DNA of 64,000 nucleotides. Origin: Mytilus edulis. Its lineage: Eukaryota. Shown here piece by piece: positions 1-64,000 of this stretch (the stretch's first letter is position 1; every line of letters begins with the position of its first letter). The notes under the pieces are model-generated. The model searched no databases. It was not told where the DNA came from and saw only the letters and a program-made list of their open reading frames with translations. Position numbers and translations under genes: made by a program. The stretch spans positions 89,590,001 to 89,654,000 of the forward strand of contig NC_092347.1 of assembly GCF_963676685.1 (NCBI RefSeq), read 5' to 3'.

Positions 1-3000
1 CACCAAATAATTTCTTTATGGTTATTCCTTTTGTAAAGTAAGTTTTGATAGCTTAATAGATGGAGATTCTTGTGGTCTTTTATCAATGTACATTATGAAC
101 ATGATAAATGATCAAATTCAAAATACTCGTGAATATGTCATCCACTTTCATGCATAGTGAAAGGTATATATACTAGAAACAATTCTTTTAGAGTGATTGA
201 ACTACAATGTATATGAAATAAATGACAAATGTATAATCTCTTGCATTTCATTTATAATGTAATTAATCATTTGGATCTGACATATAGTTGTACTTTAATT
301 TGTTAATTTTGTAAAGATAGACCTGATTTTAAATGAAAATGAACAGCATTTTGTAAAACAGATAAAACCATGAACCCTAAGAAATAGAACAAATATTTTG
401 GGTACTGTAAAGGTTTATATCTCTTTCAGATATAATACTTATTATTATTTTATCAATCAACAAAGCTTAAATGTATATTATTTACAGGTACATGTTTTAT
501 GAAGAGAAATTTTGATGTGATACTTTAAGACCATATTGTTTGCCTCATTTATTTCAATAACTTTTTTAATTTTTATATATTTCCCTCCACCAGAAATATT
601 AGGAAATGGATCAGAAATAAAGTGTACCCACAAGAAACAGATTCAGATCCACAAGGCCATATCAATCTACAAAAACAGATGAAAAACAAAGAAAGAGAGA
701 ATAAAAAACTTAAACTACAGCAGTATTTTGCTCAGCAGTGCCAACAGGAATACCAAGAATTATATCCCCTGAAAGAGGGTCCACAGAACAGCACAAGATC
801 AGTATCTCCTAGGAAAGATACATTTTATAAATCTAGGCAACAACTGTCACCTGTTCAACAGAAAACACCTAAATTATTGGTTAGTATCAGGGCTTCCAAA
901 ATGGTCATATATTCCGGTCATTTGTATAATGTCCGGTAAAAGTCCGGCTGGGCAAAGCATGAAACGGTCATATACTTTTTAGTTTTCAAGGATTTTTCGG
1001 TCATTTTTACATAATTCACGATCTTTTTGACCCAACCTTTTGCCTTTAACATCAACACATTTCCGGTCATAAATGTGACAAGATGATTAATTACTATCAA
1101 AACAACACCTACTTCAATACTTTCTAAATTTAATCAAGGCTAATTAGTAGTTGGACAGCTGAAATCTACCTGTTCAGGTGACAGGTGAACTATGTTCAGT
1201 ACCGGACATCGTATAAATTGATTGGTTTATTCACAATTATTTTCTTACATTTCAGAGGTTTTTGTCTAATTGATTTAGTCCAAAAGATTAAAATTATTAG
1301 AAATTAGTATATTAATATGATTTGATGAAAAATTTAAAAAGGTTTTAAATAAAAAAAATCGTCAGAACTACATCGTATGAACTAGAACACGTGTGCGCAT
1401 GTGCACAGGTGGGAAATTTAATAATGCATCCTACATTTCTTTAAAAATGCTAAAATTATCAATGAGACCTGTATCTAACGTTCAAATCAAGTATTTTGTT
1501 GAAGAAATAACGTGGAAAGAGCTTCTTCTCTCAGTCGTGCTTTGTAAAACGTACACGGATTTTACGTATCCGTTTATGGTCCATGTTTTACCATTGTCAA
1601 GTCAACTTCCGGTTGAAAACGAAAGTAAAGTTTTTGACAATGTCATTTTGCACAAATAAAAAGTCTACGGCAGATATGATCACGCTGATGTGCACACTTT
1701 GAATGATGCACTGCCAATTTAACAGTAACATCCTAACATCAAATTCATATCATATCAAAGTAAAGTTTAAGATCGTTTTTTTTTAATGTAATGTCAATCA
1801 TTGGAATGGCCATCTGATTACCATAATTGCCTTTTGTGACTAAGTCTTAAGGGATTAAAATCGGGATCAGATATGAAATGTCCGGCTGGCTCAAATATTT
1901 TTTGGAAGCCCTGGTTAGTATACAGAGTAACATCTCTCTTAAAGATTGTTTACAGAGTAAGACAGAAACAGAAAACAATTGAATTATAAGTAAGAATATA
2001 GAGTTAAATCTTCTAAAAAATAGTATGAGGAAAGATAAATTGGATTAATCTAGACAGTAAGGGTCACCTGGGCAACACAAACACCATAAATTATTGGGAA
2101 GTATATAATAGAGTTATATCCCTTGAAAGATGGTTAACATGGAAGATAAATTCTATAAATCCAGAGAGCAAGGGTCACCTTTTCAACTGAAAACACCTTA
2201 GTTATTGGTTAGTATATGAAATTATATTTGGGAAGTATATAATAGAGTTATATCCCCTAAAAGATTGTCAGCATGAAAGATTTTTGGGACAAATTTCAGT
2301 CATTATAGCATACATTCTGTAGAACCCTCAATAAATAGAACAGTTGTGATTTTTTGGACATCTTCTAGTCCCTATGTGTAAGTTCTATTTTATGGAACCA
2401 TGATTATATAGACCACCATTGAATGATGTTGGGATCTATGTTAGTCCCTGTAGTGTGGTTCTTTACTATGAAACCCTCAATGAATAGAGAATCATTGATG
2501 CATGGAAAACATTTTATCCCTGTTGTGTAGTTCTATAAGATAGAACCATAATGTAAATAACATAATTTTAACCTCGTCAAAAGGAGGTGGTTGTACTAAT
2601 TTGCCCGTCTCTATTTGTCCAATGAAATTTATGTTACATTTTTCTCAGAGATTCCTGAAATTGGAACCAAACTATTCAGTGTGATACACCTGTATCAACT
2701 TCATATTCACTAAATACTTATATATTTCTAAAATATTATATAATATTGTATGAGATTTTCAATGTAATTTTTCTAGGTAAAGAATAATCAGAATTCTGTT
2801 ATCATGCTTGCTTTATGTGAACACCATTTTATATTTGAAGCAAATTTTCCATTGCTCTTCAACCACCTGTTAACTGAGGTTCTAATAATTCAGTGGTATT
2901 ATTAGTAAACAGTATTTCACAATTGTTCTTGTTAAGTCCATCTAGTGTACCGTAGTTCTATACTACAAAATCCTAATTGAATTGAAGATTAGTGATTCAT

Positions 3001-4109
3001 GGGACAACCTTTAGTCTATTTATTGTAAATTGTATACTATGGAACCCTCAAAAGATAACCATTGATTTTTGAGTCTCGTAAAATAATATTTTTTTTCCAG
3101 AACCGAGATGGTACAATATCAGGAGGAGGAGGTACACCAAGAAGAAGTTTAGCAAGTCAGTTTGATAATCAGGGTAGGTATCAACTATAAAGCTTGAAAA
3201 GAAATGTGTTGAATAAACAGCATGACTTTTAATATTTTGAAAGAAACTTTGGCTATAAACACAAGGCACTATATTACATACAATTTAGTTGGTTGTCTGT
3301 TCATGAATATTTATGACATGCAACCATTTGTTTGCACTTTAAAACCATGGGTTCATCCTTTCGACTATCAAGAAGCCTTAAGACTAGACACTTTTATTCA
3401 CAGATAATTTAATGTAGTGAGTGAGAATATAAGCAAATAAATATTATCCCAGATAATTTGAAATACTATTGAGGTAACTAAAAATGTTTGTTATATTTGC
3501 ATCACCTGCTTTTAAAATAAAGTAACAACTATTAAAACAGATATCTGTTTTAATGTCCATGCAAAATTAAGATGAACAAAGATGTGATGGCACAATATTC
3601 CTTTTACTGGGTGAATTTATTGGATTAAAGATTAATAAAAAACCATTTACCAGGTTTGTTTTAAAGTGTAATTTTGAGTTACATGTATATTTACAGGTTC
3701 AACTTCCAAAGAAAGACCAGACTATAGACAGCCACAAGAAAAATCTGACTTTTTTAACAGAATGTCAGGGAATCCTGATACTCCTTTAGAAGCTCAGGAC
3801 AGAACAGAATTCTCAAACCGTCCTACAAAGGATAATCAAAAACGTTATGACAGAGCTAACCAGAACAGACCAACATATAACAAACAATTATATGAAAAGA
3901 CAGGGAATCCCTTACAGGATAGACAGAGACAATCCCACAATAGTCCCAGGGTGAAACCCCATCATACAGATAAAAATAGAACATCTTTTACAAAGCCCTA
4001 TGTTCAAGATAAGAAATTTGTCCCAATAACTGACCCAGATGGGCTTGGTTCAGAATCGTGGCTGAACTTTAAACTTGATATTGATGCTGTTATGTCTTGT
4101 TTAGCATAA
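1..4109 (+). CDS. DCP2: mRNA-decapping enzyme DCP2, 3' part (5' end lies outside the window); exons <1-37, 594-879, 3101-3173, 3697-4109
   Basis: GT-AG introns with consistent phases (2, 0, 1). The spliced product PNNFFMVIPFVK-NIRKWIRNK matches the recalled DCP2 Box B region (APNKFFMAIPFIRPLRDWL). The C-terminus SWLNFKLDIDAVMSCLA* matches the Phe-rich metazoan DCP2 tail (FLSFKFDHNAIMKILDL). The sequence between is low-complexity. Confidence 0.88.
888..1913. mobile_element. non-autonomous hAT-type DNA transposon in a DCP2 intron
   Basis: Perfect 14-bp TIRs CAGGGCTTCCAAAA / TTTTGGAAGCCCTG; perfect 8-bp TSD GTTAGTAT (880-887, 1914-1921); subterminal TCCGG motifs; no transposase. Confidence 0.9.
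1925..2280 (+). repeat. degenerate ~110-bp tandem copies of the 3' half of DCP2 exon 594-879 and its donor site
   Basis: Blocks GAGTTATATCCC, GGAAAGATAAATT, GTCACCT and AAACACC..TTATTGG recur at about 2000-2110, 2110-2215 and 2243-2280 and match 757-887. Confidence 0.7.
2315..3070 (+). repeat. interrupted, degenerate ~80-bp minisatellite in a DCP2 intron
   Basis: Recurring GTTCTAT..TATGGAACC.TCAA..ATTGA..GGAC...TAGTCCCT motifs near 2320, 2380, 2460, 2530, 2955 and 3035. Confidence 0.5.
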
Positions 4110-4760
4110 TTTGAAGTAATACTTGAGTTAACTTGTGCCATCTGCCATGATTAGAAATGTGGATGAATTCTTGTGTTAAACTTCATATTGATGGAGTTGT
4201 CTTGACAAGCTGCGTAGTATTTGTATCTTTGTAACTAATAGTGTAATAAAATGTAAAGTACTAGTTATTGATACTGTTATTGTATTAAAAATAGACGAAA
4301 TGCACACATATTTTTAATGTCATAATTCTACTGTTGCTATGGTTCCCTTTTTTCAAAATTTGAATTCATTTGATGTTATATTTTATGAACTGTAGACAGG
4401 TTTGTGCTATACTCTACATTAATGCAGTACCACACATTGTTTGCAAATAAATAACATGATAAGAATCTAATTTAATTAAATATATGTACTATGGACTTCT
4501 TAGATATACACACATCCATTATATGTTAAAGGTTATATGACAGTAGTCAAAATATTATGAAATTAGAATAAATGCTAAAATTAGGTGCATTTTGGCTGCT
4601 GGATTCTAATCATGTCTGTTTGGGTTGCCCATACAATATAGTAAATATAACAAAACAATATGAAATTGTCATACTAGTCATAGGCTTAGCCAGCTATAAA
4701 ACCAGATTTAACTCACATTTATCAGCATAAAGTGTAACAACAAGCCGGGAATATAACACT

Positions 4761-5967
4761 TTTTAGCTCACCTGGCCCGAAGGGCCAAGTGAGCTTTTCT
4801 CACCACTTGGCGTCCGTCGTCCGTCGTCGTCGTCCGTCGTCCGTCGTCCGTCGTCGTCGTCGTTAACAATTTACATTTTGAACTTCTTCTAGAGAACCAC
4901 TGAATGGAATGGAACCAAACATGGCATGAATGTTCCTTATGAGGTGCTGACCAAGTGTTGTTACTTTGTAGCCGATCCATCATCCAAGATGGCCGCCAGC
5001 GGGGGACTTAGTTTAACATAGGACCCTATGGGAAATGCATACAAATGACTTCTTTTAGAGAACCACTGAATGGAATAAAACCAAACATAGCATGAATGTT
5101 CCTTATGGGGTGCTGACCAAGTGTTGTTACTTTGTAGCCGATCCATCATCCAAGATGGCCGCCAGCGGGGGACTTAGTTTAACATAGGACCCTATGGGAA
5201 ATGCATACAAATGACTTCTTTTAGAGAACCACTGAATGGAATGAAATCAAACTTGGCATGAATGTTCCTAATGTGGTGCTGACCAAGTGTTGTTACTTTG
5301 TAGCCAATCCATCATCCAAGATGGCCGCCAGCGGGGGACTTAGTTTAACATAGGACCCTATGGGAAATGCATACAAATGACTTCTTTTAGAGAACCACTG
5401 AATGGAATGAAATCAAACATGGCATGAATGTTCCTAATGTGGTGCTGACCAAGTGTTGTTACTTTGTAGCCGATCCATTATCCAAGATGGCCGCCAGCAG
5501 GGACTTAGTTTAACATAGGACCCTATACAAATGACTTCTTTTAGAGAACCACTGAATGGAATAAAACTAAACATTGCATGAATGTTCCTTATGAGGTGCT
5601 GACCAAGTGTTGTTACTTTGTAGCAGATCCATCATCCAAGATGGCCGCCAGCAGGGGACTTAGTTTAACATAGGACCCTATGGGAAATGCATACAAATGA
5701 CTTCTTTTAGAGAACCACTGAATGGAATAAAACCAAACATGGCATGAATGTTCCTTATGAGGCGCTGACCAAGTGTTGTTACTTTGTAGCCGATCCGCCA
5801 TCCAAGATGGCCGCCAGTGGGGGACTTTTGAATGAAATTAAACATGTTCCTTTCCTTATCAATAAGGTTGTGTTGTCACTTTTAGCCAAATTTTATATTT
5901 TTTCATATGATTTCAAAAACCCAAGTAGAATCAGGTGAGCGATACAGGCTCTTGAGAGCCTCTAGTT
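4761..5967 (+). mobile_element. HINE/DINE-1-like (Helentron-associated) non-autonomous element with an internal 166-bp tandem array
   Basis: 5' hairpin AGCTCACCTGGCCCGAAGGGCCAAGTGAGCT; (CGT/CGTC)n microsatellite at 4811-4863; about 5.7 tandem units (AGAGAACCAC at 4891, 5057, 5223, 5389, 5543, 5709); 3' subTIR CAGGTGAGC; hairpin GGCTCTTGAGAGCC; CTAGTT end in a T-run. Confidence 0.85.
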
Positions 5968-5979
5968 TTTATGGAATTC

Positions 5980-7237
5980 CCCTTCGGGCCAGGTGAGCTT
6001 TTCTCATCACTTGTCGTCATTAACTTTAAAAAAATCTTTTCCTCTAAAACTACTGGGCCAAATTTAACCAAACTTGGCCACAATCTTCATTGGGGTATCT
6101 AGTTTAAAAATCAGGTGACCCGCCCAACCAACCAAGATGGCTGCAATAGCTAAAAGAACATATTGGTAAAATGTAGATTTTGGCTTAAATCTCGGAAACC
6201 AAACCATTTGGAGCAAATCTGACATGGGGTTAAAAAAATTATCAGGTCAAAATCTATCTGCCCTGAAATATTCAGATGAATCAGACAACCTGTTGTTGGG
6301 TTGTTGCCCTTGAATTGGTAATTTTAAGGAAATTTTGCCGTTTTTGGTAATTATCTTGAATATTATTATAGATAGAGATAAACTGTGAACAGCATTAATA
6401 TTCAGCAAAGTAAGATCTACAAATAAGTTGACATGACCAAAATGGTCAGATGACCCCTTAAGGAATTATTGCCCTTTATAGTCAATTTTTAACAATTTTT
6501 CATAAATTTTTGTAATCTTTTACAAAAATATTCTCTGAAACTACAGAGACAAATTTAACCTAACTTGGCCACAATCATTATTAGGGTATCTAGTTTTAAA
6601 ATTGTGTCAGATGACCCTGCCAGCGAACCAAGATGGCTGAGATGGGTAAAATAGAACAAAGGGTAAAATGTTATTTTGATATATATCTCTGAAACCAATG
6701 AATTTAGAGCAAATCTGACAGGATAAAATTGTTCATTAGGTCAAAATCTATCTGCCCTGAAATTTTCAGACTATTCAGGCACTCTGTTGTTGGGTTGCTA
6801 CCCCTGAATTGGTAATTTTAAGAAAATTTTTCAGCTTTTGGTTATTATCTTGAATATTATTATAGACAAAGATAAACTGTAAACAGCAATAATGTACAGC
6901 AATAATGTACAGGAAAGTTAGACCTAAAAATAAGTCAACATGAACAAAATGGTCAATTGACCCCTTAAGGAGTTATTGCCCTTTATAGTCAATTTTTTAC
7001 AATTTTTCATAAATTTTGTAAATTATTACAAAATATTTTCCACTGTAACTGCTGGGCAAAGTTCATTATAAAATACAGATAATTGTAAGCAGCCAGAATG
7101 TTCAGTAAAGTAAGATCTACAAACACATTACCATCACCATTGCCGAAACACAATTTTGTCATGAATACATCTGTGTCCATTGTTTAATATGCACATAGAC
7201 CAAGGTGAGCGACACAGGCTCTTTAGAGCCTCTAGTT
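5980..7237 (+). mobile_element. second, 5'-truncated HINE-like element with ~490-bp internal tandem units
   Basis: Same termini as the adjacent element (GGGCCAGGTGAGCTTTTCT ... AGGTGAGCGACACAGGCTCTTTAGAGCCTCTAGTT) but a different core. Units start near 6047 and 6538, with a partial unit near 7047. Confidence 0.8.
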
Positions 7238-8479
7238 TGATTTACATTTGAAGTACAGAAATTTTATAAATACTATTTTGAGATAACATGTTATAAAATA
7301 CTTTATGTTTGCTGTTGTAATATAAAAGAACAACTTACAGTGTAGTAAACTTCATGCCCAGACTTATGGATGTGGAATATTTGTCTACTTTTGTCATATG
7401 TACATTTCATTTTTGTACATAAATGTATATCAAGAAGCTATAAAGTGTCATGCTGTTGCCCATAAAAATATAAATACTTGTACTTATTGAGGATCCATTC
7501 TTTCATCTTCAGTATTTAACCCACTGTAAGTTTTACATGCATTTATAAAAGGTTTTGTTTTATTTAAGTTCTGAAATAGCTGTCAAATTCATGTAAACCT
7601 ATTTGATTGAAATTCTCATATTTGATTTATAACATACTAAAATGGTAATCCAAAGTCTAAAATAAACAATTCATGATGCATGGAATTGATAATATGCTTC
7701 ATTATTTTGGATGTATTTTAGACTATACACCATCTAATTAACCATCAATGTGACATCTGAAGACTACCAACGTTCATAAAACTTGATATAAACACTAATA
7801 TAGTAAGTAATAAATAGATAGGGAACATGTGCATTTAGATTTTTGTAGGTCTGTTTGATTTAATGTATCAAATTAAAGGATGTGTTAGTCATGTATTTTA
7901 CCTGTATAAGCAGAGGCCACTGTGTATAAGAATGAGTTTTTTGCAGATCGAATCAGTCTACTAAATGTAAACTCTTTTTTCACTTCAATGTTAACATTCT
8001 TTTCCTTTTAACATGATTAATTAATGCGTAACCCATCTCTAGATACGGGTTTAAATTGAAGGTCACATGAATACAGATTCATTGACAAACAAAAACAAAA
8101 ACATGAGATAAAAAGAAGCATTGAATTTATTTTGGCTAACAAAATTTAAAAGAAAATAAAAATATAAAATTATTATGATAAATGATAATTTGTATAAAGA
8201 AGTAACCTCTGTGATTTTATACTTGATAGTGTCTACGTTCTGTGGCCCAGATCTTAAATAGCCTCAACCCTTACCTTGTAAGTAATTTCAAAATTAGAAT
8301 TATCAAATTTGTAGAAAATACTGCCAGAAAACTTTGTGCGCATTGGGTTATATAGTTAACACCACTTTATATAGTCTCAATCTTCTTAATTTTGTACCAA
8401 TGAGTATGGAGTCCTAAGGGTTAATTAGGGTTAAGTAGATATATCTACTGAGATTTTCTTGAGCCAGTGCTGTGCAGTC

Positions 8480-9360
8480 CATAATTATTTAGAGAATCAA
8501 TTTCTGATGTCCTTGGAATATGTTAGCCCATTTGTTGTATACTTCTAAATGTATGATGAGGTTTTTTTTGCTCTGGATAATTTTTTGCCTTTTTTCATAT
8601 AGAACTCTGCACCTGAGTAAAAAGTGTCCTAATTCCAGGTGACACAGAGTACAGTTTGTTCTTTCTTTTAAATTTCTGTTTGTCACATTCTAAAAATATT
8701 TTACCATTGAGAAATCAAGCTTTGATTTGTGACTTGTTTTACCTTGTTTGTAAATGACGGTAAGGAGTTCTATACTTGGTGAGTTGGATGTATGTTGAAC
8801 TGTTTTACATTATAGTTTAAGAATGTTTTTTTCTCTCTGTCTCATTTTGACTTGTACATGTAGATTACTTGTCCATTTATCGGCTATTGATGTGTTAATT
8901 TGTTTCTTTTTTTGAAAAAGTGGAGGGTTTTATTCGCTAAATAATTGGCATTCGGTTATGATATTGTAGAATTTCTTGTACTCTTGGGGAAGAAACCTAA
9001 CAATCATACAACTGTTTCTGCATTAACTTTCTTCATGTATTATTTTCAGTAAAGAGGATGGAATACAGCAAGTTAAGTTGTCCCTTATGAAGTTCTACTT
9101 CAATTGGTATGGTGCCAATAAACCTACACGACAGCTGTTAAGTTCTTATTGAAAGTGATTGAAAATATTTAATAATAGTATGATGTGGATTTCTATTTGT
9201 GTTTAATTCAGTGGTATTATTTCTAGGCCATACAATAGCCTTGGAAGAACGTCCGCTTGATAGATCTTGTATGCTGTTTTTTTTGTTAAGTCCTCCTTTC
9301 CCATTTAGTCCCACTGGAATTAAAGAATGCAGAGTCTTTCTTGCAATACTTATATATGTC
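8480..9360 (-). mobile_element. decayed non-LTR retrotransposon (LINE) ORF2, 3' fragment
   Basis: Minus-strand remnants VLPRLLYGLEIIPLN and HKGQLNLLYSIL, plus a C-terminal Cys/His knuckle CTLCHLELGHFLLRC; many stops and frameshifts. Confidence 0.7.
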
Positions 9361-9364
9361 TAAG

Positions 9365-9632
9365 ATGTAGGAAGATGTGGTATGAGTTCCAATGAGATAA
9401 CTCTCCAGTCAAGTCACAATTTATAAAAGTAAACCATTATAGGTCAATGTACGGACTTCAACACAGAAACTTGGCTCACACCAAAAAGCAAGCTATAAAA
9501 GGCCTCAAAAATTACTAGTGTAAACCTATTCAAACAGGAAAAACAACGGTCTAATCAATATAAAAAAACAAGAAACGAGAAACACTTTAGGACCACATAA
9601 ACAAATACTGAACATCAGATTCCTGACTTAAA
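9365..9632 (+). repeat. high-copy short interspersed repeat (GAAGATGTGGTATGAGTGCCAATGAGA family)
   Basis: Related copies at 22435-22660, 55757-55900, about 40025-40200 and about 48975-49190, and on the reverse strand at about 16830-16880 and 46960-47000. Confidence 0.7.
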
Positions 9633-9636
9633 AGAT

Positions 9637-11100
9637 TTGGCAAAAGATCCTACACTTATTATCTGTCTTCAAGAACATTGGCTGTGGGGTTCCGAAAAGG
9701 ACTTTTTACAGAAACATTTTCCATTTTATTCTATATTAATTCGCTCAAAAGATGATACTGATCCAGTTCTCAATTTCAATAGTGGAAAAGCAGGAGATGA
9801 ATATGGCTTGTTTTTAGAACATCTTAAATTGGAAGGCTCAGAAATTACTCCGGTATTGAAATTGGTCTTCAACTGAATAATTAAAGAACAATGAAGAAAG
9901 CAGAACTCCCGGACAATTCAAAACAGGAATTATCACCCCGGTATACAAAAAAGGAAAAGACAGCTATAGAGGAATAACAGTCTCCTCAATATTAGGGAAA
10001 ACATTTGAACATGCATTACTCAATAAAATTATTAACAAACTTGATAACCACTTATCTCAACAATTTGACTTTTCGCAACGATTATCTCCATCTACGGCAG
10101 CTCTACTAATTTCGAAAGCACACATGAATTCAAATCAGATGAAAGAAATATAATATTTGGCAACTCTCGATACTTAAAAGGCATTTGATGTAGAAAACCA
10201 CGATATTCTCATTAACAAATTATTTCAAAGGGACATCCCACTAGACATCTGTTAAACAATTTACGAAATGTATCATGATCTAACATCAAGAATCAACTGC
10301 AAAGGTAAATACAGTACCAGTAACTCATTGTTTTATGGCATATATTGAAGATCTCGTAATACAATTGTAGGAATTAAATGTAGGGCTACATTTGGGAACG
10401 AATTATTCTGGCTGTCCAACTTGTGCCGATGACATACTTTTACTGTCAAGCTCAGATGATGATATGCAGGTTATGTTAAACACCGTTAACAGTACTCCAA
10501 GGATCAATATACAATCCACCCGACAAAGAGTGTTTTATTAAAACAGAATCAAACATCGTATAATAGTGGAAAAGAGACGCTATCGGCATGGGAACTAGGG
10601 AAAGGGGAAATTACATTATCAGATCAAGCTACTCATCTCGGAATATAAACAAGAACCTCCAAAAATGAAAATATGATAAACGTTGATGAAAGAATAAGTT
10701 TGGAGCGAAGAACATCTTACTCGCTCACGAAAACAGGCCATTGAACTTATGGACTGAACCCACGTGTATCCACGCTACAATATATACAGAATACATATAT
10801 TGCCATGCCTCCTTTACAGTTTAGATGTCCTTCCGCTAAATATAACTCAAAGCACTTCGCGACTTCCACTCAACATTCCTGAGAAACATCCAATCTCTTG
10901 TCTGTCAGAACAGCTTCAGTAGCAATTTATGCGTTACTTGGTGCCCTCCCGCTCGAGGCTCACAAACGTCAATTGAATCTTCTTTACTCCATTCTTATCT
11001 CAGAAAATCAGAACCTGAAAGAAATTTTACTACAACAATATCGTCTGCAAGTAAATCAAGGAACTTTTCCAGAAAGAACTAAATCTATTCTACAAAGTAT
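9637..11100 (+). mobile_element. decayed LINE ORF2 (APE endonuclease and reverse transcriptase remnants)
   Basis: APE motif IICLQEHWL; RT remnants GIITPVYKKGKD-SYRGITVSSILGK, ATLDT*KAFDV and CPTCADDILLLS; downstream HKRQLNLLYSIL; multiple stops, frameshifts and internal deletions. Confidence 0.85.
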
Positions 11101-11236
11101 TTCTAAAGTTTTTTTATTAATAATTTGGAACCAAATCGAAGGACTAACGAGTTCTGTCCCCTTGTTGTTTTAAGCTTGTAATAGATTCAGATTAAGTATG
11201 CTAATTAGATATGTGCGCATAAAAAGTGCGCACAAA

Positions 11237-11550
11237 TCTCAGTGTGTAATTTTAAATTCTCAGTGTGTAATTTCAAATTCTCAGTGTGTGTTTTCAGTTA
11301 ATTTATTCTCAGTGTGTCTTTTTGAAATCTCAGTGTGTAATTTTTAATTCTCAGTGTGTAATTTTCAATTCTCAGTGTGCGTTTTTCATTTTTGTAATCT
11401 CATTGCGTCTTTATGAAATCTCAGTGTGTAATTTTTAATTCTCAGTGTGTAATTTTCAATTCTCAGTGTGTAATTTTCAATTCTCAGTGTGCGTTTTGAA
11501 GTTTTTAAATCTCAGTGTGCTTTGTTGTAATTCTCAGTGTGTAAATTTTT
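11237..11550 (+). repeat. minisatellite of 14 TCTCAGTGTG-cored units (21/28 bp) with higher-order structure
   Basis: Units read directly; lengths run 21-21-28-21 / 21-21-28-21 / 21-21-21-28 / 22 / partial. Confidence 0.9.
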
Positions 11551-12139
11551 CGAAAAATGGTTTAAACATAGTTTTGACGAGAACGGCTTGCCATATTTTC
11601 AGGTGATCAGGTTTGTCTTTACTAAGACTGAAGCTTGTGGTGTAAATACGGCAAGTTTCTCTAAAAAATTTGTAATGAACCTTAGCACGATTTTAGTCGA
11701 TCTTCGTAACGAATATAGGTCAAATATTCCGTTTCACCTTCACAAATAATACACGATGGACTTGAAGTATAGATACTTGGTACAGCCGTTGTTTATCATC
11801 TTAATAACGTGTTTTAGTATTCTAAGACTTTTATTTGTCTTCAGGAATATTAATTTTACTGTGCAGTCTGTTTTTGGTGATATCCATTTGACGTAGCTCT
11901 TTACATACCGTCATTGTGTTATTGTTCTATTGTAATTTTTGTATTCTTGTCTTTCATTTTTTCTAATGTGCATTGCATATATGCCTTTTTATGTTTCTTT
12001 GATACATACAAAATGTATGACGTGGCTATGAACTTTTAAATCCCGCTATTGTGTTATTGTGCTATAGTAAAGGTTTGTGTACTTGTCTTTCATTTTTGCC
12101 TATGTACTTTCTATATATGCCTTTGATATTGATATATTT

Positions 12140-12456
12140 GTTTGTTTTTATAGTGATTATGCCTGTTATACCCGAATTTTGACGTTGTTATCCATTATGT
12201 CTGTTTGTTTTGTTCACACAAAGTTGTCAATATATTGGAATTTGATGCGACTGTCATACAAATGAGAGGTTTAGCTACCTATAAAACCAGGTACAATCCA
12301 CCATTTTCTACATAAGACAACGCCTGTACCAAGTCAGGAATATGACAGTTGTTTTCCTTTTTTATTCTGTTTTTGAGCTTTTGATTTTGCCGTTTGATTA
12401 TGGACTTTCCGTTTTGAATTTATCCGGAGTTCAGTTTTGTTTGTGATTTTACTTTT
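12140..12456 (+). repeat. high-copy interspersed repeat (GAGAGGTTTAGCTA-CTATAAAACCAGG family), probably Penelope-associated
   Basis: Closely similar copies at 24300-24623 (+), 60380-60660 (+), 17020-17210 (-) and 49208-49340 (-), with a fragment at 23483-23533; this copy abuts a PLE RT remnant. Confidence 0.75.
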
Positions 12457-12459
12457 AAC

Positions 12460-12890
12460 CCATATTTCAGTTGGGATTTGCATCTCATATCCAGTCAACT
12501 TGAAATTAAGGTTAGGTTTGATACAAGAAGAACTGCTTCATACCTTGATATTTTCCTTAATATTGACACAGATTGACGTTTTCACACTTAAATCTAAGAC
12601 AAACAGGATGATTTCAACTTCCCAATTTAGAATTTCCCATTCCTCAGCAGTAACATACCCTCTGTTCAGTTCCATGGTGTTTACATATCTCAGTTAATAT
12701 GTTCTAATCGTGCATGTTCACACTATACTGACTTCATATACAGAATTGTGTTCCTTGCGCAGAAACTGCTCCCACAGAGTTAATCTGGGGAGGAAAGATT
12801 AAAAATGGCACTCCTTTATTAAATATTTTGGACAAACTGGTTTATATGTACGATGTATCTGTCACTTAACTAGCTAAAGACATTTTTACC
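12460..12890 (+). mobile_element. decayed Penelope-like retroelement RT, C-terminal fragment
   Basis: Remnants TASYLDIFLNID, DKQDDFNFPI, NFPFLSSNIP and GVYISQLI; homologous to 51790-52285. Confidence 0.7.
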
Positions 12891-13868
12891 ACGTCTTAGT
12901 TTGTGGTTTAATATCTATGTCGTCTGCCTGCCAAGTACCGAACGTGACCTTTTTTTGAATATGTTCGTTGTTGTTCTGTGGTTTGCGACTTGAGTCGAAT
13001 ATTATATTATTTGTTTGTGCGTTTCTCTGTGATGAATCATCTTGTTTGTGTTTGTCCTGTATTTCTGTCACGTGGTGTTGTCATTTTTCGATATGTTTTA
13101 ACATTGGCATAAAGCAGGAGGTTTGGTAAGACATTAAACTATGTTCAACCCAACATTTATTTTTTAAAATGACCTGTATCAAGTGAGGATTATGTCGTTG
13201 TTATCAAAACGATCGTTTAGATGTATATTGGCATTGTTTTTTGTTGTTGCACTTCAGTGTTCTCAGTTTTGTACCTTTGTTTTCCTCTTATAGTTTATTT
13301 GTTTTTCTCGATTTTAGTTTGTAACAAGGATTTGTTTTTTTCTCTAATCGATCGAATCATGACTTTTGAACACCGGTATACTACTGTTGGCTTTATTTGC
13401 TATTATTAACAACATACGTATCACGGACTGTCTACAGCAATAACGGTTAAAATAACCTTCAAAACAAGAGTGTTATATAGCAATTTCAATAGTTTATAAA
13501 GTCTGCATTTTTTAAAGTTTTTTCAGACAATATCATATTTCTCGAATCATGTCTTGCACCGGAAAATATTGTCAATAAAGTTGGCCCTTGTGACGTCTTT
13601 TACCAGATAGAAGGCGTGCCTGTATCTTGCCACTATGAGCATTAAGAACTCATTTCAAACATAAATGCATACAAAGCAGCAAATCAATACTCCCTGTTAA
13701 GGTCCAACGTATTTATCTCAGTATTTGTAAATATAGCTTAAGGTCAGTGTATATGTCATATTTTCAACTTTTAACAAATCTTACGGCATTTGTTTTCAAG
13801 CTATAATTTACAATTTTGTGTTTCTTATATAATTCACCTATTCAAAATGTCAATTAAACAGTTTGTTT

Positions 13869-15548
13869 TCAACAAATATCATAAAGTAAAACTTGTCCGG
13901 TAAAATAGGAGGTAACTGTTAATGAGTTAGTAATCGCATTTATATGAAGCCCCCATGGTGACTCTGTATCTTTGATTTGCAAAGGTCTGCAACGTCGACC
14001 ATCTGGAGAAATCAATGCAATGTAGTTTTTATTATATATTGCAACGTATATAATACCGTTAATATCAACAGTGATGCCACGTGCCGCGTCCACATTTTGG
14101 TGAAGTATGTGTTCCCATAACTTTTCGCCCTTCATTGTATAACACCTAACAAAATGATCGGACGTGGTTTGATAAATTTTGTCATCGTGTATTGCTAGAA
14201 ATGACCAATTCTCAATATCACTTTGTTTAACTAGATCAGTTATTTGTCCGTTAGATAACTGTACCTCTTGAATTCCTTTAGTTGAGACATTACAAATCAA
14301 CTTTCCATTGTAGAACCGTATACCGCAACAATTTCCCTGAATACGGATTACTCTTTCAGTCACTTTAGAGTCTATGTTGATAATTTCTATCGCGTTGTTG
14401 CTAGATACTGCGACTGTGCTGTCAGATATAAAGGTGACATCGTTGTAGCAACTCAAATTGTTCTTTATCAAATCATAGGATCCATTAGTATTCAGGATAC
14501 AGAGTCTTCTGGTATTGTCCACAAATACTATTAATCCACTTGGTGAAACTGTAAAGCCACGAATGATAGCTTGTGGAACAGTTTGAAATTGTGATTGGAG
14601 AGAAAAACTTATACTATCTATTGACCTTCGAGGATGCGGTTCAACAGATAAAATCTGAGCTTGTTTCTCCTTGTCTGTTTTATAAACGGTACATGCCTTT
14701 GATGTCTCTGAAGACACTGATCCAAAGGCTGTAACGGTGGTCAATATATCTGATATCTTTTCACTTATGCTAAATTTTAGTTCGTTTTGGTGGAGACTAT
14801 CGTCCTGAAACAACGACTGCAAATATTTGTTTTCTGTATCTACTTCCGTCTCAAGCAATTTACTTCCAAGAAATATCTGGAGGTCGGACGCATACTCTTT
14901 TAAAGCTGATATGTTAGTATGTAAAGTTTCTACGCTCTTTCTTTTGTTTATGAGTTGCGACATTAATGTGTTAAGCTTTGACTTGATTTCTGTTTCAGCG
15001 GCATTCAATTTCATCAAAATTTGTTCCTCTAATGAATCGAGATGGGTATTTACTTTTTGGCGTGTTTGTTTTATTTCAGCATGGAACTGTTTTCTTTGTT
15101 TTTCAATGGCATTTAGGTTTTGTTCTCTTTCATTCATTATGCTGTCAATGTTATACATCATATCCTTTAGACTTTGGTCAATGTTTTCTAGTAAAGCTGA
15201 TGCTTTGAAAGTTTTTACGATCTCCTGCAAAGACTTGAGTCCACAGCAATTCTTATGGTATTCTGAAATACAAACTGAGCAACAGATTTTGTCGTCTTGT
15301 GGGCAGTAGTTTTGATATTTTAAATTATGTTCATTGCAATATGTGGCTATTTTTAAGATTGATGACTGCAACTTTAGATAATTTTCAATAGAAATGATTT
15401 CGTGTTTTCGAGTGGCTTTGGCGAAACTGTGATGTTTTTCACATTCAGAACACATTCCTTCTTCACACTCGGGACACCAAACGTTTGCTGATTTTGTAAT
15501 ATGTTGAGCTTCACATATTTCACAAACCACTCCACTAGAAGTAGCCAT
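13869..15548 (-). CDS. RING-less TRIM-like protein (2 B-boxes, coiled coil, NHL-like beta-propeller), 559 aa, single coding exon
   Basis: B-box1 CEIC...CPECEEGMCSECEKHH...H; B-box2 CNEH...CPQD...CCSVC...H; heptad-rich middle; NHL-like blades (RGITVDINGIIYVA, PWGLHI). The true ATG (MATSS) is at 15548, just after a TTTCAG acceptor, so the MEYFR in the ORF track is intronic. Confidence 0.9.
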   Translation of the reverse strand: MATSSGVVCEICEAQHITKSANVWCPECEEGMCSECEKHHSFAKATRKHEIISIENYLKLQSSILKIATYCNEHNLKYQNYCPQDDKICCSVCISEYHKNCCGLKSLQEIVKTFKASALLENIDQSLKDMMYNIDSIMNEREQNLNAIEKQRKQFHAEIKQTRQKVNTHLDSLEEQILMKLNAAETEIKSKLNTLMSQLINKRKSVETLHTNISALKEYASDLQIFLGSKLLETEVDTENKYLQSLFQDDSLHQNELKFSISEKISDILTTVTAFGSVSSETSKACTVYKTDKEKQAQILSVEPHPRRSIDSISFSLQSQFQTVPQAIIRGFTVSPSGLIVFVDNTRRLCILNTNGSYDLIKNNLSCYNDVTFISDSTVAVSSNNAIEIINIDSKVTERVIRIQGNCCGIRFYNGKLICNVSTKGIQEVQLSNGQITDLVKQSDIENWSFLAIHDDKIYQTTSDHFVRCYTMKGEKLWEHILHQNVDAARGITVDINGIIYVAIYNKNYIALISPDGRRCRPLQIKDTESPWGLHINAITNSLTVTSYFTGQVLLYDIC

Positions 15549-16149
15549 TCTGAAATATTCCAAAGTTAGAACAAATTAAAACAGGATCACATTAACTTTT
15601 GTTATTAATTTTGTTCGTGTTGCGCATGTTCTTGTGTATTTTGCAATTGTACATATGTCATTACGTTTTGCAATTGCCCACGCTCAGCAGTACTCAAAAC
15701 GTTTAGTTTGTTATAATTATATAGTTTATGTTGCACTTGTTCTGCTTATGTATTATGTATTTATATAAATATATGTACTTATTACAATTGTGCACGCTCG
15801 GTAGTACTCAAACGAATACTTTTTCTGATGTTTACCCATTATTACACGATCTAATTTTATCTGTCGAAAAATATTTCTCCAACTCCCTTTTGACTCATTC
15901 ATCATTATCAGATAACCGTGGCAATGTTTTGATCAATGATCAATGCCTATGACTATCTGAAAAATTAAGGCGACAGTAGTCTACCGGTGTTAAAATCTGG
16001 TATATCGATTTAAAAGGAACACATCAGGTCTACAAACAAAACTAGGGGTGATCGCAAGAACTTCAAAGGGACCGGGTGAATCGAACGAGTAATTGGTCAT
16101 TCTATGCATGTATTGCCCGTCATGTGAATTCCCACTCGAGACGACTTAA

Positions 16150-16482
16150 GGATGTTAGCTTGTCATGTTTTTGGAATTTTTGTCAGATTTTCGAAATCCT
16201 TTGGTTTGATCCATTTGAATGCCTGAAAAATCTTTTACAAGTATAATTATAAGCCATTTGTAATAGTCTTATGAAATCTTATTTATTTTTTAATAGGTTT
16301 TTGAGAACTTTAACCGGTCAATGATAAAGCTATAAAAATTAAGAGAGAACATTTTCCCGCCAAAATTCCAATGGCTAATATCTCTATATTTTTTTGCTTT
16401 TTTAATTCCTCAATTAATCCCCAATCAATATATACTAGTGTTATGGGAAGCTACTTATTTTGCAACTGAGCAGCGAACTTCC
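16150..16482. mobile_element. Kolobok-like non-autonomous DNA transposon
   Basis: TTAA on both sides; imperfect TIR GGATGTTAGCT / AGCGAACTTCC; second copy at 26357-27045. Confidence 0.75.
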
Positions 16483-17393
16483 TTAATTGATACCTATATG
16501 TGCATTCAATATAGAGGTTAAGTTTTTGTGTATTGAGAATTATAATGAAGGATCTGTTTAAATATGTTAGACCTTCAGGGGTATACTAGTACTAGTAATG
16601 TGGTCAATATGAGTATCTTTGAAAGGTTGCAGACCTTGTCGTTAAAGCCCAAAATTGTCTCTGATTGTTTGGTGATTGTGACATATGTCAATTATACTGG
16701 TGTTGTACATATCGTTCCTCTTACCTTATAAAACATGACAAAAAAATAGACAGCACATTGACAAACCTTAAAGACATACATACTTAAACAAACAACGTAT
16801 GGTGCCTAAAATTGTTAAATTCTGTTTTATTTTGGTCTCCTGTGAAGAGTTGTCTCATTCGCAATATTACCACATCTTTTTGTTATAGCTATAAAAATGT
16901 TTTCTCCAAAATTTTTCACAGTTCATACATGCATACACTGAGATGTGGATCATAGCCAACTATATTTCAGTTAGTATACATTTTGTAGATAAGAGTAGTT
17001 AATCTGTTGATAACAACTGTCATATTTCTGACTTGGTACATGCATTTTCTTAAGTAGAAAATGGTGGATTTAACCTGATTTTATAGCTAGCTAAACCTCT
17101 CACTTTTATGACAGTTGCATACAATTCCATTATATTGACAATGAAGTGTGCAGAAAACAAACAGACATTATAGCTAAAAATGTAAAAAAAATATAGGGAT
17201 ATAGCAGTCAACATGTTCCGATTGGACGACCAACAGGTGTTAATTGCCGGTATCCATTAACATGTAATATTAACTGTTATACAAACAAATATATCTGCGC
17301 AGCTTTAATCTATTTTGAAAATAATAAGGTTGCATAAGAAACACATTCGATTTGAACGTTTATCATAAGGTCTGCATCTTTCGAAAATTCTTA

Positions 17394-17572
17394 CTGTCGA
17401 ACTTAAAGACATATCCGGGTCGGGCAATTTACATTAATTTTACTCGAATTAACCGAGTACTTAAATTAATCGAGTTTGACTCATCAGAGATGCATTGATC
17501 AAATTGAAATTTTACCGGGACGGAGATATTACCTAGACTCATCCGTGTGTTCGACAACACGAGGTTCGACTG
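17394..17572. mobile_element. Tc1/mariner-type MITE
   Basis: TA flanks; imperfect TIR CTGTCGAAC / GTTCGACTG. Confidence 0.55.
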
Positions 17573-17694
17573 TATATCAACCTTCTGCATTAATTCTATA
17601 TAATCATAAATGCGTCGTCGTTGCTATTGTGAGTATATACATACCTATAGCAAATTGTGTTTCACAAATGGTGTTATGTTAAGAAGTGATACAA

Positions 17695-18247
17695 GGAATT
17701 CTAATGCAATTATTTTGTATCAATGGTTCTGATTGGATGACAGTAAGCGTAAAATTCTCTTTCTCCTTGTCTGTAACTAAGGAAGCCGACATTTTGAATT
17801 GCTGAATGTATTGACATGTAATTTCTACAATAATAAGCCAAAATACTCACATGTTGCACATAAAAATCTTCTTTTTATCAAATTTTATTACATTTTGAAG
17901 CGGCACAGAAGCTCGAAAACGCCTGGTGTTTATGTTCGACGCCGGAATCATAACTATGACGTCACCTAGTGTAGGGACCAAAGAAGATAACTTATCTTTG
18001 CGGAAATTTCTATAATGAAGATTTTACACTGAAATAATGATTAAAATTTAATTATAAACTTGTTTTGCATTAGAATAGAGATAACTGTATTGTATTTGAA
18101 GCTTTGCGGACGTCCATCGGTAGTTTTACTGTCGCAAATACCCGTTTACCTGTCTCCGCTACGCATCGCCAGGTAAACTAAATTTGCGACAGTAAAACTA
18201 CCGATGGACGTCCGCAAAGCTTCAAATACAATACAGTTATCTCTTAA
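17695..18247. mobile_element. non-autonomous element with a terminal 63-bp perfect hairpin (possibly Crypton-like)
   Basis: Absent at the paralogous site upstream of the second TRIM gene (23100-23125); perfect inverted repeat 18077-18139 / 18182-18244; ends in TTAA. The superfamily assignment is tentative. Confidence 0.7.
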
Positions 18248-20172
18248 GTGAAATGTACAAAGTCCAATCACAGGTAGCGTCACCTGGTTGATAACATTGT
18301 TTAAATATTGAATATGTATTAACTAGCACTATCGTTATTCTATTGATAAATTCAACAAAAACACACATACATCCTAAATATCAAAACACCATGTGAAATT
18401 TGTAAATATGCTCCAGAATACAGCTAGATTATGAAATTTTAGGATTGAAATGAATGTGTTCTTATATAATTCAATGATACTGATAAAATCAGAGAACAAA
18501 ATGTAACTTTCTAAACAGGTACGTGTGCCTCGCAGTATCATTATTTTTTTTGCTTTTGATTTTGCGTTTAAGGTTTTTTTTTAGGTATGTAAGGGGATAA
18601 TGTTTGATTTCTATATTCAATAAAAAAAAACAGCCCAAGGGGAATTCGGACACAAAGTGCAACATGCTAACATGGAACAGGCGCTTGTAGAAAAAAAAAC
18701 ACGATCCGAGGGCCACGAAGGAGGGACTATGAAAAGAAAACATGGCATAAGATAGGTTAGAACAAAAAATAAGCATTTGAGAAAAAAGGTTTCATACTGG
18801 TACAAAACTGTTTATTCTGGAATAATTCTTCTTTCTCTATAATGATACATTAACTGCTTCATCAAGTAAAACAAACATTGATTCCATCAATTTTATAGTC
18901 AAATAGCGGTAGTAACATATTTAAATTGCTGGTTTAAAGTTGAAACATTTTGTGAATTAGCCATGTTCCAAGAGTGTTTTTTGAAATATTTTGTAATTTT
19001 ATAAGTAGTGATGTCAATTCTAATTGATTTTGAAATGCGAAAAATGCGTGAATACGCGTTGATTTTAAGAAACTAATTTTTGTTCATCATGAACACACAT
19101 TTCTTCAAAATCTTGACTCCAATACCTGGCAGATTCTGTGATGTGTTGGTCTTCCCGTTTTCCACGTAACATACTTCCAGACGTCCCAAAGTACTGATCC
19201 CAAATATTTCACAATTAAAATTGTTTTATAAAATAAACTATCCCCTCTTTTAGTTATACATATGTTCGTGTGCTTTTGTTCTGTGTTCATATAATAAAAT
19301 ATGTTATGTTCACACTTACATTTTTTATTTTTCATTTCTACACCTCTCATTTTATTTTCAAATGTTTGTTCCTATTACTTTTATACTTTATTAGAGGCAA
19401 TAACAGTTTTCGGTGTGCAAATTCCACGTTATTACAGTCAATGCAGTGGTCGATAACTCTGCTGATATACAATTATTATTTCAATATATCAACAAGTGCA
19501 GTAGCATTACGTTGGTATTGCCATAAAAGTACATATTTTGGTTTCATGAAGTTCCTTTTTTAAGTTGTGGAAATCGTTTGAAATTCAGTAATTATTGACC
19601 TATACCGCGTCTGTCCATCGAACGGCATTTACATATCTAAATGTATAATACACTAAGCTCATTACGCTATGTTCACACTATACAGAATCATTAACAGGGT
19701 TGTGTACAATACATCTTCGCTAGCCAAGGGTTACGATCAACTTCCCTCCTCTCCACTGTGCCATCAAGACGCTAATATAGTCATCTGGTCTGTAAAATTA
19801 AGATTGAGATTTTTTTTTACTCAATCCGGATTCCCATGGAGGTTGGCGTAGAACAGCAGTAAACATTTCATAGTTTCATAGTTTATTAAATAAAACTCAG
19901 CCGCAGAAGACTGCGTCAAACAGGATAATATTATAAACAATATCAATAACGACATAGTTCATAATACAAACAGTTTTTTTTTTGTAAAAAGGCAATATTG
20001 TTTTATTGAATAGAAAACAACAGACGTTGATGCCATAATTAACCGTCTATCGAATATAAAAATAAGAAGATGTCGGTTACGATTGACAAAGAGGCAACTC
20101 TCAAACAGATATAAGAGATAACAATTATAAATATTACTAATCTTGTATGTAGGTGTTTCAACAATCGTAGAC

Positions 20173-21864
20173 TTAATCGGTGTTCAGAATATCATAAAGG
20201 AAAATTGTTCCGTCCAATCCGGCAACTGACAGTGAATTCGTCAGCTCGTTGAAATGAAGCCTCCATGGCTCCGCCATTTCCTTGATATTTACACATCTGC
20301 TACGTTGTCCATCTGAAGAAAGTAGTAAAATACAGTTTACTCTATACAACGCAACATACACATTGCCGCTATTATCAACAGTTATGCCGCGTACACATCT
20401 GTTTGGAGTTTTAGTTTTGAACTCCCATACCTGCTCTCCTTCCATTGTGTAACACCTAACAAACACGTTAGAAGATGTTTGATAAATTTTATTCTTGTGT
20501 ATTGTTATGTATGACCAATTGGAAAGGTGTTTCTGTATAACGAGATCAGTAATGTTTCCATTAGATACCTGTACCTGCTGAATTCCTTTATGTAAAACAT
20601 TACAAATCAATGTTCCGTTGTTGTAGCACATTCCTTTACACTCTCCACTTAAACAGATCACTTTTTCTCTTACTTTAGAGGGAATTTTAATGATTTCTAT
20701 CGTTTTGTTTACAGATGCAGCAATTGTAGTTTCATCAATAAAAGTGACATCGTCGCACGAAGTTGAATATTTGTTAATTAAATCAAAAGGTCCATTGGTG
20801 AATAGGATACCAAGTTTACCATTAAAGTCCGATAACACCATTAATCCATTATGTGAAACCGAAAACCCACGAAGGCTAAATTTTTGTCCAGTGGGAAAAC
20901 GTAAATTGGATTTGAAAGATATATTTATATTTTCTATTGACTGAAATGGATGTGGTACAAAAGATAAAATCTGGGCTTGTTTCTCTTTGTCCGTTTTCAA
21001 AACTATACTTGGTTTTGATGTCTCTATAGAAACAGACCCAAATGCTTTAACAGTGGTCAATAAATCTAATATCTTTTCACTTATGCTACTTTTAAGATTG
21101 GGTTGGTGAAAACTATCATCATCTATCAACGACTGAAAAAACATTTCCTCCCTCTGAACTTCCAACTCAAGTGATTTACTTCCCAGAAAGGTTTGTAGGT
21201 CGGTAGCATATTCTTTAACGGATGACATACTAGTTTGCAAAGATTCTATTGTGTTTATTTTTTCAGAAAGTTGCGACATTAAGGTTTCTGTCTTCGACTT
21301 TATTTCCTGTTCAGCTGAATTCAAATCTACGACGATCTGTTTTACTAGTAAATCTAAATGGGAATTAACCTTTTCCCGTATATGTTTTATTTCATTGTAA
21401 AAGCATATTCTCTGACTTTCGATTGTAGCCAGATTTCGTTCCTTATCTTTCATTATACTTTCATAATTATACCTCATATCCTTCAGACTTTGTTCGATAT
21501 TTTCGAGCCAAGCAGATTCTTTGGAAAATCTAACGATCTCTTGCAAAGACTGGAGTCCAGTGCAATTTTTATGTAATTCAGAAATACAAACCGCGCAACA
21601 GATTTTGTCATGCTGTGGGCAGTAGTTCTGATATTTTAAGTTATGTTCATTGCAATATGTGGCTATTTTAGAGATTGATGACGGCAACTTTAGATAATTT
21701 TCAATACTGATAGTTTCGTGGTTTCTAGTTCCCTTTGAGAAACTATGATGTTTTTGACATATGGAACATAAGCCTTCTTCACATTCAGGGCACCAATAGA
21801 TGGCAGATTTTGTTATATGTTGAGCTTCACATATTTCACAAACCACTCTACGAGAAGTCGCCAT
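20173..21864 (-). CDS. RING-less TRIM-like protein, tandem paralog, 563 aa, single coding exon
   Basis: Same architecture, colinear with 13869-15548; ATG at 21864 follows a TTTCAG acceptor; the intronic flank 21865-22015 is similar to 15549-15700. Confidence 0.9.
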   Translation of the reverse strand: MATSRRVVCEICEAQHITKSAIYWCPECEEGLCSICQKHHSFSKGTRNHETISIENYLKLPSSISKIATYCNEHNLKYQNYCPQHDKICCAVCISELHKNCTGLQSLQEIVRFSKESAWLENIEQSLKDMRYNYESIMKDKERNLATIESQRICFYNEIKHIREKVNSHLDLLVKQIVVDLNSAEQEIKSKTETLMSQLSEKINTIESLQTSMSSVKEYATDLQTFLGSKSLELEVQREEMFFQSLIDDDSFHQPNLKSSISEKILDLLTTVKAFGSVSIETSKPSIVLKTDKEKQAQILSFVPHPFQSIENINISFKSNLRFPTGQKFSLRGFSVSHNGLMVLSDFNGKLGILFTNGPFDLINKYSTSCDDVTFIDETTIAASVNKTIEIIKIPSKVREKVICLSGECKGMCYNNGTLICNVLHKGIQQVQVSNGNITDLVIQKHLSNWSYITIHKNKIYQTSSNVFVRCYTMEGEQVWEFKTKTPNRCVRGITVDNSGNVYVALYRVNCILLLSSDGQRSRCVNIKEMAEPWRLHFNELTNSLSVAGLDGTIFLYDILNTD

Positions 21865-23060
21865 TCTGAAATATTCCAAAATTAAACCAATTAAAACTGT
21901 ATCAGTAGTTTAGTTCGTTTTGCTCATGGTCTTGTGTATTTTATATCTGAATATATGTCAGTCACAAGTGATGTCAGTATGTTTTGCAATTGCCCAAGCT
22001 CAGCAGTACTCAAACAATATATGTTTACTATTATGTACTATTAAGTACTACTTAGTACATGGTCTCGTTCTAAAAAAAATATATTGTGAGATATCGGAGT
22101 TGAACGAACTGTGAATATGCGGCAAGTCGGGGATTTAACGCGAACAGCATAATTAAAACAGTCAATTTCTATTCTGAATATATTCTGTATTTAGCATTGC
22201 TTGTATAATGATATTGGCGGCCCCATAGTCAAAATCGTTCAAGGACCTGCGAAGGTGTACATATCATGTAATTTCGGAAATCCACCCGTTGATGCAACAC
22301 GGACAATTTTACAACACATATTGTCCTTTCTTTATTATAACATATCAAACACCAGACCACGTGTTTGCTACATCTAGTTACAGTCATACATTTGAAAGAA
22401 AATATATGATAGCAAAGGCAACTGAATATAAAAAGAAGATGTGGTATTATTGCCAATGAGACAACTGTCCACAAGAGACCAGATGACACAGAAATTAACA
22501 CCCATAGGTCACCGTACGGCCTTCAACATTGAGCAAAGCCAGCTATAAAAGGCTCCGAAATGACAAAGGTAAAATAATTCAAACTAGAAAACTATTGGCC
22601 TGTATGTACAAAAAATTAACGAAAAACATATATGTAACACATCAACAAACGACAACCATTGAAGATTCTTTTTAAAGCTCTTTAGAATCGCGGCCGATAT
22701 AAAATGTGTTTGTCGTTACAAATGATGAGACGGAAGATTATATTATACGAACGATTATTTAAATTTAATAAACTTATAATATACTTGCAGATTAAATTTG
22801 TGAAAGCCAAATTTACTTGAAGAAATTGTGACTTTTATCACAAACATATATATTATATGTCTCTGCTTGTATTAACTAATCTACTGTGGTATTTCATTCT
22901 CCATAATGGTTGATCAATTGATTATCTAATTAACATTTAATACTTTATGAACATAAACACGATCCAGGAAGATCTTCATAACGAATATTGGTCAATAAAT
23001 ATGCATTTATTACATATATTCAAAAAAATATGTCGTCATAGTTATTGTGAGTGTATACAT

Positions 23061-23165
23061 ACCTGTGTTATGTACATTCACAACTGGTTTTATTTTTCAG
23101 TGATACAGGAAAGTGAATTGTACAAAGTCCAATCACAGGTAGCAGGTAGCGACACCTGGTTGAAA
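23061..23165 (-). promoter_or_regulatory. putative non-coding first exon and core promoter of the second TRIM-like gene
   Basis: Minus-strand donor CAG|GTATGT at 23063, conserved in the paralog at 17645 (TAG|GTATGT). The block GTACAAAGTCCAATCACAGGTAGC..CACCTGGTTG is shared with 18255-18291 and holds a CCAAT and an E-box. GGAAAGTGAA lies at 23108-23117. Confidence 0.5.
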
Positions 23166-23640
23166 AATTTCTCACATATTGAATACATAATCCATAAATC
23201 ACTATCATATTTGTATTTATAAAGGACAAGATTTACTTTAGACCAAATATGACCTTGAATTTCAATTTTTATCTTAAATTTTCAAATTTGCTATCATATG
23301 GTTTTTTCAGATATATTTCAAAAACCTAACTATTTTTTAAAAATAAAATGCATTTTCGAACCTAAAAGCTTGAAGAAACCCTTACCTGCAACCTGGGATC
23401 CAAAATGTTCTGTAGTCAAAATTTGCCAATGATGATAATGAATCCCTAGTCACAAACACTTTGAGTCCCTGGTAACAAACACTTTCCGTTTTGAATTTTC
23501 CTCGGAGTTTATTATTTGTGATTTTACTTTTCCTGGATCATGTGTGGCGGCCAAAGTAAATAATGCAAAAAACTTTTAAGAACTATAAAAAGTATTGACA
23601 AAAACTGACGTTCAAACACAAATAGGGCATACTTATGTAG

Positions 23641-23830
23641 CATGCGTTTCGTCTACATAAGAGTCATCAGTGACGCTCATATCAAAATAGTTATATAGCC
23701 AAACAAGTACAAAGCTGAAGAGCATTGAGGATCCAAAATTCCAAAATGTTGTGCCAAATACTACTAAGGTACTAAGGTACGCTATGCCTGAGATAAGAAA
23801 ATCCTTACTTTTTCGAAAAGTTTAAATACG
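23641..23830 (-). mobile_element. hammerhead-ribozyme-bearing repeat (retrozyme / PLE pLTR-like), truncated
   Basis: Minus strand GAGCGTCA-CTGATGA-CTCTTATGTAGAC-GAAA-CGCATG: CUGAUGA and GAAA intact, stem II closing pair mismatched, 3' arm lost. Confidence 0.75.
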
Positions 23831-25656
23831 TAGAAATGTTAGCTATATTACCAAATTTACAAATGCGTCCCCAAAAGAAATAGACAAATTCTTCTAAGAT
23901 CAGCATTTTCTACAGGAGTTTACTATTAATCCACAGGTTTTTCAAACATTACTGAAATTTATCAATAGCAAATTAAAAATCATTAAGCAAGAACATTGAC
24001 TGCAATAGCTCTGTATTACCGAGGCCAAAATATTTGAAAGTCCAAAACCCAATACAAATACTAAGGATCTGTTTATACTAAAATCGACCAAAAGAAATAT
24101 TAGACGTAGACAAGGAATCCGAGCAATGCGTGAAGGAAATACATTTCTACGTATTTAAACTTTTCGAAAAAGTAAGGATTTTAAACGATTAATTTTAGAC
24201 TTGCTTCATGGAAGTCGCATAGATGACTCTTCAATATAGAATGATTTTTTAATGATTAGTTTGTTAATTTGATGTATATTCCTTTTAGTACTTTTGTTTT
24301 TAGAGTGATAAAGATGTTAACTCGTGTTGATTGCTGAAGCCCTATTTTTTACCTACATTTGTATTGTGTTTGTTTTGTTCATGCATCATTGTCAATATAA
24401 TGGAATTTGATGTGACTGTCATACAAGTAAGAGGTTTAGCTAGATATAAAACCAGGTTCAATCCACCAATTTCGACATAAGAAAATGCCTGTAGCAAGTC
24501 AGGAATATCATACTTGTTATCTATTTGTTTGATGTGTTTGAGCTTTTGATATTGCCATTTGATTAAGGACTTTCCTTTTTGAATTTTCCTCGTAGTTCAG
24601 TATTTTTGTGATTTTACTTTTTTAAGTTGAAAATGTAAAGAGGTTTTCTTCTGCTGATCAAATATATCTTTTAGCAAATTTCTTAAAGTCTTCAAGTATA
24701 TTTGATAATTTCTTATTCCTTGATCTTTTAGTATCCTCATCTTTAGTATCAATGACATCAGCAAGTAATATCAACCAACATGGAGTAGACATTACGTTAC
24801 ACATAAGGTCTATTGTATATGTTACAGTTATTAGCAGTATTACTTTAATAATTTTAAAATAAATATCATCTATGGTACTATAGATAAGACAGCATTTCCT
24901 CCTCAAATAATTATAGGTATCAAAACAGTTCAGAACACTGGATACAGAATCATGTATGATGCACACACTGCATATAGAAGTAGTATTTCAAATTTATTTG
25001 AAATCCATACAGTTGATTTCAAATACATTTAGTTAAGTTTATATCATGAATTAATAATGTCAATTGATCAGTTGGACAAACTCTAGCTATTGCTCGTTAT
25101 TAAAAAAATACAAATATCTGTGAAGTTGTAACACCACAGAAGGTTTAACAGTTTACTTAGAACATAACCAGTGGTGCCATCATTGAAAATATCTTATGTC
25201 TGAAAAAAATTGTCTTCCAAAGGGTTTGCTTCTTAATTAGGCTTGTTTCTGGTAAATTGCATAAAAAAATATTGGAGGTTCAAAGTGATCTCTTTTTTAA
25301 AATTAGTACAACAAATCCTTTTATTTTACTGTGAATACCAGAGAAGATATCAAAAGGGCATTCACTAACCATAAGTTAAATACAAACAAACAACACCATG
25401 GCCAAAGGAAAAATGCAAAAGGACAAACAACAAAAACAAAACGGTATGGTAGAAAACTAAAGACTGAGCAACATGAGCCCCCACAAAAAAAACCCCAGGA
25501 GAGAACTAGGTGCTCTAGAAGTGTTAGCAGTTTCTGTTCCACATGTGGCACCTAGTGTGTGGTCAATAAAACAGAAGTTGTTTCTATACACTACAATTTA
25601 AAAAAAAATGTAAACAATATGAATTTAATAATGATTTTAATTAATAAAGATGTGTT

Positions 25657-28600
25657 TTATGTTTCATCCTTTAGTGCTGATGTCCATATATCGCTGGATG
25701 GTTTCTCGGGAAGAATAAAGCCATCAGGAATTCTATTGCCTCCTGGTGTTCCCTCCGGTACACTGAATCTGTCCCAATCACATCTACAAATATAAAACAA
25801 AATACATTTCAGTTTAAAAGGGGGGATAAAATAAACTAATTTTGGCAGCAATATATGGACTTCATCAGTTATCTTCCCTTATTCAAAGTGTAAACTATAA
25901 ATAATTTTTAATAAAACATTTTGCACTCTGAATGCTTTTGATAACTTTTGTTCTTAGGTTGCTCTCTGATTGATATATAGCTGACATCTTTAGATATTAT
26001 AGCCATGAGAACAAAATACGTAATGTATCATATTAACATATTGATGTTTGATCTCATCAGACTATACTGATTGACAATCGCACCTTTTCTTCTTTTATAA
26101 AGAAATAATTTAAATATAACCAATTCAATCATTTTTTAATTATGATACTGTATACAGATCTAAAGATAGTTGTCTTAATATATAATCAAGCTGTGATACT
26201 TTATAAAAGTTTCAATCACATTTTTGGCTGTATCTTATGTCATCTTCATCACTAAGAACAAATTCAAAAATTAATGTTCTGATTTCCAAGTTAAAGATGG
26301 AACAAAACCTGAAGGAAATCATCTAGCAATGGGGAAATTCAAAATGATCCTTTTAAGGATGTTCACTTGTCATGTTTTGGGGATTTTGTTCAGATTTTCA
26401 GAACCCTCTAGATCTGGTTTTATCCATTTGAATGTCTTTTTTTTGCCCATTGACCCCATTTTCTTTTTTTTTAATTTTTTACCTGAATACTGTATATAAG
26501 CAATCTGTAAAAGTCTTATACAATTTTAAGTATTATTTGATAGTTTTTGAGATTTAAACTTGTCAATGATAAAGCTACGATAAGTAAGGAGAGAACATTT
26601 TCTCGCCAAAATTTCATTGGCTAATATCTCAAAAACAAGCACATTGACCAATATATTTTTTTGCTCTTTGATTCCTTTATTAATCACCTATCAATGTAAA
26701 GTAGTGTTTTGAAAAGTTACAGTTCTTCTATAAAAGCATGCAAAACAAATTATTGATCAACTTGCTTGCTAGGTTTGCTTGGTTGTTTGCAAACAATAGG
26801 TAGGCGGAGTTTCAGTCTGTTTTTATATTTACTGGGATTTGATTCGACAATAAGAATTGACATGAAATGAATTTAATGTCTATTGTCCAATCATATTCCA
26901 GTAAATAGTAAACACACTGAAATAGACTACATACCTGTTGTTTACAAACATCCAAACAAATATAGCAAGCAAGTTAATCAATTGTTTGTTTTGCATGCTT
27001 TAAAAGAAGAACTGTAATTATTTTTAAACTGAGAAGCGAACTCCCTTAATGGCATGAGTAATCAGAGATACAAATTATTGTTTTGCTAGACAATTGGCTT
27101 CTGCCAACTAATCAACTTTTCTCCATACCTACTTTTTAGAATTTGTTTGAATAGTTCACTTTTAATACAGTATGATTATTTGTATATCTGATGGGAGTCA
27201 TAATAGTACTAACCTGATTTGAAGTAAGGAATCAACAGATACTTGAGCTTGGTCATAATACTGACTAAACATAAACATTGGATCATTCATATCTACTGGC
27301 TCTGAAATAAAATCAAGAGCTTGGTCATAATACTGACAAAATATAAAACATTGGATCATTCATATCTACTGGCTCTGGAAATAAAATCATGAGCTTGGTC
27401 ATAATACTGACAAAACATAAACATTGGATCATTCATATCTACAGGCTCTGGAAATACAAATCATAGGAACACATGCATTTCCAACAGCCAATTGAATATT
27501 GAAAAGAAATTATGAGCAGCAGGTCTATATCTTAAATACTTTTTAAGCCTGTGTTTTCATAAATGGTAATTGATTGAAATCATAATTTCCTTTTCCTGTA
27601 ATTGTTGTATGCAGAATCTCACAATAGTATGTATTTCATTGGTTATTCAAATTCATTGCTTATTTGAAATTTATTATCCATTCAAAATCATGTAGTTACA
27701 TTTAGAATATAATATGAATTTTTCAATATCCCATAAGATCAACCATTTAATCCATGAACTCTGTTGAACAATTTTATCAGTTGACTTTAAAAATGTGTAA
27801 AATTTGTTATTTGGAAACAATTATGTTTTGTATATTATTTAAAAATTTTACCTGATATGTCAATAGTTTATTAAGATCCATCTTTAAAAAATTTACTTCA
27901 ATTTGCAAAATAACAAGATTTTATCAAATGTGAAATATCAAACTATATAACTCTTTATACATGTTATATCTCTGGTAATAAATATATAAACCTACATGAA
28001 GTTCTTGGGATTTTTCTTGTCTGTTTAAATGAAAACATATAAATTATTACAAATGTAAATTTTATTTACCTGATTCACCAAATAATAATTGATCATCTTT
28101 CTTTTGTCTTTTTATTTCAAGACTACGTAAAATCTGTTGTAATTTCTCTCTTTCTTTCTCCTTGTTTTCTTCCTGTTCTATATCCAACATCACCTATTAA
28201 CAATAAATTTGACATAGTGACTCTGATTAAGCTACATGACTACTACTGCCTTTTTAACTTGAAGCTCTGTACTTTTATGTTGAAGGTAATTGTGAACTAT
28301 ATGGATAACTTTAATTTACATACCAATAGAAAGTCCAGCATATATCTACTACTTCAGAATTGATGGTTGAACTTAATAATTATTTTAAGAAAGGCATTTC
28401 CTTGGCTTTATATACATGAGAACTATCAATAGAGAACTTCTTTAAATCCCCAGCATTAGGACTCTGATAAGACAGATGTCTAATTACCAATCATACCACA
28501 TACCCTTGTTTTACATTAGTTTTCTATAAAGATATTTTGGGAATTGAAGTTGGAGATAATTAAGGAATATGTTATAATTAATACTTGATCGAGAATAAAT

Positions 28601-31600
28601 ACTAGTGCAATAATATTTCTCCTATATTGCCACAAGATGGATGAATGAAATTTCAAGATGAATGATCTCATTAATTATAAACTATTTTCCTTTTAATACA
28701 CTATTCCCAAATATTTAATGGATTTGTCACCAAGTCCATTCTCATATATCATACATACCAAGTGGAAAGATGAACATTATTTAAGTCACCTCATATTTAT
28801 ACCAATATGACTTTATCAATTGTTTTTGTTGCTTTGAAATATAATGTAAGATGAATTAAAGGCAATAAGATTAATGTCAACTCCATGAGATGATTTAACT
28901 GATAGGGACATTACTAACCTGCAGTGCTTTATTTTCAGCAGTATAAACTTTCTTTTGTGTTTTCACAACATCCAGACAATCTTGAACTTTATCCTCAAAA
29001 TCTGCATCACTCTCTGGTTTGGTGTTTACTCCTTAAATGGTCAAATATTTAGTTTAAATCAAAAGAAGAGAAACTTACACTTAATTATACTTTATATATA
29101 AAACATTCCCATCCTGCTATGAACAAAATCTTATCAGAGAAAATATACCCATCCCATTATGAGTGTGGAAAAATTTTGGTGTAATTTAAACTTTCAAAAT
29201 CATACAGCCATTATTACAGAAATAAAAAAAATATTCGTTTAGTAGGTCTCGGATATTTCCAATAAGGTATTTTTTTAATGAGTGTTAAAACTATGAGTCA
29301 CTGTAGCTCCCTTTTTTCACCTGATAAGATCTTGAAGAGAATCTTTGTATCAATATAAGATCAATTATTCACAGAGTTTGGTCACTCATAAATAACCTGT
29401 TTAATTAAAAAATCCTGTTTTATTTTAATTTTATATAAGATCATACAGGTATTATTTCTACTAAGTAAGGAGTAAAGAGAAGCATTTTTGTAACAAACCT
29501 TGCTGTAATAATCTATCTTTCCTCAATTTTCTGAGTTTAGTCAGATTTTTCAGTAAATCTGTGGCTCTTGTAATATCTTGTGTTTTCTTTCTGATTTCAC
29601 CCAGAACTTTGTCTGCAATCTGCTTCAACTCTTTTTGCTGTATAATACACCAAAACGGAAATATATGAATAGGGCTTCTCAACTCATGTAAATAATAACT
29701 ACATAAAACAGGCATTCTGCTATCGGTATAAAATCAAGGTAATACATAAATTTTAATGGGTTAAAAAAATTATTTTCTAGACCAAGCTTCAACGGGAATG
29801 CACAAAGTTCTTTCTTCAATGTTCTTAAAAGTTTTCAGTCGATATAAGCATATAAAATGTATTAATTATCTTGGTTATTTTAACATGTTTAATACATTTT
29901 GTCATCCATAAAAAATGAACAGATCTAATTTTTATGTTGGAAAAATTATCATGAAATTCTTTCTTTGTAAAGCTTTAACGTTTTTTTCACATCACAGCCC
30001 ATAGATACATTAACAAACACTACCTGTCTTTTGTTACCGTATTTATCATGGACTTTCTTTAACCTCCCATCTATTTCCTTGTGTAATTGTTCTCTCTGTT
30101 CTAATTCTCTCTGTCTGGATAAATATTTCTCTTCTCTTTGTTTCTTAATCCTCTCCTAAAATGAAAGTTCATTCAATTATAAGCAAACAAAAATTCTAGT
30201 GAGAAAAATAAAATGTTGGTCATTTTGCTTTTCTTGATGTGTTGTTGTTCATGGAGAATTACCCAAAACATATTTCAAATTTGAGATCAATATTAGCTGT
30301 TTGTTAGAATAAATTTGTACATGCATATGGTATTTTACTAAAATCTTTCAAAATAAATTAATGTTTATAACAATTAATATTCTGTTTATCTTGGTATGCA
30401 TCTATCCTTTAAGGTTGTTTTGTATTTGTTAGCTGTTGGTTTTGTTTTTTTAATTAATTTTGTAATATCTGCCAGAAGATATGATAGTCCAGTTATCAAT
30501 ATATATTTGTTCCACGTAACAGAAGTTTCCTACATACTTTTTTGTATAAACAATGCAATAAAATTTGTTCCTTTGCCCTTTATTCAGTAAGAAACAAATA
30601 CTGTAATATTTGTTCCAGTGGCAATAATATTACAGAATATTTTTTTGACTTTCATTATGACAGAACTTCTATTTCATGTCGAAGGTGCTGGTGGTGAGAT
30701 TCAGTGTGATTTATAGTGTTATCCTGTCTTAAATTATTTGTAAAAAACAAACTACACCAAACTAAGAAAATTGAACTACAAAATTGAATTTTAACTGGCT
30801 TGAAATATCTTTTTTCAATACCTCTGATTATTAGTATCTCCATAATCAGAAATGTTTTGTCATTTACAAATTTAAATTTAATTGATGGAATTCTAATAAT
30901 TTTAATCTAGCGATATATATATATTTAGTGTATTGTAACCCATGGACAGACCTAAACTTAAGTGACATAGTTTTAGTGTTAAGGTATTCAAAATCTTTAC
31001 TCTGTAATGTAATGTAAAATTGTGATATGTTTGTTGTACAACTTCATATCTGTTCATGATATCACCAGTTTCTAGACTCTTTGAATATAATCATATCTAT
31101 GTGTTCCTGTACTGTGTCAATTTTTTTCTTTCAAAATTTAGACTTTTAGAATGGTGACATCATGTTATCCAAGAAAAAAAAAGTTCAAAGAAATACTTTA
31201 ACTAAACTATGAAAAACATCCAAATAAAAACTATGATAAAACAAGGGTCATGGACGTCTGAACTGATATCAATTCAACTGCAAACAAAGTAATTTGCAGT
31301 TAAAAGATTTGTTGAATCAGATCATAGAATGAATGAAATGTCAACAGTAATTGAAGCTGAAAGGATATAATACAGTAATGCAAAAGGATATTTGTATAAA
31401 CAGGCTAATAGTATTCTTTTTGTCCAGCTAGAATGTTCACATACTGAAAATAATACAAAAAATAAAGTTATTTCCAAATTTCATTTAATTTTTTTATATG
31501 ATGTTGTGTTTATAGTATTCATCTAATTATTTTATATTCCATAATCATTTTACAAACAATACACAAGGCGTTAGAACTTTTTACCATTCATTATCCCAAC

Positions 31601-34600
31601 GTTATCAAATTAACCAATGTTTGGATGAACAAAATTACTGGACCCGACTTCATTTGTTTGTCAACTCTTCTTGTACAAACACCGCTTATTCATACATCTA
31701 ACTTTAGTTTTTTATGTACAAATGTATAAAGTAATTTTTCTTTAAGCATTTAATGAAAACTATCTTCATACATGTTATATGTGTCAGTACAGTACAGTTA
31801 ATACAGCTAAAACATTGCCCTTTTCAGGTTTTCTTAAAATGTTTTGAATGAATTTACTTTGCCAACCCTAGACACATGATCTCATCTACTTATTCAAGAT
31901 AAAAACAAATTAATAACAAATGAATGTGTTTCTACTTATACACGCACTGTACATGTATTATAATTTAAACCTGAAACTAACCTTCTTTTTGATGAACCTT
32001 ATAACTGATACTTTTGAAATAAATTGAAAATCATAACTTCATAAGGGAACTAAATAAACTGGGATAATTTGATTCCAAAAGGATATGAAGGATCAAAGCT
32101 CAAAACCATATCATCTATCAGCTACAAAATTTCTGGCAAAGACAATGATCAAATTATATTACATGAATTGTAATACAAAGGGAGGAGGATTCTTATGGTT
32201 GAGGAGTCTTAAATAGAAGGTTTGGGTTAATGGTACATGAATAACTAAAGCCTTTTATTATTTTCATAACCATTGGATATTTCAGGAAAATTCTGAGCTG
32301 TTTAAAGTTTTGCACAACTTTGACACAACAAATTAATAGCTTTCAACAAACCCTTTTTTGCATCCTCTTCTTAACTTTCATTCTTAAATCCAGAACATCT
32401 ACTGTGGACAAATATTTCCTTATGGCATCCATTTCATCCTGTACAAATATAGACATTTCGAAATTATTTTCAAAAATAAAATAAAGATATTATTGGTATT
32501 CAAATGAAGAAATTTTAATGAATCATTTCAATCATGTCAATATGTATGTAATGTATGTGATTAGATCCATACACATGTACATTGTAGGTACAAATGTATT
32601 GGTACTAAAAACAATTGTTACATCATTCAGCAGTATACATTATATATATGTAAATTTATTTAAATGAATTCCATCTTTTTCAAGTTTCAATTATTTGCAC
32701 AAAGCATTAAAAAATCAGCAATCAAACAATTATCTATACATTCTATATGCATGATACAGATGTATGTTTAACATACAAATGTACATGTACACATCCCATA
32801 CAAAAAAAATCCATAACAACTAACAACATGGAACATCTGGATTCCTGTATAGTTTAAATATTTCTCTTCCATGATTCTTTATAGTTCTTTCATACCTTCA
32901 ATTTATTAGTTGTTCTCATTTCTTCCTCAATCTGATGTTGATCACATGATTTTAAAATCTTGATCTGTTTTTGAAGGGATGCCATCAGAAACATCATTCT
33001 TTTTGTTTTTTCTTGGACATCATATAGCTGAAACATATTATGAAAATTGAAAAAGATGTGTATAAATAAAGCAATCTTGCATTAAACCCTACAAAATTTC
33101 AACTGAAATATATACTTTTTGCATAAAGAATTAAAAGTTTTTCCAACATGCACATTTAAATGCTTTGCATACAATGTTTGTACATTGTAAAGACAAAATG
33201 TTTGAGACTTTACTTTGTAACAACTACTGCTTCCCTTAGTTGGTATCTCAAGGAAAACAGACTTGCTGTAACCCTAGCCTGGTCCCTTACATACATTTGT
33301 ATAACCAACATGACCAATCAACAAGTGTACACATGTATATCTTAACACCTGTAGATGGTTTAATCATGTCCAGTTTTATTTACATTAACTTAACAATTTT
33401 TTAGGGGAAAAGATCCTTAGCTTTGACTTGTTTGATGGTCTCAACCTGTGTGATATATGCAATAGTCCAACAAAAAGGTAAATTAATGTCTGTTAAGAGT
33501 TAAAACTTTACTTGCAACTTTGAAACTTACACATATAATACGTTTTGGCCTGACCCATAGAGTCTTGTACTTTGAACAAAATTGAGGTTGCTGTCTAATT
33601 GATGTGTACCCTACATTATGTAGCTACAAGTACACGAGACATGAAGTACAATGTCATGAATGAAACATTTATCACATCACAATACAGTTCAATAATTCAA
33701 TCGATTGAATCTTGTTTGTCTATCATTGGAATGTTGCAATACTTATTTTAGAATTGTACTTCAGCGTATTTTCACTAGATCATTTATGACACTGCTCATC
33801 TATATATATTGATATATAGATTGAGTATTGTTAGCCGGTAAACAGACAGAGAGTCACAAGACATGAAGTCACAAATTTGATAGGTCAAAAAGTCACAGGA
33901 CAAAAAGTCACATATAATTCTTCAACAATTGTTTGAATATACATGTATAAGAGAAAGATCCAGAAATATTTTCTTTTTACTACATACATATGTATATTAA
34001 TTTTTCAGATAAGGAAATTTGTCACAGGTTTTGATAAATGAAAATTCATCACATTTTAATCATGCAAAGAATATATTTCTTAGCACCATGAAGACATTTG
34101 TGTACCAAGCAACTTTGACATTTTGTTTTAATAACAATTATTTGATCATTATTGATATTTATTGAAAACATTTTAATTACAAAATTAAAGTTGCCTTTTA
34201 TATCATTGTATATAATAGTTCAAGAAAAAACAAAAATATTCGTTTTTAAATTTGTGTTTTCTTGTTCAAAGAAATATACATGTAGTCTCAAAACTGAATT
34301 GTGACTTTTTGTCCTGTGATTTTCTGTCCTACATTTTTGCTAGCCAATTCTTACATTAACTGGTGTTTTGACACATTCTTTTTTCTGGACCTTCCAATCA
34401 TCAGATTGTATTCCTTTTCTATCAAGCCATGATTTTATCCACTCTGTATCTTTTTCTTTCCCTGGCAGTACAGTTGCATGTTCTGTCTGAATTAATTCTT
34501 TTTTAAGTTGAAACGGCTGCTGGTGGTGCTGCTGAATTTGCTGATTCATAACTGGCTTGAGTGGAGGAGGATGAGAATTTGGAGGAAACGGATTTGAACC

Positions 34601-35602
34601 TGCGTAGGGTTTTGGTTGAAAATTAGGTGGTGGAAATGGATTAGGAAATCTGTTCATTGGTGGTGGCATTCCAAGCTGATTATTTCTGAATTGCATATCA
34701 TTTTGCAAAAATGAATTGGAAGGAGGTGGACAATTTGGGATCATCATTTGTACAGGTTGAACTGATTCAGGAACACTAACATGACTAAGTCCTTGGTAGT
34801 CCAATGGTTTTGTAAATTGGTGAATTTGAGGATTTGTATGATCTTGTTGTCTATTGTCAAACGGTTTTTCAGTTTGTGCGAAACTCAAAGAACCCAGCAA
34901 TTCAGAACTTTGTTGAGGTGATATTATGCTTGACCTTTGCACAAGTGTGGTGCTTTCATCCTGATCAGGAATAACATCAAGACCTGGAATTTGCATATTC
35001 TGTGAATTGAAAGTTGATTTTGATTTTTGTATTTCTTCTTGTGCAACTTTTGTAAAAAAGTTTCCACTACCTTTACTGTCAAGAATTTCATTCTTCTGAT
35101 CATTCATTGACCAGTTAAAAGGTTTTTGATCATTCATCGACATGTTGATAAGTGGAGCCTGGTGATAGCCATCGATTGATGTTTGAGGTGTAATTCTCGA
35201 GTCAGAACTGTATTTTGCCATGCCAGTCCTATTGCGATTTGGATCTCTCATAGACATAGAAGTGTTTAGCTCCCAGCTTGAAGGTTGTGATTGGTCTTGT
35301 TGGCTGCCTTGTGTTTGCCCTTGGTTGTATATTGGAAATGAAGAAGGCCCTTGTGGTCTACTACTTTGAACATTGCGATTATCAACTCTTTCTTCAAATG
35401 AGCGTTGATTTTGCCCGTGTTCATTATTTGGAAAATTGGACGTGATAGTGTTTGTGTTTTGAAACCTTCTTGGTTGGTTATTTCTTGGGGTGTACTGTCC
35501 CGGTGTTCGTGGAGGAAAATTGTGTCTCTGGTTTTGGCCTCGTGTGACAAATCGAGGATTTGCAGGCCGAAAGTTCTTTCTGCTGTTATTTCGACTGTAC
35601 AT
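25657..35602 (-). CDS. PDCD7: programmed cell death protein 7 / U11 snRNP 59K; exons 35602-34355, 33027-32896, 32438-32352, 30155-30024, 29637-29499, 29031-28919, 28193-28070, 27301-27214, 25783-25657 (729 aa)
   Basis: All introns GT-AG, phases consistent, total 2190 nt. Motifs ELKQIADKVLGEIRKK..LTKLRKLRK, ENKALQVMLDIEQEE, FSQYYDQAQVSVDSLLQIRCDWDRF and IPDGFILPEKPSSDIWTSAL match the recalled PDCD7 C-terminal domain; Pro-rich N-terminal region. Confidence 0.92.
26357..27045. mobile_element. Kolobok-like element (same family as 16150-16482) carrying a nested MITE
   Basis: TTAA flanks; TIR GGATGTTCACT / AGCGAACTCCC; colinear with the 16150 copy except for the insert. Confidence 0.78.
26720..27014. 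mobile_element. fold-back Tc1/mariner-type MITE
   Basis: TA TSD; long imperfect TIRs CAGTTCTTCTATAAAAGCATGCAAAACAAA / TTTGTTTTGCATGCTTTAAAAGAAGAACTG; empty site visible in the 16150 copy. Confidence 0.85.
27245..27464 (-). repeat. three tandem 73-bp copies of the PDCD7 exon 8 acceptor plus exon 5' portion
   Basis: CAG acceptors at 27304-27302, 27377-27375 and 27450-27448, each followed by AGCC(A/T)GTAGATATGAATGATCCAATG. Confidence 0.92.
31360..31470 (-). promoter_or_regulatory. USSE-like element: tandem U12-type 5' splice-site motifs downstream of a cryptic U2-type 3' splice site (PDCD7 intron 3)
   Basis: Sense-strand ATATCCTTT at 31391-31383 and 31368-31360; acceptor TAACTTTATTTTTTGTATTATTTTCAG ends at 31444, 52 nt upstream; in-frame TAG after 12 codons. 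Confidence 0.65.
31982..32132 (-). other. candidate 151-nt poison exon containing a second U11-binding module
   Basis: Acceptor TGTCTTTGCCAG ends at 32133; in-frame TGA at codon 5; TGATCCTTC-ATATCCTTT at 32095-32078; donor AAG|GTTAGT at 31982/31981. Confidence 0.5.
33837..34336. mobile_element. MITE with subterminal GGACAAAAAGTCACA repeats (possibly Mutator-like)
   Basis: Inverted subterminal arrays at 33845-33912 and 34300-34333; possible 9-bp TSD TTGTTAGCC / TTGCTAGCC. Confidence 0.6.
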
Positions 35603-35854
35603 CTTTCTTATCCGTTTCTAATTAAAAAGTTGTTTTTTTTGGTTGGATTTTCATGTGCGCTGACATCTTTAATCTCGTATATTCGTGACTTTAATTTTAT
35701 TGTTAATTGCAGCAATAAAAAATTTTATTGTGTAAAAGAGATTCATAATAGACAAAAATATTTATATTTGGCGTTCAAAATACAAAATAATAATAAAAAG
35801 AACAGTATATTATCTTTTTGTGCGACATCACGTGATCATAACAAAAAATCCAAA
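35603..35854. promoter_or_regulatory. bidirectional promoter between PDCD7 and PTAR1
   Basis: Only 252 bp separate the two divergent ATGs; palindromic E-box ATCACGTGAT at 35827-35836. Confidence 0.8.
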
Positions 35855-38800
35855 ATGTCGTCTGACAGCAGAGGATGTCGCCTACTTTCAGATTTAAACA
35901 GCGTATTTCGGAAGGACCCCGAGATGTAATTAAAAACTGTAAATTAAGCCCCATTTCGAACAGTTTGGCATTTCAATAGGCGATGTAATTTCATTGAGAA
36001 AGCTTGCATTGAACCAAATTCTTCATAAAAACAGATGTAAACAAAGAAATTATTAAGATATTATGTCTTAACTCTCGGGACATTTCGGCCACATAACTTA
36101 TGTGGCCGAAATGTCCTGAGAGTTATTAACCATATCGTTAAGGTCGTTTCGGACACGGTCGATTCGGCCACACCTATACATCTATATGGGTAATCTGTAA
36201 TATGTTAAAATTTAAAGTTGTGTCATCCAAAATGTGCTCTTTTAAGGCAGCAACCATTTGATTTTCTGGGGGGGGCTATGGTTTTTTTATCTGTGCAAAC
36301 TTTTTTTTTCGCCTGCGGCGAAAAACAATCTATTTTTTTCGCGACAGGTCGAAAACAATTTTTTTCTTTCAATTTTAGCATTACATATAGTGGCAGCTGA
36401 GGGTGAAACAAACAATTTTTTTTTCTCAGAATCAAAAACAAATTATTTTTTTCTCCAAAAACTGGAAACAAACTTTTTTTTCCAAAAAAAACCATAGCCC
36501 CCCCCCAGAAAATCAAATGGTTGCTGCCTAATTAAAATCATATGCACAGGTGCCAAGGCAGATAAAAACATTTGTGTGCTGATTTACAGATATCTGTGTG
36601 CTATGAGGTTGGTCTTGAATGCTTCATAGTCGTCAATGTCCAATAGACTAGACAGCAATAAATGCGGTAGTTCATTCCAATTTGTGATGGTTCTTACGAA
36701 GAAGCTATGTTTTCTTTGTTCAGAACTTGATCCTAATCTGACAAATCGCCGTTGATGGAATTGACGCATCATTCTTGCTGGTGGTGTCAAGTATTCTGGA
36801 ATTGGAATTGCAATAAGTTGGTGGATTACTTTGTGAAAAAGGAGTAAACATGATGTTTTTCGTCTCTCCTATAGTCATGGTAGTTGTGGTAGTTTTAGGT
36901 TCTCTAATAAAGATGTTACTATGCCTGGGTCTTGAGAATACTCATGTCTGATGAATCTGGCTGCTCTACTTTGGACCATTTCTAGCTGTTGTATGTGTTT
37001 TTGGAGATGTGGGTCCCAGCTGGGAACAGTATATATCTATCAGTTAATATATGTTCCTGGTCCCAGAGACTGCTAGCATATACTTTTTCAAATTGTTCTT
37101 TATATTATATACACATTGTACTCTCCTATAAAAAAATATTATGTTAAATGTTTGATTTAGATGTTTGGTTTTATCAATCTAATATTTTGTTGAATTAATA
37201 ACTAAATTATTATATTAACATGATTAAGGTCACATTTATAATGATAAAAGATAAAATAATATAATTTTTGGGCTGTTCGGCGGTGTGCAGTGAGTTCAGT
37301 GGTGAAAAGACCTAAAGATATTGAGAGTTTGTTTTGAGAAAGAATATTTTACAACAAAAAGTCATTTTGTCAGAATGACGTACATCCATCTGCTGTGAAA
37401 GGAGAGGATATGTTACACATGATAAAGACATTAAAATAACAATTCCTGCTGACTTTTAAGGCTTGATTATCAATTTAAAAAAACAGAGAATAGAATGTAA
37501 TGTCTTAATCATAATACTTATAGTAAGAACCTTTTTACTACACAAATCCTGGTTCTAATTAAATATTAAGCACTGGGTAAGATTACACAAAGTATCTGAC
37601 AATAAGAATTCATTATAGCTATATAGTCACTTCTGAAATTGCTGCATTGTATTTCAGGACAGGGACCCATCATTATAATACGGATATTGCAGACCACTAT
37701 AGTATTTTTTTTTGGTCATATGTATTTATTGTTACTTTTAAAATTTCACATTTGCAAATTATGTCTTTTTTGATATATACAATTTTTGTAGCATCAGGAT
37801 ACATTGTTCTTTGTAAGGTCTTTGTGTCATTTCCCTGTATTTACATGTGATGTAACGTTGCTTTATGAGTTTCAATTGAGAATAGATTATATCTTTTACT
37901 TTTTGGATGTTGCTTTGGATTTTACTTCTATTTTTCAAGAATTTTTTCTAAACATGTACATGTATATATTTGTAACTGCACACAATTTGCATCTTGTTAA
38001 AATGACTTTGGAATCATTTTAAATGATCATTAAAACTTTGAAATGATATTAACTTTTCACTGACCTCAAATTGCACGTCACCCTCATTGGAATCCCTACT
38101 TAAGAATAGTAGGTTGTTTTAATCGACTTTGCTGTTCAAGATTGCCCAACAACTGTCAAACAATAGCAAACAATAGTTTGCACTTTGTCACTTATCTGCT
38201 CATTATCACATCTACAAAATGTATAATAACATACAGACGTGTTGAACTTCAAAGGAAATAGCCAAGGAAGTTGTTTCAGATACATATCCAGGATTTTGAA
38301 AAATGGGGGCCCAAACTATATGTGAAAAGTCTATGCATGAACCATATATGTAGCTGAACATGAATATGAAAGGAAGTTATTAACCAAAGCCCCTCACTTT
38401 GAATTTCATATATACCTTTCCACTAAGTTATTGAAAATTAACACTAAGTGACTCAGTATCGTGAATGATTTTGTCTGGATAAAACATCATTAGAACACAA
38501 AATGTGGAAGCCATGCATGCATATTATATAATATATTATAACATTTACATTTTGAATTATTTACAGTGATGAATATGACTTTCTACCAGTACTGGAACCC
38601 AAACACAACCGAAGTCCACTCATTCTACAAGACCATAAACTTGGACTTGAGATGTGGAGTGTCAAAATTCTTCATCATTATGCCTACAATACACTGATGA
38701 CATGGAGGATGAAAGAAGTTAATGCCAAATTCTTAGGTAAAACTACACGCAATACCATCTCAGTTATTCATTTAGTTTAGTTTAGAAAATCAAGAATAAA

Positions 38801-41800
38801 AGTCAATGCCAAATGCATGGTTTAGATATCAATTTCTTTATTTTAATGCATCATTAAATATTGGCTGTTAAATATAAAAATTAGAAAGGATATGGGCAAT
38901 GTTTCAAAGAGACAACAACCTGTCCAAAGAACAGAAAACAACTCAAGGCCACCAATGGGTCTTCAACACAGCAAGAAAATCCTGTACAGGAGGCAGCCTT
39001 CAGGTGACCCCTAAACAAAAAATGTAAACTAGTTCAGTGAAAATAGATGTCACACTCAATTCCAAAATATTTAAATGAACTAAATAAAAAAAGGTACAAG
39101 ACTTACAAATGCTAGAGGCTGGTGACTTGGGACTGGTGCAAAAAGAAACTTGTTTTGTGAAATCTCAATCCTCCCCTTTTACCTCTGGATTTAGAGCCAA
39201 CATAGAATAAACAAACACACAGCAATATGCACAGTTAAACACAGTTTAAAAGAAATGAAAGAATATCAAGTCCAATGTCAGAATACATGTAGGTAACAAA
39301 ATGTTGCCAGCTAAAATGAGTGTATTATATTTTACTTGTTTATGTTTTACAGGTCAATTGGATTTAATAAATCTAACTAGAGCAATAGTGTTAGTCAATC
39401 CAGATTGTTCTACTGCATGGAACATCAGGTAGGGTTTGAAATAATCATTAAATCAATTAAGCAATTAAATATAATCATTTATATATACATTTCTTCAAAA
39501 TAAAATTTTTTTTCATATTATTGGGCAGGCACCGCTAATATTGCCCTTCAATTTTGAGTCTTCAAATAAAGTCCCTAGAATGGAGTGTACTTCTACCATT
39601 TTTTTTTAATTCAGCTATCCAAATTATATTGTACTGTTTTATGCTTAAAATTGCAAAGAGGGAGATACAATTTTACTGTAAAAAAAATAAAGCCATGCAT
39701 TTATGGTAAAAGGTAAATTACATTGTATGTGGTTGAGTTGATAAAAGTAAAACATAAGTATGTGTAAAGCTGACCACTCTGAAAATAAATGATTTATCCC
39801 AGGCCCTTGTTTTTCCTCTAACAAAAGTTGCCCAAAATGAAATAGTGTAATATGTTGCATAGAAAGTATTGTTTGTAAAACCCTCTCTCCTTGCATTCAC
39901 TTCATATTGGTTTCTATTCACCTTGAACTTAAAGCATGTCACTTTCTTTATGGTCATGGTATAATATGTTAGTGCTATACATTATTGTATATAGCAAAGA
40001 CCTTTTCATGATTTAGATTGCATGCAATATAACAACAAGGAGATCAGGTATGATTGCCAATCTGACCAATATCCACCAAAATCCAAAAGAAAAGGATGAA
40101 AGCAATTATAGCCAACCGTACATCTTGTACAATGAGAAAACCCCATACCATATTGTCTGCAATAAAAGGCATTTGAAAAATCTAAAACAATTAAACTGAG
40201 AAAACAAATTAATAGAGCAATACTTTTGTATTACAGAAAAGAATTAATAGAGAATGGTGACCTATCAGTAGCAGATGATTTGAAACTTGGAGCATTGGTA
40301 CTGGGAAAGCACCCCAAAAGTCCAGAAACTTTCAGTCACAGGTATAGATAAATAAACAAAGAGCTAAAAGTCCACTAACCTGTCACAAGTAACAATAACA
40401 TTCAAAAACATTTATAAACTTCAGTTACAGATGACAAGATCAATTTAAAATAGGGGAATAGAATATCTTAGAGTTGAAGATTTCCATTGAACTCAATGTT
40501 TAACTCAAAACTTTCATTCAGTGAAAAGTAAAAATATTATTCAGCAGGATGTTTCTTTCCAAATAACTGAATTTTCATGAGTTATCCCCCCTCTCACAAT
40601 TCAGCCTTCACATAGAACATTTGTAGAATGTCAAATAAAAAGAATAAGACAAAATTTCAAATTAATTGGTTGATAAGGAATATGAAAATTTTTTAATCAC
40701 AAACATTGTAGGATGTTCACTATAAAAGAAGTACTTGAAAATATTTGAAGAAAAAAAACACAAACTTCATAAGCCAAAAGAATTCTCATGAAATTGTAGA
40801 TAAAGATAAACTAAAGTATGGTGTAAATAGTTAGCATATAATAAAATTTGTTTATAAGTGGTTGTGTAGATGACCTTTTGTGATTTCTGTTTACAGGAAA
40901 TGGTTATTCACGACCTTGGTAGATTCATGCCTAGCCAACAGCAGTGGGAGTACTGTTAGTAATAGTAGTGTTAATATGTACAATAATTTTGTTAATATGG
41001 ACGCTATAGATGTCAACTTAGATCCCAATGTACAGAACGGATTTAATGTTGATCCTTCATTAAAGCAACCAGACTTCCAAGAACATGCATTTAAAGAACT
41101 CAGAAACTGTCAAAAAGCTAGTGATAAATATCCTTCAAATTATAATGCTTGGAGTCATAGGATATGGGTTGTTAAACATTGCTTAAATTGTTCACTACAG
41201 GTAAGATACCATTTTCTGATGTGTATATTTTACAAGATTTTAACATGATGTATCACTTTGGTTATGTTAACACAACTGTTCATTAAGGAGGCTCGAGGGT
41301 ATAAAAATTTCAGAAAAAAATCAAACATTTGTTTTTCATTACAAAATTTGTTTATTTCCTTTTGTAGTTGTTACTTTATCATATGGTACAAAAATCATTC
41401 AAAACAATCAATTCGTGTTGGCCCCAGATGACTTTCAAAATGTATACATCATTGAAAAAGTTCCAAATTATCTCCCTTTGGTGGAAAAATGCCATTTTGT
41501 GGCTCTAAAATTGAAATATCTTTCAACTTATCTGTGACCTATCTTTTTTAATATAATTTCCACATAAGCTGTACTTAAACTAAATAATTGTAAAATTTTA
41601 GCGATTTCTGTAATAAATTTCTTTTTTTTATTTCGATATTACCTTTATTTCTCCTATTACTTCAACAGAAAAAAAAACACCTTTACAAAAATGTATGCTT
41701 CTTTCGAAGGCAGATTGTGAGCGCAAATGAACGGGGACCCAACTTTTCATGCCCCACCTACGATAGTAGAGGGGCATTATGTTTTCTGGTCTGTGGCTCT

Positions 41801-43835
41801 GTTCGTTTGTTCGTCCGTCCGTCCGTCCGTTCGTTCGTTCGTCCCGCTTCAGGTTAAAGTTTTTGGTCAAGGTAGTTTTTGATGAAATTGAAGTCCAATC
41901 AACTTGAAACTTAGTACACATGTTCCCTATAAAACAATCTTTCTAATTTTAATGCCAAATCAGATATTTACCCAATTTCAAAGTCCATAAAACATGGAAA
42001 ATGATAGTGCGAGTGGGGCATCCATGTACTTTGGACACATTCTTGTTTATTTTATTTTTCTATTAACTATAAGATAAAGTTCATTTATAGAAAACTATAG
42101 AGAAATCTTATATAAATGATTTAGACCCGCGAACCCCCTTAACAGCATAAATATTATAGACACATACATGCAACCTACATGTTAATGGAAAACAATTTAT
42201 TGCATGAAATTGATGAACCTTACCTATGTACATAAAAAATGTAATTAACTGCACGAAATACATTTACATGTGTGTCAAAGGAAAATAATTTATTCATTTT
42301 ATTGCATAAAAAACATTAACTTGTGTATCAAAGAGAATAATGTATGTATATAAGAAAATATGATTGCATGTTTGTCAAACGAAAATAACGTATTGCACAG
42401 AATATGTGAACCTATAATTTGAATTTACAATAGTAAGAAATACATGAAACTATGTATCAAAAGAAAACAATTTATTGTATGAAATACATGAACCTATTTA
42501 GCAGTGCTACTTAAACTTAAAAACATTCTCCAAAACATGTAAAACAGGAACATAATTGTCAATTATCAAAAATATTTTTTATGTTACAGGTCTTATTTGG
42601 TGAACTACATACGACTGAAAGCTGGGTATCTAAACACATCTCTGACCATAGTGGTTTTCATTATAGACAATTTTTATTGACAAGTTTACAAAAACAGTCT
42701 ATAGATCTGAAGGAACAATTTTCTGTCTGTTATAAACATTTAATACAGAAAGAACTTGCTACAACTACAGATCTGATCAAATGTTATGAAGGGCATGAAG
42801 CTCTCTGGTACCATAGGTAGGTTTGTTATGATGGAGGTGAGGCTCTCTGGAATGACAATTGCTCATTCTACATGTTCTAAAGAACCTGAAATGTCTGCAA
42901 TAGTTTCGGTTTAAAATTTTTGTTTCCCAGGCACTTACTTATTGTTTTACGATACTTTTAATCACAAGTTGGGATGTACTAACAATTACAATGTTTGTAA
43001 CTTCTTGTTTGCTACAAATTCATAAATAGAAACTTACACCAGCTAACTTTAAGATTCAGCAACATCTGAATAATTCTTCAAAAAAAAATCAAAAAAGAGA
43101 TACAAGTTATTAATATACAGTGGTTTCAAAACTGATTTATGAATATTTTACTGTTGAATGGTGAGACAAACATTGTACTTGCTCTTTTTATCATTGAAGA
43201 AATAAAAAAGTTAAAATGATGACAAAAAATTGTCGGACCTAGCTTCTGGAGAAAAAATGTTTGCCTTCATTTCTATCTCATTGATACTGTGGATTCATTT
43301 ATTTTTGTGGGAACCAATTTTTGTGGAATAAGAAAAAAAAATGTATTTTCTTTGTTATTTGATTTCAAGGTTTTACAAAAGTTTGCATAACAGCCTACAG
43401 AAAATAAATATAAGGTCTGTGGACATTTAAATTTGTGGTTCACCTGTACTCTCCAAATACAAACAAAAAAAATATTCATCAAATAATAATGAATCCACAG
43501 TATTTGATAATTGATGTTGTTAGTATTTGAATTTAAATTTTATTAGATTTTGATATTTTTGTTTCAGGAGATATATATTCCAGAATCTTTGTCAGAGTTA
43601 CTCAGCGGGTACCTTAGTAGAACTATTTCATCCACAACATGAATATGAAGATGATATTGTGTTGAACATTAGCCAAAAGAAAACAAAACTGGAAAATGAG
43701 AGACAAGTACTTCTTCTTAAAGAAATAGACACTGTTACAAAAAGTGATTTAATCAGTAAAGATAAATTTCATAAAACTTTGGCACAGAAATACATTGACT
43801 GGATACAAAAATTTTCAAGGTCATTGGAGAGCTAA
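35855..43835 (+). CDS. PTAR1: protein prenyltransferase alpha subunit repeat-containing 1 (GGTase-III alpha); exons 35855-35925, 38567-38736, 39353-39428, 40237-40341, 40897-41200, 42590-42816, 43568-43835 (406 aa)
   Basis: All introns GT-AG, total 1221 nt. Motifs NRSPLILQDHKLGLEMW, NPDCSTAWNIRKELI, KHPKSPETFSHR, YPSNYNAWSHRIWV, HISDHSGFHYRQFLL and GHEALWYHRR match recalled PTAR1. Confidence 0.95.
36069..36125. repeat. 57-bp near-perfect palindrome in PTAR1 intron 1
   Basis: TAACTCTCGGGACATTTCGGCCACATAA-C-TTATGTGGCCGAAATGTCCTGAGAGTTA: 28-bp arms with one G/T mismatch. Confidence 0.9.
36246..36528. mobile_element. PIF/Harbinger-type (Tourist-like) MITE
   Basis: TAA TSD; about 42-bp near-perfect TIRs GGCAGCAACCATTTGATTTTCTG(G)nCTATGGTTTTTTT. 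Confidence 0.88.
36584..37025 (-). mobile_element. LINE (CR1/L2-group-like) ORF2, 3' fragment
   Basis: WDPHLQKHIQQLEMVQSRAARFI ... SFFVRTITNWNELP, with internal stops. Confidence 0.8.
41287..42138. mobile_element. Kolobok-like element with a nested HINE-like insertion
   Basis: TTAA flanks; imperfect TIR GGAGGCTCGAGGGT / ACCCGCGAACCCCC. Confidence 0.75.
41744..42047 (+). mobile_element. short HINE/DINE-1-like element
   Basis: 5' hairpin ATGCCCCACCTACGATAGTAGAGGGGCAT; (GTCC/GTTC)n microsatellite; 3' subTIR GTGGGGCAT; CTTGTT end in a T-rich site. Confidence 0.8.
43287..43500. mobile_element. Tc1/mariner-type MITE
   Basis: TA TSD; TIR CTGTGGATTCATT / AATGAATCCACAG. Confidence 0.8.
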
Positions 43836-45314
43836 TACCAGTTGTAAAGATCGTTGGAAATCTTGTTACAGAACTGAATACAAACTGGATAAAAAGATTA
43901 CTGTTGATTCATTCATTTTTGTGTGATCAATGATAGATTTTGTAATTTAAATATAAAAACTGGGTAACTGACCTTGTTTTTTTCGTTTAAATACATTGAT
44001 ATTAAAGAAATCACAGTTATTTCATTTTGCTTATATCATGTATATAGGGGAACTTCAATTTTACGTATTAAGGAAAGTTTGAAGGATAGAATTGGTTAAT
44101 ATTCAATGAGAACATTGCATCTCATAGATGCTTTGAAATATTAAATAGTAAGAGAGGGTCACTGGTTTGATATTCTCAAAAATTAAAAACACAAATTGTC
44201 CTATCAAATTCAATATAGTTATCTCCCCTTGAGGCATCATCAATAATATTGGCTTATGACATCAATCTGTTCTCACCCTTATCAAATGAAAAAATGATCT
44301 CAGTCTAGTAGCATTAGACTGGAAATGATCCCATAGAAATATCAATGAACCATAAAAATAGCAATAAAGATACCGTACCTATGTCTTGGTATTGCTTGGA
44401 TCATTTACACAATGTAAGGATGAACTTTTATGTTGTAGAACTGACTGAAGGTGTTGAACTGTTGTGTTACTCTGTCTTGTAATTGTTTGTATGCATTATA
44501 AGTGGAAACTTTACCCTATTTAGGCCTATTAGTAAACAAACAATCATACCATGCCAACGTTCCCTTGAAATATAGATGTATTTACACTTGTATGCACATT
44601 TTTCTGCAATTAGTTATAGCTACACAAGCTCCAACAAAATTTTGTATCAAAATAAAAACATTTGGTGTCCAAATCAAAAAGTAGTTGTTGTGTGATGTCA
44701 GAAGGTTATTCTGAACTAGTTTGATGGTCAGTCAGAGCAAGTTCACCTAAATACCCAAAACTGTAAATACATCTAATGTAGTATATGCATAAATGAGTAT
44801 TGAATGCTATCCTTAGAGTACACTTATTCACCAGTAATACTGTCTAGCAAATTTGTGTATATTTTGTATCAAATGTTTTATTATATTTCACTGTTCTGGC
44901 CATGTTTGGTAGGCAGTTACTTTTATAAAATTTCTCAAACAGTAAACTTTAACAATAAAAATGTATTGCTGAACATAAAAGATATCTGGGTATTTTTAGC
45001 TGCTAAATTAGTATGTAGACACATGGTTGGGTGGAAGCTGTTGTTACTTATTGTAATATTGTGTAAGAATATTTCTGAACATGTATTTATTTTTGTTATC
45101 AGTCATTATTATTATCAAATAGGACAATTTAATGACAAAAGTTTTAAGAACTAATACTCGTTTTATTCATGACAGTTTTGCAAACAAATATTCAGGAATA
45201 ACATTGAATTTAGTCATGTGATGTTTTGATTTATGCATTATATTTTTCATTTTGTGAAGGAACGTGGAAGTAAATTGAATAATCTAGTTTTGATTTCAGA
45301 TTTCATTATATGAA

Positions 45315-45806
45315 TTCATATGGGGACGAAGTCCCCAATAACAGTAGAAAATTCAATAAAAAAAAAATAATAATAAAATAGGGAAAATTTCCTGAAATTT
45401 TCATTGTACTAATGAACTCAAAATCGTTCAATTTTTTTATGTCATGTTTTGAATTCCCGCATCTGCGCAGAAATCTACAATGTACTACCTTTTCCCGGTC
45501 TCGTTTGCATGAAAGTTTGAGTAAAATATATATTTATCAGTCTAGTATAAAATAGGAAGGAACGCAATATCAATTTCATTTTTAATAATTCCATGATATG
45601 AAAAAACATTACCTTATGATAGCGTTTCTTTGTTTACATTGCACATGACGTCATAACTTAAATAACGTCACAACTAAAATCCCTTACAACAGAACCAAAA
45701 TCGGAAACGTTAAGGTATTTCCGTTTTGAAATTAAGATATGTTTGAAATAAAAAAAAAATCAGACTTCGTCCCCTTTCACAGGTAATGCCTGCCTCATAT
45801 TAGTTT
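45315..45806 (+). mobile_element. HINE-like non-autonomous element
   Basis: 5' hairpin GGGGACGAAGTCCCC; 3' subTIR GACTTCGTCCCC; short 3' hairpin; TAGTT end. Confidence 0.6.
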
Positions 45807-46639
45807 CTTTGATATACTATTAAGTCTAAAAAATTAATATTTATAATACTTTTCTGTATGGTTGTGATTTTGAATTTTGACCAATTGTGTTATTGAGTTG
45901 ATAAATTTAATTTTACTTATAAAAGGTGAGAAAAAATATACAAAATATTTAAAACAAAAATGAATTGACTTATAGTCTTGTGATTATTTGTATGCAAATA
46001 GATCTGTTTATCCAAATATTGTTTTGTCTAAATTCACTACACTGCAGAACACATTTATAATATAATATGCATGGATAAATTTCATTTAAAGCAACAAATG
46101 TTTATTTCCCTTATATAAAATTAGGGCATATGTTTTAAAGTGGTACATGAAACAAAGTTCATGACACATTTTGTTTTGGCAGAGTAGTATATATTTACAT
46201 CTTACTAGTAGCAAGAATCTCAGCATGCAATTTTTTTATTTTCCACTTTCATGTTTAGCAATTGCCCCAAGCTTGAGGGTATTTTTTTTAAATACATAAT
46301 ATATGAACACTTATTCAAAACACAATAATTAGACAGATGCCATCTCATTATTTATACCAAGTTTATTATTGTGTTGTTATATAACCTTTTGGTTAATAGA
46401 AAATATTGGTTTTCATTGATAATAATGTTTTGCCCTGACATTTCAGAGCATATGCAATCCAATAAAAATGCATAACATTTGTAGTTTTATTTCCCAAAAT
46501 GTAGAAAAGTGTGATTAATTCGTGTTAGTTCAGGTAAAGATACGCCCAAACATGTACTATAAGAACAAGTACACATAGTTTAAATCTTCACAATATATAA
46601 TTATTACCTTCGCTGTATGGGGCAAAACTTTTTTTGTCA

Positions 46640-46768
46640 ACTTGTACTTTATTTGGCCTTTTTAACCTTTTTTTGATTCGAGCCTCACCGATGAATCTTT
46701 TGTAGACGAAACACATGTCTGGCGCAAATATAAAATTTCAATCCTGGTATCTATGATGAGTTTATTTG
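46640..46768 (+). mobile_element. hammerhead-ribozyme-bearing repeat, mutated core
   Basis: GAGCCTCA-CCGATGA-ATCTTTTGTAGAC-GAAA-CACATGTC-TGGCGC. Confidence 0.75.
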
Positions 46769-47522
46769 CATATGATTTATTATAAATTATGTAAAATGTC
46801 ATTTCATAACTAAATATGTTACATTATATAATGTATGTACAAGAAAGCCTGATCTTACTATCATATATAAATGCAACCTCCACAATTTAGTATTCATATT
46901 TCTTGTATTGATATATCTATACTTATAATGGTTTTCTTTTACAAATTATGACTTGGATAGAGATTTGTCTCATTGGCACTCAAACCACATCTTCTTATAT
47001 CTACTTATAAACTTTTTCTCAGATAAATGGTACAGTTCCTTGTAAAACAAGAGTAATTGTTTTTACATCCTTCATACAGTGATTTGCATGTAAGATAAGA
47101 CAAAGCTACACAAAATAGAATATGATTTTTTTTCACAACAATCTTTTAAAATTGCATTTATATTCATTTGCACATGAAAAATCCAATGAAATATATGTTA
47201 TATGATGAGACAGCAACCCAATACAACAATATAAGCACTGTATTGCAGCATCATGCCATTGTCAACAAGGTGATTAACCCAAGAAAGTTAACTCACATTT
47301 AATGACATTTTAATTCTGAAAACTCCAGCCAGACCCTCATATAAAGTATAAATTATATATATGATAATATATAATTACTGCTAAATGAGGATTTTTAATG
47401 ATTTAATTATTCCTAAAATAACAACGAATGTGCACATTTCAATTTTGATAGCATTTGACTTCATGCAGCATTTTCAGAAATGATGATAATTTATTTTTCA
47501 TTTTTTTTTTCTTTTCTTTAAA

Positions 47523-48102
47523 AGGAGTAGGTCCGGTAAGGACCGATTTTGGCCTCAAATTTCAGGTTCATCTGACGAAAGATTTTGACCACTTTTTAAA
47601 CACTTAAGTGTCTATCTTATTTGAATTAATTAGTTTATGTGAAAGATTTTAACAGATTTAGTCATTAAAAACTATCCGATTCAAGCTCAAATATGAAAAA
47701 TCTACCTAATATGCCGAAAAATGTCACTTTTCAGATGGTTTTTGGTAAAAATGAAAGTGGCCGCATCCGTGTTCATCCTCAACCTTTATATATGTTATGT
47801 TTTATCATTAAGTACAACTTACATTTCAATATAAAGGATGAACACGAATGCGGCCACTTTCGTTTTACACGAAAACGGTCTAAAATTTAACTAAAATGCT
47901 AGAATTATGAGGATTTCAGTAATTTAGCATGACTTAATGGTGCTAGTACCGGATATATGTGCATTGTATTGTCAAAAACAGCCCATATTTATGTAGCAGA
48001 AGCATTCTACTGTCCAATAAATAACTAAAGGTTTACATTTTAACAATTTTGTAAAACTGCTATATTTTGGGGCCAAAAAGGGGTCTTACTGGACCTACTC
48101 CT
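47523..48102. mobile_element. Kolobok-like non-autonomous DNA transposon
   Basis: TIR AGGAGTAGGTCCGGTAAG / CTTACTGGACCTACTCCT; imperfect TTAA-like flanks; internal inverted repeat 47750-47780 / 47835-47866. Confidence 0.75.
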
Positions 48103-51100
48103 TTATAGTTGTAAAACACCCAGTACAACTTATTGGGAAGTTGTATATATAATTTCAGGATAATTTATTAATGTTCCATAAACAAATATTTTCCTACCAC
48201 AACTTCTTCTGATTTTATATTCATACAATCATCTTCCTGTTGACCTGTAGATATTTTGTTTTTGGGGATAGGGTTTGTGTTGTTGGGTTACTGATTCATT
48301 GCCATGACACTACATCTCCTTTATTGATATTTTATTGCCTAAATAAGCAGTTGACTAGTGCGATGTATTTGTTTATGTATGTTATTGTTCCCCAAATTTC
48401 AAATAATAAAAGGTTCTTTTTATTTGCATAATTTAAAAACATTTATAGGTATTTACTTTTAGCGCATTACATAAATGATTGAATGGTACAAATTAAAATA
48501 CAATATGCATTTGTTTTTATAAACCCTATTGAATTTAATACATCAATTGTTGAATAAAATTATTTATTGAAATATGTTGAATGCTTAGTTATTACGCCTT
48601 ATAAAAGTATAGCAACAAAGAATTGGATAAAGACAGCCATATGACAAGAAGCTATAGTGATGGCAATAAATTTTACTTTGCAGTGGTAAGGACTTCAAGC
48701 TTTTATCAGACATATAGATTAAGTAAAATGCACCAATATATTATACGAACAGCATTTCTATTTTTCATCTGATAAGGTACTTGAAGGTAAAAAATTCCAA
48801 CAAGATCAGAATCACCTAGTTGTACTTTAGCATCATGCTTTCATAGTCATATATTACCACTTCACATGGTTTTGAGAGAATATGTCAGAATAGTCGTGTC
48901 TTTAAATGATTATTTATGAATGAACATGTGTCCACCAGAGAACATATGACACAAAACATGAACTACTATAAGTAACTGTATGACCTTCAACAATAAGTAA
49001 AACCCATACCATATAGTCAGCTATATAAGGCCCCAAGTAAAACAATTCAAAAGAGAATACTAAACGCCTGATTCACGTACAAAATAATGAATGAATTTTT
49101 TTTTTTGATATACAGCAACAAATAACAACCACTAAATCATAGGCTCCTGATTTGGGACAGGCACATACAAGATGTGGTAGGGGTTATACTAGTTTGAAGG
49201 TGTACCAAAAAGTAAAAGCACAAAATACTGATCTCTAAGGAAAATTCAAACCGAAAGTCCCTTATCAAATGATAAAACACATCAAACGAATGGAAAACAA
49301 CTGTCATATTTCGGACTTGATACAGGCATTTTCAAATGTACAACATTAGAAAAACTATCAACATCTGTTGAAAAAGGCTGAACTCATCAGATTGATACAA
49401 ATCAGAAATACATCTACCAAAACTATCAGAGTGGATGTGGCAGGGTACTTATACATCCCCACAATAAAAAGACACTGAATCCAGAATTGAGAATACTCAC
49501 AAGTTAGTTCAATTCCCAATAACAACTATTAAAAACATCATGCACCTTAGACTAAAATACAATTCAGAACACATCCAACTTCCAGGTTATAGTGTTAAGA
49601 TGTCAATAACAGCCAGATAAAACGTGACCTTGTGCAATGCATAGATACAGGTATCGACATATTGTAGAGCCATGAATGTGCATATGTATATAACAAAGAA
49701 TGTGTAATGTTTAAATCATAATGTATGTACTGGCATTGTCCCTCGTGCGATCCATGTAGTCATATTCACTTGTATCCTTTTACTAGCATTTAACTAGCAG
49801 AGGTTGTATAACATTCGGAGTATATTTCCCTATTATCATATGCTAAGTTACGTTTTATTCACTTGATTAAAATATTAGAGGGAATAATCCATTGCAGTGA
49901 GAGCGTTGTTTCATTCCAGATATCATTAATGTAAATAACTGCACTGCATGTCCATTAACTGCCATTTGAATCCACTAATATGTGTATATACTTAGAATAG
50001 GCACAAACTGTCAACTTCATGTTCATTGGTTTGACTTAAATTGTCATGTTTGATTTAACATACTTAAACGTATATACATTACAAAAAGTCAACAATTAAC
50101 AATGCATGGACTCGATACTATGTATCAATATTTCGTATGTATTTTTGTTTCAACGTCATCTAAATAATCATCGAGATGAGATTGACCTCCGAAGAATGCA
50201 AAGGATCAAATAACCTTATATAAACATAAGTATAAACATGTTCTAATAGTGAAGACATGCAATTTATCTGTTCAAGTTCTGTTCGATTTCATATTGTACT
50301 AGGTTGAAAACATTTTTGTCATCGTGTTTTCCTGTGTAAGAATGATTTTTATTTGTGGATCGAATCAGTCACCAAAATGAATTCTTTGTTTCACTTTCTA
50401 TGTTGATATTTTTATTCTTTTAATAGCTGAATACATGCGTAACCCATCTCCAGCAAATTGGTAAAATAAAAAGGTTTCAAAGAGGTCGAATTGTTCTCTT
50501 GCAAGTGAATGATTCATCAGTGATGTTACTCATATTATGTTTACAAAATTAAACTAAATGGCTGCTAAAAGTAAATAAGTATTTCACTATATCACTTTCA
50601 TTAATGATTGAACAAGAAAAACACATTTTTTTGTATATCTCGAAGCTAGTGCCAATTTAAAACTACTTAATTATCAAACAAAGCAACAAGGTTTTAAATA
50701 AGTTTTTATTTCAGTGCTGAAAAGGCACCAAAAAACTTGTTTGGTATCGTTTGATTTTTCTGTCTCATTGACATACACATTAGTTCCCCTTTATTGATAT
50801 TGTCATAGTAAATTCTGTGTTAATATCGTGAATTGAATTCATGTAATCTATAAACAAACTGACATGTCAAAAATAATAAAAAATGACATGGATTTTAACA
50901 GTTTCTACATGGATGTCTGACAAGAATTTACTAATTCATTTCTAATAACTTGTTTCAACTCTCTTTGATAATTGACATATGTGTAGTAACGTACACCAAA
51001 TAAACACGCACGGACAGTTAGTACACAGACAAATGTTCATCAATGTTAGAATTGCTCATTTTATTGACAATTGAACATGAAGGATAGGATAAATGACTAC

Positions 51101-51789
51101 ATGTTACTGACTTTAATAAACTTGATGATCATAATCAAAAATGATTTTGTAAGGGCTCTTTTTGTTAACTGTTTAACTCCTACGGTACAATTCACCCAGT
51201 AATGATACATGTGATTGTATTTTTCCCCAGTTTATTAGTTTGATTGTACTACAGCTTAGTTCTCAAGTAAAACGTGATCTTGGATGATTTCGACTATTCT
51301 GTTTAGTCTTTTTTTTAATTCGCCTCGTCAAAGGGGATGAGTAAGCTATTCATCACTTGGCGTCTGTTAACAATAATCGCGCATAATAATTATCAATATG
51401 ACTGACATTGTTTAAAATCTGTATCTCATTCTGTACAACTACGTCTGGCGTATATACAAAATTTAGTCCTGGTATCTATGATGAGTTTATTTATTATTAT
51501 CAAAACTACCAATTCTGGCTTTAACTCGACGAGAGAGATAGTGCCTATTGACGGCATTGGAGAGGTGCTTTGAAGATCTCAAGCGCACAATATATTTTCT
51601 TCCAGTTGGTCCCAATGAAACACAGTCTAAACAAGCCTGAATGAGTTCTTCAACTGCTTAGTTTGACAGTTCGTTGTATCAGTTGACTTTGAGTTGTTTA
51701 CTTCATTAGTGGTGTCAAGTTCTACAAAGCGTTTCGGCTTGATTATCTTTTTGGTTTTGCTTTTGAAAAAAAAATCGTCAGGTTTTATA

Positions 51790-52285
51790 ATTGTGCTCCT
51801 CTTCTTGTCGACTTGTTTCTTTATTATTATGAGGCTGACTTCATACAGGAACTTCTTAGGAAGAAAGATAAGAAGTTAGCAATATCCTTTCACTTTACTC
51901 TCCGCTATATAGATGATGTTCTCTCACTAATTTATTCAAAATTCGGTGACTATGTTGAACGAATCTTTCCCATCGAACTAGAGACAAAGGATACTACAGA
52001 TACAGTTAAGTCTGCATCATATCTTTATCTTACATCTAGAAATTGACAATAAGGGTCGGTCGAAAACAAAACTTTACGACAAAAGAGATGATTTCAACTT
52101 CCAAATAGTAAACTTTTCATTTATGTAGCAACATTCCAGTAGCGCCTGCATATTGAGTATATATCTTCCATTTGATACGATAATCCCGTGCGTGTATTTT
52201 CTATCATGCTTTCCTTGAATGCGGATTGCTGCTTACAAGCAAACTATAACCAAGAGTTCCAAACGATGAAGTGCAAATCATCCTA
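51790..52285 (+). mobile_element. decayed Penelope-like retroelement reverse transcriptase fragment
   Basis: CAPLLVDLFLYYYEADF ... RYIDDVLSL ... DTTDTVKSASYL ... KLYDKRDDFNF; frameshifted. Confidence 0.85.
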
Positions 52286-52424
52286 GTTTTTGGTTGTGTT
52301 CGTGTTGCTTAGTCTTTAGTTTTCTATGTTGTGTCTTGTATATTTTAGCCATGGCGTTGTCAATTTATTTTCTAACTATGAGTTTGACTGTCCCTTTGGT
52401 ATTTTTCGCCCCTCTTTTATAGGT

Positions 52425-53925
52425 GGGACCTGAACCACTTTTACAGCAATATCAGTCTTTGGTTTATTCTTCTGAATAATTGAGATGTAAGCGTTTTACC
52501 AGTTACTCGACAGTGATCCAGTATTTATGGACTTTTGGTATATTATTGCAAGTCCTTCTGCTAGTTGTTTGGAGCGCTCATTGAAGATTCTGTTTGGTAT
52601 ACCGTCTGGTCCAGATGCTTTTGATGGATTTAGTTGGCTTATCAGTATTTCAAGACCTTCATGTTTATTTCAAGGGATGGAATTGAGTTCTTAATGTATT
52701 TTGATGTTTACGGCAGTGTTATGAGTTGTCTCTTGTGAATACTGATTTTAATTATTGTATCAGTAGTTCTGCCTCCCCTTTACTGTCATTCACTAAATGA
52801 CCATTGCTTTTCAACGGGGATACTTCTATGTTTTCTTGTATTCTCGATTTGAAAACTTTTTGAAAGTAGCTGGATTAATATTTACCAGTCCGTTAATTAT
52901 GGTGGTGTCGATACATTCCTATTCAGCTTTTATGATTTGTCTTTTGAATTCTATTTGAAATGTTTGTAGTTTGACCAGTTCTTTGTTCTCTTTGCTTGTT
53001 TGTATAGCCTGTCTTTCGTTTCGAACATTTTCCTAATTTTGTGATTTTTCCAGGGTAAGCTTTTTTTCTTTTAGAGCGAATGAGTTTTGATGGTATGTTT
53101 TAATCCAAATTTGTGTAGAGTTCAGTTTTGAATGTTTCTAATTATCCTTGTACTGTAACATCACGTATTTTGGTTGATAGTATATTCAGTTCTTTATGAA
53201 GATTTTCCCATTTTCCTTTCTGAGTATATATGTAGCATTTACTTGACGTACTACAACTGTCCTCCAAAAAGACGCTTATTTAACGAGTTTAATGTTCCGG
53301 AATAACACACGGGTGCAAATTGTTTTAAATGATAGAATAATATCTATATTTTGATATCCGTCTGGTCGTAAAAAGTTTCTTCAGTCACACTTTTGTATTT
53401 TAGCCGATTAATTGACTGTTTACTGGGGTTTAGTTTTACAGTATGTTATTGTTTATGTCGTGGTAAGATATTCCCGGAGCGTTTGTTGATATTTTGATAA
53501 GTGATGGGTTGGTGGTTACACTATGTCCAAGAGGTTTTCACCTGCAGTTGGTGTTTCGTGTATCTGAGTAATTGAGTGTGATATTAGGACTTCCATTTGT
53601 GTTTTTTGTATTTCCCTGTCTTGTGCGTTATGGTTTATTGACAAGGTGTTTCAATCAATATCTGGACAGTATAAGTCTATAGTAACTATGAAATTATTGT
53701 TTTTATCGGATATCTGTTCTAGTGATTAATCAAGTTCTTTGATAGCACCCATATATAGGTGTGGAATGTAGAATAAGATTAAAGAATAAATTCCTTTTGG
53801 TCTTTCAGTTGTACTTTAACCCACACAATCTCGCATTTTGTTACGTGTTCATGTTTTTTCACTGCTATGGTGTCATTCATCTTCGCTAGCCAAGGTTTAC
53901 AATCAATTCACCTTTTCTCCACCAT
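52425..53925 (-). mobile_element. decayed LINE ORF2 (endonuclease and tether region)
   Basis: Minus-strand remnants TPTAGENLLDIV and LNPSKASGPDGIPNRIF; many disruptions. Confidence 0.75.
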
Positions 53926-54451
53926 TGTCAGAATTTTAGTGGGATTCGTGTTGCTTAGTCTTTAGTTTTCTATGTTGTGTCTTGTGTACTATTACTTGTC
54001 GGTTTGTCTTTTTCTCTTTTAGCCATGGCGTTATCAGCTTATTTTCTATCTATGAGTTTGACTGTCCCTCTGGTATCTTTCGTCCCTCTTTTAAGCCAAC
54101 ATTTGTGAAACAATGTTGGGCCATCTGTAGTTTGATCGAAGTGACGCCTATTCCGATTATTATTCTTGACAAATGGTAGCCCTTGGACATTTAGTCCAGC
54201 AGATAGGTGCAACATTATGAAGGAATTGTGCACTTCGTGTTAAAAGCATCAAATTTTGCTCAAACGTACTTCTATCTATACTCTTAAATTTCGATATGGA
54301 GGCAAGATGAAAAAATAGTTTACTGCTGGTAAAATCATATATGGTGGATGCATGTTCTGAACTACAAATATTTTCATCTACTTTCAGAACTGTTATTTTA
54401 AATTACAAAGTTGAACAATTTCTTTGAACATAATCACATTACTGAATTAGA

Positions 54452-54675
54452 CTATTTACCGGATTTGTAATCACATAAGCAACACGACGGGTGCCACATG
54501 TCGAGCAGGATCTGCTTACCCTTCCGGAGCACCTGAGATCACCCCTAGGTTTTAGTTGTGTCATGTGTACTATTGTTTTTCTGTTTGTCTTTTTCATTTT
54601 TAGCCATGGCGTTGTCAGTTTGTTTTAGATTTATGAGTTTGACTGTCCCTTTGGTATCTTTCGTCCCTCTTTTAC
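54452..54675 (+). repeat. high-copy short repeat (TTTAGCCATGGCGTTGTCAG...GGTATCTTTCGTCCCTCTTTT family)
   Basis: Copies at 52285-52418 and 53935-54092 (+), 59485-59570 and 63066-63110 (-); related sequence at 25340-25555 (-). Confidence 0.75.
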
Positions 54676-55976
54676 AAGAGTGTTCGTGTTATTTCTTAAT
54701 ATTGAACCAGTATTTGGTGAAGTTTGTTTTCCTGAATATCTAGGAAATAAGCAAAGTGTCTATTCTTAAAAATCTGTTCTGGTGGCTGATATTCTGTTGT
54801 CCCCGTTTTATATTTTGATTTTATCTGAATTTTGTTTTTTGTGATTTTGGTGAATGGCTGATTACGCTGTCATTGATTTCTTTGACATTAAAGTAAAGTT
54901 AGATGATTTGGTCTGCTAGTACATGCCCTGGTCTAAATATTTTTCTGGTGATTTGTGTTCTCGATGACATTCCCAGTGGCAGATGGAATATACTGGTGTT
55001 TTAGGATGGTTATCTTACAATTGTCATATTGCTTTGTCATTTGAATTGTTTTATTGTGATATTCAACATGGTGGTTTATTGTTTCATCACTGTGTGTGTT
55101 GGTTGATAAATTTTTCTTGTTGTATGCTGTTAAATCACAGCTACCTCCGAATAGCACTTAGTTCTGAGGTTTTTGTTGAAAAGATTTTAGCCAATTATAT
55201 ATATTATTGATGTTATATGTGTTATTCTCGTGGGATTTTGTCTGATGCTTGGTCCGTTTCTGTGTGTGTTACATTTTAGTGTTGTGTCGTTGTTCTCCTC
55301 TTATATTTAATGCGTTTCCCTCGGTTTTAGTTTGTTACCCCGATTTAGCTTTTTGTCCATGGATTTATGAGTTTTGAACAGCGGTATACTACTGTTGCCA
55401 TTATTTATATCGATCTGTAATTTTTGCTCCGCTTCTACACCATATCATTTTGTTTTCAACGATTTGAGATCTTGTTGGTATGTTTTTGTAGCCAATTTCC
55501 TTTACCGTTTGCAATTACTACCGTCATACTTCGGAAACATTCTTACAATTACCCCTAAGTTTGCAAGCATTCTACATAATACCCAGAGAGTATCGATTAT
55601 ACAGTTAAGCCTTGCGTTGGTTTCTACTCTTCAAATCAAAATTTAGAATTTGAAGTTCCACAAACATGTATTGTGTTACATAAAATTCAAATAAGGAGTA
55701 TTTCCTAATTAAGAATTCAAGAGTATCCTGACGGACTCATTAATTAGATATTGGAAAATGTGGTGTGAGTGCCAATGAGACAAATTGATCTCTCCATCCA
55801 AATAACAATTTATAAAAATAAACCATTATAGGTCAATGTACGGCCTTCAACACGGAGCCTTGGCTCACACCGAACAAAAAGCTATAAAGGGCCCCAAATA
55901 GATTGCATAGATTCAATACACAGAGTTTACTGAATTCTTTTATAAAATAATTACAATTAAATACAAAATTCTTGTT

Positions 55977-56235
55977 TAGTGAAATCAAAAACGAAAAACA
56001 GAAATACTTTTGATTTCATTTTGGTATTAGAGAAATCAAAAACAAAAAATGAAAACACTTTCGTTGTTCGTTTTGGTTTTAGAGAAATCAAAAACGGAAA
56101 ACGAAAACACTGTTGTTTTTCTTTTCATTTTGGTTTTAGAGAAATCAAAAACGAAAAATGAAAACACTCTTGTTTTTTATTTATTGTTTTTGATATTTCG
56201 AAATGAAAAAGAATGGACGCTAATATACACGGACC
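55977..56235 (+). repeat. ~52-60-bp tandem repeat (AGAGAAATCAAAAACGAAAA...TTTTGGTTTT), about 4 units
   Basis: GAAATCAAAAAC at about 55981, 56032, 56084 and 56141; each unit is internally quasi-palindromic. Confidence 0.75.
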
Positions 56236-56435
56236 TCGATGTATCCACTATTTTGGTTTTAATTTGTAGCATTGTTTTTTTTCCCCTCTCACATGGATGA
56301 CAGATCGATATCCACAAGAAAACAAACAGATAAATCAGTAAAATTTTAACGCACTCAAAATGACCGATTTATTATCACTTTATTCATTAAAAGTGTTATA
56401 ATTATGCAAAAAACAAAAAAACAAAAAATAAACAA

Positions 56436-57525
56436 AACTAGAATTGCCATTGCAAGCAATAGCGGATGTCACCCTTCCCCTATTGCCACTAACCGGCAGC
56501 CATTTCAAAATGGTTTAACAGTGAATGCACATATATTAATGGCAATACATCTTTCTGTAAATTTTCAGTACTTTCAGAGCATTTTAAAAAAATTCACATT
56601 TCTGCTGTTTCCATGGCAACGGCAGCCATTTTGAAAATTTCAAAGTCAAAAGTCTCATCTGTACTTGGCAGTTAACAATAATATCAAGTTTCATTAAGTT
56701 CAAAGCATTTTGAGAAATTTTGACTTTTTTGCAGTTTCCATGGCAACGGTGGCCATTTTGGAAATTCCAAAGTCAAAAGTCTCTTCCTGACTCGCCAATC
56801 AACTATCATATTAAGTTTCATCAATTTTGGAGCATTTTGAAATTTTTGAGATATTTGATCCTGTATCCATGGTAACAGATTAGTTCCAATGATTGTCAAA
56901 ATCAATCAAAACCTGTATATAGTGGATAACTATATTGTGTAAAAATTTGATGATTTTAAGTTCAAGCATACCAAAGTTATTCACCAAACCCGGAAGTTTT
57001 TGGAGCATTTTGACCTTTTTGCATTGTTTCCATGGAAACCGCAGACATTTTGGAAATTCTAACGCCAAATTCCACATCTACAAAAGTTGCTCATCGTTAT
57101 GGTAAAGTTTCAAAAAATTTGGAGCATTTTCATATTTTTGAAATTTTTGGTGTAGTTTCCATGGCAACATAGTAGTTCCAATGATTGCCAAAAATCATCC
57201 AAAACAAGTATATAGCGGGCACCTACATTGTATCAAAATATAATGATTCTGAGTTTAAGCATGTCCAAATAATTCACCAAAACAAAAAAGTGGAATTTTT
57301 TACAATTTTTCGGTTTCCATGGAAACAGCAGCCATTTTTTATGGTCTTAGACCCTACTGCAACCCGCAATTTTGTGTTCCCTATTAAACTTAACTATCAT
57401 TAAGATTGGTTCCATTGGCTCCGAGAAAAGTGGCGGACAAAATAGTTGGAAGAATAATAATAATAACAAAGAAACAGAGGAAAAGCAATATGTCACCCGA
57501 CATTGTCGATCGGGTGACATAATAA
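56436..57525 (-). mobile_element. HINE-like element (reverse orientation) with internal tandem repeats
   Basis: 5' hairpin TATGTCACCCGA...TCGGGTGACATA (57489-57521); (ATT)n microsatellite; 3' subTIR GGGTGACAT; hairpin ATTGCTTGCAAT; CTAGTT end; internal 127-163-bp units. Confidence 0.82.
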
Positions 57526-58279
57526 CTATTAAACAAGGTTTGATTGATTATGTGTATTGGTTAAAGTGTTCACTAAACAGGAAACTGTAACAATTAGTAC
57601 CACCCACGTAAAAATAAGTCTAAATGAGAATCAAAATTCTTTTAATTTATCTTATTGAAAAGATAGAATATATTGTGTTAATCCCATATATTAATTGGTG
57701 TCGCAAAATGCATACACGGACTGGGAGCAATAAGTAATCAATATATTTCAAAAACCTTTCTCGAACCTTCGATTCAATAATAAATTGTTGATAGACTTGT
57801 TTATATACTCTTGAAGCCTAGCTAGTAACACATTTTCGGGCTATGGGGCTTCCTGGTGAATACCTACCTAAATAAGGATTTGGAACGTTACATTTCTTGT
57901 TTTGTCGAGTATCATTGCGCCTTGTGTTTGTTGAATGCTGTAAGTAATGACGTTTAGTTTATATTAGCCGAAGATAACGCAAAACAAACCTCGAACAACT
58001 TGAAAGATTAGACGGCCTGTAATACTAATTTGCTTTGCTGGTATTACTCTGCACACATCCGATTTCACATCAATTCCAGTGGGGTTTGCAATTGTAAAAC
58101 TCAGATGCATAGATTAAAAGAGAACCAAGGCAAAGTATTTCACAAGTAATTTTATTTTTCTGAATAGAACGATAAATAAACTTATCATAGATACCAAGAT
58201 TGAAATTTTGCATTTGCGCCAAATACGCATATTATTCTATTAGTTTTTCGTGTTTTTGTATGGTTAATATATAATAATC

Positions 58280-58435
58280 AAAGGTACCAGGCTTATAATT
58301 TGATACGTCAGACGCGCGTTTCGTCTACACAAGACTCATAAGTGACGCTCAAATCAAAATAGTTAGAAAGCCAAACAAGTATAAAGTTAAAGAGCATTGA
58401 GGACCCAAAATTCAAAAAAGTTGTGCAAAATACGG
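58280..58435 (-). mobile_element. hammerhead-ribozyme-bearing repeat, one core mutation
   Basis: Minus strand GAGCGTCA-CTTATGA-GTCTTGTGTAGAC-GAAA-CGCGCGTC-TGACGT: all stems and the GUC site intact, G5 mutated to U. Confidence 0.8.
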
Positions 58436-60044
58436 AGAATATTGGTTATAAATATGACGAACATCGAGTCATCGTGAATACCTTATATATAACAGAAACA
58501 ATGATGTGTTTGCCAGAGAAATCACTTTTTCCCTCTTATGTTGAGTCTGATTTTTATGTCTTGCTCCTTACTCTACTAGTGCACCATATCACCTAGTTTT
58601 AATGACTTAAGCCTGTTCAAAGTTCTGTTTTCGTTGGTTTTCGAACACTTTTTTTGTCCGTTAAGGTGTAAATGTTTCCGCTATTGATTATTATCATTGA
58701 GTCGCCTACTTCTCCACATAAACAGAATGCACGTTAGAGGAGAGGGAAGTTAACTCCTGTGCGAAATACCTTCAAATGATTATTTCTGAAATTTTGTTAT
58801 ATTGAAAGCTACCTATAATCTACTACAAAGGTTGACATATAGGAGATATATGATGGTCAAAAGCGAGGTAACTCGAATGTCTGGAGTTTCAGTTGTGATT
58901 TTAGAGTAAATTTTCTTCAACGAATCGACAGTTTGCGAAGAACTATTACCCATTTCATGATGTGTACCCATCAAAAAACAAAAACATAATATGCGTATTC
59001 CTTAGAATATTTTTTTGATCGGAAATTGTTATTTATACTGATTTTTTAATGATATATTTTTCTGACCACCTGATGCCACTGGTATTTTTTCCATGGTTTC
59101 AGTCAATGGACAAAACTGAGTCCCCACTGAAAAAATGGCCTACTATTTCAACTTAAATCGATATTTTTCAAAATAATATTACCAAGTAACTATATGACCT
59201 ATTCATATTTAATAAATACCGCAAGATTTAGAAATGTTTGAAAATTCATTGTGTATTTGGTCAGGAATTTATTCAGGCTCATCTGAATTTTCTGACGAGG
59301 TGAACACAAAGAAAAATGCTCTCGAAAAATTTGTCATGGATTCTTACCAAATTAAAAAAAAAATACATTTTTCCTTAACACATCAGAAAATAAAACATTA
59401 CTCAGGAAAAGTATGATCAATTAAACAATAAAACTTCCGACATTTCTACATCCTATTGTATATATTTGATCAAAATCGCTCTTTAAAAGATGGACGAAAG
59501 ATACCAAAGGGACAGTCAAACTCATAAATCTAAAACAAACTGACAACGCCATGGCTAAAAATGAAAAAGATCTTTTTTTTAAGTTAGTTGATAATTTTTT
59601 TTGAAAAATCTCAGTTTTAGTTGAAATGAAAGGCCATTGAACTAACTTTTTTTCCCTCTAAAAAAACAACAAAATCTAAGAAAATTTTATTCGTATACCA
59701 GTATGGAGAAACTTCTAAGAGAAATTGTACAAACATTGGTCTACATTCGATTCGTTGTTTATAATACTAAGAGGAGAAAATCTTAAAAACAAACGAATAA
59801 CTAATTTGAATATTTTCTGTATCGTACCAAATGACTTATTGTCACTGGTTAAAAATGATGAATAAAATGACAAATCACGTATATTTGATATTTAAAATCT
59901 TGTAGAATTAGAAAATATTTGTTATACGAATCTAATAACCTCAAACTATCGCTGGAGGGCGTTAGGAAACGTCGATGAACAAATTAGTGTGTATAATGGA
60001 AATTGTTATATTTTGTATTATTTTTATTCAGTTTTCTTGTGCAG

Positions 60045-60138
60045 TTTATGTCCAGACACAATATGGATGGGTACGGGGAGTACGATCCAGTGATGCGATC
60101 TCTTTTTACGGAATTCCATATGCACAGCAACCTAGACG
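60045..60138 (+). CDS. candidate isolated exon (FMSRHNMDGYGEYDPVMRSLFTEFHMHSNLD) of an unidentified gene
   Basis: Pyrimidine tract plus CAG acceptor; strong G|GTAAGA donor; GC-richer open frame; no recognised homology and no partner exons found. Confidence 0.4.
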
Positions 60139-63100
60139 GTAAGATTAGATTAGACTCATTAAATAATTCGAAGGCTTCAGAGTATTCTGCATATTCTTCT
60201 ACTCTGTTGTTTTCTTTTACGAACGTGTTTTATAATTTTCGTTTGATTTTTTTTTTACCGCTAAGTCTGTTCACATTTTTGTTTAAAAATACTGATTTTT
60301 CTTTCTTCCGATGTATATATATTTTGAAGGACATTTTATGTCTTCGTAATCTTATGATAACATTTTTTTTTATATATAGTTATTAAGATTATAACACAAT
60401 ATTGACTTATGTACCTCTATTTTTGACATTTATACCTATTATGTTTGTTTGTTTTGTTCGCACATCGTTGTCAATATAATGAAATTTGATGCGACTATCA
60501 TACATATGAGAGGTTTAGCTAACTATAAAACCAAGTTTGATCAAGCATTTTCTACACAAGAAAATGCCTGCACCAAGTCAGGAATATGAAAGTTGTCCTA
60601 CATTCGGTTGATGTGTTTGAACTTTTGATTTTGCCATTTGATTAGGAACTTTCCATTTAAATGTTCCTTTTTTAGTGATTTATCCTTTTTTTGGTACCTT
60701 TTTTGGCGTTTCAAAACATCCTTCTTGTTGAATGTTGGACAACCGAATATTTTAATGAAGTATTCACTTCCCCGAGACTGACCATTTTTAGTGAACCATG
60801 ACAATTCGACAAGTATTTCGTCATTTAAGAATACTCTTGTTATAGGTATAAGAAAAATCTTTATTACAGTTTGATGTAAAATCGTTAAAATATACCGTTT
60901 CCACACACAGACAAAAACCCAATCTTTATTTGCTATCTATCTGCACCTGAAATGAAAATTATTTATATGTATGGTTCTTATGAAGTATATGTATATTTAT
61001 CTTAACTCCTATACATTTCTAGCAATATGATTGGCTTGTATTTCCTATCATGATTTCCTTGATACGAAATTTTATGTTAAACATCTAACAAATGAACGAG
61101 ATATTAAAACTATTGAAAGCGTTATGCTGAATTTAACTTCGACAGATGAATAGTTAACTACGTGGAGGCTTTTTTGCTACGTATGGCAAAGGTTTCTGGC
61201 AATTTAAAATAGGTTATAGGCAATTGAAATGTCCAGCCAGAAAAATATATTGTAAAAAATATTAATAGTATGGAAATTTTTATGCTTACTGTGCAATTTT
61301 GCGGACAAATAATTTGTGTAAACAATTTGTTGTGTAGGCCTTTACCATGTTCAAACACAGTACATAATTTGTAATATTGCTGAAAGGTTTTTTTATGTGA
61401 CCACAGATGGATGTTTTGCTTCGTACTCTTAACTTAAAAATATGATATCTATATCTTTGATCATGTAGCGTATGTACAATGTCTACATCGTCTTATCACT
61501 GTATAACTACGTTTGAAATGTAAATAAATAGTTTAAGCATCAAGAACAAAGGACAAAGATGTAGACAATATCGAAGATATAGTATGATTGCCAATTCAAC
61601 GATTATCAAACAAAGTCAAAATTACAATCACGCGAGATCAATATTGAACATAATCAATATCGAATACAGCATCAGCTTTAAAGGCATCGACATGAGAAAA
61701 ATGTGAAATTCAAACAAACAAAAGCATGAAAATCAAAACAATAAACGAAGCACTAATATGGAAGACAGCAACTAACGACAACCACTGAATTACAGACTCC
61801 TGATGTTTTTCTGCGTTGTATAGATCTGAATTATTCCTATTTTGTGCTGTTACACTACTGTCCCAGGTTACGGGAGGTTTGAGCGCGCTCATACAGATTC
61901 AAATCATCTGCTACTGATAGGTAACAACTCTCTATTGATTCCTTTTTGTAATATAAAATAAATTCTTTATCATTTTATTGGCACCTTCAAACATATTTAA
62001 CCCCTCCACATTCTTTATGTGCCTGTCTGGAGCCCGTAGTTCAATGGTTGTCATTGGTTCATATATGTCATGTTAATTTTTCATAAAATGTTTTATTATA
62101 ATAAGGCCATTAGTTTTCTCAATTGAATTATTACATATTTTCCATGTCACGGCCTTTTATAGCAGACTATACAGAATGGGTTTTAATAAATGTCATAATC
62201 AAATGAATGTTGGTTACATTAATGGCACCTGTTAAAATCCCCAATTTCTGAAACTTTCAGGTGGTAAACTGTTGATTCATAAATACATACTTAAACATTC
62301 AGTGCTGGTATCTGTACTATTCATGCAAGACCAACATGGAGGGTGTGGTACATCACATGTTTTTAAATTGATGGATTTTTACTTAAATGACATTTTTCAA
62401 AGTTACATGCAAACAATGAGAATAAACCAAATCTGACACCCTGATGTACCAACACCTGCTATCCTTATTTAAACCAGTACTTGAAGGAAAAACTCCAATT
62501 AAAATTCAGTCAACGCATTGCTTGTCGAACTTATACTTAACTGGTCAGGACCGGATTATGCATACACAAAATTACATAAATACCGTCAATTCAACAATGT
62601 CAAATGGGGATTATTTGTAAATTATTTACACGGGATGTAACTACAAGATGTCTAAGAACAATGCCTTGTAAATACATAATATAAGGACTGGTTATAACAA
62701 CGTAGATGTAAAGAACACTTGTTAAACAAGGTTTTTGTGTTATAACCAAAAATAAACTAACGCAGACACCTATAGACAATCACCCCTTGTACACTGGTAT
62801 ATATATAAAGGCAACAGTAGTATACCGCTGTTCGAAACTCATAAATCGGTAGAAAATAACAAATCCGGGTAACAATGAATGAATTTACTATCATAACAGT
62901 GCTTTGCGTTGTCATTCTTTTTGTAATTGTTTTTGTTGTGAATCCTGCCGATTTGGGGAGTCTGGCGCTTTTTGCTGATTTTACAGTTTGATCCTTGTCT
63001 TATGCTTCAGTGCTGCACAACTATTTCAGATTTATTAAAGGAGGTTGTACACTCAGAAACATATGTAAAAGAGGGACGAAAGATACCAGAGGGACAGTCA

Positions 63101-63454
63101 AACTAATAAATGTAATCTCCTAACACACTTTTCACATTTTGTCATGCCGGACATTGTATAACTTACTTATGAAAGGACTTTGTTCACTTTTGAAACCCAT
63201 ATATAATACGATGGCATATAGTTGCCTGAATGCCACATATCCTTATTTTTACATTTTACCATTTCTTTTATATTTATTTCTAACAACGATAACGTTATGT
63301 GCTATTAATCTTTGGCTAGAGAAGCAAGGATTCTTAATGATAACTTTAGAAATTCGTACAGGTGCTGTCATGATTTGGTTAAAATATATCGTGCTGGACT
63401 ATCTTTGCCAATGGGTTTCATTTCCGTAACCACAATCTCGATCTCTTTTGATCT

Positions 63455-63626
63455 TTTATGACATTTTGCCAATTTGGAATATGGTCCTCAATGCCCTTCA
63501 ACTTTGTACTTTATTTGGCCTCTTAAGCTCTTTTGATTCGAGCGTTAATGATGAGTCTTTTGTAGACGAAACGCTCGTCTAGCTCATATTTAACATTTTA
63601 ATCCTGGTATCTATAATGAGTTTATT
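63455..63626 (+). mobile_element. hammerhead-ribozyme-bearing repeat, mutated core
   Basis: GAGCGTTA-ATGATGA-GTCTTTTGTAGAC-GAAA-CGCTCGTC-TAGCTC (C3 mutated to A). Confidence 0.75.
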
Positions 63627-64000
63627 GGTGCCAATGTGACTTATCACTGGATTATTACTGTTGAATAGCAACAAGGCAGACAATAGATACTTGTGGAGCA
63701 GTAATTGCCTGTCCTTCAAAGGGGGCACGATTTGTATATTCAATTGTAATGTTTTGGTTTGATATGAACTTAACGGTTTACGTGTAAATCAATCTTTACT
63801 ATTTGTATATTCTACCTGACCTGTCTTACAAACACCTTAGTCAGCCTTCTAATGAACAGATATTATTACGAACATAGATATTTTTGAATTATTTAATATT
63901 TGAGAATTAAGGAAATATAACAAATCCGAGGCTGAACGAGTATTCAAGCTTCACATTACAATAGAGAAATCTGACATGTAGAAAATAATACGAATCTCAA

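Follow-up and report, generated by a model that had tools for sequence, protein, structure and literature searches.

A Candidate U11-Sensing Feedback Element in Intron 3 of the Mytilus edulis PDCD7 Gene

Introduction

USSEs consist of U12-type 5′ splice sites arranged in tandem. They bind U11 without being used as a donor, and they activate an upstream U2-type 3′ splice site through exon definition; the products are either targets of nonsense-mediated decay (NMD), in the case of SNRNP48, or RNA retained in the nucleus, in the case of RNPC3 (PMC5473595, PMC3584512, PMC8329584). In the accounts that relay the original work on SNRNP48, the gene for U11-48K, an intronic tandem leads to a poison exon and from there to NMD (Verbeeren et al. 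2010, via PMC5473595, PMC3584512, PMC8329584). In RNPC3, the gene for U11/U12-65K, the tandem lies in the 3′ UTR region and selects an upstream 3′ splice site, which gives a long-3′UTR isoform that stays in the nucleus with its bound U11 (PMC5473595). The protein that bridges 48K and 65K, both under USSE control, is 59K (PMC5473595). Reviews of 2019 and 2021 list USSEs in SNRNP48 and RNPC3 only, and PDCD7, the gene for 59K, is not tied to U11 feedback, nor to a USSE or poison exon, in any paper of the literature that we searched. To our knowledge, USSEs are the only documented case of a spliceosomal snRNP that regulates genes by way of a decoy splice site.

Here we describe a cluster of motifs in intron 3 of PDCD7 from the mussel Mytilus edulis, each a perfect match to the U12-type 5′ splice-site consensus ATATCCTTT. 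From the anatomy of the sequence and from statistics, we put at about one half the probability that this intron holds a USSE-type, U11-sensing negative-feedback device, which probably comprises two modules. Module A is built around a single motif, and module B around a tandem.

Results

Host gene and exon structure

The window analysed is a 64-kb stretch of the 1.37-Gb M. edulis genome (C4:89.59-89.65 Mb), and positions are counted from its first letter. A Pfam search matches PF16021 (PDCD7) to exons 5-7 of the gene. The ORF of the first exon, 420 residues at 35602-34343 (-), is identical in 416/416 exon-encoded residues to XP_071170158.1, a record named "programmed cell death protein 7-like isoform X1" from M. 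edulis, and residues 475-726 of the full protein align with the human PDCD7 chain of the U11 snRNP structure (PDB 8r7n chain D) with an E value of 1e-42. Together, these three matches identify the host gene as M. edulis PDCD7, the mussel U11-59K, and they bear out the gene name given in the original prediction. PDCD7 proteins were found for M. edulis, M. galloprovincialis, M. trossulus, M. coruscus and M. californianus.

Exons were searched singly and the full length was taken from database proteins, whose alignment with stop-to-stop frames gives nine exons. All of the introns (8/8) are GT-AG and U2-type. Intron 3, the host of the motif cluster, spans 2,196 nt and is 73% A+T. The donor of exon 3 scores -0.04, and the other seven PDCD7 donors score between 1.2 and 5.0; a weakest donor at this exon is as expected for a regulated intron. 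At the far end of the intron, the acceptor of exon 4 has 11/20 pyrimidines and no U12 branch site ahead of it. The features of the intron and its flanking exons are collected in Table 1.

Table 1. Features in and around PDCD7 intron 3, in window positions; a slash marks a splice boundary
Feature	Position	Strand	Remark
PDCD7 exon 3 (DEMDAIRK...RMQKR)	32352..32438	-	ends at 32352, phase 0
Exon 3 donor, AGG/GTTTGT	intron bases 32351-32346	-	weakest in PDCD7
Module A, complete candidate poison exon region	31982..32155	-	acceptor, exon and donor
Single motif ATATCCTTT	32078..32086	- (sense)	perfect 9-mer, 46 nt inside module A
Module B acceptor: TAAC branch-like element, long T-rich tract, CAG	31444..31470	-	first exon base is 31443
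Module B exon start	31405..31443	-	phase 0 from exon 3: 12 codons YVNILAGQKEYY, TAG at 31407-31405
First tandem motif ATATCCTTT	31383..31391	- (sense)	perfect 9-mer, 52 nt past acceptor
Second tandem motif ATATCCTTT	31360..31368	- (sense)	perfect 9-mer, 23 nt past first
CCTTAAC, only U12 branch-site-like heptamer in intron 3	30978..30984	-	384-407 nt downstream of tandem
PDCD7 exon 4 (ERIKKQ...GNKRQ)	30024..30155	-	starts at 30155

Three U12-type 5′ splice-site motifs

As Table 1 shows, three perfect copies of the motif lie on the sense strand of intron 3. Two of them form a tandem, 23 nt from start to start with a gap of 14 nt, and the single copy is located 695 nt upstream of this pair. The tandem thus sits where a USSE is defined to sit, in a non-coding part of the gene for a U11/U12 di-snRNP-specific protein. 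The second tandem motif runs straight into CAG, which creates an acceptor-like site at 31357/31356 with 14/20 pyrimidines, and in both tandem units the motif is followed by a second short word, ATTACTGT. Apart from this short word, neither the repeat finder nor TRF detects common extended flanks among the three copies. The lack of shared flanks and of a TRF repeat indicates that the copies arose independently, or that an old duplication has been preserved in the 9-mers only.

The partner that would have to recognize these motifs is encoded in the genome. A search for U11 snRNA genes gives five matches on C13, the best of them at 96 bits, and the 5′ end of this snRNA is canonical, AAAAAGGGC, and complementary to CCTTT(T) in the motifs.

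Module B: a strong acceptor ahead of the tandem

The acceptor of module B reads ...attattttcag/TAT, with its AG at 31445-31444. Acceptors were scored by the number of pyrimidines at -23 to -4, with a YAG required and no upstream AG. On this scale the site at 31444/31443 reaches 16/20, which puts it first among the 107 AGs of the intron and ahead of 8/8 of the real PDCD7 acceptors (10-14), including the competing acceptor of exon 4 (11). An acceptor this strong is found 25-60 nt upstream of only 0.9-1.7% of window positions. None of the annotated PDCD7 proteins uses it. A strong but unused acceptor fits a site that has no U1-type partner and needs U11.

The distance from a USSE to the acceptor that it activates reportedly falls in a window of 25-50 nt, which Niemela et al. 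are said to have given in 2015. The tandem and the single motif have their U2-type acceptors 52 and 46 nt upstream, respectively, and the former value is at or just past that limit.

Downstream of the tandem there is no usable U2-type donor within 340 nt. The best of the 17 GTs in this stretch scores -3.6, on the same scale on which the real PDCD7 donors score -0.04 to 5.0. Without such a donor, module B does not form a clean cassette exon, and it would have to rely on RNPC3-like retention, on a distant or poor donor, or on splicing by the minor spliceosome. An AATAAA or ATTAAA first occurs at least 450 nt downstream of the element.

Module A: a candidate poison exon around the single motif

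Module A has both of the ends that an exon needs. Its acceptor, ...ttgtctttgccag/, has the AG at 32134-32133 and 13/20 pyrimidines, as compared with the 10-14 of the real PDCD7 acceptors, and lies 46 nt upstream of the motif. The candidate exon, 32132-31982, is 151 nt long, which is not a multiple of 3, and reads KFCS followed by a stop. It is closed by the donor AAG/GTTAGT, with GT at 31981-31980, which scores 3.9 and is of the same type as two real PDCD7 donors. The chance of finding such an acceptor-plus-donor frame is about 0.6%. Module A contains one motif, whereas published USSEs are tandems, and we count this difference against the USSE reading.

Branch-site-like sequence in intron 3

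In a U12-type intron, a TCCTTAAC-like branch site would be expected 10-20 nt before the annotated 3′ splice site. We found no U12 branch site ahead of exon 4, which rules out an ordinary U12 intron ending at that exon. The one similar heptamer of intron 3, CCTTAAC, has AC dinucleotides 9 and 17 nt beyond its branch A, and then TAG/GTCTGT at 30952/30951. From base counts, we estimate that about 0.09 such heptamers would occur in intron 3 by chance.

With these data in hand, all of the sequence statements and coordinates of the original prediction held on re-reading. It had described the tandem of perfect 9-mers with its 23-nt spacing and a total of three such 9-mers in the intron, the third of which is the single motif; it had also described the strong U2-type acceptor 52 nt upstream of the tandem, and the splicing of exon 3 to it, which gives YVNILAGQKEYY and a stop; we checked the coordinates of this exon start base by base. 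It had further noted that no U12 branch point precedes exon 4, and indeed the intron offers only the CCTTAAC far upstream of that exon. Its estimate of about 0.04 chance 9-mers per intron strand was about right, the genome-wide density giving 0.03.

Chance, repeats and structure

The window contains 6 copies of the motif against 1.37 expected, a count that was matched in 0/100 shuffles. Counted over the two strands, the genome has 36,534 copies; the resulting density, 1.34e-5 per strand-nt, is near Markov expectations. This density predicts 0.029 copies for intron 3 and 0.10 for the PDCD7 introns taken together, and three are observed. The probability of at least three copies is ~4e-6 for intron 3 and ~2e-4 for the whole of PDCD7; if the tandem is taken as a single duplication, the two independent events that are left have a probability of ~4e-4 for intron 3. 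The motif cluster is very unlikely to be due to chance. We estimate from the motif density that ~5 comparable 2.2-kb clusters would be expected across the 1.37-Gb genome, and that one of them would fall on a U11/U12-specific gene, on its sense strand, with a chance of ~3e-4, ~150 kb of such genes being assumed.

Genome-wide lists of tandems are swamped by satellites, and the figures on pairs hold among the matches listed. Among these matches, tandem pairs are not rare, nearly all of them lie in satellites, and no excess over the control is seen once the satellites are set aside. The control, a reversed pattern, gives ~105 strict pairs (gap 5-35) per genome, which corresponds to ~3e-4 expected on the PDCD7 sense strand. 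Satellites set aside, no general excess of such elements is seen among these matches, a point against the USSE reading.

The regions of module A and module B are each single-copy in their own genome, and neither TRF nor the repeat finder detects duplication beyond the 9-mers, which rules out a repeat or a mobile element. A known RNA gene in intron 3 is ruled out as well, since Rfam returns only sub-threshold miRNA noise, none of it over the modules or motifs. Structured RNA over the motifs is likewise ruled out (z -0.25). As for other copies of the motif, the one in the window at 38893 and a locus on C12 share ~40 nt, and elsewhere in the genome there are satellites built on ATATCCTTT.

Isoforms and related proteins

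Among RefSeq entries and Logan cluster members, there is no PDCD7 isoform of ~490-500 residues. In both M. edulis and M. galloprovincialis, the only difference between the RefSeq isoforms X1 and X2 is at the triplicated exon 8. We regard the absence of a truncated isoform as weak counter-evidence, because rare, decay-prone isoforms are seldom assembled. A metagenome scan with query P0006 found no relative, and a spurious 51-residue ORF that spans the element found no match among the ORFs of other species.

Other U11/U12-specific genes

The comparison with other U11/U12-specific genes covered SNRNP48 and SNRNP25. A match to PF05253 led to the mussel SNRNP48, and comparison with 8r7n chain F confirmed it; the sense strand of the gene has no U12 5′ splice-site-like pair in ~19.5 kb. 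Likewise, no motif cluster is found inside M. edulis SNRNP25. Lacking such a cluster, the two genes serve as negative controls against which that of PDCD7 stands out. The lack of a USSE in SNRNP48, the classical host, also leaves the operation of USSE regulation in this lineage an assumption, and counts against the USSE reading.

Discussion

By analogy with the described USSEs, we infer a sequence of events for U11 binding, acceptor activation and RNA fate at the intron 3 elements. When free U11 or the U11/U12 di-snRNP is abundant, its 5′ end would pair with the ATATCCTTT motifs, and the bound particle would stand in for U1 in the exon-definition interaction. The U2-type acceptor 46-52 nt upstream would thereby be activated, at 31444/31443 in the case of the tandem and at 32133/32132 in the case of the single motif. 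Joining exon 3 to the acceptor of module A or module B would lead to a stop after 4 or 12 codons, respectively, and a truncation at about residue 488 of 729 would cost the protein nearly all of its conserved part (residues 475-726). The unproductive RNA would be subject to NMD, or it may be held in the nucleus with U11 bound, like the long isoform of RNPC3. Less 59K would then mean that less U11 snRNP is assembled, which would close a negative-feedback loop.

The original prediction had gone beyond the anatomy to claim a U11-sensing feedback exon in 59K, and this claim is supported in part. The anatomy fits the published USSE definition, is far from chance and is single-copy; however, no usable U2 donor follows the tandem, a CCTTAAC lies downstream, the second tandem motif itself runs into an acceptor-like CAG, and SNRNP48 is without a USSE.

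Several of these observations could be read differently. The sequence may be neutral, the 9-mers, acceptors and stops coinciding, perhaps through an old local microduplication, with no effect on PDCD7 expression. The short word ATTACTGT shared by the tandem units hints at an old 23-26-nt duplication, early stops are expected in any AT-rich intron, and some motif copies elsewhere sit in repeats (the copy at 38893 with the locus on C12, and the satellites). In addition, RefSeq and Logan proteins offer no isoform evidence, and the candidate was selected out of a very large scan. A coincidence of this kind would nevertheless have to overcome a probability of ~4e-6 for three independent copies, or 4e-4 for two events, times the 1-2% for a strong acceptor, to which the acceptor-plus-donor frame of module A adds about 0.6%. 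Our estimates of only ~5 clusters genome-wide and ~3e-4 on a U11/U12-specific gene also speak against it, and both module regions are single-copy. We thus consider neutrality unlikely. The other two alternatives grant the motifs a function. [quoted passage not shown] Such splicing would account for the missing U2-type donor in module B, the AC at 9 and 17 nt and the donor-like GTCTGT close behind CCTTAAC are in line with it, and for Drosophila Urp feedback through an AS-NMD U12 intron has been proposed (PMC3584512). However, one CCTTAAC in 2.2 kb has a chance probability of ~0.09, the base preceding it is A where the consensus has T, and no more than 10-18 nt would be left for an exon between the U12 3′ site and the donor that follows. 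Three donors for one branch site would also be unusual, and PDCD7 has no other U12 intron, all eight of its donors being GT and U2-type. True minor splicing at this locus therefore strikes us as distinctly improbable.

It is also conceivable that U11 binds the motifs and acts otherwise, with the upstream acceptor not being activated. As a decoy or silencer, U11 would slow the removal of intron 3, leading to retention or detention, or it would mask the acceptor-like CAG. The second tandem motif does belong to the acceptor-like site 31357/31356, the donor of exon 3 is weak, and U11 on the long RNPC3 isoform causes nuclear retention (PMC5473595). We see this as a long shot, since it leaves unexplained both the 46-52 nt spacing between acceptors and motifs and the exceptional acceptor at 31444.

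With the USSE-type reading of PDCD7 set beside the result for SNRNP48, we tentatively suggest, with the odds somewhat against it, that the U11-sensing loop of mytilids has moved from 48K to its partner 59K, leaving two USSE-type modules in PDCD7 and none in SNRNP48. If true, PDCD7 would be the first host of a USSE besides SNRNP48 and RNPC3, and USSEs would extend to a further gene and a further phylum; the element may have taken the place of the one that SNRNP48 lacks, and an autoregulatory node would have been handed over in evolution within one snRNP. As the third host bridges the other two, feedback control over the 48K-59K-65K chain would be complete. It would further follow that the USSE device can arise anew or pass between genes of one particle. 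The two modules would then offer a natural test of its essentials, namely a tandem versus a single site, a U2-type donor or none, and the 46-52-nt spacing.

How the PDCD7 element compares with known systems depends on which of its parts is considered. U12 signals within a U2-type intron are also found in the AS-NMD U12 intron of Drosophila Urp and in U2/U12 twintrons, and there too the host gene is splicing-related and a feedback device has been proposed (PMC3584512, PMC6865273). The U12 sites of those introns are spliced, whereas PDCD7 has no convincing U12 3′ end and only one CCTTAAC ~400 nt away. In the poison-exon autoregulation of splicing factors at large, for which PMC3584512 cites U1-70K and U11/U12-25K among the examples, a spliceosome component likewise limits its own mRNA; unlike in those cases, the sensor in PDCD7 would be a duplex between U11 snRNA and mRNA rather than the encoded protein alone. 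With the RNPC3 USSE, the PDCD7 tandem would share that it needs no downstream donor of its own, and retention rather than decay may fit module B. The RNPC3 element is located in a terminal exon with polyadenylation signals, whereas that of PDCD7 is in an intron in mid-gene. Differences from the SNRNP48 USSE are the host, 59K, and the two candidate modules in one intron; moreover, the PDCD7 tandem is not followed by a U2-type donor within 340 nt, and only a single motif is found in the module that does bear one. Finally, like the SNRNP48 USSE, the PDCD7 tandem is intronic, lies in the gene for a U11-specific protein and consists of perfect U12 5′ splice-site repeats, with a U2-type acceptor a few tens of nucleotides upstream and a premature stop immediately after it, and module A is closed by a U2-type donor, as is the 48K poison exon in the accounts that relay it.

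Results and Discussion

Truncation of 59K can be reached within PDCD7 through exon 8, the start of which is present in three tandem copies, each repeated unit being ~71 nt long. Stops are reached in both upstream copies, and the second copy is the one used by the M. edulis RefSeq isoform X2 (P0007; C-terminal ...DPMFYILSVL). A comparable exon 8 decoy is used by the M. galloprovincialis isoform X2 (P0002). Through the triplication, the gene has a second way of giving rise to a truncated 59K protein.

The perfect U12-type 5' splice-site 9-mer ATATCCTTT, found three times on the sense strand of PDCD7 intron 3, also occurs in repetitive sequence. Elsewhere in the window and on C12, two copies have ~40 nt of flanking sequence in common, which 5' of the motif reads GGTTGTTGTC.CTTTGA.ACATT.CCC in both; a dispersed repeat therefore carries part of the genome's 9-mer background. 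All genome-wide searches for tandem motifs were dominated by matches to long satellites, in which every unit of 26–58 nt holds a perfect 9-mer. These satellites would, if transcribed, constitute dense U11-binding arrays. A tandem pair ~28 kb away from the clustered U11 snRNA matches on C13 probably belongs to a repeat as well, since its first 19 nt are also present in a pair on C5 (74.36 Mb).

Locations in the window and in the M. edulis genome (C, chromosome pieces)
Feature	Location	Strand	Remark
PDCD7 exon 8 triplication	window 27201-27460	minus	acceptor and first ~60 nt in three copies
ATATCCTTT copy	window 38893-38885	minus	flanks match C12 copy
ATATCCTTT copy	C12:37.25 Mb (locus L036 ~5775)		flanks match window copy
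Satellite with 9-mers	C2:74,314,658-74,317,633
Further satellites with 9-mers	C2:71.40 Mb; C1:112.14 Mb; C8:14.16 Mb
U11 snRNA matches	C13:27,078,112-27,098,071; 27,671,518-27,671,644		n = 5
Tandem ATATCCTTT pair	C13:27,126,449-27,126,476		gap 10
Double-CHHC locus	C12:30,114,293-30,118,395
Double-CHHC locus	C12:37,251,357-37,254,791 (L036 6357-9791)
SNRNP48 (U11-48K)	C3:8,181,400-8,187,300 (loci L037/L038)	plus	identity confirmed by PDB 8r7n chain F

Two loci on C12 each encode two CHHC zinc fingers of the zf-U11-48K type, placed a few kb apart; both are probably GTSF1-like genes rather than SNRNP48. Along ~19.5 kb of the sense strand of SNRNP48 itself, on C3, no perfect U12 5' splice-site motif is seen, either tandem or single. 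SNRNP48, the classical host of the USSE, seems to do without this element in M. edulis.

What the first reader, a model, noticed from the sequence alone, without database searches (positions are those of the whole stretch)
31982..32135. Second U11-binding module inside a complete candidate poison exon in the same PDCD7 intron
Seen: acceptor TGTCTTTGCCAG (32133) followed by an in-frame TGA at codon 5. A degenerate site (TGATCCTTC) directly abuts a perfect ATATCCTTT, 37-46 nt downstream of the AG. A U2 donor AAG|GTTAGT at 31982 closes a 151-nt frameshifting exon. Inference: two independent USSE-like modules in one intron, possibly redundant or graded, or spliced to each other (31982 to 31443). 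It could also show turnover of the element.
Basis: partly seen in the sequence, partly recalled or inferred. Interest (0 to 1): 0.7.

Follow-up and report, generated by a model that had tools for sequence, protein, structure and literature searches.

The report
Second U11 decoy in mussel PDCD7
One intron of a mussel gene for a minor-spliceosome protein holds two clusters of decoy splice signals, and transcript data show splicing at the downstream cluster but not at this upstream one, which is likely a weak or decaying spare copy of a predicted self-limiting switch rather than a working poison exon.

Summary
The layout of acceptor, perfect U12-type site and second core is rare by chance (about 0.001-0.003 per gene, post hoc). 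Use is not shown: none of the three proposed junctions appears in 4 of 4 transcript contig sets, while the downstream module's acceptor (31443) is spliced to exon 3 in 1 of 4 and intron 3, unlike intron 2, is covered end to end in all four. In one run with two haplotypes the downstream module is identical over 120 nt, whereas this module shares no 31-mer, and the diverged haplotype has lost at least one of the proposed exon's splice sites, most likely the donor. Only one of its two U11 sites fits the consensus. Best reading: the working switch is the downstream module; this one is a weak or decaying accessory. Contigs drop rare decay-prone isoforms, so low use is not excluded. Six paper searches found no such enhancer in PDCD7. 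The scan noted a similar cluster in octopus PDCD7 before (unchecked).

The parts
25657..35602 (-). PDCD7 (U11-59K) coding span, nine exons
   Evidence: Pfam PF16021; model equals P0033; human PDCD7 chain 8r7n_D, E 1e-42
32352..32438 (-). Exon 3, 87 nt, phase 0, ends at a non-consensus donor AGG|GTTTGT
   Evidence: joints to exon 2 and exon 4 in 4 of 4 contig sets
30156..32351 (-). Intron 3, 2196 nt, holds all three perfect ATATCCTTT sites of the gene's sense strand; covered by RNA contigs along its length
32133..32144 (-). Module 2 candidate U2 acceptor TGTCTTTGCCAG; no junction seen
31982..32132 (-). Module 2 candidate 151-nt exon (the finding); inclusion not seen
32118..32120 (-). In-frame TGA, codon 5 after the module 2 acceptor
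32087..32095 (-). Degenerate U12-type site TGATCCTTC, 6 of 9 letters, 5 bp predicted with this genome's U11 5' end (-4.0 kcal/mol)
32078..32086 (-). Perfect U12-type 5' site ATATCCTTT, 7 bp predicted with U11 (-6.2 kcal/mol)
31976..31981 (-). Candidate U2 donor GTTAGT, best donor-like site of the intron; lies in a 97-nt stretch skipped by a diverged haplotype
31444..31462 (-). Module 1 pyrimidine tract and AG; spliced to exon 3 in run X2
   Evidence: joint 31443/32352, GT..AG
31405..31407 (-). In-frame TAG, codon 13 after the module 1 acceptor
31383..31391 (-). Module 1 first perfect site ATATCCTTT
   Evidence: inside the 120 nt shared by both haplotypes of X4
31360..31368 (-). Module 1 second perfect site ATATCCTTT; contig ends in X4 imply a variant at its third letter in one haplotype
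   Evidence: inferred from contig geometry
30024..30155 (-). Exon 4, the productive acceptor

Best explanation
Intron 3 of mussel PDCD7 carries two U11-site clusters, of which the downstream one (acceptor 31443) is spliced in RNA and likely is the working feedback switch, while the upstream one described here likely is a weak or decaying accessory copy that is not used as a separate 151-nt poison exon. Shown: both clusters in the DNA, the exon 3 to 31443 junction, cover of intron 3 by RNA contigs, early stops after either acceptor. Inferred: U11 snRNP bound to the sites would bridge to U2AF on the acceptor upstream, divert exon 3 away from exon 4, and give a message with a premature stop that would be degraded or kept in the nucleus, so that abundant U11 snRNP would lower its own 59K subunit. 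Module 2 has the same layout, has only one full site, and likely lost this job to module 1 (turnover) or adds little to it; its donor likely is incidental.
For: Module 1 junction in X2 and none at 32132 or 31982 in X1, X2, X4, X8. Contigs of X2 (31819-32306), X4 (31808-32380) and X8 (31809-32149) run through module 2 unbroken. In X4 two haplotypes collapse into one identical 120-nt contig over module 1 (31367-31486; chance 0.02 or less at the 3-13% divergence seen elsewhere) but stay on separate contigs through module 2, so they share no 31-mer there (inferred from contig geometry). The diverged haplotype aligns only at 31886-31915, 32013 to about 32097 and 32212-32380, leaving 44 letters for two gaps that each need 37 to keep a splice site in register. 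Contigs over module 2 differ from the window by 2.9% (X2) and 4.4% (X8), against 1.9% and 2.0% for the long downstream contigs. The first site lacks the consensus letters 1, 2 and 9. Pure chance is disfavoured.
Against: Absence in contigs is weak: they drop rare variants, and even the module 1 junction shows in only 1 of 4 sets; raw reads gave 16 reads in the best run and none on either module. X1 differs from the window at 1 of 217 letters over 31913-32129. The perfect site pairs with U11 as well as the best module 1 site. The two modules show no homology between AG and site (p 0.29-0.40), so module 2 is not a recent duplicate of module 1 and the relic history is unproven. The variant table was cut at 31185, so I could not see whether differences hit the sites themselves. 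Module 1's second site seems to vary in one haplotype too.
Confidence: 0.55

Rival explanations
1. Module 2 is a working second tier: U11 bound at 32086 activates the acceptor at 32132, the rest of the intron stays in as for module 1, and the stop at codon 5 sends the message to decay; two acceptors of unequal strength would grade the response.
For: Rare layout; site-to-AG spacing 46 nt against 52 nt in module 1; 7-bp pairing with U11; the diverged haplotype still aligns over the sites and could keep the AG in its 44 unaligned letters; the upstream part of the intron is covered in RNA.
Against: No junction at 32132 in 4 of 4 contig sets; no shared 31-mer between haplotypes; 32150-32211 upstream of the tract is unaligned or uncovered in X8 and in the diverged X4 haplotype; only one full site.
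Confidence: 0.25
2. One reading: a complete 151-nt poison cassette (32132-31982) that splices on to 31443 or to exon 4.
For: AAG|GTTAGT is the only donor-like site of the intron with one mismatch to the consensus and the same hexamer is used at two real donors of this gene; chance of such a donor within 250 nt is 0.055.
Against: 0 of 3 proposed junctions in 4 of 4 contig sets; a 97-nt skip without GT-AG ends (31915/32013) spans the donor in the deeper X4 haplotype.
Confidence: 0.1
3. Module 2 is a chance meeting of motifs in T-rich intron DNA and never did anything.
For: A single perfect site is expected 0.088 times per intron of this size; the stop and frameshift are near-automatic; 965 loose pairs exist genome-wide; no use and no special conservation seen.
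Against: Joint chance about 0.001-0.003 per gene; 0 of 9 background perfect sites had a second core or a donor, 1 of 9 an acceptor.
Confidence: 0.08
4. The ATATCCTTT sites are true donors of an AT-AC minor intron nested in intron 3, ending after the branch-like TACCTTAAC at 30986-30978.
For: The motif has one mismatch to the U12 branch consensus (consensus recalled) and an AC ends 8 nt after it.
Against: A variant at 30982 breaks the core in X1 and X2; contigs of X2, X4 and X8 cross the place unbroken; no AT-AC joint is listed.
Confidence: 0.02

Closest known systems
USSE of SNRNP48 (U11-48K) (Verbeeren 2010, Turunen 2013, Niemela 2015, none held; described in PMC5473595, PMC8329584, PMC3584512)
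   Same: U12-type 5' site motifs in non-coding sequence of a U11 snRNP protein gene, downstream of a U2-type acceptor whose use brings in a premature stop.
   Different: Gene is PDCD7; module 2 has one full and one degenerate site with no spacer; the sites lie inside the proposed exon with the donor about 100 nt downstream; the stretch from acceptor to sites is not conserved between haplotypes; use is not shown; two modules share one intron.
USSE of RNPC3 (U11/U12-65K) 3' UTR (PMC5473595)
   Same: An alternative U2 acceptor activated by downstream U11 sites gives an extended, unproductive isoform with no new donor, which is how module 1 appears to behave here.
   Different: There it lies in the 3' UTR and leads to nuclear retention; here it lies in a coding intron with an early stop. 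RNPC3 of this genome was not located.
U11-59K as exon-bridging factor (bioRxiv 10.1101/2020.05.18.101246)
   Same: PDCD7 co-precipitates U2AF1, U2AF2 and SF1, the contact that a USSE-like switch would need.
   Different: That work concerns the protein's role around minor introns and reports no regulatory element in the PDCD7 gene in the passages read.

Membership tests
[quoted passage not shown] | Tandem repeat of U12-type 5' splice sites | tested here: not met
   Module 2 has one 9 of 9 and one 6 of 9 site, abutting. Module 1 has two 9 of 9 sites in the window. How much degeneracy published USSEs tolerate could not be read.
[quoted passage not shown] | Lies in non-coding sequence of a gene for a U11/U12 snRNP protein, in a genome with U11 | tested here: met
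   PDCD7 intron 3; five U11 snRNA matches over the Rfam cut-off. The gene is not one of the two published hosts.
[quoted passage not shown] | An upstream U2-type acceptor is used | tested here: inconclusive
   Module 2: 0 of 4 contig sets, raw reads too shallow. Module 1: 1 of 4.
[quoted passage not shown] | The sites are not used as donors | tested here: inconclusive
   No joint starts at any of the sites and the one branch-like motif is broken in 2 of 4 runs; contigs show presence, not absence.
[quoted passage not shown] | Whole stretch from acceptor to sites, and its length, conserved (PMC8329584) | tested here: not met
   One comparison only: X4 haplotypes share no 31-mer over module 2 and are identical over 120 nt of module 1. 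No distant genome could be fetched.
[quoted passage not shown] | Product is unproductive (premature stop and decay, or nuclear retention) | tested here: inconclusive
   Stop at codon 5, 136 nt before the proposed exon end; decay itself not tested.
[quoted passage not shown] | Acceptor use depends on U11 binding | not testable with these tools
   Needs mutation or antisense blocking; only pairing energies were computed.

The most novel reading that the evidence does not exclude
In molluscs the U11 feedback switch has moved from SNRNP48 to PDCD7, and mussels carry it twice in one intron as a strong and a weak U11-activated acceptor that together give a graded response, caught while the weaker module is turning over.
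Probability: 0.3. Interest if true: 0.7.

Novelty: new variant of a known kind. Interest (0 to 1): 0.42.

Why it matters
A 2021 review (PMC8329584, passages read) names SNRNP48 and RNPC3 as the only genes with this major-minor spliceosome feedback. A spliced USSE-like acceptor in PDCD7, in a genome whose SNRNP48 has no perfect U12-type site, would show that the circuit can change host gene. That weight rests mostly on module 1. Module 2 matters as a natural experiment: if working, it would be a two-tier U11 sensor and would show that one full site can suffice; if decaying, it is a snapshot of how such an element is replaced. Both are testable with one minigene and with mussel populations that differ at the site.

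Tried and rejected
No RNA holder on record was listed for the stretch; the four contig sets are taken as RNA because they hold spliced joints. Raw reads of 4 runs gave 16, 0, 4 and 0 reads: no test. Of 24 listed runs 8 were laid. Two metagenome scans for PDCD7 loci of other bivalves found nothing, although short exon 2 fragments of a more distant relative are on record from JGI. No second copy of the intron stretch in the own assembly. Truncated proteins ending in either poison frame were not among 23 cluster members listed (sequences read for 7 of them) or 5 short hits. Duplication of module 1 as the origin of module 2: not significant (only the upstream tracts reached p 0.03, one of three comparisons, expected for two pyrimidine tracts). 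Nested AT-AC intron: rejected. RNPC3 was not located with a recalled peptide motif, so its USSE status here is open. A strict genome-wide acceptor-plus-pair pattern gave 13 matches against 14 for its control and caught neither module: uninformative. Contig depths were used only to work out aligned spans, not expression.

Full report
Gene and organism. The finding lies on the minus strand in intron 3 (32351-30156, 2196 nt) of PDCD7. Four of 8 exon frames scanned match Pfam PF16021, two above the curated cut-off. Exon 5 is 100% identical to Mytilus edulis and M. galloprovincialis proteins, a nine-exon model from the window translates exactly to the 729-aa M. edulis protein P0033, and its only PDB relative is human PDCD7. 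The genome has U11 snRNA, five matches over the Rfam cut-off, beginning AAAAAGGGC.

Observation. All details hold: acceptor ending at 32133, K-F-C-S-stop, TGATCCTTC abutting ATATCCTTT, donor AAG|GTTAGT after 31982, 151 nt. The sense strand of the 10-kb gene has three perfect ATATCCTTT sites, all in this intron: 32086 (module 2) and 31391, 31368 (module 1, behind the acceptor at 31444). The degenerate site matches 6 of 9 letters and keeps the part that pairs with U11 (5 bp, -4.0 kcal/mol, against 7 bp and -6.2 for the perfect site). It lacks letters 1 and 2, which from my own knowledge are read by U11-48K.

Chance. In 223,608 strand-bases of background a perfect site occurs 9 times (0.088 per intron of this size); a second core within 30 nt has chance 0.02-0.07, an acceptor this good 0.10, a donor this good 0.055; 512 of 542 such acceptors are followed by a stop within 150 nt. 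Genome-wide, ATCCTT followed within 30 nt by a perfect site occurs 965 times (control 617), 0.0008 per intron; perfect pairs 434 times (control 132), many in tandem arrays. Without the donor the joint figure is 0.001-0.003 per gene. It is post hoc and assumes independence, but pure chance is unlikely.

RNA. Raw reads were too few: 16 reads in X24, 3 of them on exon 3 to exon 4, none on either module; 0, 4 and 0 reads in the others. Contigs of four runs (three studies, three organism labels) show exon 2 to 3 and exon 3 to 4 joints in 4 of 4. X2 also joins exon 3 to 31443 with GT..AG ends (contig depth 16.8 against 38.6 for the coding joint; not an expression level). All 21 bins inside intron 3 have cover in 4 of 4 runs, while the 4 bins inside intron 2 have none in three runs and slight cover in 2 of 4 bins in X8, which argues against DNA carry-over and for selective retention or slow removal of intron 3. 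The contigs reach 29 letters into exons 3 and 4, short of the tool's 31-letter rule for bridging, so a separate intronic transcript is not formally excluded. Contigs drop rare variants: absence of the module 2 junction is weak evidence.

Conservation. The variant table was cut at 31185, so module 2 can be read only from contig geometry, which is inference. X4 holds a haplotype close to the window and a deeper one that differs by 3% to 13%. They merge into one contig with 0 differences over 31367-31486, which covers module 1's tract, AG, spacer and first site (chance 0.02 or less). The window-like contig then runs unbroken from 31457 to 32380, so the two share no 31-mer across module 2. The deeper haplotype aligns at 31886-31915, 32013 to about 32097 and 32212-32380 (bin arithmetic); its joint 31915/32013 skips 97 nt without GT-AG ends and spans the donor. 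Only 44 letters remain for two gaps that each need 37 to keep a splice site in register, so at least one site is lost or displaced, most simply the donor. The U11 sites lie inside the aligned piece; whether they are intact cannot be seen. X8 aligns over the whole proposed exon with 15 differences in 341 and lacks cover at 32150-32211. X2 has 14 differences in 490; X1 has 1 in 217. Against my reading: contig ends in X4 place a variant at 31366, the third letter of module 1's second site, so module 1 is not invariant either. The modules are not detectably homologous (p 0.29-0.40).

Mechanism. Published USSEs are tandem U12-type 5' sites that are not used as donors but recruit U11 and activate an upstream U2-type acceptor, giving a poison exon and decay in SNRNP48 or a retained long 3' UTR in RNPC3 (PMC5473595, introduction read whole plus passages; PMC3584512, passages). 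The stretch from acceptor to element and its length are conserved (PMC8329584, passages). PDCD7 protein co-precipitates U2AF and SF1 (bioRxiv 10.1101/2020.05.18.101246, passages). Module 1 fits this: used acceptor, stop at codon 13, continuous cover down to exon 4, invariant spacer. U11 dependence and decay are inferred. Module 2 has the layout but one full site, no seen junction and no conserved spacer. I put 0.55 on a weak or decaying accessory, 0.25 on a working second acceptor, 0.10 on the full cassette, 0.08 on chance and 0.02 on a nested AT-AC intron (branch-like motif at 30986 broken at 30982 in X1 and X2).

Context. The locus with a zf-U11-48K match at G000:C3:8182420, which I take to be SNRNP48 from recalled downstream peptides, has no perfect U12-type site and no tandem pair in 8180500-8189500. 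RNPC3 was not located. An unchecked note of this scan (e1-8666610) describes a similar cluster in octopus PDCD7, and three others describe the usual SNRNP48 element in a ray, a sea urchin and an annelid; these are leads, not support.

Novelty. Six paper searches (listings only, apart from the four papers named) found no USSE in PDCD7. Verbeeren 2010 was not looked up; Turunen 2013 and Niemela 2015 are not held. Their figures and supplements may list mollusc elements. Module 2 fails two defining features as tested and is not filed as a USSE; it is built like one. The intron as a whole is a new variant of a known feedback circuit; this finding is its weaker, unproven half. Interest 0.42.

Noticed in passing
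window 31360-31486 (minus): Module 1: acceptor at 31444 with two perfect ATATCCTTT sites 52 and 75 nt downstream; spliced to exon 3 in run X2; the strongest feature of the intron.
   Followed up: partly
window 30156-32351 (minus): Intron 3 is covered end to end by RNA contigs in 4 of 4 runs while intron 2 is not; exon 3 has a non-consensus donor. Looks like a retained or slowly spliced intron.
   Followed up: partly
window 27214-27460 (minus): The acceptor and first half of exon 8 are present in three 73-nt tandem copies (acceptors before 27447, 27374, 27301); annotated isoforms P0034 and P0001 end early in such copies, so the repeat gives truncated PDCD7 forms.
   Followed up: partly
window 30970-30986 (minus): U12 branch-like TACCTTAAC with an AC 8 nt on; the core is broken by a variant at 30982 in two runs.
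   Followed up: yes
window 30577-30645: Short dispersed repeat inside intron 3 that draws many unrelated contigs.
   Followed up: no
window 32154-32178 (minus): Predicted 10-bp hairpin just upstream of the module 2 tract, over a possible branch region; this stretch is unaligned or uncovered in X8 and in the diverged X4 haplotype.
   Followed up: no
G000:C3:8181400-8187300 (L041): Likely SNRNP48 gene without any perfect U12-type 5' site, the usual host of the element.
   Followed up: partly
G000:C2:74314658-74317044 (L035): Long tandem array of a 26-nt unit that contains ATATCCTTT and inflates genome-wide pair counts.
   Followed up: no
G000:C13:27078112-27098071 and 27671518: Five U11 snRNA matches, four within 20 kb.
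   Followed up: no
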